Assembly (NCBI GenBank): GCA_963575745.1
Contig: CAUYUJ010000319.1
Coordinates: 1 to 64,000 of the forward strand
Direction: 5' to 3'
DNA length: 64,000 nt
Source: Prorocentrum cordatum
Taxonomy: Eukaryota
The position numbers and the translations under genes are program-made. Numbering within the stretch: the stretch's first letter is position 1; each line of letters begins with the position of its first letter. The notes under the pieces are model-generated. The model worked only from the letters and a program-made list of their open reading frames with translations, was not told the DNA's origin and did no database searches. Below are positions 1 to 64,000 of this stretch, piece by piece.

Positions 1-667
1 ACTGCGCCGTGAAGCCAGTGTACCGAAGCTCGTTGGTGGTGGTGTCGTACATCTTGTCTCCGCGGTCGTCTGTGAGCGGCCAATGGGAGGCGAAGATGTC
101 GCAGAGGGTTTTGTCGGGGCATTGGAAATAGGTGTCAAAGTTGACGAAGTACTTCCCGGCATTACAACATAACGTTTTGGACTCCGAGTTGAACAAAAGT
201 GCGCCGCAGTGGTCGCATTAGGTGGACATGTCCCCCAAAGAAATGGAAGCGAGGGTCGACGGTGGGCGGCCGCCGTCGGGGGCGGGCGCGGCACAGTTGA
301 AGCAAACTGGGCCAACCCGCTTCGGGGCCCGCTGTGGGAACATGTCGGTGGGCCAGCAGACGCCGCACCTGGAGCAGACGATGTCGGTATGCTGTCTAAG
401 TGCCCCGCTACGCTGAAGCGCGGCTCTTGTGCAGGTCAAACATTTGCGGGTACTTCGTCGCCACTGGTCCGGCGCGTACTCAGCCTGCGCGAGCTCTGTC
501 CCGCAGCTGGCGCAGGGTCGTAGAAGTACAGGGGCATTAGCGGTAGAGCAGCACTCCTTGCATCGGGCTGTCCGAGATGAAGAGTGCAACTGCGTGGCGG
601 AAAAGGCAGACGTGTCCAAGCATCGATGGCATTGCGTGCAAGTCAAGGTTGAGCGCTTCGGTGGCAT
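1..667 (-). mobile_element. Helitron RepHel ORF N-terminus with a premature stop (TAA at 220-218); runs off the left edge
   Basis: Reading through the stop of ORF 218..847 gives LGDMST*CDHCGALLFNSESKTLCCNAGKYFV..., open to base 1. This matches the LG-M-x3-C-x2-C-x-A-x2-F-x2-E...CC-x2-GK zinc-binding motif that precedes the Rep domain in Helitron proteins. Three CxxC...CxxC modules lie upstream (CTQC/CKEC, CASC/CLTC, CSRC/CFNC). Confidence 0.75.
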
Positions 668-1014
668 TTGACGGCCGTCACGCGATAAGGCTTGAGCCTG
701 CAGCAGCGGCCGGCATGGCAGGAGGGACCATGGAGAGTGCGGGGGAGCGGTGTGGGGAGGTGGGAAGGAATGGGCAGGGGTGGTAAGAAGGGAAAGAAGA
801 GAGCCGGTAGGCTCTGAAGACGGTCTCGGAAGGATACGGACCACCATTTGAGTATGAAGGCTAGATGAACATGTTGGGCCGCTTGTGGTATTTTGGAGGT
901 GGAAGTCCGTCTGGGATTCGCGGTGCGAGGTAGCGTTCGGGAGAGGCGGTTAGGAAGAGCAGGAAGGAGAGCTGGTAGGCTTTTGTGGGAGATCGGGGGT
1001 GGTTCGGAGTGGCA

Positions 1015-1420
1015 CTGGGGCCTCTTGCAATATGTAGGGGGGCTTTGGGGGCCTTTATGGGGCTTCGGGGCGTTCCAGGGGACCTCTTGGGGCCTCTTGG
1101 GAGCCTTTTGGGGGCCTCTTGGGGGCTTTGGGGGGTGTTTTCAGAGCCTTCTGGAATCCTTGCAGGTGTTCTTGGGGGCCTTTGGGGGCCTCTTGGGGCC
1201 TGTTGGGGACCTTTTGGGCCTCTTTGGGGGCTGCTTGGATGCCGTATTGAGGCCGCGGAGGCTGATAGGAGGCGATCAAGTTAGAAGGCGGAAATTATCA
1301 ATGTCCTATAGGTTTTTGATCGATCTCAGCCTCTTGGGGGGCTGTTCGGGGGGCGCTTGAAGCCCTTGTGGGCTCGTTGGCTGCCTATGGGGCCGTCTTG
1401 AGGTTATCTTGAGCCGTCAG
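1015..1420. repeat. Degenerate GGGCCTCTTG-type minisatellite, part of a dispersed repeat
   Basis: Recurring ggggcctcttgg units; the reverse-complement form (ccaagaggcccc) occurs at about 22190-22710, with related tracts near 47170-47300 and 49975-50100. Confidence 0.7.
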
Positions 1421-1694
1421 TTTCCTGGTGTGAGATTATTAAGATAGGAATATATAACCACCCCCTCTCTCACGTCCCCCCTCGGCGCGAAGCCGAGAGA
1501 GGAGAGAGGGCCTCAGGCCGCCCCGGAGGCGGTGGAGGGGGGGGGCGAGGCGGAGAGAAGCAGGACCGGCCATCGGGGGCAGGACCGGCCATCGGGGGCG
1601 AGGCGCAGAGAAGCAAAACAAAAACAACATGGAGGACTACCGTTTTGCCGTTTTTTGTTGAACCCTCCGTCGAGGGGGCTCCAGGGACTCGAAG

Positions 1695-2431
1695 GATGAT
1701 AATGATGCTGGCGATGTTGATGCTGCTGCTGATGATGATGATGATGATGCTGATGATGCTGCTGCTGCTGGTGATTTTCTCGATTATGTTCGATGGTGGT
1801 GATCATGAGGATGCTGATGCTGATGATAGCGATTATGACGACGATGATGACGATGGTGACGGCTGTGGTGATGATGATGAATATCATGATGCTGACTCTG
1901 ATGATGCGGATGCTGATGATGGTGATGATGCTTATGACGATGATGCTGACGACTCGACGATCATGACGACGATGACGGCGACGCTGACGATGCTGCTGCT
2001 GCGGCTGCTGCTGCTGCTGATGATGATGATGATCATCATCATCAGCATCATCATCTCGATGACGTGGATGGTGGCGATGACGATGATGATGGCGATTCTG
2101 ACGACGACGATTATGACGATGGTGATCGCGGTGGCGGTGGTGGTGGTGATGGTGGCGGTGGTGTTGATGATGATGATGATGCTTATTCTGCTGATTGTTA
2201 TTTGATATTGCCATTACTATTGTTATTCGTCATATCGCTGTTATTACCCTTTTTCTTCGTCTCATCATTATCATTATTACTATTACTGTCATTATTTTTT
2301 ATCCTTCTTCGTACTGCTATGATGCTGACCACGACGGCGGCGATTACGTCGATGATGAATGTGCTGTTGATGATGATGGTCGTAGTGGCGATGCTGACGA
2401 TGATGACGACGGCGACGACGACGACGACGAC

Positions 2432-2474
<43 letters not shown>

Positions 2475-2510
2475 CTGATGCTGCTGCTGATGATGATGAT
2501 GGAGGAGGAG
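1695..2510 (+). repeat. Degenerate (GAT/GCT/GAC)n microsatellite
   Basis: Directly visible triplet tract. Confidence 0.95.
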
Positions 2511-3074
2511 GAGGCCGAGTGGTAGGAGTGAAAGGCAAGCAGAATCAGGGATGAACAGAGAGCATACGGAGACGTCTGGTGTGGGGGCAGTCCACGTTGA
2601 CAGACAGCCGAAATGGCAGGGAAGGCCGCCGCCGCCGAAAGAGGAGCTCTCTGAAGGCTGCCGCAGTGATCTGCTGGCAAAGAAGGCGGCAACCTGTTGC
2701 TCCCCACTCTTCCTGCGTATTGATCCTCCTCTTCCTTCTCCTTTTTCATCCCCCTCCTCCCTCCTCGCCCATCTCCTCATCGGTCTGCTTCTGCTGCTCC
2801 TCCTCCTCCTCCCTGTCCTCCTCCCCTTCCCATATGATCCTCCTCCTCTTCCTCCCCCCCTCGTCCCTCTCCTCCTCCCCTTCAAATATGCTCCTCCTCC
2901 TCCTCCTTCTCCCCCCCCTCGTCCCTCCTCCCTTTCTCTCTTCCTCTTCCCCCTTCTCCTCCCTCCTCCTCGCTACTGCTCCGCCTCCTCCTCCTCCTCC
3001 TCCTCTTCCTCCTCCTCTTCCCCCCCCTCCTACTGCTCCCCCTCCTCCTGCTCCGCCTCCTCCATTCCTTCTCC

Positions 3075-3995
3075 TTATAGGTGACTCCTCCGTGTCGCAC
3101 CCCCAGGCCAGTTTTTAGGGCGGGCTGGGCGTTTCGCCTGAGACTTCCCAACCATTTACGACCCTGAAGCTTTGAACATGACGACAGTTTCACAAATGGA
3201 GGGCGGGTGGTTTTCAAAATGTGGCTCTCGCCTTGGCGCGACATACGTTTTAAAACTTTGCAAGAGTTTCACGGATTGAGGGCGGGTGGTTTTCAACATG
3301 TGGCTCTCGCCTTAGCGCCGCGCACATTCGTTGCAAACATTTGCAAGAGTTTCACGGATTGAGGGCGGGTCGTTTTCAAGATGTGGCTCTCGCTTGAGCG
3401 CCGCGCACATTCGTTCCAAACATTTGCAAGAGTTTCACGGATTGAAGGCGGGTGGTTTTCAAAATGTGGTTCTCGCCTGAGCGCCGCGCACATTCGTCGT
3501 AACGACCTGCAAGAGTTTCACGGATTGAAGGCGGGTGGTTTTCAAAATGTGGCGCCGCGCGCATTCGTTTTAAACATTTGCAAGAGTTTCACGGATTGAG
3601 GGCGGGTCGTTTTCAAAATGTGGCTCTCGCCTCAGCGCCGCGCACATTCGTTCATTCAACTTGCAAAATTTTCACGGATTCCCATGATCAGCGTACCATA
3701 AATGGTGTTTGGAAGGATTCAGGAGTATGCGGGCGCAGTAGTTATGTAGACTCGCTGTGTTGAAGTCCCAAAAATGGCGTTCTGGCACGGTTCTGGATCG
3801 CCAAGACGCAGCAGTCAGGTTGATACGTGGCGTTGAAATCCTGAGAGCAATATTTTGGCACGCTTCAGGATCTTCAAACTGTTGTCTTCCAGCGAGGCAG
3901 CTCCCTCAATGGCAACGAACCGTTGCAGGGGCCTGTGAAGAGGGAGCTTGGAGGGAGGGTTAACATCGTTGATGCCCCTTGGGTTTCCACTGGTC
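3075..3995 (+). mobile_element. About 0.9-kb non-coding dispersed element with about 84-bp internal subrepeats, embedded in (CCT)n
   Basis: gagtttcacggattga..gcgggtggttttcaaaatgtggctctcgc units at about 3263, 3347, 3430, 3513 and 3585; reverse-complement copies at about 8735-9250, 9435-10190 and 60685-61346. Confidence 0.8.
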
Positions 3996-4257
3996 CTCCT
4001 CCTCCTCCTCCTCCTCCCTCCCCTCCTCCCCCTCCTCCTCCCCCCTCTCGCCCCCCCGCCGTCCTCCCCCCTCTGCCCCTGCCGCTCCAGGCGGACGCCT
4101 GAGGCCCTCGCATCGTTGATGCCCCTTGGGTTTCCACTGGTCCTCCTCCTCCTCCTCCTCCTCCCTCCCCTCCTCCCCCTCCTCCTCCCCCCTCTCGCCC
4201 CCCCGCCGTCCTCCCCCCTCTGCCCCTGCCGCTCCAGGCGGACGCCTGAGGCCCTCG
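3964..4257 (+). repeat. Near-perfect 147-bp tandem duplication
   Basis: catcgttgatgcccctt... starts at both 3964 and 4111. Confidence 0.9.
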
Positions 4258-4355
4258 CGTCTCTCGCCGGGGAGCGCCGCGGAGGGCGCCCTGGGCGCCC
4301 TGGCGTCACCAGCTTGCCGTCAGGCCAGCCTCGCCTCCCCAGTCGGCGACGACGA

Positions 4356-4428
<73 letters not shown>

Positions 4429-4594
4429 GACGACGACGACGACGAGGACGTCGACGACGACGACCGACGACGACGAGGACGACCGACGACGACGAGGACG
4501 AGGACGACGACCGCGACCGACGAGGACGAGGACGAGGACGACGACGACGAAGTGACCAGCTCCAGTCGGCGGCGAGCGAGGGCGGGGGGAAGTT

Positions 4595-4795
4595 CGACGA
4601 AGAAAAAACTGCCTAACCGACAACTTTCGGCGCTCCGTGCAGAGTTTTTGTATCCGCGCTGGGCCCGCCCCGGCGACGTCTCCGGCGCCGCCCCTGGCGC
4701 GCTCCGCGTGCCAGGGAACGGGGTCCAGCACAGATCCAAGAAATCCGTCGCGGAGAACCAAAAGTTTATGTGTATGCCATTTTTTGTCTAGAAGT
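4595..4795. mobile_element. Decayed palindromic MITE (family of 12257-12454)
   Basis: Shares ctggcgcgctccgcg core and gatccaagaaatccg...tttatgtgtatgccatttt end with the 12257 element. Confidence 0.55.
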
Positions 4796-4984
4796 GAGAA
4801 GGAGAAGTCAGGCGTCTGGGCTTCTCAGAAGCCCTGGCGCCTTCTGAGAAATCTTCCATGTCTTCGGGGAAGGCAGCTCAGAGAACTTCTCGGAAGGGCG
4901 GGGGGCTTCCGAGCCTTCTGAGAAGGCCCGGCCCTTCTCACTTCCCACCGGGCTCGCCGCCAAACCTCGCCTCCCCAGGCATGA

Positions 4985-5011
4985 GCTGATGATGATAATG
5001 ATGTTGATAAC

Positions 5012-5066
<55 letters not shown>

Positions 5067-5243
5067 GTGATGCTGGTGATGGTGATGATGATGTCTGTGG
5101 TGGTGGTCATGGCGGTGATGCTGATGATGCTGTTGATGTTGATGTTGATGATGTTGATGCTGATGATATTGATGATGATGCTTATGATGACCATGCAATT
5201 TGTAATGGAGATGATGCTTAAGATGATGTTGATGATGCTGGTT

Positions 5244-5279
<36 letters not shown>

Positions 5280-5741
5280 CAGATGACGATGCTTATGCTG
5301 CTGATGATGGTGATGATTAGTAGGAGGGAGGAGGTGGACGAGGATGATGGTGCTGCTGATGACGACGGCTATGCTTACAACGATGATGTTGATGCTGCGA
5401 CTGATGCTGATGATGACGATGGTGGTGGTGATGTTGAGGATGCTGATATTGTTGATGATGGTGATGATGATGGTGAGGTGAGGAGGGTGAGGAGGAGGAT
5501 GGTGTCGATGATGGTGCTGATGCTGCTGCTGATGATGAAGATGATGCTGATGATGATGCTGATGATAATGCTGAGGATAGAGTTGATGTGATGGTGATGC
5601 TGATGCTGATTCTGATGACGATGCTGATGTTGATGCTGATGCTGATGCTGATGCTGCTGCTGATGGCGATGGTGATGAGGATGACTGTAGTGGCGATGAT
5701 GGTGGTGATAATGATTCTGATGACGATGCTGCTGATGACGG

Positions 5742-5792
<51 letters not shown>

Positions 5793-5899
5793 GGATGATG
5801 ACAATGATGGTGACGTTGGTGGTGATGGTGGTGGTGATGCTGGTGCTATTGCTGCTGCTGATGATTATGATGACGATGATGATTATGATGATGATTATG

Positions 5900-5931
<32 letters not shown>

Positions 5932-6087
5932 AGTGATAAGGCTGATGCTGATGTTGATGATAGCGATGATGACGATTATGATGATGCTGATGATGGTGGT
6001 GGTGCTTCTGCTGATGCTGATGATACTGCTGCTGCTGATGATGATGGTGATGGTGATGGTGATGCTGATGATGATGATGATGACGAC

Positions 6088-6148
<61 letters not shown>

Positions 6149-6198
6149 TTGATGATGATGATGATGATGCTGATGATGATGATGATGATGCTTCTGCT

Positions 6199-6266
<68 letters not shown>

Positions 6267-6310
6267 CGACACGGCGACGACAACGACAACGGTCACGACG
6301 ACGATGATGC
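4985..6310 (+). repeat. Degenerate (GAT)n microsatellite
   Basis: Directly visible. Confidence 0.95.
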
Positions 6311-6724
6311 TGATGACGAGGACGAAGACGTCGACGACGGTATTCGTACATGCCGACACTGGCGCCCCCTCCCCCCCTCCCCCCCGAGAAACGGCAACAG
6401 GGGCCCTATCGGGCTACCATGCGGGCATGCCCCTGCTGTTGCTCAGGGGTGGGGGGGCGAGGCCCTTGAGGTTCCAGGGATCCCCCAAGGAGCCCCTGTT
6501 GCTGGAGCGTGTTTTGAACGCCTCTGGGCCATCGCTCCCCCCTCCCCCCCGGGTTGTGCGCCTCCAGGACTGCCATTGCGAAAACTCGTAGGCTACTGTG
6601 GTGCTCTCAAGCCGCTCCGAAGTTCGCCTCGTGTCCGGGGGCCTCGCAGGGCCTGCGGACGCCTCCAGCGGCCTCCGCAGATCTCCTTGGGCCTCCAGAG
6701 ATCTCCCGAGACCTTCAGAGGCGG

Positions 6725-6735
6725 CCGTCGTCGTT

Positions 6736-6786
<51 letters not shown>

Positions 6787-6846
6787 CCCGTCCTCGTCCC
6801 CGTCGTCGGCGTCGTCGTCGTCGTCGTCGTTGTCGTCGTTGATGTT

Positions 6847-6900
<54 letters not shown>

Positions 6901-8042
6901 TTCGTCGTCGTCTTTACTGTCGTCGTCGTCGTCGTCGTCGTCGTAGCGGCGTCTTGTTCGTCCTCGCGGTCGTCGCTTTAGTCGTCGTGTTCGTCTTCCT
7001 CGTCGTCGTCGTTGTCGTCATCATCGTCCTCGTCCCTGTCGTCGTCGTCGTCGTTCTCGTCCGCCTCGCCCTCGGTGCGGTCGTCGTCGTCCTCGTCGTC
7101 GTCGTCGCCGCCGAGGTCCTCGAAGGGCCTCCAGCCGCCTCCAAAGGTCTCCAGCCACCTCCTTAGGCCTCCGGAGACCTCCAGAGACCTCAGAGGCGGC
7201 CGTCGTCTTAGTCCTCGTCGTCCTCGATCTCGTCCTCGTCCTCATGCTCCTCGTCCTCGTCTGGTCGTCGTCGTCGTCGTGTCGTCGTCGCCGTCATCGT
7301 CCCCGTCCCCGTACTCGTCCTCGTCCTTGTTGTCGTCGTCGTCGAGGGCTTCGAATGGCCTCCAGGCGCCTCCAGAGGCGGCCGTCGTCCTCGTCGTCGT
7401 CTTCGTCCTTGTCTTCGTCCTCGTCCTCGTCGTCACCGTCGTCCTCGTCCTCGTCCCCATCCTCGTCTCGTCCCTGTGGTCGTCGTCCTCGTCCTTGTCG
7501 TCGTCGTCGTCCTCGTTCTCGTCGTCGTCGCCAAAGGCCTCGAAGGGCATCGAGACACCTCCAGAGGTCTCCAGGAACCTCCTTAAGCCTCCAGAGACCT
7601 CTAGAGACCTTCAGAGGCGGCCCGTCGTCGTCGTTGTCGTCCTCGTCCTTGTCGTCGTCGTCGTCGTCGCTGTCGTCGTCGTCGCTGCCGTCGTCGTCGT
7701 CGTCGTCGTCGTCGTCGCTGCCGTCGTCGTCGTCGTCGTCGTCGTCGTCCTTGTCCTCGTCGTCGTTCTTGTCCTCCTCGTCGTTCTTGTTCTCGTCCTC
7801 GTCGTCGTCCTCGTCCTCGTCGTCACCGTCGTCCTCGTCCTCGTCCCCACCCTCGTCTCGTCTCTGTCGTCGTCGTCCTCTTCCTTGTCGTCGTCGTCGT
7901 CCTCGATCTCGTCGTCGTCGCCAAAGGCCTCGAAGGGCATCGAGACACCTCCAGAGGTCTCCAGGAACTCCTTAAGCCTCCAGAGACCTCTAGAGACCTT
8001 CAGAGGCGTCCCGTCGTCGTCGTCGTTGTCGTCCTCGTCCTT

Positions 8043-8074
<32 letters not shown>

Positions 8075-8289
8075 TGTCGTCGTCGTCGCTGTCGTCGTCG
8101 TCGTTGTCCTTGTCCTCGTCGTCGTTCTTGTTCTCGTCCTCGTCGTCGTCCTCGTCCTCGTCGTCGTCGTCGTCCTCGTCGTCGTCGTCGTCGTTTCCGT
8201 CCCCGTCCCTGTCCTCGTCCTTGTCGTCGTCGTTGTCGTCGTCATTGTCGTCGTCTCCGTCGTCATCGTCGTCGTCGTCGTCGTTATCG

Positions 8290-8321
<32 letters not shown>

Positions 8322-8330
8322 GTCGTCGTC
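6725..8330 (+). repeat. (GTC)n tract with interspersed ccagagacctc modules and an internal duplication of about 420-bp period
   Basis: ccaaaggcctcgaagggcatcgagacacctccagagg at 7531 and 7921. Confidence 0.85.
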
Positions 8331-8734
8331 TGGCGCTCGGGCGCCCTCGTCGTCCAGCAAACACCAGCACATAATAATGCTGGAAGGAGGGTGTGGGCGA
8401 ACAAGAACATTGTGGTGCTGCGCGTATACACTGCGCAGTACTTTTGCGATGTGGTGCACGCGGCTGCGGCGGTGCATACTGTGCTGCGCACTGTGGTGCT
8501 TGCTGTGATGCGCACAGGTGCTGTGGTGCCGGAACCACACGGCGGGGGGGAGCGTTACGTTATGCCCCCCCCGCCCCCCCCTCCGCCCTATAACGCCCAT
8601 TATGGCCGCGAGTGTAAAAATGCAAACGAGGTGGGGTGGGGTTTGTAAAGGACTCCAAACAGGTGAGGTGGTTGTTAGTAGTGGTGAGAGTTGGACGAGC
8701 AGGGATGCGACGATGAGGATGACGACGAAGACAT

Positions 8735-10190
8735 GAGGAGGACCCAAGACGCATCAATGATGTTGCAATAAATCCTCTCTCTAAGTTCCCGCCTCACAGC
8801 TCCTATTTTCATTGCGGGAACTGGCCCATTAAAAGACAAACGTCTCAGAATCGTCAATCGCGCCCAAACTGTTTTTCTGGGACTTCATCGTCGCGGGCCA
8901 ACGTGGCTGTTGCGTCCTGACACTCCTAAATTGCACCTGAATAGCATTCCTGGGACTTCCACACCGCGAATCAACGTAGTGACTGTTCCGTCCTGAGAAT
9001 CCTAGACTGTGCCAGGGATCATTGCAACTGTTACGTTTTTGTGTGACGAACTTGCGCGGCGAAGGCGAGGGCCAACTTTTGAAAAAGAGCAGCCATCAGT
9101 GAAATTGCTGTAATTCTTCAAGACGAGTGTGCGCGGCGCAGAGGCGGGAGCCACATTTTGAAACGTCCTGCCCTCCATCCGTGAAATTGCAACGAACTTT
9201 CAAAACAAACGTGCGCGGCGCTAACGCGAGAGCCGCATTTTGAACATGCACCGTGTATGTTTGTGCCCACGCTGGCAAACTTCTGATGATGAGGATGATG
9301 CTGATGATGATGATGATGAGGGGTAGGAGGGGTAGGAGGAGGAGGAGGAGGAGGAGGACGAGGAGGAGGAGGATGAGGAGGAGGAGGAGGAGGGGGAGGA
9401 GGTGGAGGAGGAGGAGGATGAGGAGGAGGAGGAGGACGACCTAGACGCACCAACGATCTTGCAGTAAACCCTCCGTCCAAGTTCCTTCTCCATGGGGCCC
9501 TACAAGAATCTATGTTCATTGCGAGCGACTTCCCATTGGAAGGCAACCGCCTGAGAATCCTCAACCCTGCCACATATAGTTCCTGGGACTTTAGCGTCGC
9601 GGAATCAACGTGACTGTTGCGCCACGGCAATCCTTAATCTTGCCAGAGCGCATCTCTTGGGATTTCAATTCCGCGAGTCAACGTGACAGTTGCGTCCTGA
9701 CAATCTTGAATCTGGCCAAAACATTATTTTTGGGGATTTCGGCCATGTGAACCTTTGACACTGTTGGACACATTCAAAGCGAATGTGCGCAGTGCTATGG
9801 CGCGAGCCACGCTTTGAATAACAACCGCCCTTCACCATTGAAACTGTTGCAAGCGTTTAAGACGAATCTGCATATTGAAACCCGCCCGTCATGCATGCGC
9901 CAAACAGCTGGAATATTTAAAACGCATGTGCGCGACGCTATGGGGATAACAACATCTTGAACACTACCTGCCCTCCATCTTTGAAGATGATGGTGAACAA
10001 AAAACGAGTGTGCGCAGCGCTAAGGCGACAGCGACGTTTGGACAAGGACCCGTCTTCCATCCGTGAAGCTGTTGCAGATTTCAAGCTTCAGGGTCACAAG
10101 TGGTGAGGAAGTCCGAGGCGAAACGCTCGACCTGCCCTACTGACACGACTGGGGGTGCGACAGGGGCTTGATTACGCAAGGGGACAGAGG
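8735..10190 (-). mobile_element. Two older reverse copies of the 3075-3995 element family, separated by a GAG/GAT tract
   Basis: gacgca.caa.gat.ttgca.taaa.cctc at about 8748 and 9444; aagcttcagggtcac...gcgaaacgc end at 10083-10127. Confidence 0.65.
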
Positions 10191-11373
10191 ATGATGAGGA
10201 GGAGGCGGAGGAGGAGGAGGAAGAGGCGGAGAAGGAGGAGGAGGAGGAGGAGGAGGAGGAAAAGGAGGAGGAGGAGGAGGAAGAGGAGGAAGAGGAGGAG
10301 AGAGGAAGGAGGAGGAGGAGGAGGAGGAGGAGGAGGAGGAGGAGTTTGGAGGAGAAGGGAAAGGGGGAGGGGGAGGGGGATGGAAGGGAAGAGGGATAGG
10401 GTGTGATGGAGGAGGACGAGGAGGAGGGGGGTGAGCCTTGGAGTTTCCCTGGGGGCCCGCCACTGCACGCCATCCGACAGGCGGGTGCGCATGGCGTGCG
10501 CCGAATCGAGTGGCTTCGCGCCGTGACGACCTCTGCTGAATTCTGGCAGCCTGCGAATTCGAAGAATCGCTCGCTGTGTGCACGGGGTCCTAGCCCTTCT
10601 GTCCTCTTTCCGCTCCTACCTCTCCTGCCCCTCCTCTCTCTGCACATCCTCCTCCTTCCACTCCCGCTCCCGCAGCGCATCCTCCTCCTCCTCCTCCCCT
10701 CCTCCTCGTGCTCCTCCTCCTCTTTCTTCCTCCTCCTCCTCCTCCTCCTCCTCCTCCTCCTCCTCCTCCTCCTCCTCCCCCTCCCTCCTCCTCCTCCTCC
10801 CCTCCTCTCCTCCTCCTCCTCCTCCTCCTCCTCCTCCTCCTCCTCCTCCTCCTCTCCTCCTCCTCCTCCTCCCCCTCCCCCTCTCTCCCCCCACCCACCC
10901 CCTCCCCCTCCTCCTTCTCCTTCTCCTCCCCTTCCGCTCCCCAATTCTCCTCCCCCTTCCCTTCCCATCAGCTCATCTTCCTCTTCCTCTTCCTTTCCCT
11001 CTCCCTCTCCCCCCCCCCCTCCTCCCCTCTCCCCTCCCCCTCCTCCCCTCCTGCTTTCCCCTCCTCCGCCCTCCTTCTCCTCCTCCTCCTCCTCCTCCTC
11101 CTCCTCCTCCTCCTCCTCCTCCTCCTCCTCCTCTCCATCCCGCCGCCTCTCCGTGGCCGTCTTTGGCTCAGGCCGGGCTCGCGCTCGAGCGGGGGCCTGG
11201 ACCTGCCCGTGGCCGCCGCGGGCACGGCGGGGAACGGCGAGGCCCTGCGGGCGTCTGCTCGCTGGCGCCGCGGGCCCCCGCTCGCGCGAGGGGGGCCTCT
11301 CTTTGGAGCCCGCCCACGCCTCTGCCCCTTCGCCGCCCTGCCTGCCCGGCAGGCGCGCCACGCCCCCCTCTGC

Positions 11374-11545
11374 TCGGGGGTGGACAGAACCCCCAACAGT
11401 GAAACGTCGATTAGTGAATTGTCCGTTTTCGGTTCTCGAGAGGGCGCCGTGGCCGTTATTTTCCAGGCTTGCGCCTGCCAGGTTTGGGCCCGAAGTCGTT
11501 TTCACTTAACCACGTTTCACTAAAGGGAGGTCTGTCCAGCCCCCC
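11374..11545. mobile_element. TIR MITE with perfect 5-bp TSD TCTGC
   Basis: tcgggggtggacaga...tctgtccagcccccc; TCTGC at 11369-11373 and 11546-11550; same family as 14959-15133. Confidence 0.8.
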
Positions 11546-12256
11546 TCTGCAGCCCCGTGGTGCGCCCGTGTGGCAGCGCAGCGCGTGCCCTGCTCCCAGG
11601 CCCCCATCGGGCAGTGAAAGGAATCCTAGCAGGGGGCTTTTCCGTATGCTCGGCCTCTGGACGCCCTCACCTGCCCTCGGGGCCGGTAAGAGAAGCGGCT
11701 CGGGATGAGGAGCCGGTCCCGGGGAATGGGTGGAGACCCATGGGGGTCGATGTCATGAACAGATCACGACGTCGGGGGTCGGGGCCCAGAGCTTCCGGGC
11801 CGACACGCTGCGTGTTGGCTCGGCGTGCTGGCCCGCGTCCTATGGCGAGCGCGCCGCGCCAGGCCTGCGTTCTCCATGCGCGCGTGGGGCTCCGTGCCCG
11901 AGAGAAGGCCACGGGCTGCGTGCTGCGTGCGGAGCTCCGTGCCCGAGAACGGCCACGGGCTGCGTGCTGCTCGCCGGGGCGGCCGAGCGAATTCGCGGCG
12001 CGCCCGGGGGGCAAGGGAGAAGGAGAAGGCTCTCTCGGAGGGCGGCGGAGCTCCTCAGAGCGCCTCTGACCCTGCGGGAGGCTTCTGTCTGCGTCTTCGG
12101 GGAAGGCCCAGAGCACTTCCTGGGAGGCCGGTGGGGGCTTCCGAGCCTTCCTCCTCCTCCTGATCCTCCTTTCGTTGAAAAACCGGTCCCGGGGAATGGG
12201 TCCGGACCTCTGGGGGTCGACGTCATGAAAAATTCATGACGTCGGGGGTCTGGGGA

Positions 12257-12454
12257 TAGGGGAACGAAAAGTGGCATAAACATAAAAACTCGGAGGTTCG
12301 CGCGAGTTTCTCGGATCGGTCCTGGACCCCCCTCCCTGGCGCGCGGAGCGCGCCAGGGCGGCGCCGGAGGCGCCGCCGGGGGGCCCCAGCGCCGATCCGA
12401 GAAATTCGCGCGGACCTCCGAGTTGTTATATTTATGCCACTTTTTGTTCCCCTG
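12257..12454. mobile_element. TIR MITE with about 60-bp inverted repeats and TSD GGGGA/GTGGA
   Basis: taggggaacgaaaagtggcataaacataaaaactcggagg... pairs with ...cctccgagttgttatatttatgccactttttgttcccctg; relatives at about 4600, 19850-20013, 29633-29725, 30430-30600 and 57022-57171. Confidence 0.85.
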
Positions 12455-14958
12455 GTGGAGGCCCCGTTGCCAAGAAGCATCCTGCCTGCCTCGACAGGGT
12501 GCCCTGGGGATGTCTTGGGTTCCGCTGGTCTGGCGATGGAGGGCGTGGCGTCCCCACGCCGGAGACCGGTGGAGGCCCTGGGGCCTCGGGGCCGGGCTCC
12601 TCGCGGAGGGTTTCTTGTGGCCGGGCACCCGCCGTGCGCCCGCCGCCCTCGGAGACCGCGGCCGGCCCTGGAGGGGGGCCGTCGGAGCCCACGGGCGGCC
12701 CCGGAGGGGCCGCGGGAGCCACCAGAGCCCGACGTCGTGGTTTGTCCTCCTCCTCCTCCTCCTCCTCCTCCTCCTCCTCCTCTTCCTCCTCCTCCTCCGC
12801 TTCCTCCTCCTCCTCCTCCTCCTCCTCCTCCGCTTCCTCCTCCTCCTCCTCCTCCTCCTCCTCCTCCTCCTGGCGCCGACCCTCAGGGAGGTCTCGGCCC
12901 ATGCCCCATGGGCCAGTTTCTCCTCCGGGGGCCGTGTTCTGACGGCCCCGGGGGCCGGAGCGACGGGGCCTCCAGAGGCCGAGGAGATCGGCGGGGAAGC
13001 CTCACCTTGCGTGATCTTGTCTCTGCCCGAGGAGAGAGCGTGCTGCGCGCGTAACGAAGTCAATGGCGAAAGCATGAACTGCTTGGCCATGGTGAGGCGG
13101 CCCTGCTGCCCACCTCGAGGACCGCCATGATGCGAATCCGGCCCCGAACCGTGCTCCAGAAGAGATGTTGAGGTCGAGGGCCTGTGATGACCTCCATGAC
13201 GATCGTGTGGCCCGTGATGACCTCAGTGACGACGATCGGGCCCGCGGGGCCCTGCCCCGCAGGCTGACCGGGGGCCTCTCAGCCTGGCCCGGTCCGGCCC
13301 GGCGCGGCGCGCCCTGCGGGCCCTATAGGGCCTGGCCTTGCGCCCCGCGGCCGCGGGGCCAACGTGCGGTCCCTGGGGAGGAGCTGCCGGAGGCCCTCGC
13401 GGGGCGCGCCGGCGCCGCGGGCCCAGATCCCCCTCTCGAGTCATGAAGACATCACGACGGGAGGTTTCTAGCTATTTTGGGTCTCTGGGGGCCCGCACCG
13501 GGCCTCGGGACCGTCAAGAAACGACTCAGGATGAAGTAGCGGTCCCGGGGGAATGGGTCGAGACCTCCCGAGTCGACGTTATGAACAAAATCATGACGTC
13601 GGGGGTCTGGGGGGGAGTGCACGGCCACAGCCCGTGCAGCAAGCGCGTCGACTGGACGTGGGCCCTTCGCCGGAGTGGCCTTCGGTGCGGCCCATGGGGG
13701 TCCCCCTGTCGCCGAAGGCGATGACATCGCGGCGTCCTGCGCGCTTGTGTCCAGCCCCCCCGCGGCCTCCACCGCGCACCAAAGGCCCCTCTTACGCGCC
13801 GGTCGTTGGAAGTCGGTATTTCTGGACTCCCAGGTCCCAATCTCTACTTTGGGCGCCTTCCTGCTTCAAGGGCCGAGTGGTGCTCCCTCTTCCCTCCTCT
13901 TCTCGGGGGGCGGGCGGAAGCCCGATCTGCTTCCGGCGCCTTCCTGCCTCACGTTTCTGACACCTCGGGGATCGTTCAACCTTGAACGATCGGCCGTTTC
14001 CGAAACGTCCAAATCGTTCTACACCGAACGATTCTGGGTCGCCCGCGGCGTTCAACGTTGAACGCCGCTGGCGGGGTCGCCGCCGGCGTACGAAGGCCGC
14101 CAGCACGGCATGCTACATTGAAGCCGAGGGCGCTCACGCGCGACCTCACGCCCGACCGACGGGTGCCCAGGGTCGCTCGTGCAGCCGATCGCGGGCCTGG
14201 CCGGCAGGGCGGCGGCGCCGGCTCCGGCGCTGCAAGAGCGGCAGGCCCTGCTCGAGGGGCGGGGCCTCCGCGCGGCCCGCCGCGGGCCCGCCGCGGAGCG
14301 CGCGGCGTTCTCCTCAGGGGCGCGCGCGGCGCCCGCGTGGCCACGGCAGCGGCGCAGCGGAGCTCCGCCGCCCTCGTCCTCCTCGTCCTCCACCATCCTC
14401 CTCCCTCCTCCTCCTCCTCCTCCTCCTCCTCCTCCTCCTCCTCCTCCTCCTCCTCCTCCTCCTCCTCCTCCTCCTCCTCCCTCCTCATCTTCCTCCTCCG
14501 CCTCCTCCTCCTCCTGCCTCCTCCTCCTCCTCCTTCCTCCTCCTCCTCCTCTTCCTCCTCCTGCTCCTGTCGCAGAGTGCCTGCTCGCAAACGTCTGGGG
14601 AAAAACATGTTGGTCTCGACGCACTGGATCGTGACTCCCCCACCGACGGGTCCGGGCCGTTTGCGAGTAGTTATACTTTGCCAGTGCGCATCGATCGTTG
14701 CAAGTGCTGGTATGTCTGGACGCCCAGATTCCAGTCTGCTTTCAGCGCCTTCCTGCTTCACTGATCGAGTGGCGCCCCCTTTCCGGTCCTCCCTTTAGGG
14801 GGCGGACGAAACCCAACCTGCTTCCAATGCCTTCCTGTTCCATGCTCCTGCCTGCTTCTTCCAACCGATGGGTCGTGGACCGCGCCGTCCATAGACTGCG
14901 ACAATGGCGATAACATGTGTTAGTATTAACTCTTAAGTCAAAATATAACAACTATTTG

Positions 14959-15133
14959 TCGGGGGATGCACAGACCTCCTACCCCGACGCGTCGATTAAG
15001 GAATTGGCCGTTTCCGCTTCGCGAGAGGGCGTCGCGGCCGTCATTTTTGCGGGTCCAGGTCCGTCGGTTTCGGCCCCAGGCCGTTTTCTTCACTGAGGGG
15101 AGGTCCACTAAAGGGAGGCTTGTCCACCGCCGA
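14959..15133. mobile_element. TIR MITE with perfect 5-bp TSD ATTTG
   Basis: tcggggga...ccgccga ends; ATTTG at 14954-14958 and 15134-15138; homologous to 11374-11545. Confidence 0.8.
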
Positions 15134-15546
15134 ATTTGGTATTGAGAGAAACACGTTTGAAATTTGCATGCTTCCACAGCTTGCAGTCGCCCGGCAGCTC
15201 AATCCATGGATGGAGGCCTGCGCGGCAGCCGCGGCGCTGCGCCCCCTCTCTTTTTTTGTCCCACTCCAGGCGCCTCCATCCTCCTCCCTGCTCCTCCTCC
15301 CCCTCCTCCTCCTCCTCCCTCCTCTTCCTCCTCCTCCTCCTCCTCCTCCTCCTCCTCCTCCTCTCCTCCTCCTCCTCCTCCTCCTCCTCCTCTCCATCCT
15401 CCTCATCCTCCTCCATCCTCCTCCCTCCTCCCTCCTCCATCCTTCCTCCTGCTGCTCCTCCTCCTGCTCGTCCTCCCTCCTCCCTCCTCCTCCTCCTCCT
15501 CCTCCTCCTCCTCCTCCTCCTCCATCCTCCTCCATCCTCCTCCATC

Positions 15547-15567
15547 CCGTAGCCATTTTGGCTCAAG
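15547..15567 (+). other. Genomic copy of the dinoflagellate spliced leader (21 nt)
   Basis: Exact CCGTAGCCATTTTGGCTCAAG. Confidence 0.95.
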
Positions 15568-17991
15568 GGGCCTTCTCCTGAACTTCCAACCTCGCTCAAG
15601 CGATTGAGGCGTGTTTGTTTGTTCGGATTGATCGCACCAGAGACTGTGGCCGGGGGTTCGCGACCCCATGACTAAATCCCAGTACGTGCAATGTCGGCAG
15701 TGCAGCTGCCAGTGAAATTGGCGTGCGCGGGCGACCTGCTACAAGTGTGGAGGAGGCCTGCAACCGAGTCCAAAGGAGGTGCCCCCCCCGAGGACAGTGG
15801 TTGTCGTCGCCTTCACCGCCGCAGCCGCCTCCGCAGCCATCATTCCCGCTCTCCTCGCCCTTAACATCCAGCTGCACTTAGCCCCTAGGTTCCTGCGTAG
15901 CCTGCGTTCCTTCTCGGATGTCATCCTTCCGTGGTGGGCGTTGCTCGCGGGTTGCAGGTCGGCCCAGTATTTGGCGGCGTGTGTGCTGATGGATCCCATG
16001 TTTGAGATCAATTTCAGATTTCAGCCAGGGCTCGAGGCACGCGCATGGGTCGATGACGTGAATAGCAGAGCCGAGGGCACAGCCCAGATCGTCACTGACA
16101 AACCTGTCGCTTTGCCCAGGAATTCAAGGAAGGCCTAGACCAGTTGCGATTGACCCTCCCTAGTCAGTCTTGCACTATCGCTTCGCCACCGCTCATTGCT
16201 GAGGGGGTGGGCAACAAGCTCGCTAGAGCAGGCATCGTTGTGCAGATTTCAGGTCGTGCCCCAGATCTCGGCATACATCGGGGACATAATGTAAATCGCC
16301 GTCGCAATAGAGGCCTTCAGAGGTGGCGCAAAGGCGTGCGTAGAGGTAATCGAGTTGCCACCCTGCGCTCCCTCAAGTCGTTCAGTTGCTGCAAGCTTTT
16401 CAAGACTGGCGCAGTTCCCCAAGTTATGTACGACTCTAAACTTTTTGGTGTGGCCCCAGGTAGACTTCAAAAGCTGCGGCAAGCCGCCGCTCGTGCCGTT
16501 TGGGGGCAGAAGCAAGGCAGGTGTCTCACCACAGTTTTGGCCCTTCGTTTTGGATCCAGGGGCCTTGAGGTTGTTGCTGTTCTAGGTTTGTTGGTGGAGT
16601 GGTTCCGTTATCTTATGGCGAACGGGGCCCGGATCGAGCGCCTCCGTGATGTTTGGGGGAGAATTTATCGCTGAATCGCCACCATCCCAACCAACCGCAG
16701 GTGTTTCCGAATCCGAGTCACTATCTCTGCTACTATCACCACCCTTTTGTCTCTTGGATGGGGCACCCCTGGGCTCTTTGAGTGGCGGGGGCCATTTGAT
16801 GAGCGCTGGGGGGCCCCCGTCCAAGACCTCGTTTATCTCCACCCGTTTCTTGCTTCTTTCGGCCCCTCCGACCTGCTGGCTGCCGCCCGCAAGACCGCGG
16901 AGAGAAAGCCGTGGGCATGCGCGCCCACCCAGCACCTGGGAGGAGGTATGGAGGAGGGTGTTGGTCTTTTCAGTTTACGTCAACGGTTAGCCGCGCTCGA
17001 CAACGCCCAGGAGTATGAACGTCGGGCGGCCATCGGGTGCGCCGCAGCCGCGGGTAGGTGGCCCAGGCAGCGTATTGCAGAGCGCTGTGTTTATCAAGAT
17101 TTTTGATCCTACATGTCCTAGGTATGGCGCGGCCCCAGAACGCCATAGGCGCGGTGTCTGGCAATGCCCCTGCAATTCCGACGCTCCTGAGTGCCAAGGT
17201 ATGGGCGGCGCCGTAGAAATTGCTGGGACAGCCCTCGATCAGAATTCAAATGTTTGTTTTTTGGCTCTGTGGCATGATTCCGCCCACCTTCGCGCCCCCC
17301 CCCCATCGACCCACCCCCCCGATGCAGTTGAGCTGCGCGGCGTTGCTTGCCCACCTCGTGAAGCTAGCGGAGGAGCCGCCCTCGGAGGCAGCGAACCCCC
17401 AGCTGAGATTGTGGATCGCCTCGTCGCGGGGGATGGGTCGGGCGGTGAGAATGCTAAGGGCCCAAGGCTGAGGCGTTGTGCCTGGGCGTGGGTCGAGCTC
17501 AACCCGAGGAGCGTGGGCGCTGATGCACTGTGCCGTCGGAGTGCCCCCAATGCAGGCCGCAGACAGACCAGTAACAGAGCCGAGCTTTGGGCTTTCCTGG
17601 ATTGTTTGCAGCAGCTTTCTGGTGATTCGGCTTATTTGTGCGATTCGGCCTACGTGGTCCGTGGGTGGTTTAAAATCCTGGCGGGCGGTCTCCCCGAGTC
17701 TGATCTCGATGTGTGGTTTTCCGTGTCCCAGTTGGCCGTCTCCAGGCAAGGTCTAAGTTATGTTTGCAAAGTCGAGGGCCATGCCAGTGCTGAGAGGTTC
17801 AGTGCGATTGGCCTCCCCGAACTGTTTCGTCTCGCCAATATGGAGGCCGATCGCGTCGCTTCGCGGGAAGTGGGCCAGTGCCAGGTTGTTCCCCAGGTGT
17901 CCCAGGACGTGTTGGCCATCGGCTCTCTTGCACAGCAGGTTCGATTCCGTCTCGCTAACACTCTCAGTGCGTCTGCGCTTCGTGACAGCCG

Positions 17992-18028
<37 letters not shown>

Positions 18029-18558
18029 CCAGGCCACTCGGTGGCATTCGGAAAGCTGGCCTCAGCAAGCTCGAGAAGGCCGTCCAGGCTTCCCCTCATA
18101 AGAACGGCCTCCAGTTTTTGGAATCTCGGTTTAGTTGCAGGTTGTGTCGTCATCAGCCCTCCAAGGATGGGGTTTTTGCTTGGCTCGCAACCCCTTGCGC
18201 CCCGATTCATTCCGCTGCTGCCCCCTCCGCCTCCTCCCAGGACCCCACTCGGATCGGCAGCCAGGTTGTGCACAGCTCACGCACGTGCCAGTTTTTCGAG
18301 CATGCAGGCGGGTGGGCGTGCACCAGTTCTGGGGCCATAGGGATGGACAGAGCCATCCAAGGCTTCGCCCAGGAATGCACGACTCGAATCTCTTCCAAAG
18401 GGGAAGACAACCTGCGGAAGCTGCAGCGAGGCCTCCTCCAAGGCGCCTCGGCCCGCGCGAAGGCCTTCAACAAGAAGGCCCGCGAGGGACAGGGCGGGGT
18501 AGCCCACCTTCCTCCTCCCCAACTCCCCCTTGAGCTCACTGGAGCGCTCGGTGCAAAA
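15547..18558 (+). mobile_element. Degenerate, internally deleted non-LTR retrotransposon (LINE): ZnF start, RT C-terminal half, RNase H, C-terminal Cys/His region
   Basis: ATG 15668 gives MTKSQYVQCRQCSCQ*NWRARATCYKCG (RanBP2-like ZnF). RT motifs LLAGC...RAWVDD lie at about 15940-16057, followed by LFKTGAVPQVMY. RNase H motifs are AGDGSG, QTSNRAEL, CDSAYV, KVEGH and NMEADRVA (about 17420-17860). Several stops and frameshifts; ends in AAAA at 18555-18558 within a CCTCCAT tract. Confidence 0.85.
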
Positions 18559-21542
18559 CTCCATCCTCCTCCACCCTCCTCCATCTTCCTCCATCCTCCT
18601 CCATCCTCCTCCATCCTCCATCCTCCTCCTCCTCCCTGCTGCTCCTGCTCCTCCTCCTCCTCATCCTCATCCCTCCTCCATCCTCCTCCTCCTCCATCCT
18701 CCTCCTCCTCCATCCTCCTCCATCCTCTTTTTCCTCCTCCTCCATCCTCCTCCTCCTCCTCCTTTTCCATCCTCCTCCTCCGCCTTCTGCTCTTCCTGCT
18801 CCCTCCCCCCTCCTCCCCATCCTCCTACTCCCCCTGGAGCGTCCTCCTCTTCCTTCACCCCCTTTCTCGTCCTGCTCCATCCTCTCCTGCTCAACTCCTC
18901 CCCCTCCTCCCCTCCTGCGTGCCGTTTTCCCCGCTTCCCAAGTCCTTCTCGCCGCCGGGGAGCAGGGGGGGGGGCATTTCTTGGGGGCCTAGTGGGTCCG
19001 TGGGCCCCCTAGATCTTTTGGCGCCCGTGGCCTTTTGCACTTGCTCGAGGCCTGCCAGGGACGCTGCCTATCCGCCGTCTGTTTGTGAATGAGCGGAGGG
19101 TTAGGTGTGCTGCGCCGATGTATCGATCAAGCCCGCCGCAGACCGTATACCGGGGTATGAACTTGGTCAATCTCGGAGAAATGGTGAGCGCCAGCGTGGT
19201 AGGGGTCCAACTGCTCAGCCGCTGCGGTCCTTGCATTTCGCGCGTTCCAGTGTCCATAGTCTGAGACACTCTAGCGGAAAGACGACGACTGAACAGGCGA
19301 GGGAGCAGCCATCAGGCACCGAGTAGCAGCGTGCTTTTTTCAATAGCGGCAGGCCGGGGCTAGTGTCACCACCCACCAAACCACCCCAACTCAACCCGAA
19401 GGCCTCAATTTGCCATCCAGTTCCACTGTGGGGGGGGCGGGGGACAGTGAAAGAGCACATGGGACCGTACCCCCCCCAACCCGAAATTCGGGTCGAATTC
19501 GAGTCTTCGGGTTGGGCAGGGGTGGTCTGGTAGGTCGTCGTAGGGACCTCCCCGAGTCTTGGCCTCTGGCTTGGTGGGGAGTCCAGCTCGGCCTGTAGGC
19601 CACCGAGTTCGAAGCCACTCCAGGGCCCGCGGGCGGACCAGGCTGGGTCCACCATTTAGCCTTACGTCAGGCCGGGCTTGTCCCTCCGCAGGGGGAATGT
19701 TCAAAAATAGTCAAACAATCGTCTGGGGAAGGTTTTTGGACAATTTTTGATTATTTCGGGTATCTTCAGCAGACAATTTTTATTTTTCGTCCAAGGTTCG
19801 CTTGTAGGATGACATGTCCGACCTACATGTAGCCTGCACCACCTGATTTCGAAGAAGGAAAAAACGCCATGAACATTAACTTTTGGCGCTCCGCGCGGAT
19901 TTCTTGGATCCGCGCTGCGCCCCCCCCGTGGCGCGCGGAGCGCGCCAGGGGCGGATCTGAGAAATCTGCGCGGACCTCTGAGCTTTATGTTTATGCCATG
20001 TTTCGCTCCCCGAATTTAGCCTGCATCACCTGGGCGCTGGGAGCGGCCATGCCGACCACTCGGGGCTCAAGGATCGGGGCGCTCACCGGGCCCCGATCCC
20101 TGGCGCCGCTCCCCGAGAGCCTTCCCCCCCGGTGCTAGGCCCCTCGGCGGCACTGCTGCTCCACAGCAGTCACGCCCACGTCAGGGCTCGAGCTACACTT
20201 AAGTTGGGCCTGTCCCTCTACAGGAGGAATGTTGAAAAGAGTGAAAACATATCTGGAGACGATTTTTCTATTATTTTTGATCATTGTAGAGTATGTTTCG
20301 ACAATGTCTCATTTTTCGTCCAAAATCCCCCTCTAGGAGAGCGTGCCCGACCTACGTGAAGCTACGCGGTGTTTTGGCGATTTCGAGGGCCGCTCTCGTT
20401 TTGATTTCCTTTCGCAGCGGAGGCGGAGCGGAGGCGGAGCGAAGGAGGAGGAGTAGGAGGAGGAGGAGGGGGAGGAAGAGGAGGAGGAGGAGGAGGAGGA
20501 GGAGGAGGAGGAGGAGGAGGAGGAGGAGAGGAGAGGAGGGAGGGGAGAGGGAGGAGGAGAGGAGGAGGGAGGAGGAGGAGGAGAGAGGAGGAGGAGGAGG
20601 AGGAGGAGCGGCAGCCCTGGCCCATGCCCTCGCCGTGCCCAGCCGGGGCAGTCCCGGGCCCCGTCCAGGCTAGGCGCACAGGAGGCCCTAGCCAGCCTCG
20701 GGGGCGGGAGGGCGCGCGCACCACGCCGCGGGCCAGGGCGGCCCTGGCCGCGGCGTGGCGTTGCCGTGGAGCTCCGGCGGTGCCGCTCGGGCACGGTGCT
20801 CGCCCGTCGCGGTGCCGTGATCGTCCCTCGCGCCGCAGGCTCGCCGCGGGCTCCTGGGGGGTGCCTCGTGATCGTCCCCCGGGGTGTGGCTCTGCCGCTT
20901 CTGCTGCTCTCTTGGGGGTCCCTGATCGTCCCCCCTTGTGGCGCCACTCGGCGCTCCCTGTGGCACGTCTTCTCCGCTTCACCGTGTGGATTGTTCGACC
21001 GGGGTGTTCTCGACAGCGGCATGGGAAGTTTGGCTCCGCATCCGGAAGAACATGTGTGCGTGCCTCCTGCTGGGGCTTCGTCGTGTCCCTGCTCGCCAGG
21101 GCACTCGACACGTGCGCGAAGCTGTGCCGTGAATACCACGCCCCCTCGTGGCTCCCTTGCTCCAAAACGCACACCGCTCGAGGCGGTGGAGAGCTTGACA
21201 TATCCATACCACAACGTGCGTGCCTCCCGCCGCACTGGTCGACCAGAAAACGAACGATGCCACCCCACCTGCGGCCCTCCATGCTGCGCTGCGGCCCATC
21301 GGGGGGTCAGTAATCAGCGCATGCCACGCCAACGCCCACGCCAGATTTTTTCTGGTAGGCGCTCAGCCCCGTGGGGCCGCGGGTGGGGTCCCCCGTGCCC
21401 GAGTCGTGCAGTCTGGCCGAGGCGTAAGATCGAGGTCGGTTCGGGGAGGGTGCCTCATGCTTTCCTGACGTTCTTTGCGTCTTGGCTGGCGGAGGGCCTC
21501 GCGTCCTAGAGGGATGTTCTTCGGTCCTATGTCCGACTGTAC

Positions 21543-21705
21543 TCAACAGGGGAAAAAACACAGGCACAACTAGTCACCGATCCCCCAGAAAAGATGGGAG
21601 CATACGGGAAGTTGGGGAAAGACAAAACATCAAACACTTATGGGAACACATGGGGACTCCTGGGATCTGTGTGTGTATTTATTTGTGTGTCCAAGGGCTC
21701 CTTTC
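21543..21705. mobile_element. About 160-bp MITE-like family (tcaggagg...cccagaaaatatggga...gggcccc) with TSD TGTAC/TGCAC
   Basis: Homologous to copies at about 21934, 30739-30897, 37985-38147 and 59302-59466. Confidence 0.75.
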
Positions 21706-22776
21706 TGCACGTCTCCCCGAACTGGGGCAGGGCACCCAGACATCCGGCTGCTCCAATTTTCTCGATGCGTGGGCCCCGGAGCTCCAGACCACCCCCCCGG
21801 GACCGGCTTCTCGTCCTGACCCCGTCGTTCTCTGACGCTCCCGAGGCCTGGCGAGGGCCCCACGGAGGCCGAAAACCGTCAAACTCCTTGCGCTCCCATT
21901 TTTCTTGGAGCGTTGGATCTCTGGGCCTTTCTGTCAGGAGGGAAAAAAACACGGACACAATTCATCGTCGATTCCCCAGAAAATATGGGAACATATGGGA
22001 AGTGGGGGGAAGACCCCCCCCCCCAATATATTCCTATTTATATTTTTTTACAGGGCCGGGGACCCGGAAAAGCGGCACACGGTGCCCCCCCCCCCAAATG
22101 AATTTCGGCCTCCCCGAGCCTTTGGGGCGCTCCTGCAGAGTGCTCCGTGTCTGTCCTGCGAGTGCGACGCGAAAAAAAAAAGTCCCCACGACGGCCAAAG
22201 AGGGCCCCGAGACACCCAAAGATCGGCCCAAGACGCCCAATCTGGGCCCAAGACTGCCCAAGACGCGTCCAAGACGCCCCCAGAGACCCCCAAGAGGTCT
22301 CCCAAGAGAGCCCTGAGAGGCTACAATTCTTGGTTTTCCTGTGTGTGTTTTCGATGTTTTTGGCCTTCTCGCTTTTCCCGCTTCCCGACGCTCCACAATG
22401 GCCCAAGAGGCTCCCCAGATCGCCCCAATACTGCCCAAGAGGCCCCAACACGGTCCAGGAGGGCTCCGAGACCGCCCAAGAGGCGCCCAAGACGGCCCAA
22501 GAGAGCACCAAGACGGCTCCACGAGAGACCCAAGAGGGCGCCCAAAAATTCAAAAACTAAATTTTCCGCCGCGAGAGGGCCCCAAGAGGCCCGGAAAGAG
22601 CCCCATGAGGCCCCAAGAGGCTCCCAAGAGGCCCCAAGGCGCCCCCAAGAGGCCCCCAAGAGGCCCCCAAAAGATCCCTCAAAACTGCCTCCCAGAGGGC
22701 CCCGAGAGGCGCACCACGAGATCCCAACACAGCGGTCTCCCCCTCTCATTATCCCTTCTCTTTGTCGTCGCCTTCT

Positions 22777-22813
<37 letters not shown>

Positions 22814-23442
22814 ACTACTCTTCAGTGTCAGTGCCTCTCCCCTCGTCCTTCACCCCTCCTCCCTCCTCCTCCGAGAGAGAATCGAGAATGGAGGATCAAG
22901 GTTTTCGGATTGTTTGTTCTGGGGGGTTTTCCGGCCTGGGGATTCCTTCAGTATCTGCGACTCGCCGGAAGCGTTTTGGGGGCGCCGGAAACGTCGCGAA
23001 CGGCCCCCAGAGGCCCGAGTCATGGCCCGAAAACCACGCGGGGGCATCAAGGGAGGAAAAAGAGGGGGGAGGGACAAACTAGGTGCGCTCGCGTCATATC
23101 TGACGTCCTACCCCTCCCTCCCATCCCTTACCATGGCGCTGATTTTCTCTATCCGCGGACGCGTGTCGTAGCGGACCTGTGGCTCCGCGCGCGCGTGCGT
23201 AGTGGGTGGTGGTGCGCGTGCGTGCGTGCGTGCGTGTGTGCGTGGTTGTGGGTGGTGGTGTGGTGGTGCTGGTGCTGGTGGTGGTGCTGGTGCTGGTGCT
23301 GGTGCTGTGCTGGTGTGGTGCTGGTGCTGGTGGTGTGGTGGTGGTTGGTGGTGGTGGTGGTGGTGGTGGTGGTGGTGGTGGTGTGTGTGTGTGTGCGTGT
23401 GTGCGCGTGTGCGCGTGTGCTGTGGCATGGCACGGGAAATGG

Positions 23443-23602
23443 CGCCAGCGCTGCAGCGGGAGCACGAGTCGAAACGGGCGGAAACGCGGAAATGAGGCCA
23501 GCGCTGCAGCGGGAGCACGATTCGGAACGAGCGGAAGCACGGAAATGAGGCCAGCGCTGCAGCGGGAGCACGATTCGGAACGAGCGGGGCCCGAAAATGA
23601 GG
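23443..23602 (+). repeat. 3 x about 53-bp tandem repeat
   Basis: gccagcgctgcagcgggagcacga...aaatgag repeated three times. Confidence 0.85.
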
Positions 23603-24906
23603 TCGGCGCCTCAGCGAGAGCAGCATTTTGAAACAATGCAAGCGAAAACCCAACTCCCGGGAATCCTGTGTGTAAAAAAGCAGGACGCGGGGGGGGGGGG
23701 GGTCGGCTACTCCCAGCACGCCATCAGGGGAAGGGGGAGAGTAGTATTCATATTGAGTAACTGTGGAGGAGGATGAGGGGGAAAAGGGGGGCGAGGAAGA
23801 GGAGGGGGACATCGAGGAGGGAACGAAGACGAGGGGAGGGGGATACGGGGGATTCAGCACCTGGACGCGGTGCCCTTGCCTACCTTGCCGGAGAGGGCCG
23901 GCCGAATCCGAGGAGCCCCTGGGGGATTTCAAAACCTCCACCGCTACCTTCGGGCCCCCTTGGCGGCTTGGGAAAAACCGTTCCTAATTCGGGGGGGTTC
24001 TCTCACCCTTTGCCGCTTGACTCGCAGAGAGGCCGAGCGGCACCGCGCCGCGCCGCCAGGGATGGGGAGAATGGACAAAAAAATAAGCGGAGAGGGGGGG
24101 GAGGAAGAGGAGGAGGAACAGGAAGAGGAGGAGGAGGGGGAGGAGGATGAGGAGGAGAAAAGGAAAAGGGGAAGGAGGAAAAGGAGATAACGGAAAGTAG
24201 TCTAATCCGCTTCGCCAGAGATATGCTCGCAACTCCGACCTCAGAAGCGCCTTGCTTCGCATCGGTCCCGCCGTTTTCGCTTGAGACATCATCGCAGCTC
24301 TGGGGCCCGAGACGCTCTCAGTTGAGGTGTTCCAGCCACTGCCGCCTGAGACACTCTCGCAAGTCTCACTTCGGAGGTGCCTTGCACCATGGTGGTTCGG
24401 CCACTTTCGCGTGCGACTTCTCGCAACTCTACGTTCAAGGATGCCCTGGGCAGAGGTGTTTAGACCACTCCTCGCTTGAAACTTCCTCGCACGGCTGACT
24501 CCGGATATGCCCTCCCCTGAGCGGAGGTGTTCAGGCCATTTTCACCCGGGGCGTCTTCGCAACGCTGACCTCGGCGACGCATTGTCCCATGGTGGTCTGA
24601 CCACGTTTGCCTGAGACCCTCGCGCCTTTTAGTGGCGCGATGATATGAGCAACTGGTCAGGCCACTGCCGCCTGATATACGCATGTGTATGCGCGCACAC
24701 AGTTACACGGACCATTTGCATGTACATGTACATATCCATACAAACGTATATATATATATACAAATGTACATATGTACTATGCATTCATAGACGCATGTGT
24801 GTGCGCATGTACGCACGCGCGCACTCCGCTCGCGTGCGAATTCCAAAGGACCAAGGTGCATGGCGCGCAGCGCCGACGCAGCCTTGTGTGTGTATATATA
24901 TGTATG

Positions 24907-24940
<34 letters not shown>

Positions 24941-25042
24941 TGCATGCATGCATGTATGTATGTATGTATGTATGTATGTATGTATGTATATAGGGAAACA
25001 TGGGGAATCATGTTATTTGTGAGCATTTGCTTGTGCGTCCCA

Positions 25043-25430
25043 GGGTCCAGTCAGAAGCGTGCTGGGACGGCGCATCGGTTGCGGTGCGCGGCTGCTGCAG
25101 GCACTGCCGCTGGGGCTCGGGGTTCACCCAGCTCGCAGTGGCGTGTCCTTCAGCAGCCTGGGAAGTATGACGATGAGCAGACGCATTCGAGCGAGCTGCC
25201 AGTGCGAACTAGCCAAGGACAGCGACAACAGCGAACGACAAGTGCGCGCAGCACCCGGGCGGGAGTTCAATTCCGAGGATAATGGGCCCGGCGCCGAATC
25301 GTGAGCAACATTCTTCCATCTCGCGCAGGATGAGCGCCGCGCCCCTCTTCTTGTTGCGCACGCTGGCGCCGCGACGGCACGTCAATGATCATGGAACGCA
25401 ACTTGGCGCTGTTTGTTTCCGCGTGTAGGA
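25043..25430 (+). repeat. Uninterrupted paralogue (empty site) of the sequence flanking the 31048-34910 retro-insertion
   Basis: Matches 30921-31047 joined to about 34932-35185; single copy of tcagcagcctgggaagtatga at 25150-25170. Confidence 0.9.
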
Positions 25431-25814
25431 TGTGCATCTCTCTGTGCGTCCCAGGGCCCCCCCCCGAGCTGGGGCAGGGCAGGGCAGAGGGCCGAAGTGG
25501 TACGAATTACAACCGACTAGGACCAATCCCAACCGTTCGGAGTGAATTGCAACCAGAAAAGAGACCAATTCCAACCACAAATGAGACCAATTCCAACTCA
25601 ACCAAAAATGAGACCAATTCCAACCACGGATGGAATCTTCGGAAATCCTCCGGATCCCTTCGAAATCTTCAGTATTCCTCAGGATTCTTCAGGACTCCTT
25701 GGGATTCCTTCGGAATTCCTCACGATTCTCTCGGAGTTCCTCACGATTCCCTCGGAATTCCTGAGGGTGCTTTCGGAAATCCTCAGGCTTCCTTTGGAAT
25801 TCCTTAGGAATCCT

Positions 25815-28517
<2,703 letters not shown>

Positions 28518-29632
28518 GGAAGACCCATTTGCATATTTTAGAATCGATTTGCGGTTCTTGCTCATCTTAACGTAGTGCTCGTGCGCAGACCAAAACTGAG
28601 ACCAATTCCAACTCGAGCACGCGTGTTGGCTTTCAGATCCTTTGCGTTGACATAAGGAGTGTCACTTGGTTTTCGCACTCGTCTTGGGCTCCTCTACAAT
28701 TAAAATCATATTGTGGGGCTATCCCAAGATGGTTGGGATTGGGCCCAGTTTGCTTTTCGCACTGGTTGGGATTGGTCCCAGTTGGTTGGGATTGGGCCCA
28801 GTGGGTTGGGATTGGGCCCACATGCGGCAGAGGGCCCCCCCCCGAGCTGGGGGCAGGGCAGGGGTTCTGCGCCCCCCTCGAGCTGGGGCCGGGGCAGGGC
28901 AGGGGCAGGGTTGGGGCCGTGCGCCCCCCCGAGCTGGGGCAGGGGCAGGGCGGGGGCAGGGGCAGGGGCAGGGCAGGGGCCGTGCGCCCCCCCACCAGCT
29001 GGGGCGGGGCAGGGCCGCGCCGCGGGCGCCGTGGGGCCTGCGCGGGCGCCTCGCGCTGCTGGCGGCCGCGGCGGCCGCGGGCGGCGCGGCGGCGGCGCAG
29101 CCCGCGGGCGAGGCCGTCGGCCGAGGCGGGTGCTCTTCTGTCCTCGTCTCTCCTCCTCGTCCTTTCCTTCCTCCTCCTCCTCCTCTCCTCTCCTCCTCTC
29201 TCCTCCCCTCCTCCTCCTCCATTCTCCTCCTTTCATCCTCCTTCCTCCTCCTCCTCCTCGTTCTCCTCACCAGTCCTCCATCCTTCCCATCCCTCCTCCT
29301 CCCCTCCTCCTCCTCCTCTCCTTCCCTCTCCTCCTCCTCCTCCTCCTCCTCCTCCTCCTCTCCTCCTCCCTCCTCCTCCTCCTCCTCCTCCTCCTCCTCC
29401 TCTCCTCCTCCTCCTCTCCTCCTCCTCCTCCTCCTCCTCCTCCTCCTCCTCCTCCTCCTCCTCCTCCTCCTCCTCCTCCCTCCTCCTCCTCCCCCTCACG
29501 CTTGGGAGGGGCGCCCCGGCCGTCGGCCGACTTCCCCGAGTTCCCGGCGCTCTTTTTTTTTGCACAGCGGGCGTTGGCACCCCATGTCGGGCCCCGGGAC
29601 CATCCTATAGAGCGATCGTGCCGCAGAGAGAA

Positions 29633-29725
29633 TCGGGGAACGAGCAACGACACAGACATCACAACTCGGAGCTTCGCGCGGACCTCCGAGTTTTTTACAT
29701 GCAGATGCCATTCTTCGTTCCCCCA
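29633..29725. mobile_element. 93-bp TIR-only (hairpin) derivative of the 12257 family, TSD GAGAA/GAGAT
   Basis: tcggggaacgag...cttcgttccccca with the core deleted. Confidence 0.75.
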
Positions 29726-30738
29726 GAGATGGGGTCAGGGGCTCTGGTGGTGTTTTTTTTGCGATCGTGCAGCTTTTGCTGCAGCGCTGGATCTCAAGGC
29801 TCCCTCCCTCCCTCGAAGAAGAAGAAGAAGCTTGATGCCGGCGGAACGCCGTCAACCTGGCTACGGCCGGGGACCTCGAAGAGCTTCGAGCCCCTTCCCG
29901 CTTCTCGCGTTTGCCCTGAAGCTCACCAGAGAAGCATACAGGTGTGATCCGAAGCATGTTTTTTGTTGTGTATTGTTTTCGGTGTCGACGCGACGTCGAT
30001 TGGCCCAAGTGTTCTGATAGCAATGCTTGTGCTGCGGTTACAGACCTGAACCTAAGACAGAAAAAACGCCTCTTCATTCCCTCCCTCCCTCGAAGAAGAA
30101 GAAGAAGAAGAAAAAGCCGCAGGGCTGGAGCTAAACGGTGTTATTGGCGATGTCGTGGGCCATTTTCGTTTTGATTTCGTTTCGCAGCAAAGGCACAACG
30201 AAGACAGAACGAAGGAGCACGAAAACAAAACGAGAACGAACAAAGCTGATTACCTGGCATGGCATGAAAGTCGGAGGAGGAAAGGAACCTATACCGCTAC
30301 CCTTTGGCCGTTTCCCTTTTTTTGGGCCTCCTGGGAGGCTCCCTTCGGCACCGCCGGATTCGCCTCGAGATTCTGGTCAGAACGCATCCCAGGAGAGGTC
30401 CAAGGGGTACGGTATCGGTACTTGGTGGTTTCCCCAGAGCGCGCTCCGCGATGATTTCTTGGAATTGCGCTGGAGCCCCCAGGGCGGCGCCTCTGGCGCC
30501 GCCCTGGCGCGCTCGCGCCAAGGAGGGGGTACCACCGCAGATCCAAGAAATCCGCGCGGGTCTCCAAGAGCTTATGCTTATGCGGTTTGTGCTTCATCTG
30601 CTCCCTCCCTCTCCCCACTTGGCAGCGGCCCGGGCCGGCGCCCCAGGGTCTCAGAGGAGGGCGGGTCGAGACACCGGCAGTTGGCCTTCGACGAGGCCCC
30701 TCGTCGCCGCGGCTGGACGCGGCTCTGAAAATCAGTGC

Positions 30739-30897
30739 TCAGGAGGTAAAAAACACAGACACAAGTAATCGTCCATTCCCCAGAAAATATGGGAAACTAT
30801 GGGAAGTGGGGGGAAGACGAAAACCTAGAAAATGTAGGAAACTATGGGGAATCATGCTATTTGTGTGTATTTATTTGTGCGTCCCAGGGCCCCTTCA
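30739..30897. mobile_element. MITE-like element with perfect TSD AGTGC
   Basis: AGTGC at 30734-30738 and 30898-30902. Confidence 0.8.
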
Positions 30898-31047
30898 AGT
30901 GCGTCCGGACCCTGGGAAGGGGTCCAGTCAGAAGCGTGCTGGGACGGCGCATCGGTTGCGGTGCGCGGCTGCTGCAGGCACTGCCGCTGGGGCTCGGGGT
31001 TCACCCAGCTCGCAGTGGCGTGTCCTTCAGCAGCCTGGGAAGCATGA

Positions 31048-31083
31048 TCCGTAGCCATTTTGGCTCAAGCAAATTTGGCTCAG
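31048..31083 (+). other. Full 22-nt spliced leader followed by a decayed, truncated second SL relic
   Basis: TCCGTAGCCATTTTGGCTCAAG (31048-31069) then CAAATTTGGCTCAG (31070-31083). Confidence 0.92.
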
Positions 31084-31147
31084 TCGAAAAAGTTGCGACG
31101 CTGTCCTCGCGATCCAATTTGCCATCCCCATAGGCGCGCGGGTACCG

Positions 31148-34100
31148 ATGGCCAAACCAATCGTCATGGAGTTGGCAGCCGTCCTTTGCGCGGCCTTGGT
31201 CAGTTGCGTGATAGGCGGAAACGGCGACTGCGACTGCATGACGGAGTGGAACTACGATGGCGATGCCGACGGGGTTATGGAGTTGTACGAGGGCTGCAGC
31301 GCCACGGCCGACTGGAACCAGAGCTGGTGCTACGTGCAGGGCGGTTCCGAGTGCAACCAGGCCCTGAACTCCACCGTGGCCGGCGAGACGCGGAAGTGGC
31401 GCGAGTGCGGGTCCTGCAACTGCATGGCGGAGTGGAACTACGATGGCGATGCCGACGGGGTTGTGGAGTCGTACGAGGGCTGCAGCGCCACGGCGGACTG
31501 GGACCAGAGATGGTGCTACGTGCAGGGCGGTTCCAACTGCAACCAGGCCCTGAACTCCACCGTGGTCGGCGAGACGCGGAAGTGGCGCGAGTGCGGCTCC
31601 TGCAACTGCATGACGGAGTGGAACTACGATGGCGATGCCGACGGGGTTATGGAGTCGTACGAGGGCTGCAGCGCCACGGCGGACTGGGACCAGAGCTGGT
31701 GCTACGTGCAGGGCGGTTCCAATGCAACCAGGCCCTGGACTCCACCGTGGCTGGCGAGACGCGCAAGTGGCGCGAGTGCGGCTCCTGCAACTGCATGACG
31801 GAGTGGAACTACGATGGCGATGCCGACGGGGTTATGGAGTCGTACGAGGGCTGCAGCGCCACGGCCGACTGGGACCAGAGTTGGTGCTACGTGCAGGGCG
31901 GCTCCAACTGCAACCAGGCCCTGAACTCCACCGTGGCCGGCGAGACGCGGAAGTGGCGCGAGTGCGGCTCCTGCAACTGCATGACGGAGTGGAACTACGA
32001 TGGCGATGCCGACGGGGTTATGGAGTCGTACGAGGGCTGCAGCGCCACGGCGGACTGGGACCAGAGCTGGTGCTACGTGCAGGGCGGTCCAACTGCAACC
32101 AGGCCCTGAACTCCACCGTGGCCGGCGAGACGCGCAAGTGGCGCGAGTGCGGCTCCTGCAACTGCATGACGGAGTGGAATTACGATGGCGATGCCGACGG
32201 GGTTATGGAGTCGTACGAGGGCTGCAGCGCCACGGCGGACTGGGACCAGAGTTGGTGCTACGTGCAGGGCGGCTCCAACTGCAACCAGGCCCTGAACTCC
32301 ACCGTGGCCGGCGAGACGCGGAAGTTGAAGCACCATGACGCGCGGCGGAGACTCGAGAAGTGTGCGAGTGCGGCCTGCAATTGCATGACGGAGTGGAACT
32401 ACGATGGCGATGCCGACGGGGTTATGGAGTCGTACGAGGGCTGCAGCGCCGGCGGACTGGGACCAGAGCTGGTGCTACGTGCAGGGCGGTTCCAACTGCA
32501 ACCAGGCCCTGAACTCCACCGTGGCCGGCGAGACGCGCAAGTGGCGCGAGTGCGGCTCCTGCAACTGCATGACGGAGTGGAACTACGATGGCGACGCCGA
32601 CGGGGTTATGGAGTCGTACGAGGGCTGCAGCGCCACGGCGGACTGGGACCAGAGCTGGTGCTACGTGCAGGGCGGTTCCACTGCAACCAGGCCCTGCCAC
32701 CGTGGCCGGCGAGACGCGTAAGTGGCGCGAGTGCGGCTCCTGCAACTGCATGACGGAGTGGAACTACGATGGCGATGCCGACGGGGTTATGGAGTCCTAC
32801 GAGGGCTGCAGCGCCACGGCGGACTGGGACCAGAGCTGGTGCTACGTGCAGGCGGTTCCAACTGCAACCAGGCCCTGGACTCCACCGTGGCTGGCGAGAC
32901 GCGAAAGTGGCGCGAGTGCGGCTCCTGCAACTGCATGACGGAGTGGAACTACGATGGCGATGCCGACGGGGTTATGGAGTCGTACGAGGGCTGCAGCGCC
33001 ACGGCCGACTGGGACCAGAGCTGGTGCTACGTGCAGGGCGGTTCCAATTGCAACCAGGCCTGGACTCCACCGTGGCCGGCGAGACGCGCAAGTGGCGCGA
33101 GTGCGGCTCCTGCAACTGCATGACGGAGTGGAACTACGATGGCGATGCCGACGGGGTTATGGAGTCGTACGAGGGCTGCAGCGCCACGGCCGACTGGGAC
33201 CAGAGCTGGTGCTACGTGCAGGGCGGCTCCAATTGCAACCAGGCCCTGAACTCCACCGTGGCCGGCGAGACGCGGAAGTGGCGCGAGTGCGGCTCCTGCA
33301 ATTGCATGACGGAGTGGAACTACGATGGCGATGCCGACGGGGTTATGGAGTCGTACGAGGGCTGCAGCGCCACGGCCGACTGGGACCAGAGCTGGTGCTA
33401 CGTGCAGGGCGGCTCCAACTGCAACCAGGCAGTGGACTCCACCGTGGCCGGCGAGACGCGCAAGTGGCGCGAGTGCGGGTCCTGCAACTGCATGACGGAG
33501 TGGAACTACGATGGCGACGCCGACGGGGTTATGGAGTCGTACGAGGGCTGCAGCGCCACGGCCGACTGGGACCAGAGCTGGTGCTACGTGCAGGGCGGTT
33601 CCAACTGCAACCAGGCCCTGAACTCCACCGTGGCCGGCGAGACGCGCAAGTGGCGCGAGTGCGGCTCCTGCAACTGCATGACGGAGTGGAACTACGATGG
33701 CGATGCCGACGGGGTTATGGAGTCGTACGAGGGCTGCAGCGCCACGGCGGATTGGGACCAGAGCTGGTGCTACGTGCAGGGCGGCTCCAACTGCAACCAG
33801 GCCCTGAACTCCACCGTGGCCGGCGAGACGCGCAAGTGGCGCGAGTGCGGCTCCTGCAATTGCATGACGGAGTGGAACTACGATGGTGATGCCGACGGGG
33901 TTATGGAGTCGTACGAGGGCTGCAGCGCCACGGCGGACTGGAATCAGAGTTGGTGCTACGTACAGGGCGGTTCCAATTGCAACCAGGCCCTGGACTCCAC
34001 CGTTTCCGGCGAGACGCGCAAGTGGCTTGAGTGCACCCCGTCGACCCCCTCACCGACGCCGGCACCAGACATCGAGAGTGCCTCAGGCGTCGGAGAGCCG

Positions 34101-34151
34101 ACCATGACCGCAGCCATCATCGCGGTTATTCTTTCGACCGCCTGTGCGTGA
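31148..34151 (+). CDS. Intronless retrogene: signal peptide, 15 tandem 62-aa six-Cys repeats (FN2/kringle-like), Pro/Thr linker and GPI-like hydrophobic tail; frameshifted in the central repeats
   Basis: N-terminus MAKPIVMELAAVLCAALVSCVIG. The 186-bp unit CNCMTEWNYDGDADGVMESYEGCSATADWDQSWCYVQGGSNCNQALNSTVAGETRKWRECGS starts at 31229, 31415, 31601, 31786, 31972, 32157, 32376, 32560, 32741, 32926, 33111, 33297, 33483, 33669 and 33855. C-terminus TPSTPSPTPAPDIESASGVGEPTMTAAIIAVILSTACA*. Unit differences are mostly synonymous. Confidence 0.88.
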
Positions 34152-37100
34152 GGCTGGGGCGCAGAGATACTTCAATTCTGGGGCAGAGATTCGGAAGGGT
34201 CATGAACCCTGCGTACGGGGCGGCCATCTAGTACTTGACCATGGGATTACAGTTTGAGCTGGACAGAGTTCTGTTCTGACTGGAGAGTCCGCTCCTGCTG
34301 CCCAGTGTCTTCTGCGTTCCAACGGCCGCTTCCCATGTTGCCTCCCAATTTTGCTTGAGATCTTTGGGGAGGGTGACGGGGAGGGAGGAGGATCCTGGGA
34401 GTCTTTTTCGAGGCTCGAAGCTTCGAACCAGTTCTGGGTTTTAATTTTGACTTTGAAAGCGCCGCGAGCCGCGAACTTGCTGTGGCGCAGCTGCGCTGTT
34501 GCAGCCCGCGTGAGGCCCACGTGAGGACTTTTTGTCTGGACTGGCTGGTTCATTTTTTTACTCATTGCCTGCTGCTCCTCATCCTTTGCCCCTCGTTATT
34601 GTCCTTACCCCGTTTCCTCTTTGCTCTCTCCTCATCCTCTCCATCTTCTTCATGCTACCAATGCCACGCCCGCCAGCATGCAACGCGCATTTTTAAGGTG
34701 CTCAGAGGGTCAGAATGTCGGGGCCAAAGTGTGAGCAGTTATCTCTGGAGTTGCTACAAAGCCCGACGACGCAACGGCCCTCGAGCCAGCGCAGTACTCT
34801 GCGCAGCGGCGCTTCACACACATTTCGCAAGCGCAAGCGTGCGAAATGTGATGATTCTGCATCTGATGCTGAATCTGATGCTGATTGTGAATGTGGCGGC
34901 CGTGAAAAAATCAGCAGCCTGGGAAGTATGACGATGAGCAGACGCATTCGAGCGAGCTGCCAGTGCGAACTAGCCAACGACAGCGACAACAGCGAACGAC
35001 AAGTGCGCGTAGCACCCGGGCGGGAGTTCAGTTCTGAGGACAATGAGCGCGGCGCCGAATCGTGAGCAACATTTTTCCATCTCGCGCAGGATGAGCGCCG
35101 CGTCCCCTTCTTGCTACACATGTTGCGCTACGATAGCACGTCAATTATGATTGAGCGCAAATTGGCGTTGTTTGTTTCCGCATGTGTGATGGGAGGGCCT
35201 TGACGGGGGCGCTATCGGTCGGCTAGGTGGTACAGCAGGATTATGCTTCAATAAGGGAGAAGGGGTGGGGGATTCGCTTGGAACATGTCGTGGGGTCCAC
35301 ATGTGGTGGCGGATGAGGAGAGGGCCACCGAGGGCCAGGATGCTACGCATGATGAAGATGAGGGTACTTCTGGGGGAGACGACTATAGTGATCATGGTGG
35401 GTTGATGTGGTTGTTGACGATGATTATATGGCTTATGGTGGTGATGCTGCTGATGCGAGTGATGACGACGATCATGATTTTGATGATGGTAGCGGTGATG
35501 ACGCTAATGGCGATGACGCTGATGATGACGAAATTGAGGATTTTGAAGACGATGCCTATGATCACCGTGCTGAGGTTAAGAGGATACGTATGAGGAGGGT
35601 GAGGATTATTGTGAGGAGGAGGGGGGTCAGGACGATGGGTATGCGGAAAGTGAGGGTGAGGAGGTTGGAGGTGTAAAATGGTGAAGGTGAGGAGGATATC
35701 GACGAAGAGCAGGATGAGGTGGATGACTCCGCTGTGACCTGTGATGCGAATGATGACGTACAGAAGGCAGAGGGAGAGGAGGAGAAGGAGGTGCATGAAG
35801 ATGAGAAACAAGAGAGGAACGGGAGAGGATGAGGCGGACGAGTGGAGGAGGAGGGGAGGCGAACAACGGATCACAGGGACCACTATTTGGTTCCAACAAA
35901 AGTTTTCCTTGGAAACTCGCAACAAGAAGTATCTGTGTGTACGCCCATCTGCGAGATGAGTTGTCGCTCGCGCGTGCTCAGCGCTCGCACGCGCGAGATC
36001 CCAAGACGTCCCCATGGTCACAAAATGGTTCCAGAAGGGCCTGAGGCCACAGACGATAACGTCCAGACGACCCTGGGATGACGCCACCCCAACACGATCC
36101 CGCCATTGATTCTGGCCCGTCTCAGGCCGAACTGAAAAGGACCAATTACATGAGCCACGAGTAAAGCCGAGATGGCCCGATGGCAACAAGATGGATCCAC
36201 GCGCGCCCAGGGTGGCCCCATAATGAACACGCGACGGCTGCGCAATCCAAGCATGACCGAGATACGATCTCAAGATGACCTCAAGACGACCCTGACATGC
36301 CAGGAATGCTGCAACTTCGGAGCCCCATCTTACTCCGAGCCGATCCCAGCATGGCGGGATCCGTGAACGGCCCGGGATGTTTGTTTTCCACATCCCCAAT
36401 GGGTGGAGTTTCAGTCGAATTAAAATTATTACATTCGAGGGGAGTAAGTTGGGCGGGATCCCGCCCGGCCCACGGCAGAATATTACATTGTTAGGCTTCT
36501 ACGGGGGGGCAGGGGGTCCGGACGGGGCGCCATTCGCTCCCGCTGTCTTCCGCAAGCCGTCCGACGGACTTCCGCCGTCTTCCGCCGCGTTTTACTGCCG
36601 TCGGCTTCCGCGAGCGAGCGTCGTGACGAAAACCCGCGGATTTTTCGTTGGGCCAATGTAGCAGGAGGAATGGGTGATGTAATATTACGACTATGCGGAT
36701 GGTAAGCACGATGATGAGGATGAGTGCGAGGATGATGGTGATCAGGAGAAGCGGATCAGCAGGTTGACGATCAGGTGGGCAACGGAGGACGGAAGTGTTT
36801 GGAAGTAACGGGCGGGGATATGATGCCGACGATGCGGCCAGATGGTGGTGGTGATGGCATTGATGGTGGTTGTTGTGGTGATGGCGCTGAACATAAACAT
36901 ACGTTGCCGCTGCTGATTCTGAAGCTGATGCTGCTGCTACTGATGATGGCAGAGGGGAGCATCGTGGGCAGGGGAGGGTTTTTAGAGAAGGACACCTGAG
37001 GCGAGATGAGATGATGACGATTACGATGACAATGCTGATGCGGCTGGTAGTGGCTACGATGTCGTTGTTGTTGTGATGGTGGTGGTGGTGCTGCTGCTGA

Positions 37101-37984
37101 CGATGATGCTGATTCTGCTGATGATGATGATGATGATGATGATGATTGTGGTGATGGTGATGATGAGGATGCTGATGATGATGATTATGATGATGCTGCT
37201 GCTGCGGCTGATGAATATCATGATCAGGAGGAGTTGGAGACGACGTTGGTGCCAGATGCCACATCGTAGCCGCCACCAGCGTCAGCGTCAGGTGGAGAAG
37301 TCAGAGGAATCGGAGGGAGGAGGGGGCTGGAGGAGAAGGAGGGATGATGGCCCGGGAGAGAGGGAGGCGAAGCAAGTATAATGAGAAGGCGGACCGAGGA
37401 GAAGAAACATGAGTAGGGGTGTTGATGATGGTGAGGAGTCATGACCAGGAGCATAACGCTGGGGTTGCTGGATGAGGGTGGATGATGAAGAGCATGAGGG
37501 AGGCAGGGAGGGAGGCAAATGGGGGATGGAGGAGGTAGAGGATGAGGATGAGGCAGACAGACAGGTCAGCCGAGTGTCTTGGTGGTCGACTGGAGGCGGT
37601 CGTTCATCTCAGGAGGTATTCGACGCGAACTCTGTCGTGAGTGGACTCGCTCTTCCCGCGGCTTGGCACCTGTGGGCCCTCCCTTCGCACCGGCGGAAGA
37701 GAACTTCGGACGTGGGCGGGCGGGCGGCTGCTGCTCCGGCCGGCGCGGAGAGAGGCCGCCCCCGACCGTGCGGCAGAGAGCGAACTGGGCACTGCGAGGG
37801 CCCCTCCGGCGCTCGGCCTCTGCGCGCGTGTGCTCCTGGCGTCCCCTTATAGCGCGCCCGCCGCGAGCAGGGGCCGACGAGCTGGGGAGCTCCGCGGGCG
37901 CTCCGCCGCGCGGCCGCGGGCAGAAGCCCTGCTCTCCCGGCTCCTGCCCTTCGATGGTGGCCCCTCCGCGCCTCGTCCTCTTCT

Positions 37985-38147
37985 TCAGGAGGGGCAAAAG
38001 CACACAGACACAATGAATCGTCGATTCCCCAGAAAATATGGGAAACTATGGGCATTGGGGGGGACGACAGAAACCCAGAAAATATGGGAAAACATGGGGG
38101 ATATTCTTATTTGTGTGTATTTATTTGTGTGTTCTGGGGCCCCTTCA
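37985..38147. mobile_element. MITE-like element with perfect TSD CTTCT
   Basis: CTTCT at 37980-37984 and 38148-38152. Confidence 0.8.
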
Positions 38148-38263
38148 CTTCTTGCCGCAGGCCGCGCCGGATGCCGCCGGTGCGGACGCAGCGGGCCGCC
38201 GCCAGGCATCAGCGGCGGCCCCCGTGCGCGCGCGCGCGTGCCCGCGAGGCGCGGGGGCAGGCA

Positions 38264-38597
38264 TCGGACGGGGCGCGGAGGAGGACAGATCCGTGCCAGA
38301 GCGCTCCGGAGCGCTCAGAGAAAGGGGCGCGGCGCGGCGCCCGAGGCATCCTCCAGAGCCGCCGGATCGCAGAGGTGCTCGGTGCATCCTCTCCCGAGGT
38401 TGTCCTCGTCCTGGCTTCGTCTTCCTGGGCTTGGGCACCGCTCTCCTCCACCCTCCCTCCTCCCTCCTTCCTCCTCCTCCCTCCTTCCTCCTCCTCCCTC
38501 TTCTCCTCCTCCCTCCTCCTCCTCCTCTTCCTCCTCCTCCTCCTCCTCCTCCTCCTCTATCCTCACCCGACGTTGTCCTCGCCCTGGCTGCGTCTCA
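38264..38597. mobile_element. TIR element carrying an internal (CCT)n tract, TSD AGGCA/GGGCA
   Basis: tcggacggggcgcggaggaggaca...tgtcctcgccctggctgcgtctca; homologous starts at about 54099 and 57947. Confidence 0.65.
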
Positions 38598-39834
38598 GGG
38601 CAGTGCTGCTGCGGCTCGGGCGGGGGGGGGGTTTGCCTGTCGTCCGCCCGCCGGCCTGGAGATGTCCTCTTGGGCCGCCGAGGGCTCCCTCGTCGCCTCC
38701 CCGGGGCCCGACGTGCTCGGAGCGCCGGCGCTCGGCTGCTCCGCCGCGGTGAGGGGGCTCGAAGGCCGACTCGGAACGGACCTTGGCCTCACGTGGGGTA
38801 GAGCGGGAAGGAGGAGCGGGAAGGAGGAGGAGGAGCGGGAAGGAGGAGGAGGAGGAGGAGGAGGAGGAGTGCGCGTGTGTGACTGTGTGTTAATGTGTGT
38901 TCGGTGCCCGTGACCGTGAGTGTGTATATGCTTCAATGCGTGCGCGCGCGCGCGTGTGTGTGTGTGTGTGTGTATACGTGTTGCGCCGTAGGGATCAGGC
39001 GGGCAGGATCGGTGCCCGTATGGTAACTCATGGGAATGGTGGGCATACACAAGGCCCGGAAATCAAAACTCAGCCCCCATTTACGCTGCCCACGTTTTCG
39101 CGCTACTCTGAAATTGCTGTTGTGCACCTCGGCACGCGTGTGTGGCGGCATCCGCGCTATGCAGAATGCAAGCAGCACCCGTCGCACGCTTGCCGGTTTG
39201 ATGGTGGTGCCGGGTGCTCGGCGCAATCTCCCCTCCGGATGGCGAGGCGAGGCGAATCCGAGGTCCTTTGGCAACGCCGAGCTGTCGGAGTATCCCGGTG
39301 GGTGAGGCGATGCGCCAGAGTGTGTTGCCTACTTTCTTCGACTGCAGCTGCAGCTCCTGTTGTCAAGGATATGGTTCGCAGGTACGTTGGGTCTTCCATG
39401 AGTCAACGTTCGGTCGTCGCAGACGGAGTCCAGGAGTACCAGCACCAATTACCTTGCCTAATGCGGTCTGACGCGCTTCCTCAAGTACCTGTGCGACAAG
39501 GATTCCGTGGGACACGGGATCAACGCGGAGGCTCATATCCTAGTCGGAGAAGACAGCGGGATCGCCGCATTTGGACGCTGCATCTCATGAAGACGCTGGG
39601 CAGGCACATGAGCGAGGCAGAGAGTAGCCCCCCCCCACCCCGACCCGAACACCCAAACCCGAAACTAGGGTCTTCGGGCTGGGTTGGGGTGGTCTGGTAG
39701 GTCTTCAAGGAGAGTATCTGGCGCGGCTTGACGGCCTTGGCTGAGAGCCAGTGCCGTCCGTCCGCGCCTTCTTCCAAAGGACCTGCGTTGCTGGGCCGCC
39801 CAGGCCGCCTTCACCACCCAGCAGCGGGTGGCGG

Positions 39835-40311
39835 CATGATGGTGGTGATGTTGACGACGATGACGACGATGATGCTGGTGATGACGACGACGGTGATGAT
39901 GATGTTGATGACGCTGCTGCTGATGCTGCTGCTGATGCTGCTGCTGATGATGATGCTGCTGATGCTTCTGATGCTGATAATGATGATGCTGACGCTGCTG
40001 ATGATCATGCTGCCGTTGATGATGATGCTGTAGATGATGATGGTACTGATGATGATGCTGCTGATGCTGATGCTGCTGATCATGGTGATGATAATGCTGA
40101 TGACGATGATGATGCTGCTGAACATACTGCTGACGATGATGATGATGATGCTGATGCTGATGCTGACGTTGATGATTATGATGATGCCGACGACAGTGAT
40201 GGTTAAGATGATGATTATGATGCTGATGCTGCTGCTGCTGATGCTGATGCTTGTGATCATGGTGATGATGATGCTGATGACGATGATGATGCTGCTGAAC
40301 ATACTGCTGAC

Positions 40312-40363
<52 letters not shown>

Positions 40364-40997
40364 CTGATGCTGATGCTGATGCTGACGTTGATGATTATGA
40401 TGATGCTGACGACAGTGATGGTGAAGATGATGATTATGATGCTGATGCTGCTGCTGCTGATGATGGTAAGGATGAGGATGCTGCTACTGATGCTGTTGAT
40501 GATGGTAATGATGATGCTGATGACGATGGTGATGCTGCTGATGATGCTGCTGACGATGATGATGATGATGCTGATGCTGATGCTGATGGTGATGATTAGG
40601 ATGATGCTGACGACAATGATGATGAATCTGATGACGATGATGATGACTATGATGATGCTGGTGATGGTGCTAATTATGATGATGATGATGGTGCTGCTGA
40701 TGATGATGGTGATGATGATGCTGACTGCTGCTGATGTTGATAATACTGCTGCTGCTGATGATGCTGCTGATGGTAATGATGCTGCTGCTGATGATGCTGA
40801 TGCTTAGTTATCATGGTGGTGATGGTGATGATGATGCTGATGCTGATGATGGTGCTGATGAGGCTGCTGCTGTTGTTGATGCCGATGATGCTTTTGATGA
40901 TGGTAATGCTGCTGATTCTGATGCTGATGCTGATGCCGATGCGGACGATGATGATGCGGACGATGATGAGAATGATGATTATGATGATGATGCTGAC

Positions 40998-41041
<44 letters not shown>

Positions 41042-41860
41042 GACTGATGATGCTGATGATGCTGCTGATGCTGATGATGATGACGATGATGATGATGATG
41101 ATGATGCTGATGCTGCTGCTGCTGATGATGATGCTGCTGCTGCTGATGATGATAGTGATGATGCTGATGCTGCTGATGATCATGCTGCCGTTGATGATGA
41201 TGCTGCTGATGATGATGGTACTGATGCTGCTGCTGCTGATGCTGATGCTGCTGATCATGGTGATGATGATGCTGATGACGATGATGATGCTGCTGAACAT
41301 ACTGCTGACGATGATGGTGCTGATGCTGACGTTGATGATTATGCTGATGCTGACGACAGTGATGGTGAATATGATGATTATGATGCTGATGCTGCTGCTG
41401 CTGATGTTCGTAAGGATGAGGATGCTGCTACTGATGCTGTTGATGATGGCAATGATGATGCTGATGACGATGGTGATGTTGCTGATGATGCTGCTGACGA
41501 TGATGATGATGCTGATGCTGATGCTGATGGTGATGATTAGGATGATGCTGACGACAATGATGATGAATCTGATGACGATGATGATGACTATGATTATGAT
41601 GGTGATGATGCTAATATGATGATGATGATGGTGCGTGCTGCTGATGATGATGGTGATGATGATGCTGACTGCTGCTGATGATGATAATACTGCTGCTGCT
41701 GATGATGCTGCTGATGATGCTGTTGATGATGATGCTGATGGTAATGATGCTGCTGCTGATGATGCTGATGCTGATGCTGATGATGGTGGTGATGGTGATG
41801 ATGATGCTGATGCTGATGATGGTGCTGATGAGGCTGCTGCTGTTGTTGTTGCTGATGATG

Positions 41861-41924
<64 letters not shown>

Positions 41925-42112
41925 ATGATGCTGCTGATTCTGATGCTGATGCTGATGCCGATGCGGGCGATGATGATGATGATGATGATGCTGATGATGA
42001 TGATGTTGATGATTCTGATGATGATTCTGACGATGATGATGATGCTGATGCTGCTGCTGCTGATGATGCTGATGATGATGATGCTGCTGTTGATGATGAT
42101 GATGATGATGAC

Positions 42113-42156
<44 letters not shown>

Positions 42157-43680
42157 GGAGGAGGAGGAGGAGGAGGAGGAGGAGGGGGAGGAGGAGGAGG
42201 AGGTAGAGCAGGAGGAGGAGAGGTCACGGCAAGGTTCGTCCCCTAGACGCTCTTCGGGCATCGCTACTTGGGACTGTGAGCGTGACCTCAGGCCGGGCAC
42301 ACATGATTTGCACGGCACGGTCTAACAGGTCACGTGCCGGGACCACACGGACTGGGAGGATGCTTAGGAGGACGAGAGGAAGGAGGAGGATGGGGGAGGA
42401 GAGGGAGGAGGATGTGGGAGGCCAGAGGCCAGTGGAGAGGAGGATCGGGGACGATTGATGCTGAGGAGGAGGAGGGCGAGGGGCTTACATGGGGGGTACT
42501 TGGGGAGACGGGAGGGCGGCGAGCGTGGGCAGCCCTGCGCTGCGCACCCCCTTCTGGGCTCGGCAGCAGCGCGATTTTTTGGCGCCACCGCTCCATGGCA
42601 GCGCGCCGCAGGTAGGCATCCCGGGCCCCAGGTCGCCCGCGCCGCTTGCCTCCTCTACCGCCTGGGGAGGACGAGGAGGAGGAGGAGGAGGAGGAACAGT
42701 AGGACGAGGATGAGGAGAAGGAGGAGGAGGAAATGGAGGGAACGGAGGAGCAGGAGGAGGACGGATGGCTGGGTGGCGATGATGATGACTATGAGGATGG
42801 TGATGGTGATGGTGATGGTGATGGTGATGGTGATGGTGATGGTGATGATGCTGATGATGATGATGCTGATGCTGATGGTGATGGTGATGGTGATGGTGGT
42901 GATTGCGGTAATGGTGATGGTGATGGTGATGGTGATGATGATGCTGATGGTACTGATCATGACGATGATGATTATGATGACGATGATGAGGCTGATGATG
43001 AAACTGATGAAGACGATGATGATGACGATGATGATGCTGATGATGATGATGATGATGATGATGAGGATGATCAGGATGATGCTGATGATGCTGATGATGA
43101 TGGTCATGATGATGACGAAGCCAGTGGTGGTTGTTGGGATGAAGGCGACGTCGATGATGATCATGACGATTATGATGCTGCTGATGATGAGGAGGATGAT
43201 GAGGAGCGAGAGGAGGAGGAGGAGGTGGAGGAGGAACGGGACGAGACCAATCATGACTATTCGTGTTGAGGCCAGGATGGTGATGTTGCTGGTGGTGGCT
43301 GTGATGATGCTGCTGATGCTGATTATGATGACGATGCTGATGATGCTGATGCTGATGCTGACGCTGCTGCTGATGATGATGATGATGATGATGATGCTCA
43401 TGGGACGATGATAATGCTGCTGATGATGATGATTATGATGCTGCTGCTGGTGATTGTGGTGGTGGTGATGATGATGATGATGCTGATGCTGATGCTGGTG
43501 CTGGTGCTGGTGCTGATGCTGATGATATTGATTATGATTTTGATGATGCGGTTGATGATGATGCTGCTGATGATGATGCTGATGCTGATGCTGATGGTGA
43601 TGATGGTGATGATGCTGATGCTGATGCTGACTTTCACGATACTTACGATGACGCCGACGATGAAGACGGTGATGAGGAAC
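39835..43680 (+). repeat. Large degenerate (GAT/GCT)n region (39835-42155 and 42775-43680) with internal duplications
   Basis: gatcatgctgccgttgatg and gaacatactgctgacgatg recur at about 40000-40310 and 41180-41310. Confidence 0.95.
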
Positions 43681-44737
43681 AGTAGCAGTGAACATCGAAC
43701 GAGGAGGTCCTGCCATTGGAACATAGAAGAAGGATGACCAGGCTCTACTGGGCACCTGTGGTAGGATCGCGGGAAAATGCGGAGGAGGAGGAGACAAGGA
43801 GGAGGAGGAGCATAAGAAGAAGGCTGGACAGGGCAGGTCACGCGCCGGCCCCAACCGCGGGCGCCCGCGGCGGGCGCGGGGCGTTGACTAGCGGGAACAG
43901 CCGATGCTGCTGCTGCTGCTGAGGAGACAGAAAACAGCGAGATAGGGAGGCAGACGGAGGAGGGAGGAGAGAGGAGGGAGGAGGGAGGAGGGAGGAGGAG
44001 GAGGCGGAGGAGGAGGAGGAGGAGGAGGAGGAGGAGGAGGAGGAGGAGGAGGAGGAGGGAGGAGGAGGGGGAGGAGGAGGAGGAGGAGGAGGAGGAGAGG
44101 AGAGAGGGAGGGAGAGGAAGGGGAGATGGGGAGGACCAGGGAGTAGGGAGGAGGGAGGTGAGGGAGAGGCGAATGCCGAGGCGGAAAGTGGAGGCGGAGG
44201 CGGAGGCGGAGGCGGTGGCGGAGGAGAGGAGGAGGGTGGCGGAGGAGGAGGCGGTGGCGGAGGAGGAAGAGGAGGTGGAGGAGGAGGAGGCGGGAGGAGG
44301 AGGAGGAGGCGGAGGAGGAGGGGATCAGGAGGAGGAGGAGGCGGAGGAGGAGGAGGGGAGGAGGAGGAGGAGGAGGAGGAGGAGGAGGAGGAGGAGAGGA
44401 GGAGAGGAGCGAGGGAGCAGGGAGCAGGGAGGAGGGAGGAGGGAGGAGGGAGGGGGAGGAGGGAGAGAGAGGGGAGAGGGAGGAGAGGGAGGACGAAGAG
44501 GGAGGAGGGAGGAGGGAGGCGGAAGAGGAAGGAGAAAGGGATGAGGAGGAAGGAGGAAGGAGGCGAACAAGGAGGAGTGAGGAGGGAGGTGGGAGGAGCG
44601 AGAGGGAGGGAGGGAGGGAGGAGGGAGGAGGGAGGGAGGGAGAGGAAGGAGGGGGGAGGAGGAAGGAGGAGGGAGGAGGAGGAGGAGGAGGAGGAGGAGG
44701 CGGAGAGGAGGAGGAGGAGGAGGAGGAGGAGGAGGAG

Positions 44738-44769
<32 letters not shown>

Positions 44770-44880
44770 GGAGGAGCAGGAGGAGGAGGAAGAGGAGGAG
44801 TAGGAGGAAGTGGAGGAGGACGACGACGACAGACGACGACGGCGATGACAGCGGCGACGACGACGACGACCACGGGCGGC

Positions 44881-44902
44881 TTCGTAGCCATTTCGGGCCA
44901 GG
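44881..44902 (+). other. Decayed spliced-leader relic (17/22 matches) 8 nt before an ATG
   Basis: TTCGTAGCCATTTCGGGCCAGG versus TCCGTAGCCATTTTGGCTCAAG. Confidence 0.6.
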
Positions 44903-44909
44903 CCCTGCC

Positions 44910-45951
44910 ATGCTGACCCGTGGCGGCCGCGAGGCCTCGGCGCGCGCTCGCGGCATGCGGCCCCCGTGCCTGCCTGCCGCCAGCGGCTCGGGCCGTACCG
45001 GCATCCCCCGGGGCAACGGGGCCGGTCCGTTCTGGCCGCGTGCATCCCTCGCCATAGGGGAAGCGGGTCCCGACCCAGACCCCGTCGAGTCATGAAACAG
45101 TCACGACGAGTGTTTTTTCGCCATTTCGGGGCCCTCGGGGCCCTCCACGGGCCCCGGGACCGCCGGAAAACGGCTCAGGACGAAGAGCTGGTCCTGGGGG
45201 AAGGCCCTGGGGTCCAGGACCCGTTTCCCTCAGGACCCGTTTCCCCCATGCTAAGTCCCGAATTGAGGCTTGGAGTGGTCCTATGCTGGCAGAAGGTCTG
45301 CTGACCTCGAGGCCCCAAAGATCTCACTGGACGGTGCGTCGCCGGACGGCTTCTCAGGGGAGGGGCAGGTGCCGAAGCCGAGACGCGCCTCTCGCCGCCA
45401 CAGTCGGGTTCGCCTCGAAGTCCTGGTCAGAGCGCGCCCCTGGAGAGGTCTCGGGAGCAGCGGCATCGGTACCGTTCTGTGTCGTGCGTCTGGGAGCGCT
45501 GGAGGCCCTGGGCGCCACGGACATCCTCGGGCACTTCTGGCCCACTGGACGGTGTGGTCACATCACCGTTTGTGGACCCCAGCAAAAGTAACCAGCCTCG
45601 AACTTATCCCTATCCCTAAGATGGGCCAGCAAAAAGCGAGGACAATCTTAGGGATAAGCCCTCAGAAACAGAGGGAATATTTAAGATCGGCATCGAGGTG
45701 AGGTGATGTCAAACATAGGGATAGGGATATGTTTCAAACTGGTAAAAAAAAAAGGGATCACCAGATCGCGCCGCACCGTGAATGCATCGACGATGGGGCG
45801 TGATCTGGACGTTCCGACTTGCCCCATCCCGACGTCGCAGATGCCACCGCGGATGCATCGGCCCCATATGTATTTTCAAGAGCCGCCGATCCGCAGAAGG
45901 TGGATGGACAAATGCCATTATGTTCGCTTCCCATACCTACCCCCGGCATGA
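44910..45951 (+). CDS. Putative 179-aa hypothetical protein split by three TIR elements (segments 44910-45054, 45254-45353, 45491-45588, 45755-45951)
   Basis: Follows an SL relic; removing each element plus one TSD gives 540 nt with no internal stop; no recognisable domain. Confidence 0.4.
45589..45745. mobile_element. TIR MITE of the same family as the AKR insert 56201-56358, in opposite orientation
   Basis: taaccagcctcgaacttatccctatccctaag...atagggatagggatatgtttcaaactggtaa; flanked by AAAAG on both sides (4 extra A on the right). Confidence 0.85.
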
Positions 45952-46019
45952 CATCCAGGAATGATGCCCAGGCGATCAGGTGGGAACAGGGACCTGTATA
46001 CTTATGTGTGTATGCATCA

Positions 46020-47125
46020 ATGTATGTAATTGTGTATATATGTATGTATGTATGCATGCATGCATGCATGCATGCATGCCTGTATGCATGCATGTATGTG
46101 TGTGTTTATGTCTGTCTGTCTCTGTGTATGCATGTAAGTCTGTATGCATGTGTGTATGTATGTATGTATGTATGCATGCATGCATGCATGCATGCATGCA
46201 TGCATGTATGCATGTATGTATGTATGTATGTATGTATGTATGTATGTATGTATGTTTGTATGTATGTATGTATGTATGTATATATGTATGTATGTATGTA
46301 TGTATATACGCATCTATGTATGCACATGCGTACCTATGCATGTACGAGTGCATATATACACGTATGTATGCATGCATGTATGTATGTATGCATGTATGTA
46401 TGCATGTAGATGTGCAGGTGTGTATGCGTGTATGCATGCATGTATGTATACATGTATGCATGCATGTATGTATGTATGCATGTAGGTCTGCAGGCATGCA
46501 CGTATGCCTGTATGTATGCATGTATGCATGCATGCATGCATGTATGCATGTATGCATGTAGGCCTGTATGCCTGTATGCATGCATGCATGCTTGTATGTA
46601 TGTATGTGTGGATTGTATGCACGCGTGTATGTGTGTATGTCTGTCTGTATGTATGTACGTATGTGATGTATGCATGCATGCATGCATGCATGCATGCATG
46701 CATGCACGTATGTATGTATGTATGTATGTATGTATGTATGCATGTATGTATGTATGTATGTATGTATGTATGTATGGGTGCATGTGTGTGTATGTATGCA
46801 TGTATGGATGTAGGTCTGTCTGCATGCAAATGTGCACGTATGCAGATAAGCAGGCATCCATGTATGTAGATATGCCGGTACGTAGGTATATATGCATGCA
46901 TGACTTCATGCATGTATATATATATATGTATGCATATATGCATGGATGAATGCATGCATGTCTGCATGTATGCATACGTGCATGTAACGTATGTATATGT
47001 ATATGTATGTATGCATGCATGCATGCATGCATGCGTGTATGTATGTATGCATGTATGCATGTATGTATGTATGTATGTATGTATGTATGTAGGTATGTAT
47101 GTATATTTATGTGTATATGTATATC
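46020..47125. repeat. (TATG/CATG)n tetranucleotide tract
   Basis: Directly visible; smaller tract at about 24890-24990. Confidence 0.95.
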
Positions 47126-47319
47126 TACATATCGTCATAAACGCATGCCTTCGAAAGGCCACCGATGCTGACTTTGGAGACCTTTGGGGGCCTCTCGGAA
47201 GCCTCCTGCAGTCTTGGAGCCCCCTCGGAGGTCCCGTGGGGCCCAGTCTGGGAGCGCGTGGGGACCTCTCTGCGCGGGCCCCGTTTGGAGCCATCCTGCA
47301 GACCTTCCATCCAAAAGGG

Positions 47320-47340
47320 TTTAGGGTTTAGGGTTTAGGG
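47320..47340 (+). repeat. Interstitial telomere-type repeat (TTTAGGG)3
   Basis: Exact; further partial units at about 47875-47910 and 49866-49877. Confidence 0.8.
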
Positions 47341-47463
47341 TCTACAAGCTCTGCCGCAGCTGATCCCCTCCTGCCTAGGAGCCCACCTGCGGTGGCTGCC
47401 AGTCCCACCCGCAAACCACCCTACCATAAAGATCATCTCTCCCCTCGTTGTAAGTACAACGAA

Positions 47464-47590
47464 TGGGAGCGCTTGGGAGCGCATGGGAGCGCCTGGGAGT
47501 GCTGGGAGCGCTTGGGAGCGCCTGGAACGCCTGGGAGCGCTTGGGAGCGCCTGGAGCGCCTGGGAGCGCCTGGGAGCGTTGTGAGCGCCT
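47464..47590 (+). repeat. (TGGGAGCGCC)n decamer minisatellite
   Basis: Directly visible. Confidence 0.85.
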
Positions 47591-50500
47591 GAAACATCAT
47601 CGACGTCATACTGTAAAACCCCGGATTCTGCGTCAGCGGCGCACTTGGTAAGGAAAGTCTCATAGGTCTATGAACGCATAATCCGAAATTAGTATTTTTG
47701 CAAGGGATGGCGAGGAGTTACGTCCGCGGACGCGCATTTGTATTGTGAATCGCAATTGTTTATGCACGCATGATCAGGACATCAGGTTTTTTTTTGTAAG
47801 GGGTGGTGCCGGTTTACATGCCCGTTTTGCATGCGACCCGTATGTAGCCGCTGTCCGGGCCAGTTTTTAGATATTTAGGGTTTAGTAATTATGAGATTAG
47901 AGATTTAGGGTCCATTAGCCAAGCTTGAAGCTTGTTGGATGCGCCCCACCCGCCCATGACCCAAGACATATTGATCTCAAAGCGACGACGACGACATCGA
48001 TGACGAAGACGACGATATTGATCCCAAAACGACGACGACGACTACACAGTCGTGCAAAGACGTCTGGCAAGTCGCTGCAACAGCGATGCGGCCCGCGCGC
48101 GCGACGACGCGATTTGAAGAACAACGTATATCGACGCGAGTCCCTGTGCGTCGCAGGGACGCCGCCCAGCGGCGGTGAGATTGCACGGAGTGGCTGCGCA
48201 AAGGTCGCTGCAACGGCGATGCGGCCAGCGCGCGCGCCGACGCGATTTGAAGACAGTGCGTATGGACGCGAGTCCCTGTGCGTGGCAGGGACGCCGCCCA
48301 GCGGCGGTGAGATGGGGCGGCTGCGCAGGGCGCGCAGGATAGCTCGTTGCCTCGAAGAGAGGGGGCCGCATGTGCATCCTCGGGGCTGCGGCGCGGCCCG
48401 CGAAGGCCGATGCAAGGGCGATGTGCAGCGTGCGCGCGACGCGACGCCACTAGCTCCCCGCAGCCCTTTGTCGACGCCTTGGCGATGCATAGACCAGGTT
48501 GACACGAAGTGCGCGGGATGGTTCGTTGCTTGGCGAAAGAGACCCCGTGTTTGTATCCTTGGCACCGCGAGGCGATGCGCGAAGGCCGATGCATGGGCGA
48601 TGCGACCCGCGCGCGCGCGAAGAGACACAAAGGGTAGCCCCCCCACCCCAGCTGAACAGCAACTTGCCGATGCCTTGGCGATGCGTGGCCTAACTCGACG
48701 CGAGGCGCGCGGGATATTTCGTTGCTTCCACGAGAGGGCCCCCCCTTAGCATCCTTGGGACTGTAGCGCAGCGCACGAAGGCCGATGCAACGGCGATGCG
48801 GCGCGCGCGCGAAGCGACGAAATGGGTAAATCCTCGCGGCAGGCTGCCGACGCATTGGCGATGCGTCGCCCAGCTCGGTGCGTCCGCCGTGGGATCGCGT
48901 TTCGCGACGTCCGCCGAGAACGGCTCGAGTGTCTTGGCGCCCCGACCGACCTCGCTCGCCAGCGCGCCGTCTGCCGCGCTCCTCGACCCTCGCCTTGGAC
49001 GCGCTGGGACTCCTCGGCTCTCCCGCCCGCGCTGCGCCCGGCGCCGCCGGTCAGAAGCGCGCTTCCGAGCCCCCGGCGAGGGAGGAACGCCGCGAGGAAC
49101 TGCACAGGTCGGACCACGTCTCCTTTGCCCTTCTGGACCACGAGGGAGAGTCCGTCGTCGACAAGGCGCGGCTGCGTGGAAGAAAGGAGGGGTCGCGTGC
49201 GCGAGCATTTGTGCGTTCCCCTGGGGCGGGGGGGCGATCGCGCGTGAGCGCCCTGCTATTCCACGCGGTGCGTCGCGCCAGTGGCCTGCGTCAGCCACCG
49301 CGCCAGGGCCCTCATGCGTCGTCGCGCGCCCCCCTTTCTCCGCCTCGACCAGGTGCCATTGGACAAGCTGTGGGAGGCCGCGGCCCAGGGCTCCCACTGG
49401 GCGAAATCCCGCGCCAACTTGTCGAGCGATTCGGAACATCGTGTCGGGGTCGGGATCAGCCAGACGGCGGGGGCCTTGGCGGTGGCGGTCCGGAAGTTTC
49501 GGGACGATCCCCACATCAATGCCGTAGTTCAGCAGAAACGCTTGGAGAACGCCGTGCCCGAGGCCAACGCCTAGCTGCCGCGCTGGGACAGACTGAACCG
49601 CGGCCGCGGCTCGGAGGCCACGAGCGCCAAAGACAAAGGCGTCAGTTTCGCGAAGCTCAAGGCTGCCGCGGGCTCCTCGGCCGGCGGGAGCGGGGGCGGA
49701 GGCGGGTGCGCCCTGCGATTTGCAAAAGCTCCCAAAACACCATTCCTGGCACTCCGAGGGCGCGTATGTGCGTGAGCGGTGTGCCCAAATTGAGGGGCGC
49801 GGGAGGGGCGGCGTAAGGGCGTTTGAAGGCATTTTAGGATTTCAATCTTTATAGGCTCTTAGTTCTTAGGGTTTAGGCCCTCTCTGCGTGGGCCTTGCGT
49901 GGACCATCCATCCAAAAGGGAGGGTCTCCGACATTGGTCCGAGGTTCGCCTCCTGCTGGCAGACAGAACGCGCCGCCTCTCTGGTCCCTCCTGGGTCGCT
50001 CTTGGGGCGCCCCGGGGGGCCTCAGGGGGCCGTCTCGCGGCGATCCTGGGCCCCTCGTGGGGCTCTCCTGGGCCATCTCGGGCCGTCTCGAGGCAGCGGG
50101 GGCCCGCCGGAAGCGAGCGCGAGAAGGCGCACGCGCAATGAGCAATGTAGTTGTGTTGTTGTTGTTGTTGTTGTTGCTGCTGCAGTTGTCGTTGTTGTTG
50201 TTGATGATGATGTTGTTGTGGTCGTCGTTGTCGGCCTCGTTGTTGATATTGCTATATACGTATTATTATTGTTCCCGTTGCTGCCCTTGTTGTTGTTGGC
50301 GTTTTTGTTGTTCGTTTTTTTTGTTTTTTTTGGGGGGGGGGGGCTCTTGTTGTTTATGTTGTGGTTTTCGTTTTTGTTGTTGTTGCTTGGTATAACTATA
50401 GAACATATTTACATTATGGTTCCCACTGTTGTTTTTGATATGGTCGTTCTTGTTGTGGTTGTGGTTGTTGTTGTTGTTGTTGTTATTGTGGTTGTTGTGC

Positions 50501-50716
50501 TTGTAGTTATTGTTTTGCTATTGTTGTTGTTGCTGTTGAACTCTCACTTTTGAAGAATAATTCTTGTTGATCTGGCCTCACCTGTGCATCTTGTTTTTCT
50601 CAAACAAAGTGTGTATCTCGACGCTCGCACCCTGTTTTTTTGCCACGGAATGTCTTCGTGCTCAAACTGGGCCCGTGCCCCCCCGGATTACAACAACAAC
50701 AACAACAACAACAACA

Positions 50717-51474
50717 ATTACTAGCACGTGGGGACACTCCGTTCTCACCAGTGCCAGGGTTTTCATAGGAGGCTGGCAATACCCCCACTTTGTGGGGGGG
50801 CCGGTTCAAGCTCTACCAAATTTCCAAACGACTCTTCGCCACCACCCACACCCAGCTTCCCGCCCTATGACGTTCGGACACTTCACTTCGTGGCATGCGG
50901 ACGACCGTGGCTACTATTCAGGGCCCCGCGGCCGACGACGACGGCGTGCGCGCGCGAAGAAAAAACGAATGTGTCCCGCATGGTATTATTTGACAGGGAT
51001 GATGGCCCTGGCAGGTGCGCAACCGTTGTCGCAGAAGTTCGAAAAAGTTGCTCGCAAAAGCCCGTTTGACAGAAATGTTTAAAAAGTGTTGGGTTTCCTA
51101 CGAATCCGCAAGAGCGCGCGGGATGAGATTTTGACAATTTTTTTGTTGAAAAACCATTGGTTTTTTGATGTTTTTATGTTAAAATCGCTCGAACACTAAG
51201 GTTTTGGAAGGATTTCGTCTTGCGCGCGCGAATGTCCACTTTACCTTATTTTTTGCAAAGGATTCTTGAAATTTGATTATATTAGAACAAGAAATGTCAT
51301 TTTATAGTGTTTTTGCAAGGGAAAGCGGGGGGGAACAAAACAACCGGATCTTGATCACATCGAATTACCTGAGGCTTCCTCACGAAAATGATGAAAATGT
51401 AGCTGCGGCCTAGGCGGCGCAGGGGGGCCGTGCACCAGGGGTCCCAACAATAATTATTCTTTAGAATTAGTAAT
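50717..51474 (+). mobile_element. About 760-bp non-coding element inserted in (AAC)n
   Basis: attactagcacgtgggg...ctttagaattagtaat; highly similar inverted copy at about 59803-60562. Confidence 0.85.
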
Positions 51475-52469
51475 GTTCAACAACAACAACAACAACAACG
51501 GTTCCCGCCTGAGATTTCCTCCACATTTTTTCAGGACCCCGCCCCTGAGACGTCCTCACAATTTACTCAGGATCAGTGCGCCCGCTTGCGACTTCCTCGC
51601 AACTTCTCCACAAATTGCTCAGGAACGGCGCTCCCGCTTGAGATTTCCTCGCAATTGACCCAACACTTCCTCGCAATTTAATTACGGCCCCTGGTCCCGC
51701 CAGAGAACCCTTCACATTCTATTCAGGACTTGCGCCCTCGCCTGTGACTTCCATGCAATGTATTGAGAAATCGCGCTTTCGACGCTTGGGAAACACGCGG
51801 CGCCAATGACGCCGTTGCAATTTAATGAGTGATCGCGCTGTCGCCATACCCATGCATCCCGCTTGAATGTCCCACCCGCCCGACCCGCCCGTCAGGGGAT
51901 CGCCCGCCCGTCGTGGTCTCCCGCCCGAGACTTCCAACAGGAACGGCGCTTTCGCCTAGGGTTTCCCCCTCCCCTATTCTGCCTCCGCCCTCGTTTTTTT
52001 TGTTTTCTCTCTCTCTCTCTCTCTTTCCCCTCCTCTCTCTCTCTACCTGTCTTATCTGTCATTCTCTCTCTCTCTCTCCCTCTCTCTCTCTCTCTCCCTC
52101 TCTCTCTCTCTTTTTCTCTCTCTGTCTCTCTCTCTCTCCCTCTCTCTGCCTCTAATCAGCCGCGCCCCTCTTCGCTCTTTCTCTCCTGGCGTTTTCCCTC
52201 TTCCTTCGTCCCTCCCCCTCCCTTTTTCCCACTCTCCCCCGTTCTCCCCTTCTTTTTCGCAGGGCCCACGCCAATTCCAATGGCGGGCACATGTACGCCC
52301 ACGAAGGATTTTTCGCCCGTTCAGGTTTGCCCGCCTGTCGAAGCCCGCCGCCCCCCGCAAAGAGAAATAATTCCCAAAAGGGCGTGTGATCGAAGACGAA
52401 AAGGGCGGGTATCGAGGGTTTGGGAAACTCGTTTTGAACGCGAGCAAGTAAGAGCGAACAGTTTTAGAA

Positions 52470-53660
<1,191 letters not shown>

Positions 53661-55331
53661 TGTGGTCATTGTCGTTGCTGCTGCTGCAGATGTTGGGCTC
53701 GCGGGCATATCCTTGGGATCTTTTGAAGCCCTCTCGCAGGGCAGTTTGGGTACCCTGGAGGCGTCGGAACATGAATTTGGAGGCTGTGAGGGCCCGGAAG
53801 GTGCGTTGAGGAGAGCTCGCGCCTCCGCCTCCGCATTTTGGACCCCAGGGGGAGGGGAAAACGGGCAGGGTCGGGCGGCCGAGTACGAGAGAGGAGGGAG
53901 GGAGGTTGGGACGGAGGGAGGGAGAAGGGAGGGAGGGAGGGAGGAGGGAGGAGGGAAGGGAGGGAGGTAGAGGAGGGAGGGAGGGAGGGAGGGAGGGAGG
54001 GAGGGAGGGAGTGGAGGGAGGAGGAGGAGAGGAGGAGGAGGAGGAGGAGGAGGAGGAGGAGGAAGAGGAGGAGGAGGAGGAGGAGGAGGAAGGGAGTGTC
54101 GGGCGGGGCTGCGACGAGGACGGATCCGCTCCAGGGCGTTCCTGGACGCTCTGAGAAGGCCGCGGCGCCCGAGACATCCTCCGGAGCCGCCGGATTTCAG
54201 AGTTTCTCGATCCATCCCCACTTGACAGGCCTAGAGGTTGACACTAACACCAATATCGGCGGTGTGCCTCTACCGAGGGAAGAGGATCCTGATCTCGGCG
54301 ATGGTGGTAATATTCTGGGTCCCAACGTGACCGACATATTACCACCATCACCGAAATCTAGGATCATCTTCCCTCCTTGGAGGCAACCCCCTCGTGTTGG
54401 TGTTGGTGCCCATTTCCAGGCCTCCAATCACCCGAATTGGTCCTCGTCCTGGCTCTGTCTCAAGGGGGGACAGGCGATCGTCCCATAGCAAGGGAGGAAG
54501 AGCCACCCTGACCCGATGATGGGCGTTTACTGAACGGCCCTGGGCGTTTATTAAACAGCCCTGCCCTGTTCGATTCCTTCTTTGGGCGCGTTTACTAAAC
54601 GTCTTCGCGTGTCGGGATGGTCATTATGGGGGTGGATTTCTGACCTCTATCGTACGCCTTCTAACCGCAACCGCCGCCATCATGGCCGTGCCCGCTTCGC
54701 TTGGCGCCCTCTCGGCAGGGTCCTGTGCGGAGATGGCACGCGGTCGCCCCCTCGCGTCTCGTGTGCAGCTTCCCGCCGGCGCGCTCCCCGCCCCGCAACT
54801 CGCCGCTGCCGCCGCGCGCAGGGCAGGAAGGGCCCAATGACAAAGACCACAAACGGGCGACGAACGACGACCGACAACCGACGAAGGACGACGAGCGACG
54901 AACGACGAACAGCGAATGGTGACCAGGACAACGACTGTCGCCGAACGGCGCCCGACGACGAGCCCCCCCTGGGATCCCGGCGTCGCCCCAACATACTTAT
55001 ACCAGATGCGCGTCGTTCACCCAGGGGCGACGTGCGCACCGAGAAATCTTCTCCAATATCATACGCGTCGTGGCGGGTGCTATCTGGCCACGCCGCTCGG
55101 GAAACGATGTACTACAAGATGGGCATACTACATTTTTCGGGTCGGACGCGCGCCTCCAAGGAGGACACCTAGCATTAGCACGTCTCTGCGCGCCCCACGG
55201 GACACGCGGGTGCTCGGCGCACTCCCGGCCTCAACTCGGGCGAGCCCCGCTGCCCGCGCGCGCGCGGGCGCCGCGGCCGAGGGTGGCTGCCGCCTCGCAC
55301 GCCCCCGCCCCGCCTCGCCCCCGGCTGCTGT

Positions 55332-55514
55332 TCGAGTCGGGGATCGACCACATAGTTGAGTTACCCCCCGCATGGATTTTCTCGCCGACGCTACGGAGAG
55401 AACTACTCAGACTTTGCCGCAGGTTGGAGAACATTCTCCATGTCTTCGTTGTAGGTTGGATGGGGACGATCGAACTTGGGGGTACATCGATGCTGCAGTC
55501 GATCCCCCCCTCGC
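55332..55514. mobile_element. TIR MITE in the 5' region of the AKR gene, TSD GCTGT/GCTTT
   Basis: tcgagtcggggatcgac...gtcgatccccccctcgc. Confidence 0.7.
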
Positions 55515-57385
55515 GCTTTGCTGCCCTTGGGGTGCTCTGCCGGGGCAGCCTGCGCAGGACCCGCCCGGCTCCCTCCGAAGGCCGCCCTCGGGGGGCGCGC
55601 CAGGCGGCCGCGGTCTCCAGCGCCGCTGCGGGGCCCCTGCGGAGGCTCCGGCTGGGGGGCTCGGGCCTGGAGGTCACCGACTGCTGCCTCGGGACCATGA
55701 CGTGGGGGATCCAGACCAGCGGCGAGGAGTCGGGGAAACGTAAGACTCGAGTGCGCCGGAACCCAGGCTTGCCGACGCGCAGCGGGAGCTCGCGTCAACT
55801 TTCAGAACGGGTCGCGTCATCGTCCTGATGGCCCAGTCGGGCCAACCCAAGTCTCCCTCATCATTCGCCCGAGTCTTACGCCTCCCCGAGAGGAGGCCCG
55901 CGCGCAGATGGACTACGCGCTGAAGGAGCGGGGCGTCAACTTCGTGGACACCGCCGAGATGTACCCCGCACCCCCCGGGGCCCCCGGCTGGCGCGCGGGT
56001 GGCACCGAGGAGATCATCGGCTCGTGGTTGCAGAGGAACCCCGGGTGGCGCACCAGGCTCGTCCTGGCGACGAAGGTCTGCGGCCACAGCCCCCGGAGCG
56101 CGACGGCCCGGGCGCGCGGGCAGGCGTGCGCGCGCCTGGACGCGGCGTCCATTAGGAGCGCCCTGGAGGCGAGCCTGCGGCGCCTGCAGACCGACTACGT
56201 TTACCAGCCTGGAACATAGCCCTATCCCTATGCTGGGCACCTCCTCATCACGATGCCAATCTTAGGGATTCCCTTATTTTCTGAGGGCGAATCCCTAAGA
56301 TTGTCATCGCCTTTTGGCGTGTCAATCTTAGGGATAGGGATACGTTCGAGGCTGGTAATACGTGGACCTCTTCCAGCTGCACTGGCCGGACAGGTACACG
56401 CCCCTCTGGGGCGCCGCGGCCTACGACCCGTCCAAGGAGCGGCCTGGCGCGGTGCCCATCGCGGAGACCCTCCGTGCCCTGGCGGCCCTGCAGAGGGAGG
56501 GGAGGATCCGGCACTTCGGCCTCTGCAACGAGAGCGCGTTCGGGGTGTGCGAGTGGGCCGCCGCCTGCAGGGCGGAGGGCTGCCCCCCGCCAGCCTCCAT
56601 CCAGAACGAGTTCTCCATGCTGAGCCGCGGCTTCGAGGAGTCCCTGGCGGAGTGCTGCGCGCCGGCGAACCACAACCTCTCCCTGCTGCCCTGGAGCCCG
56701 CTGGGCGGCGGGGTGCTGTCGGGCAAGTACCTGCAGGACGCCCCCGCCGCCGCTCGCTTCCTGGCCCTCCCCCAGCTGCAGGGGGGGCGGTTCCTCACGC
56801 CGGCGGCCAGGGAGGCCACCGCGGAGTACGTGGCCGTGGCGCACGCCGCTGGCATCCCCCCCGCGCGTCTGGCGCTGCAGTGGTGCCAGAGCCGCTGGTT
56901 CGTGGGCTCGACGATCGTGGGGGCCACGAGCCTGGGGCAGCTGAGGGAGAACATCGACTCGTTCGACGGCCACGCCACGCCAGCGCTGCCCGAGGACGTG
57001 CTGCGAGCCGTGGACCGAATCTCGAGGAGGAAACAGCAGCATGAGCATAGACTCTCGGAGGCCCGCGCGCGTTTCTCTTGGCTCTGCGCCGGGGCCCCCC
57101 TGGCGGCGCCGATCCACGAAACCCGCGCGGACCTCCGAACGTTTGTGTTGATGCCGTGCTTTCTGCTCCCAGCATCCATGCCCGGCGGCGGAATCCGTGC
57201 AGCTTCTTCGCGGCAACGTCGCTGCCAGGGCTGCGGGGGGTGCCCGGGAGGAGCGGGCACATGCCGGGGGAGCAGGGCAGTGGCCTCCCCCCCGCGCGAC
57301 GGGCCGCGGCGGGACACTGCGGGGGCGCCCGCGCAGAGGAAGGGCCCGAGGAGGCGGGTCAGGACGAGTGTGAGGGGCAGGAGCG
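55515..57385 (+). CDS. Aldo-keto reductase, Tas-like (coding segments about 55515-55726, 55893-56198, 56362-57021, 57177-57385); start codon and true stop not resolved
   Basis: Joined segments read LGGSGLEVTDCCLGTMTWG-IQTSGEEARAQMDYA-GVNFVDTAEMYP-VLATKV-SLRRLQTDYVDLFQLHWPDRY-GRIRHFGLCNE-SIQNEFSML-LLPWSPLGGGVLSGKY-STIVGATSLGQLRENI-VDRIHARRRNP. The catalytic D, Y, K and H are present and the segments have no internal stops. Confidence 0.9.
55730..55889. mobile_element. Introner-like TIR element with 6-bp TSD GAGGAG; removable as GA...AG intron 55727-55892
   Basis: tcggggaaacgtaagactcgag / cccgagtcttacgcctccccga; GAGGAG at 55724-55729 and 55890-55895; AG|GA donor and AG|G acceptor. Confidence 0.88.
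56201..56358. mobile_element. TIR element in AKR with perfect TSD TACGT; best frame-restoring cut is GT...AC (56199-56361)
   Basis: ttaccagcctggaacatagccctatccctatg / cttagggatagggatacgttcgaggctggtaa; removal restores TDYVDLFQLHW. Confidence 0.88.
57022..57171. mobile_element. TIR element (12257 family) in AKR, TSD GAATC/GCATC
   Basis: Decayed inverted repeats of about 55 bp; removal restores VDRIHARRRNP. Confidence 0.8.
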
Positions 57386-57565
57386 TCGGGGGCGGCCAAG
57401 GAGGGGGGTGGGCATCGTGGGCATCGTGGCGGGGGCCGTGGTATCTCCCCAGACATCATGGCGCCTCTTCCTACTCCAATGCGTTCCCTGGCCCCCCCTG
57501 GTCCGCGCACGTGCCTGTGATTTGCACACCCCACTCCTGGACGCCCTCCTCTTAGACGCCCCCGA
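57386..57565. mobile_element. TIR element at the 3' end of the AKR locus, TSD GAGCG/GAGTA
   Basis: tcgggggcggccaaggagg / cctcctcttagacgcccccga. Confidence 0.7.
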
Positions 57566-59301
57566 GAGTAGGGACAGGAGCATGGACGTGACAGGGGAAT
57601 TGCACTCGGCAGTAGGATAAGGGCAACATGGACGTCGAGAGGAGATGGCAATGACGACGATGACGACGTCGACGACGACGGCGACGACGACGACGAACGA
57701 GACGACGACGAAGACGACGACGCTGACGACGACGTCGACGTCGACGACGACGACGAAAGAGACGACGAAAGAGACGACGAAAGAGACGACGACGACGTCG
57801 ACGACGACGACGCCGACGAGGGATCCCCAGCGGCTCCCCGCCAGGTGGCGCCTTCCGCGATGGTCGCTCCTCCGGTCGGGCCTCCGCCTCGGTCCGCCGC
57901 GAGTGGGGGAGGGCGTGAGTAAGAGGAAGCGGCGGGTAAGGCTGAGTCGGGCGGGGCTGGGACGAGGATAAATCCGTTCCACAGCGTCCTGGAACGCTCT
58001 CATAGCTCTCCGGGCGCTCTGAGGAGGCCGCGGCGCCGGGCTGGCATCCTCCAGAGCCGCCGGATCTCAGAGGTTCTCGATGCGTCCTCACCCGATGTTG
58101 TCCTCGTCCTGGCTTCGTCTTGCTGGGCCTCGACACTTTCCTCCTCCTCCTCCCCCTCCTCCTCTCTCCTTCCTCCTCTCTCCTTCTTCCGCCTCCGCCT
58201 CCTCCTCCGCCTCCTCCTTCCTCCTCCGCCTTCTCCGCCTCCTTCCTCTCTCCTTCCTCCTCCTCCTCCGCCTCCTCCTCCTCCTCCTCCTTCCTCCTCC
58301 TTCCTCCTCCTCCTCCTCCCCTTCCTCCTTCCTTCCTCCTCCTTCCTCCTCCCTCCTCCCTCCTCCTCTTCCTCCCTCCTCCTCCTCACCCCCTCCTCCT
58401 CCTTCCCCTCCTCCCTCTTCCTCCCTCCTTCACCCTCCTCCCTTCCTCCTCCTTCCTCCTCCTCCCCCTCCCCTCCCTCCCTCCTCCCTCCCTCCCTCCT
58501 CCCTCCCTCCTCTCTCCCCCCTCCTCCCCTCCCTCCCCTCCTCCCTCCCTCCTCTTCCTCCCTCCTCCCTCACCCCTCCTCCCTCCTCCTCCTCCTCCCC
58601 TCCCTCCGCCCTCCCCCCCCCCTCGGCGGGCCGAGGCCTGTCCTGGGCCTGCCGTTCGACCTGCGCGCCAGCTGCGGCCAGCGGCGGCCTCGGGCCGCGG
58701 CCGCCCCCTTCGCGCGCGCGGGCGCGCGCGGGCTCGCCCCGCGCGGCCCGCCCGCTGGCAGCACGCGTTCTGAAGTCGGGCCTGCCCCATCCACAGGGGG
58801 GATAGTCCAAAATAGTCACAAGATAAGCAAGACATAGCCCCAAAACATGGCCCCCCCAATAGCCCCCCAAGTAGTAGAAACGCATGGTAAGCAAATAGTC
58901 CCTCGAAAAGGGAGGGGGTACTCCCAAATAGTCATGATACAGCCTGGGGGGTATTTTTGGGGGAATTCGTTGGCCATTTTGGAGTCTGTTTTGAGTATTT
59001 CTTATTTTTCGTCGCGCCTGTCCCTCTACAGGGGGGAATATCCCGAAATAGTCAAAAAATAGTCTGGGGGCTATGTTTGGAGAATTGTTTGACCATTGTG
59101 GATCATTTTTTGATTTTTTTATTATTGTTTGAAGTATGTTTGGAGTATGTTTGGAGTATTTTCTATTTTGTTTTGAAGTATGTTTGGAGTATGATTGAAG
59201 TATCTTTGGAGTCTTTTTTTATTTTTCGTCGAAGATCCCCCCGCGCGGCCCGCCCGTTTGCAGCACTCGTTCCGAGCGTTTTTGTCTTGGTTGTTGTTGC
59301 T

Positions 59302-59466
59302 TCAGGAGGGAAAAAGGACACACGGACACAAGTCATCGTCGACCCCCCAGAAAATATGGGAAAACATGGGAAGTGGGGGGGAGGACGAACACCCAGAACA
59401 TATGAGAAACACGTTTGGAATCCTTTCATTTGTGTGTATTTATTTGTGTGTCCCAGGGCCCCTTTA
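59302..59466. mobile_element. MITE-like element (30739 family), TSD TTGCT/TTGTT
   Basis: Same internal cccagaaaatatggga motif and ends. Confidence 0.78.
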
Positions 59467-59519
59467 TTGTTGTTGTTGTTGTTGTCGGCTGTTGTTGTTG
59501 TTGTTGTTGTTGTTGTCGG

Positions 59520-59550
<31 letters not shown>

Positions 59551-59802
59551 CGGTTGTTGTTGTTGTTGTTGTTGTTTTTGTTATTGTTGTTGATGCTATA
59601 GTTTTTGTTACCATTATTGTTGTTGGTATTGTTATTGTTGTTGTGTCTGCTATTGTTCGTGTTGTTGTTGTTGTTGTTGCTGAGTGTTGTTGTTATTATT
59701 GTTGTTGTTGTTTTTGCTGTTGCTGTTGTAGTAGTAGTAGTAGTAGTTGTTGTGGTTGTTGTTCATTTTTGTTGTTATCATTGTTATTGTTGTTGTTGTT
59801 GA

Positions 59803-60559
59803 ATATTATTACTTCTAAAGAATAATTATTGTTGGGCCCCCTGGTGCACGCCCCCCCCGCCGCGCCTAGGCCGCAGCCACGTTTTCATCATTTTCGTGAG
59901 GACGCCTCAGGTAAAACGATGTCATCCAGATCCGGTTGTTTTGTTGACGCCCGCTTTCCCTTGCAAACAACACTATAAAATGAAATTTCTTGTTCTAACA
60001 TATCCAAACTTCAAGAATCCCTTGCAAAAAATGAGGTAAAGTGGACATTCGCGCGCGCAAGACGAAATCCTTCCAAAACCTTAGTGTTCGCAGCGATTTT
60101 AACATAAAAACATCAAAAAACCAATGGTTTTTCAACAAAAAATTGTCAAAATCTCATCCCGCGCGCTCTTGCGGATTCGTAGGAAACCCAACACTTTAAA
60201 CATTTCTGTCAAACGGGCTTTTGCGAGCAACTTTTTCGAACTTCTGCGACAACGGTTGCGCACCTGCCAGGGCCATCATCCCTGTCAAATAATACCATGC
60301 GGGACACATTCGTTTTTTCTTCGCGCGCGCACGCCGTCGTCGTCGGCCGCGGGGCCCTGAATAGTAGCCACGGTCGTCCGCATGCCACGAAGTGAAGTGT
60401 CCGAACGTCATAGGGCGGGAAGCTGGGTGTGGGTGGTGGCGAAGAGTCGTTTGGAAATTTGGTAGAGCTTGAACCGGCCCCCCCACAAAGTGGGGGTATT
60501 GCCCGCCTCCTATGAAAACCCTGGCACTGGTGAGAACGGAGTGTCCCCACGTGCTAGTA

Positions 60560-60562
<3 letters not shown>
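59803..60562 (-). mobile_element. Inverted copy of the 50717-51474 element, in (GTT)n
   Basis: The ORF track gives near-identical peptides on opposite strands (50564+ and 60196-). Confidence 0.85.
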
Positions 60563-60623
<61 letters not shown>

Positions 60624-60684
60624 GCTCGGTTGTTTTTGTTTTGCGGGACGGGGGGGGAGGAGGTGGAGGAGGTGGAGGAGGAGG

Positions 60685-61346
60685 ACCAGGGTATAACCAA
60701 GAGTCATCAACGATGTTGGAATCAACCCTCCCTCCAAGCTCCCTCTTCATAGGCCCCCACAACGGTTCATTTCCATGGAGGGAATTGCCTCGTTGGAAGA
60801 CAACCGTTTGAAGATCCTGAAGCATGCCATAACATTGTTCTCGGGATTTCGACGCCAAGTATCAACCTGATTGTTGCGCCTGGACGATCCGGAATTGTGC
60901 CAGAGTGCCATTTTTGGGACTTCAGCACCTCGAATCAACATAACTGTTGCACCCGCATAATCCCCAACTCTTCCAAAACACCATTTCTGGTACGTTGATC
61001 ATGGGAACCCGTGAGGCTCTTGCACGTTTTTAAAACGAATGTGTGCGGCGCTAAGGCGAGAGCCACATTTTGAAACCCACCCGCCCTCAATCCGTGAAGC
61101 TCTTGCAAATTGTTGCAACGAATGTGCGCGGTGCTAAAGAGAGAGCCACATTTTGAAAACCATCCGCCCTCAACGAATGTGCGCGACGCTAAGGCGAGAG
61201 CCACATTTTGACAACGACCCTCCCTCCATCCGTGAAGCTGTTGTCGCTTTAAGCTTCAGAGTCATAACTGGTGAGGAAGTCTCAGGCGAAACGCCCAGCC
61301 CGCCCACAAATCTGGCCTCGGTGTGCGACAAGGAGAAGTTACCTAT
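60685..61346 (-). mobile_element. Reverse copy of the 3075-3995 element, flanked by (GAG)n
   Basis: Both termini match (ccctcctccaagctccctcttca; ggaagtctcaggcgaaacgcccagcccgccc). Confidence 0.8.
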
Positions 61347-62154
61347 GAGAGGAAGGAATGGCGGAGGCGGAGGAGGAGGAGGAGGAGGAGAAGTTGGAGG
61401 GAGGAGGAGGAGGAGGAGGAGGGGGAGGAGGAGGAGGCGGAGGATGAGGAGAGGGGGATGAGGAGGAGGAGGAGGAGGAGGAGGAGGAGGAGTGAGGAGG
61501 AGGATGATGATGCTGAGATGATGATGAGGAGGAGGAGGAGGGGAAGAGGAGGAGGAGGAGGGGAGGAGGAGGAGGAGAGAGGACGAGGAGGATGAGGAGG
61601 ATGAGGAGGACGAGGAGGAGGGGAGGAGGAGGAGGAGGAGGCGGAGGCGGAGGCGGAGGGGGAGGCGGAGGCGAATGAGGCGGAGGAGGAGGAGGATGAG
61701 GAGGAGGGGAGGGGGAGGAGGAGGAGCGAGGAGGAGGAGGAGGAGGAGGAGGAGGAGGGGGAGGATGAGGAGAAGGGAAGGAGGAAGGAGGAGGCGAGGA
61801 GGAGGAGGAGGAGGAGGAGGAGGAGGAGTGAGGAGGAGGAGGAGTAGAGAGAGGAGGAGGAGGAGAGGAGGAGGAGGAGGAGGAGAGAGGAGGAGGAGGA
61901 GGAGGAGGGGGGGAAGGCGGAGGCGGAGGCGGAGGCGGAGGCGGAGGAGGCGGAGGAGGAGGAGGAGGAGGAGGAAGGGGATGGAGGAGGACGAGGAGAA
62001 GGGGGAGGCGCAGGAAGGCGAGGCGGACGAGGTGGCACAGAGGAAGGAGGGGCAAGAACGGCGGAGGGGGAGAATGCAGGCTGGAGGAAGCGTAGCATGA
62101 GAAGGCGGAGCAGCACGAGGAATGGTTGGCGGGAGGAGACGGAGGAAGCGGGTA

Positions 62155-63060
<906 letters not shown>

Positions 63061-63814
63061 GGAGGAGGAGGAGGAGGAGGAGGAGGAGGAGGAGGAGGAG
63101 GAGGAAAGAAGGGGGAGGGGAGGATGAGAAGGAGTTGGAGAAGGCGGGGGGCTGATTTGGGCGGGGGGGACCGGGTGAGGCGGGGGGGAGGGCCAGGGGC
63201 AGGAGAAAGGGCCGGGGAGAGAGATTGGTCCGACAGCCCCCCCCCTCTGGACGCCCGAAATTGGTACGGAAAGAATGGTTACGATGCCCAACAGCAGTTC
63301 CCGTTCATTGTGAACAGGATTCGCTGTGCACGCCGCCGCGGCCTGTGTCCATTCGAGACAGAAGGCCGCCTGCCCAACGGCGGCCGCTGTTGGTTTGGGA
63401 CAACATGTGTTGTTGGGCATTGTGCCATTTTTTCCGTACCCATTTCGGGCGTCCAAACCCCCCGCTTCGACCCCGGATCGCCTATCCGATCGCGAGCCCG
63501 ACCGGGGTGGGTCGGCTGCCCGACGGGGCGCGCGCGCGGCCGAGGCGGCATCCTGAAGGCTTCCGCCGCCCAGCGGCCTCCCTGCTGCTGCTGTTGCTGT
63601 TGCTGTTGCGGTTGCGGCTGTGGTTGTGGCTGTGGTTGTGGTGACTGTTGCTGTGGTTGTGGATGCGGTCGTGGTTGTGGTTTGGCGTTGTTGTAGTGGT
63701 TGTGGATGTTGTTCTTGTTCTTGTGGATGTGGTCGTGGTTGTGAATGTGGTTGTGGTTGTGGTTGTGTTTGTGGTTGTGGTTGTGGTTGTTGTTGTTGTT
63801 GTTGTTGTTGTTGG

Positions 63815-64000
63815 TGAATTCTCATTTCTGAAGAATAACTATTGTTGATCCCCCCTCACCGGTGCATATGGTTTTTCTCAATCAGAGTGTGCCCCTCGAC
63901 GCTCGCACCCTGTTTTTTGACAGGGGAAGTCTTGATGCTCAAACTGTGCCCCTGGCCACCAGGTTACAACAACAATGGCTCCCGCCTGAAACTTCCTCAC
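63815..64000 (+). mobile_element. 5' part of a dispersed element also present at 50538-50700 plus 51500 onward
   Basis: gaagaataa...ctcgacgctcgcaccctg...ttacaacaac...cccgcctga.a.ttcctc is shared. Confidence 0.75.

What the first reader, a model, noticed from the sequence alone, without database searches (positions are those of the whole stretch)
55332..57565. Intact aldo-keto reductase interrupted by TIR elements, two of which lack canonical splice ends: candidate hairpin-guided non-canonical introns
Seen: five different 150-183-bp TIR elements sit within 2.3 kb. The three inside the recognisable AKR domain each restore conserved motifs exactly when the element plus one TSD is removed (GEE|ARAQ, TDY|VDLFQLHW, VDRI|HARRRNP). 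The first fits GA...AG. For the second the best cut is GT...AC, and the nearest upstream AG would bring in an in-frame TAA. For the third the exact cuts are GA...CA or AA...AG; a GA...AG cut is possible only by adding 2-3 residues. The TIRs have decayed while the coding segments keep the catalytic D/Y/K/H with no stops, and the third TSD mismatch is synonymous (CGA/CGC Arg). Known: Introner transposons and GC/GA donors occur in dinoflagellates, and inverted-repeat-bounded non-canonical introns occur in Amoebophrya and euglenids. Inference: the gene is alive and the elements are removed from RNA with the TIR stem plus TSD defining the junction.
Basis: partly seen in the sequence, partly recalled or inferred. 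Interest (0 to 1): 0.85.

Follow-up and report, generated by a model that had tools for sequence, protein, structure and literature searches.

The report
Transposon hairpin introns lacking standard ends
A conserved enzyme gene of a dinoflagellate alga is interrupted by small jumping-gene remnants that are missing, cut out to the letter, from its messenger RNA, and two of them cannot have the usual intron end signals, a behaviour so far described mainly in a parasitic relative.

Summary
A Tas-like aldo-keto reductase gene (+ strand, about 55490-57335) is split by three MITE-like elements with inverted ends and flanking direct repeats: E2 55730-55889, E3 56201-56358 and E4 57022-57171. Two further claimed elements are weaker (E1) or no better than chance (E5).

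Contigs of four public runs from four studies, one a poly(A) RNA library, join the exons exactly as "element plus one repeat copy removed":
- Junction 1: 4 of 4 runs.
- Junction 2: 2 of 4 exact, 1 of 4 with 4 extra bases, 1 of 4 without a bridging contig.
- Junction 3: 4 of 4 runs.

Junction 1 can be a normal dinoflagellate GA..AG intron.

The joined protein aligns without gaps to homologues and keeps D/Y/K/H. All 5 exonic strain differences are synonymous. Two spliced-leader relics mark a dinoflagellate, and composition and gene density fit a large free-living genome rather than Amoebophrya.

Best reading (0.7): introner elements removed from RNA as in Amoebophrya A25/A120, by an unidentified machinery. 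An element-free paralogue, reverse-transcriptase template switching and DNA excision are not excluded.

The parts
55490..55723 (+). AKR exon 1, counted from the first in-frame ATG. The ATG lies inside the right arm of E1. The true 5' end is unresolved.
   Evidence: Frame and translation. RNA contigs start at 55477 (X1), 55511 (X5) and 55557 (X10). The exon aligns to the N-termini of homologues.
55724..55895 (+). Intron 1 window: E2 (55730-55889, 160 nt) plus the two GAGGAG repeat copies. 166 nt are removed and the cut can slide over 7 positions, one of which is GA..AG.
   Evidence: Inverted repeat (I6). Joint 55723>55890, skip 166, both 6, in 4 of 4 runs. Permitted ends. Fold z -2.7.
55890..56195 (+). 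AKR exon 2, carrying the Asp, Tyr and Lys of the catalytic tetrad.
   Evidence: PF00248, E 2.2e-17. Alignment. Contig pieces.
56196..56363 (+). Intron 2 window: E3 (56201-56358, 158 nt, termini TTACCAG..CTGGTAA) plus the two TACGT repeat copies. 163 nt are removed. Permitted ends are TA..AA, AC..AT, CG..TA, GT..AC, TT..CG and TT..GT.
   Evidence: Inverted repeat (I1). Joint 56195>56359, skip 163, both 5, in X5 and X10. X1 has 56199>56359, skip 159. X17 has no bridging contig. Fold z -9.8. Strict scan hit.
56359..57018 (+). AKR exon 3, carrying the catalytic His in QLHWPD.
   Evidence: PF00248, E 1.4e-36. Alignment. Contig pieces with 0-2 mismatches.
57019..57176 (+). Intron 3 window: E4 (57022-57171, 150 nt) with repeats GAATC (57017-57021) and GCATC (57172-57176). 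155 nt are removed. Permitted ends are AT..GC, TC..CA, CT..AT and TC..TC.
   Evidence: Joint 57018>57174, skip 155, both 3, in 4 of 4 runs. Permitted ends. Fold z -5.6. Family copies.
57174..57335 (+). AKR exon 4: the conserved C-terminal tail, then an extension that is still open where the contigs stop. The stop codon and 3' end are unresolved.
   Evidence: Contigs end at 57335, 57334 and 57322. Homologues P0001 and P0002 end at the VPGR that lies near 57240-57251.
55333..55513 (+). E1, a plausible inverted-repeat element at the 5' end. It is not shown to be removed. Its right arm is inside the mRNA contig of X1 and holds the first in-frame ATG.
   Evidence: I3, 36 nt, 72%. Fold z -3.8. X1 contig starts at 55477. 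Only a 4-of-5 flanking repeat.
57386..57565 (+). E5, a doubtful element. Its termini resemble those of E2, but its hairpin is no better than chance and it has no RNA cover.
   Evidence: I7. Fold z -0.5, with 51 of 200 shuffles as good. Depth is 0 in bin 57380-57469 in all 4 runs. Absence of cover is not counted as evidence.
45591..45745 (-). Second copy of the E3 family (82% identical over 156 nt).
   Evidence: blastn. Alignment A1.
19853..20010 (+). Relative of E4 (68% over 163 nt, same kind of terminal arms).
12258..12453 (.). Relative of E4, a near-palindrome with 75-nt arms (88% complementary).
   Evidence: I6..
15547..15567 (+). Exact relic of the dinoflagellate spliced leader (taxon marker).
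   Evidence: 2 exact matches against 0 expected. Context.
31049..31069 (+). Exact relic of the dinoflagellate spliced leader, followed by a partial second relic. This marks a retroposed gene.

Best explanation
The locus is a functional Tas-type aldo-keto reductase gene of a GC-rich dinoflagellate, probably free-living with a large genome. At least three non-autonomous transposons with inverted ends (MITE-like) have inserted into its coding sequence, each duplicating 5-6 bases of target.

The elements behave as introners. In the pre-mRNA the inverted ends fold into a long hairpin that brings the two exon ends side by side, and the element plus one copy of the duplicated target is removed. This restores the pre-insertion reading frame.

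Intron 1 can use the ordinary dinoflagellate rule (AG|G repeated at both borders, GA..AG). Introns 2 and 3 cannot begin and end with G at any permitted cut. They must therefore be handled either by a spliceosome with relaxed end recognition, helped by the hairpin, or by a separate structure-reading cut-and-join activity. I lean towards the first.

Shown here:
- The anatomy of the elements.
- Their exact absence from RNA-derived contigs.
- The impossibility of standard ends at introns 2 and 3.
- Signs that the protein is under selection.

Inferred:
- That removal happens in vivo at the RNA level.
- That the hairpin matters.
- Which machinery acts.
For: Anatomy:
- Inverted repeats and direct repeats are as described.
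- Hairpins fold better than all 200 shuffles for E2, E3 and E4.
- E3 and E4 are repeated families: extra copies lie in the window, one of 80 metagenome loci holds a full E3-like copy, and short high-depth E3 contigs occur in the RNA runs.

RNA:
- Contigs of X1, X5, X10 and X17 (4 studies; X17 is on record as poly(A) RNA-Seq) join 55723>55890 and 57018>57174 in 4 of 4 runs.
- They join 56195>56359 in 2 of 4 runs.
- The X1 and X5 contigs match the window's exons with 0 mismatches over 1379 and 1340 nt. X1 reaches into E1's right arm, which ties the transcript to a locus of this type.
- Depth inside E2 is near 0 in 3 of 4 runs.

Ends:
- Enumeration of all cuts compatible with the joints gives no cut with G first and G last for introns 2 and 3.
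- This holds even if the repeat mismatch at 57018/57173 were strain-specific.

Selection:
- The joined protein is colinear with 9 homologues and keeps the catalytic tetrad.
- Exon GC3 is 94%.
- All 5 exonic differences seen in X10 and X17 are synonymous.

Taxon: two exact spliced-leader relics are present against 0 expected.

Precedent: Amoebophrya A25/A120 have more than 60% non-GT-AG introns. Of these, 11-30% carry 8-20-nt inverted repeats and 3-5-nt direct repeats across the borders (PMC7789003, passages and section 11).
Against: - All RNA evidence is from assembled contigs of cDNA libraries. Three of the four runs are of unrecorded kind. No DNA run of the organism was found (best share of words 0.59 among 24 listed runs), so an element-free gene copy cannot be ruled out.
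- The configuration, a stable hairpin flanked by short direct repeats, is the one that provokes reverse-transcriptase template switching. That process yields 'element plus one repeat' deletions by itself.
- No splicing machine is known that could measure off a target-site duplication.
- X1 carries a junction with 4 extra bases, a frameshift, as its only assembled form at intron 2.
- E3-family copies are kept inside other RNA contigs (loose ends at 56200/56201 and 56358; L005). The hairpin alone evidently does not guarantee removal.
- The selection test rests on only 5 differences.
- The 5' and 3' ends of the mRNA, and the stop codon, are unresolved.
Confidence: 0.7

Rival explanations
1. The transcripts come from another copy of the gene (a dispersed paralogue or retrocopy) that never received, or has lost, E2-E4. 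The copy in the window would be a transposon-riddled dead gene. An empty insertion site has exactly the sequence of 'element plus one repeat removed'.
For: - Contigs cannot tell a spliced RNA from an RNA of an uninterrupted copy.
- Dinoflagellates carry many duplicated and retroposed genes, and two spliced-leader relics lie in this very window.
- No DNA run was available.
Against: - The X1 and X5 contigs are identical to the window's exons over 1340-1379 nt, and X1 includes 37 nt of E1. Such a copy would have to be extremely recent.
- The elements nevertheless look older: one of five repeat bases has changed, the arms are 70-90% complementary, and E3 is 82-84% identical to other copies.
- Only one AKR copy lies in the 64 kb, so there is no tandem array.
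- A retrocopy would itself presuppose that the parent's elements were spliced out.
- The form with 4 extra bases is not an empty site.
Confidence: 0.12
2. The mature mRNA keeps E3 and E4. The joined forms are made in the test tube, when reverse transcriptase stalls at the hairpin and switches template between the 5-nt direct repeats.
For: - The geometry is ideal for it. The hairpins are very stable (-98 and -93 kcal/mol) and direct repeats abut the stem.
- This process gives removal of exactly one repeat copy without any further assumption.
- The alternative junction in X1 looks like sloppy switching.
Against: - Retained elements (163 and 155 nt) would shift the frame. Yet exons 3 and 4 stay open and homologue-like, GC3 is 94%, and 5 of 5 strain differences are synonymous.
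- The joined form is the only AKR contig assembled in 4 runs of 4 studies. Switching is usually a minority product, and libraries that fragment RNA before reverse transcription would separate the two repeats in most fragments (established knowledge, not tested here).
- In Amoebophrya the same architecture affects the majority of introns, so an in vivo route must exist there (PMC7789003).
Confidence: 0.08
3. The elements are excised from DNA in part of the cell population. This could be transposase cut-out, or replication slippage between the direct repeats helped by the palindrome. The RNA would then be read from the repaired copies.
For: - The X1 junction retains both repeat copies minus one base, which resembles a transposon excision footprint.
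- Slippage between repeats flanking inverted repeats is a known route to precise excision in bacteria (recalled, not tested).
Against: - It would need precise excision at three sites in most transcribing cells.
- The assembled genome carries all three elements.
- No such programmed DNA elimination is known in dinoflagellates (recalled).
Confidence: 0.03

Closest known systems
Introner elements / non-canonical introns of Amoebophrya sp. A25 and A120 (Farhat et al. 2021, PMC7789003)
   Same: - Short introns with inverted repeats at both ends and 3-5-nt direct repeats across the borders.
- A predicted hairpin that apposes the exons.
- No fixed terminal dinucleotides, repeated families, and support from RNA-seq.
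- A dinoflagellate host.
   Different: - Here the arms are longer (20-40 nt or more) and the repeats are 5-6 nt and abut the arms.
- The terminal motifs (TCGGGG.., TTACCAG..) differ from the reported TTA+RR (A25) and TAT (A120) starts.
- The host genome is repeat-rich and gene-poor, with exon GC of 75%. It is not a compact parasite genome.
- Loss of U1 could not be examined.
Ordinary introns and Introners of core dinoflagellates: identically repeated intron boundary with AG|G (Mendez et al. 2015, PMC5032977); introner elements counted in Prorocentrum cordatum, Polarella and Amphidinium (PMC10666404); Roy et al. 2023 (not held, known only through citations)
   Same: - A direct repeat of 2-9 bases is present once in the mRNA.
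- The introns are transposon-derived, with inverted repeats.
- Intron 1 here fits the rule fully (GA..AG with AG|G on both sides).
   Different: - Introns 2 and 3 lack AG|G and cannot be G..G at any permitted cut.
- The published pipelines admitted only GT/GC/GA donors with AG acceptors, so introns of this kind would not have been called.
Nonconventional introns of euglenids (PMC11282704 review; Euglena splicing code, PMC12501133)
   Same: - Variable ends.
- Terminal inverted repeats that pair.
- Target-duplication-like repeats at the borders.
- Suspected MITE origin and unknown machinery.
   Different: [quoted passage not shown]
- In E3 the CAG/CTG pair sits 13 nt in total from the ends instead of 8-9. 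E4 has no such motif near its ends.
- The host is a dinoflagellate.
Introners of Micromonas pusilla and Aureococcus anophagefferens (Huff et al. 2016, as summarised in PMC11282704)
   Same: A DNA transposon with inverted ends and a target duplication, removed together with one repeat copy.
   Different: Those elements bring one standard splice site and recruit the other from the duplicated target, so they remain GT-AG. Here two of three have no standard site.
Non-canonical introns of the tunicate Fritillaria borealis (Henriet et al. 2019, as summarised in PMC11282704)
   Same: MITE-derived introns with non-standard ends, removed by an adapted U2 spliceosome. This is the precedent for the 'relaxed spliceosome' reading.
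   Different: The host is an animal, and no role of long hairpins or direct repeats is reported in the passages seen.
Tas-type NADP(H)-dependent aldo-keto reductases (Pfam PF00248)
   Same: The domain is present, the protein is colinear over its whole length, and the catalytic tetrad is kept. Identity to algal and bacterial members is 40-61%.
   Different: The protein has an N-terminal extension of about 50 residues and a C-terminal extension that remains open. Neither is explained.

Membership tests
Amoebophrya-type introner elements (non-canonical introns with inverted and direct repeats) | The intron is absent from RNA at an exactly defined junction. | tested here: met
   Joints in contigs of 4 runs, one of them poly(A) RNA. 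This is contig-level evidence only, with no DNA control.
Amoebophrya-type introner elements (non-canonical introns with inverted and direct repeats) | The ends are not GT-AG and show no fixed dinucleotides. | tested here: met
   All permitted cuts are listed. Introns 2 and 3 never have G first together with G last.
Amoebophrya-type introner elements (non-canonical introns with inverted and direct repeats) | Inverted repeats at the two intron ends (8-20 nt) form a hairpin. | tested here: met
   Arms of 20-40 nt. Fold z values of -2.7 to -9.8.
Amoebophrya-type introner elements (non-canonical introns with inverted and direct repeats) | Direct repeats of 3-5 nt overlap the exon/intron borders. 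| tested here: met
   Repeats of 6, 5 and 5 nt (one mismatch in the last) abut the arms.
Amoebophrya-type introner elements (non-canonical introns with inverted and direct repeats) | The introns form repeated families across the genome, genome-wide in scale. | tested here: inconclusive
   E3 and E4 have 1 and 2 further copies in the window. E3 pieces reach depth 50-200 in RNA contigs. No genome is held.
Amoebophrya-type introner elements (non-canonical introns with inverted and direct repeats) | The host spliceosome lacks a detectable U1 snRNA. | not testable with these tools
   No genome is held. Rfam finds nothing in the window.
Standard dinoflagellate spliceosomal intron (GT/GC/GA..AG with AG|G repeated boundary) | G at the first and AG at the last positions, with AG|G in the repeated boundary. 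| tested here: not met
   The feature is met by intron 1 only (GA..AG at 55727-55892). Introns 2 and 3 fail at every permitted cut. Rule taken from PMC5032977, sections 11 and 15.
Euglenid nonconventional intron | [quoted passage not shown] | tested here: not met
   In E3 the CAG at 56205-56207 and the CTG at 56352-56354 leave spacers summing to 13 nt. E4 has no motif near its ends (read; code from PMC12501133).
MITE (non-autonomous DNA transposon with terminal inverted repeats) | Terminal inverted repeats, a target-site duplication, small size, no coding capacity and several copies. | tested here: met
   This is met for E3 and E4. E2 is single in the window, and E1 and E5 are doubtful. The superfamily and transposase were not identified.
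Aldo-keto reductase, Tas-like (PF00248) | A domain match above Pfam's cut-off and the catalytic Asp/Tyr/Lys/His. | tested here: met
   63.5 and 126.5 bits against a cut-off of 24. Motifs kept in the alignment.

The most novel reading that the evidence does not exclude
Free-living dinoflagellates possess a spliceosome-independent RNA cut-and-join activity. It reads the hairpin of an inserted transposon and removes it together with one copy of the target duplication, whatever the border sequence. This would act as RNA-level repair of transposon damage.

One rule is permitted at all three junctions: the 5' cut falls at the first base of the inverted repeat, and the 3' cut falls a fixed few bases beyond the last.

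Such introns would be systematically missing from published gene models, which allow only GT/GC/GA..AG. Only transposon families whose duplication length matches the enzyme's offset could then colonise coding sequence.
Probability: 0.2. Interest if true: 0.85.

Novelty: new member of a known kind. Interest (0 to 1): 0.6.

Why it matters
If the reading is right, hairpin-bounded introns with arbitrary ends are not a peculiarity of the parasitic Amoebophrya. They would also work in a large, GC-rich genome of the free-living type.

Three consequences follow:
- Gene models of such dinoflagellates are built with GT/GC/GA..AG only, so they would miss or mangle genes like this one.
- The unknown machinery could be studied in culturable algae.
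- The mismatched target duplication at intron 3 gives a rare natural marker that narrows the cut to four positions, none of them standard.

The finding also sharpens an open question for all transposon-derived non-standard introns: how can a cell remove exactly one copy of a target-site duplication?

Tried and rejected
Searches that gave nothing:
- No whole genome is held for the window, so no genome-wide tally of junctions or of AKR copies was possible.
- Rfam found nothing in the window at gathering scores.
- Pfam was run on 140 long, non-simple open frames, filtered from 320. Only the two AKR frames hit above cut-off. One frame (1516-2229, minus strand) had two hits below the curated cut-offs. 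No second conserved gene was therefore available to test whether the phenomenon is general.
- GC3 periodicity mostly picked up trinucleotide arrays. The other E3 and E4 copies do not sit in clear coding stretches.

Protein searches:
- The two searches (20 hits of 386-2000 aa; 379 hits, best 120 listed) gave no hit above 61% identity. The organism's own protein is not in the collection and no species could be read off.
- Cluster look-up of 8 proteins added only one named relative, an apicomplexan-like protist at 48% identity.

Metagenome scans:
- A 30-letter degenerate E3 arm gave 0 hits.
- A 17-letter core gave 80 loci, the cap. Of these, 79 are chance matches and one (L005) holds a full E3-like copy just upstream of an ATG. 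Whether that contig is DNA or RNA is unknown.

Earlier findings of the scan: 5 look-ups found nothing on this genome or on this kind of intron.

Rules and scans that did not fit:
- The Euglena splicing code does not fit (see the membership test).
- The relaxed inverted-repeat scan was not informative (109 hits against 55-82 simulated). A first version of the scan had a faulty low-complexity filter and returned nothing.

Parts of the stretch without contig cover carry no weight. These are 57380-57469, most of E1, and the region after 57335. The 5' end, E1's fate, E5's fate and the stop codon stay open.

Extra depth at 56154-56199 and 56470-56499 comes from contigs with unlike flanks (loose ends). 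I read these as chance matches of a coiled-coil-like transcript, not as AKR isoforms.

One 'other letter' row, 56281 C>T inside E3 from short multi-copy contigs, was left out of the synonymous/non-synonymous count.

Roy et al. 2023 (Curr Biol) is not held, and bioRxiv supplements are closed. Either may contain non-standard introner junctions in Polarella or Symbiodinium that I could not see.
Full report
**What is there**

The + strand between about 55490 and 57335 carries four coding pieces of one aldo-keto reductase.
- The two longer pieces hit Pfam PF00248 at 63.5 and 126.5 bits, against a cut-off of 24.
- The three reading frames change at three places.
- At each of these places sits a 150-160-nt element with inverted ends: E2 55730-55889, E3 56201-56358 and E4 57022-57171.
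- Each element is flanked directly by a short direct repeat: GAGGAG (6 of 6), TACGT (5 of 5) and GAATC/GCATC (4 of 5).

I joined the exons in a script at the positions given by the RNA contigs. The resulting protein aligns with 9 homologues, chosen from the 164 proteins fetched, without a gap at any junction. It keeps the Asp, Tyr, Lys and His motifs.

- E1 (55333-55513) folds better than all 200 shuffles (z -3.8), but it has only a 4-of-5 repeat.
- E5 (57386-57565) folds no better than chance (z -0.5, 51 of 200 shuffles as good).

**Are the elements real?**

- E3 with its flanks folds into an almost uninterrupted stem (-97.9 kcal/mol, z -9.8). E4 gives z -5.6 and E2 gives z -2.7, with 0 of 200 shuffles as good in each case.
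- E3 has a second copy at 45591-45745 (82%). E4 has relatives at 19853-20010 and 12258-12453.
- One of 80 metagenome loci that share a 17-letter core holds a full E3-like copy (84% over 154 nt) just upstream of an ATG.
- A strict scan of the window finds two elements, one of them E3. The criteria were an exact 5-nt repeat and 14-nt arms with at most 2 mismatches. Ten simulated windows gave one hit in all. A relaxed scan is uninformative.
- E2, E5 and the E4 family share TCGGGG-like termini. I take this only as a weak hint of a common transposase.

**RNA evidence**

Of the 24 public runs listed, 20 hold part of the stretch. None holds more than 0.59 of its words, which is about the exon share. 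Two are on record as poly(A) RNA.

I laid contigs of four runs from four studies.
- All four join 55723 to 55890, skipping 166 nt. The cut can slide over 6 letters.
- All four join 57018 to 57174, skipping 155 nt. The cut can slide over 3 letters.
- At the middle element, X5 and X10 join 56195 to 56359, skipping 163 nt. X17 has no bridging contig.
- X1 instead joins 56199 to 56359, skipping 159 nt. This leaves 4 extra bases and shifts the frame.
- The X1 and X5 contigs match the window's exons without a single mismatch over 1379 and 1340 nt. X1 starts at 55477, inside E1's right arm, where the first in-frame ATG (55490) lies.
- Depth inside E2 is near zero in 3 of 4 runs.

**The ends**

I listed every cut compatible with the joints.

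| Intron | Permitted ends |
|---|---|
| 1 | Seven cuts, including GA..AG with AG\|G on both sides |
| 2 | TA..AA, AC..AT, CG..TA, GT..AC, TT..CG, TT..GT |
| 3 | AT..GC, TC..CA, CT..AT, TC..TC |

- Intron 1 fits the ordinary dinoflagellate pattern (PMC5032977, sections 11 and 15).
- At intron 3 the mRNA carries the upstream repeat's A at 57018 in 4 of 4 runs, so the cut lies to the right of the mismatch.
Even if the mismatch were strain-specific, neither would be a standard pair.
- Because the first and last intron bases are fixed by position, nested or stepwise splicing cannot rescue a G..G intron at junctions 2 and 3.

**Is the gene alive?**

- Exon GC is 75% and GC3 is 94%.
- Runs X10 and X17 differ from the window at five exonic positions, and all five changes are synonymous. 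A sixth listed difference lies inside E3 in short multi-copy contigs and was left out.
- All four exons keep homologue-like sequence. This includes the C-terminal tail shared with P0001 and P0002.
- Open points remain. The mRNA contigs stop at 57322-57335 with the frame still open, whereas the closest homologues end about 85-95 nt earlier. The 5' end is also unresolved.

**Organism**

- Two exact copies of the dinoflagellate spliced leader lie at 15547 and 31049, against 0 expected in 100 shuffles. The motif was typed from recall. The second copy is followed by a partial second relic, as in retroposed dinoflagellate genes.
- The window has 57.7% GC.
- Only one Pfam-recognisable gene was found among 140 long frames.
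- The window holds many kilobase-long simple-repeat arrays.

This fits a large free-living genome. Published values for Prorocentrum cordatum are 59.7% for the genome and 65.9% for coding sequence (PMC10666404, passages). It does not fit the compact Amoebophrya genomes, which have 232-273 genes per Mb (PMC7789003, passages). The species is not established.

**Comparison with what is known**

- Amoebophrya A25 and A120 have more than 60% non-GT-AG introns. Of these, 11-30% carry 8-20-nt inverted repeats and 3-5-nt direct repeats across the borders. They form predicted hairpins and no U1 snRNA was found (PMC7789003, passages and section 11).
- In P. cordatum, introner elements defined by the same repeat pattern were counted in 2.4% of introns. 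The mapping and gene-model tools admitted only GT, GC or GA donors (PMC10666404, passages and supplement passages).
- Euglenid nonconventional introns share the hairpin and the border repeats, but their published code is not met here (PMC12501133 and PMC11282704, passages).
- Four full-text searches found no report of hairpin-bounded introns with arbitrary ends in a free-living dinoflagellate. A fifth search, aimed at haptophytes, also found none.
- Roy et al. 2023 is not held.

**Mechanism**

I take the elements to be introners removed from the pre-mRNA, with the hairpin apposing the ends. Confidence is 0.7.

What performs the cut is unknown.
- A spliceosome with relaxed end recognition is the more conservative choice. 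Amoebophrya and Fritillaria are precedents.
- One rule is permitted at all three junctions: the 5' cut at the first base of the inverted repeat and the 3' cut after the downstream repeat copy.
- No known machine could measure off a target duplication. The simplest process that yields 'element plus one repeat' unaided is polymerase template switching.

That is why reverse-transcriptase switching (0.08) remains a rival for the RNA evidence, although the signs of selection argue against it. An element-free paralogue or retrocopy (0.12) and DNA excision (0.03) also remain. Two things are unexplained: the junction with 4 extra bases in X1, and the retained E3-family copies in other RNA contigs.

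**Verdict**

- The kind of thing is already known from Amoebophrya. Its presence in what looks like a free-living, large-genome dinoflagellate would be a new member of that kind, with practical consequences for gene annotation.
- Interest: 0.6.

Noticed in passing
window 15547-15567 and 31049-31069 (+): Two exact relics of the dinoflagellate spliced leader lie here. The second is followed by a partial second relic, which is the signature of retroposed genes.
   Followed up: partly
window 31231-33930 (+): Downstream of the second relic, a GC3-periodic region encodes tandem Cys/Trp-rich repeats of about 60 residues. Their reading frame switches several times. There is no Pfam hit and no inverted-repeat element at the switches.
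   Followed up: partly
window 40017-42156, 43956-44820, 46003-47122, 52473-53560, 62154-63059: Kilobase-long tri- and tetranucleotide arrays ((TGA)n, (GGA)n, (TATG)n, (TAG)n, (ATG)n) fill roughly a third of the last 24 kb.
   Followed up: no
window 56199/56359 junction in run X1: One run's only assembled AKR contig keeps 4 extra bases at intron 2, a frameshift, although it is otherwise identical to the window. This could be sloppy junction choice or a footprint-like DNA difference.
   Followed up: partly
window 57240-57335: The mRNA contigs read on past the point where the closest homologues end (..VPGR). The frame is still open where the contigs stop, so the stop codon and 3' end are unknown. 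Two of the five synonymous strain differences lie in this extension.
   Followed up: partly
L005 387-539 (minus orientation): A metagenome contig holds an E3-like element (84%) retained about 6 bases upstream of an ATG that opens a GC3-rich frame. Whether the contig is DNA or RNA is unknown.
   Followed up: partly
window 63245-63458: This is the only other element in the window that passes the strict inverted-repeat plus 5-nt-repeat scan. Its flanks are CCCCC, so the repeat may be a chance match.
   Followed up: no
window 47316-47341: A short run (3.7 copies) of the plant-type telomere heptamer lies inside the window.
   Followed up: no
window 55490 (ATG) within E1's right arm 55478-55513: The first in-frame start codon of the AKR lies inside a putative transposon arm. 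It opens an Arg-rich extension of about 50 residues that the shortest homologues lack and that may be a targeting peptide.
   Followed up: no
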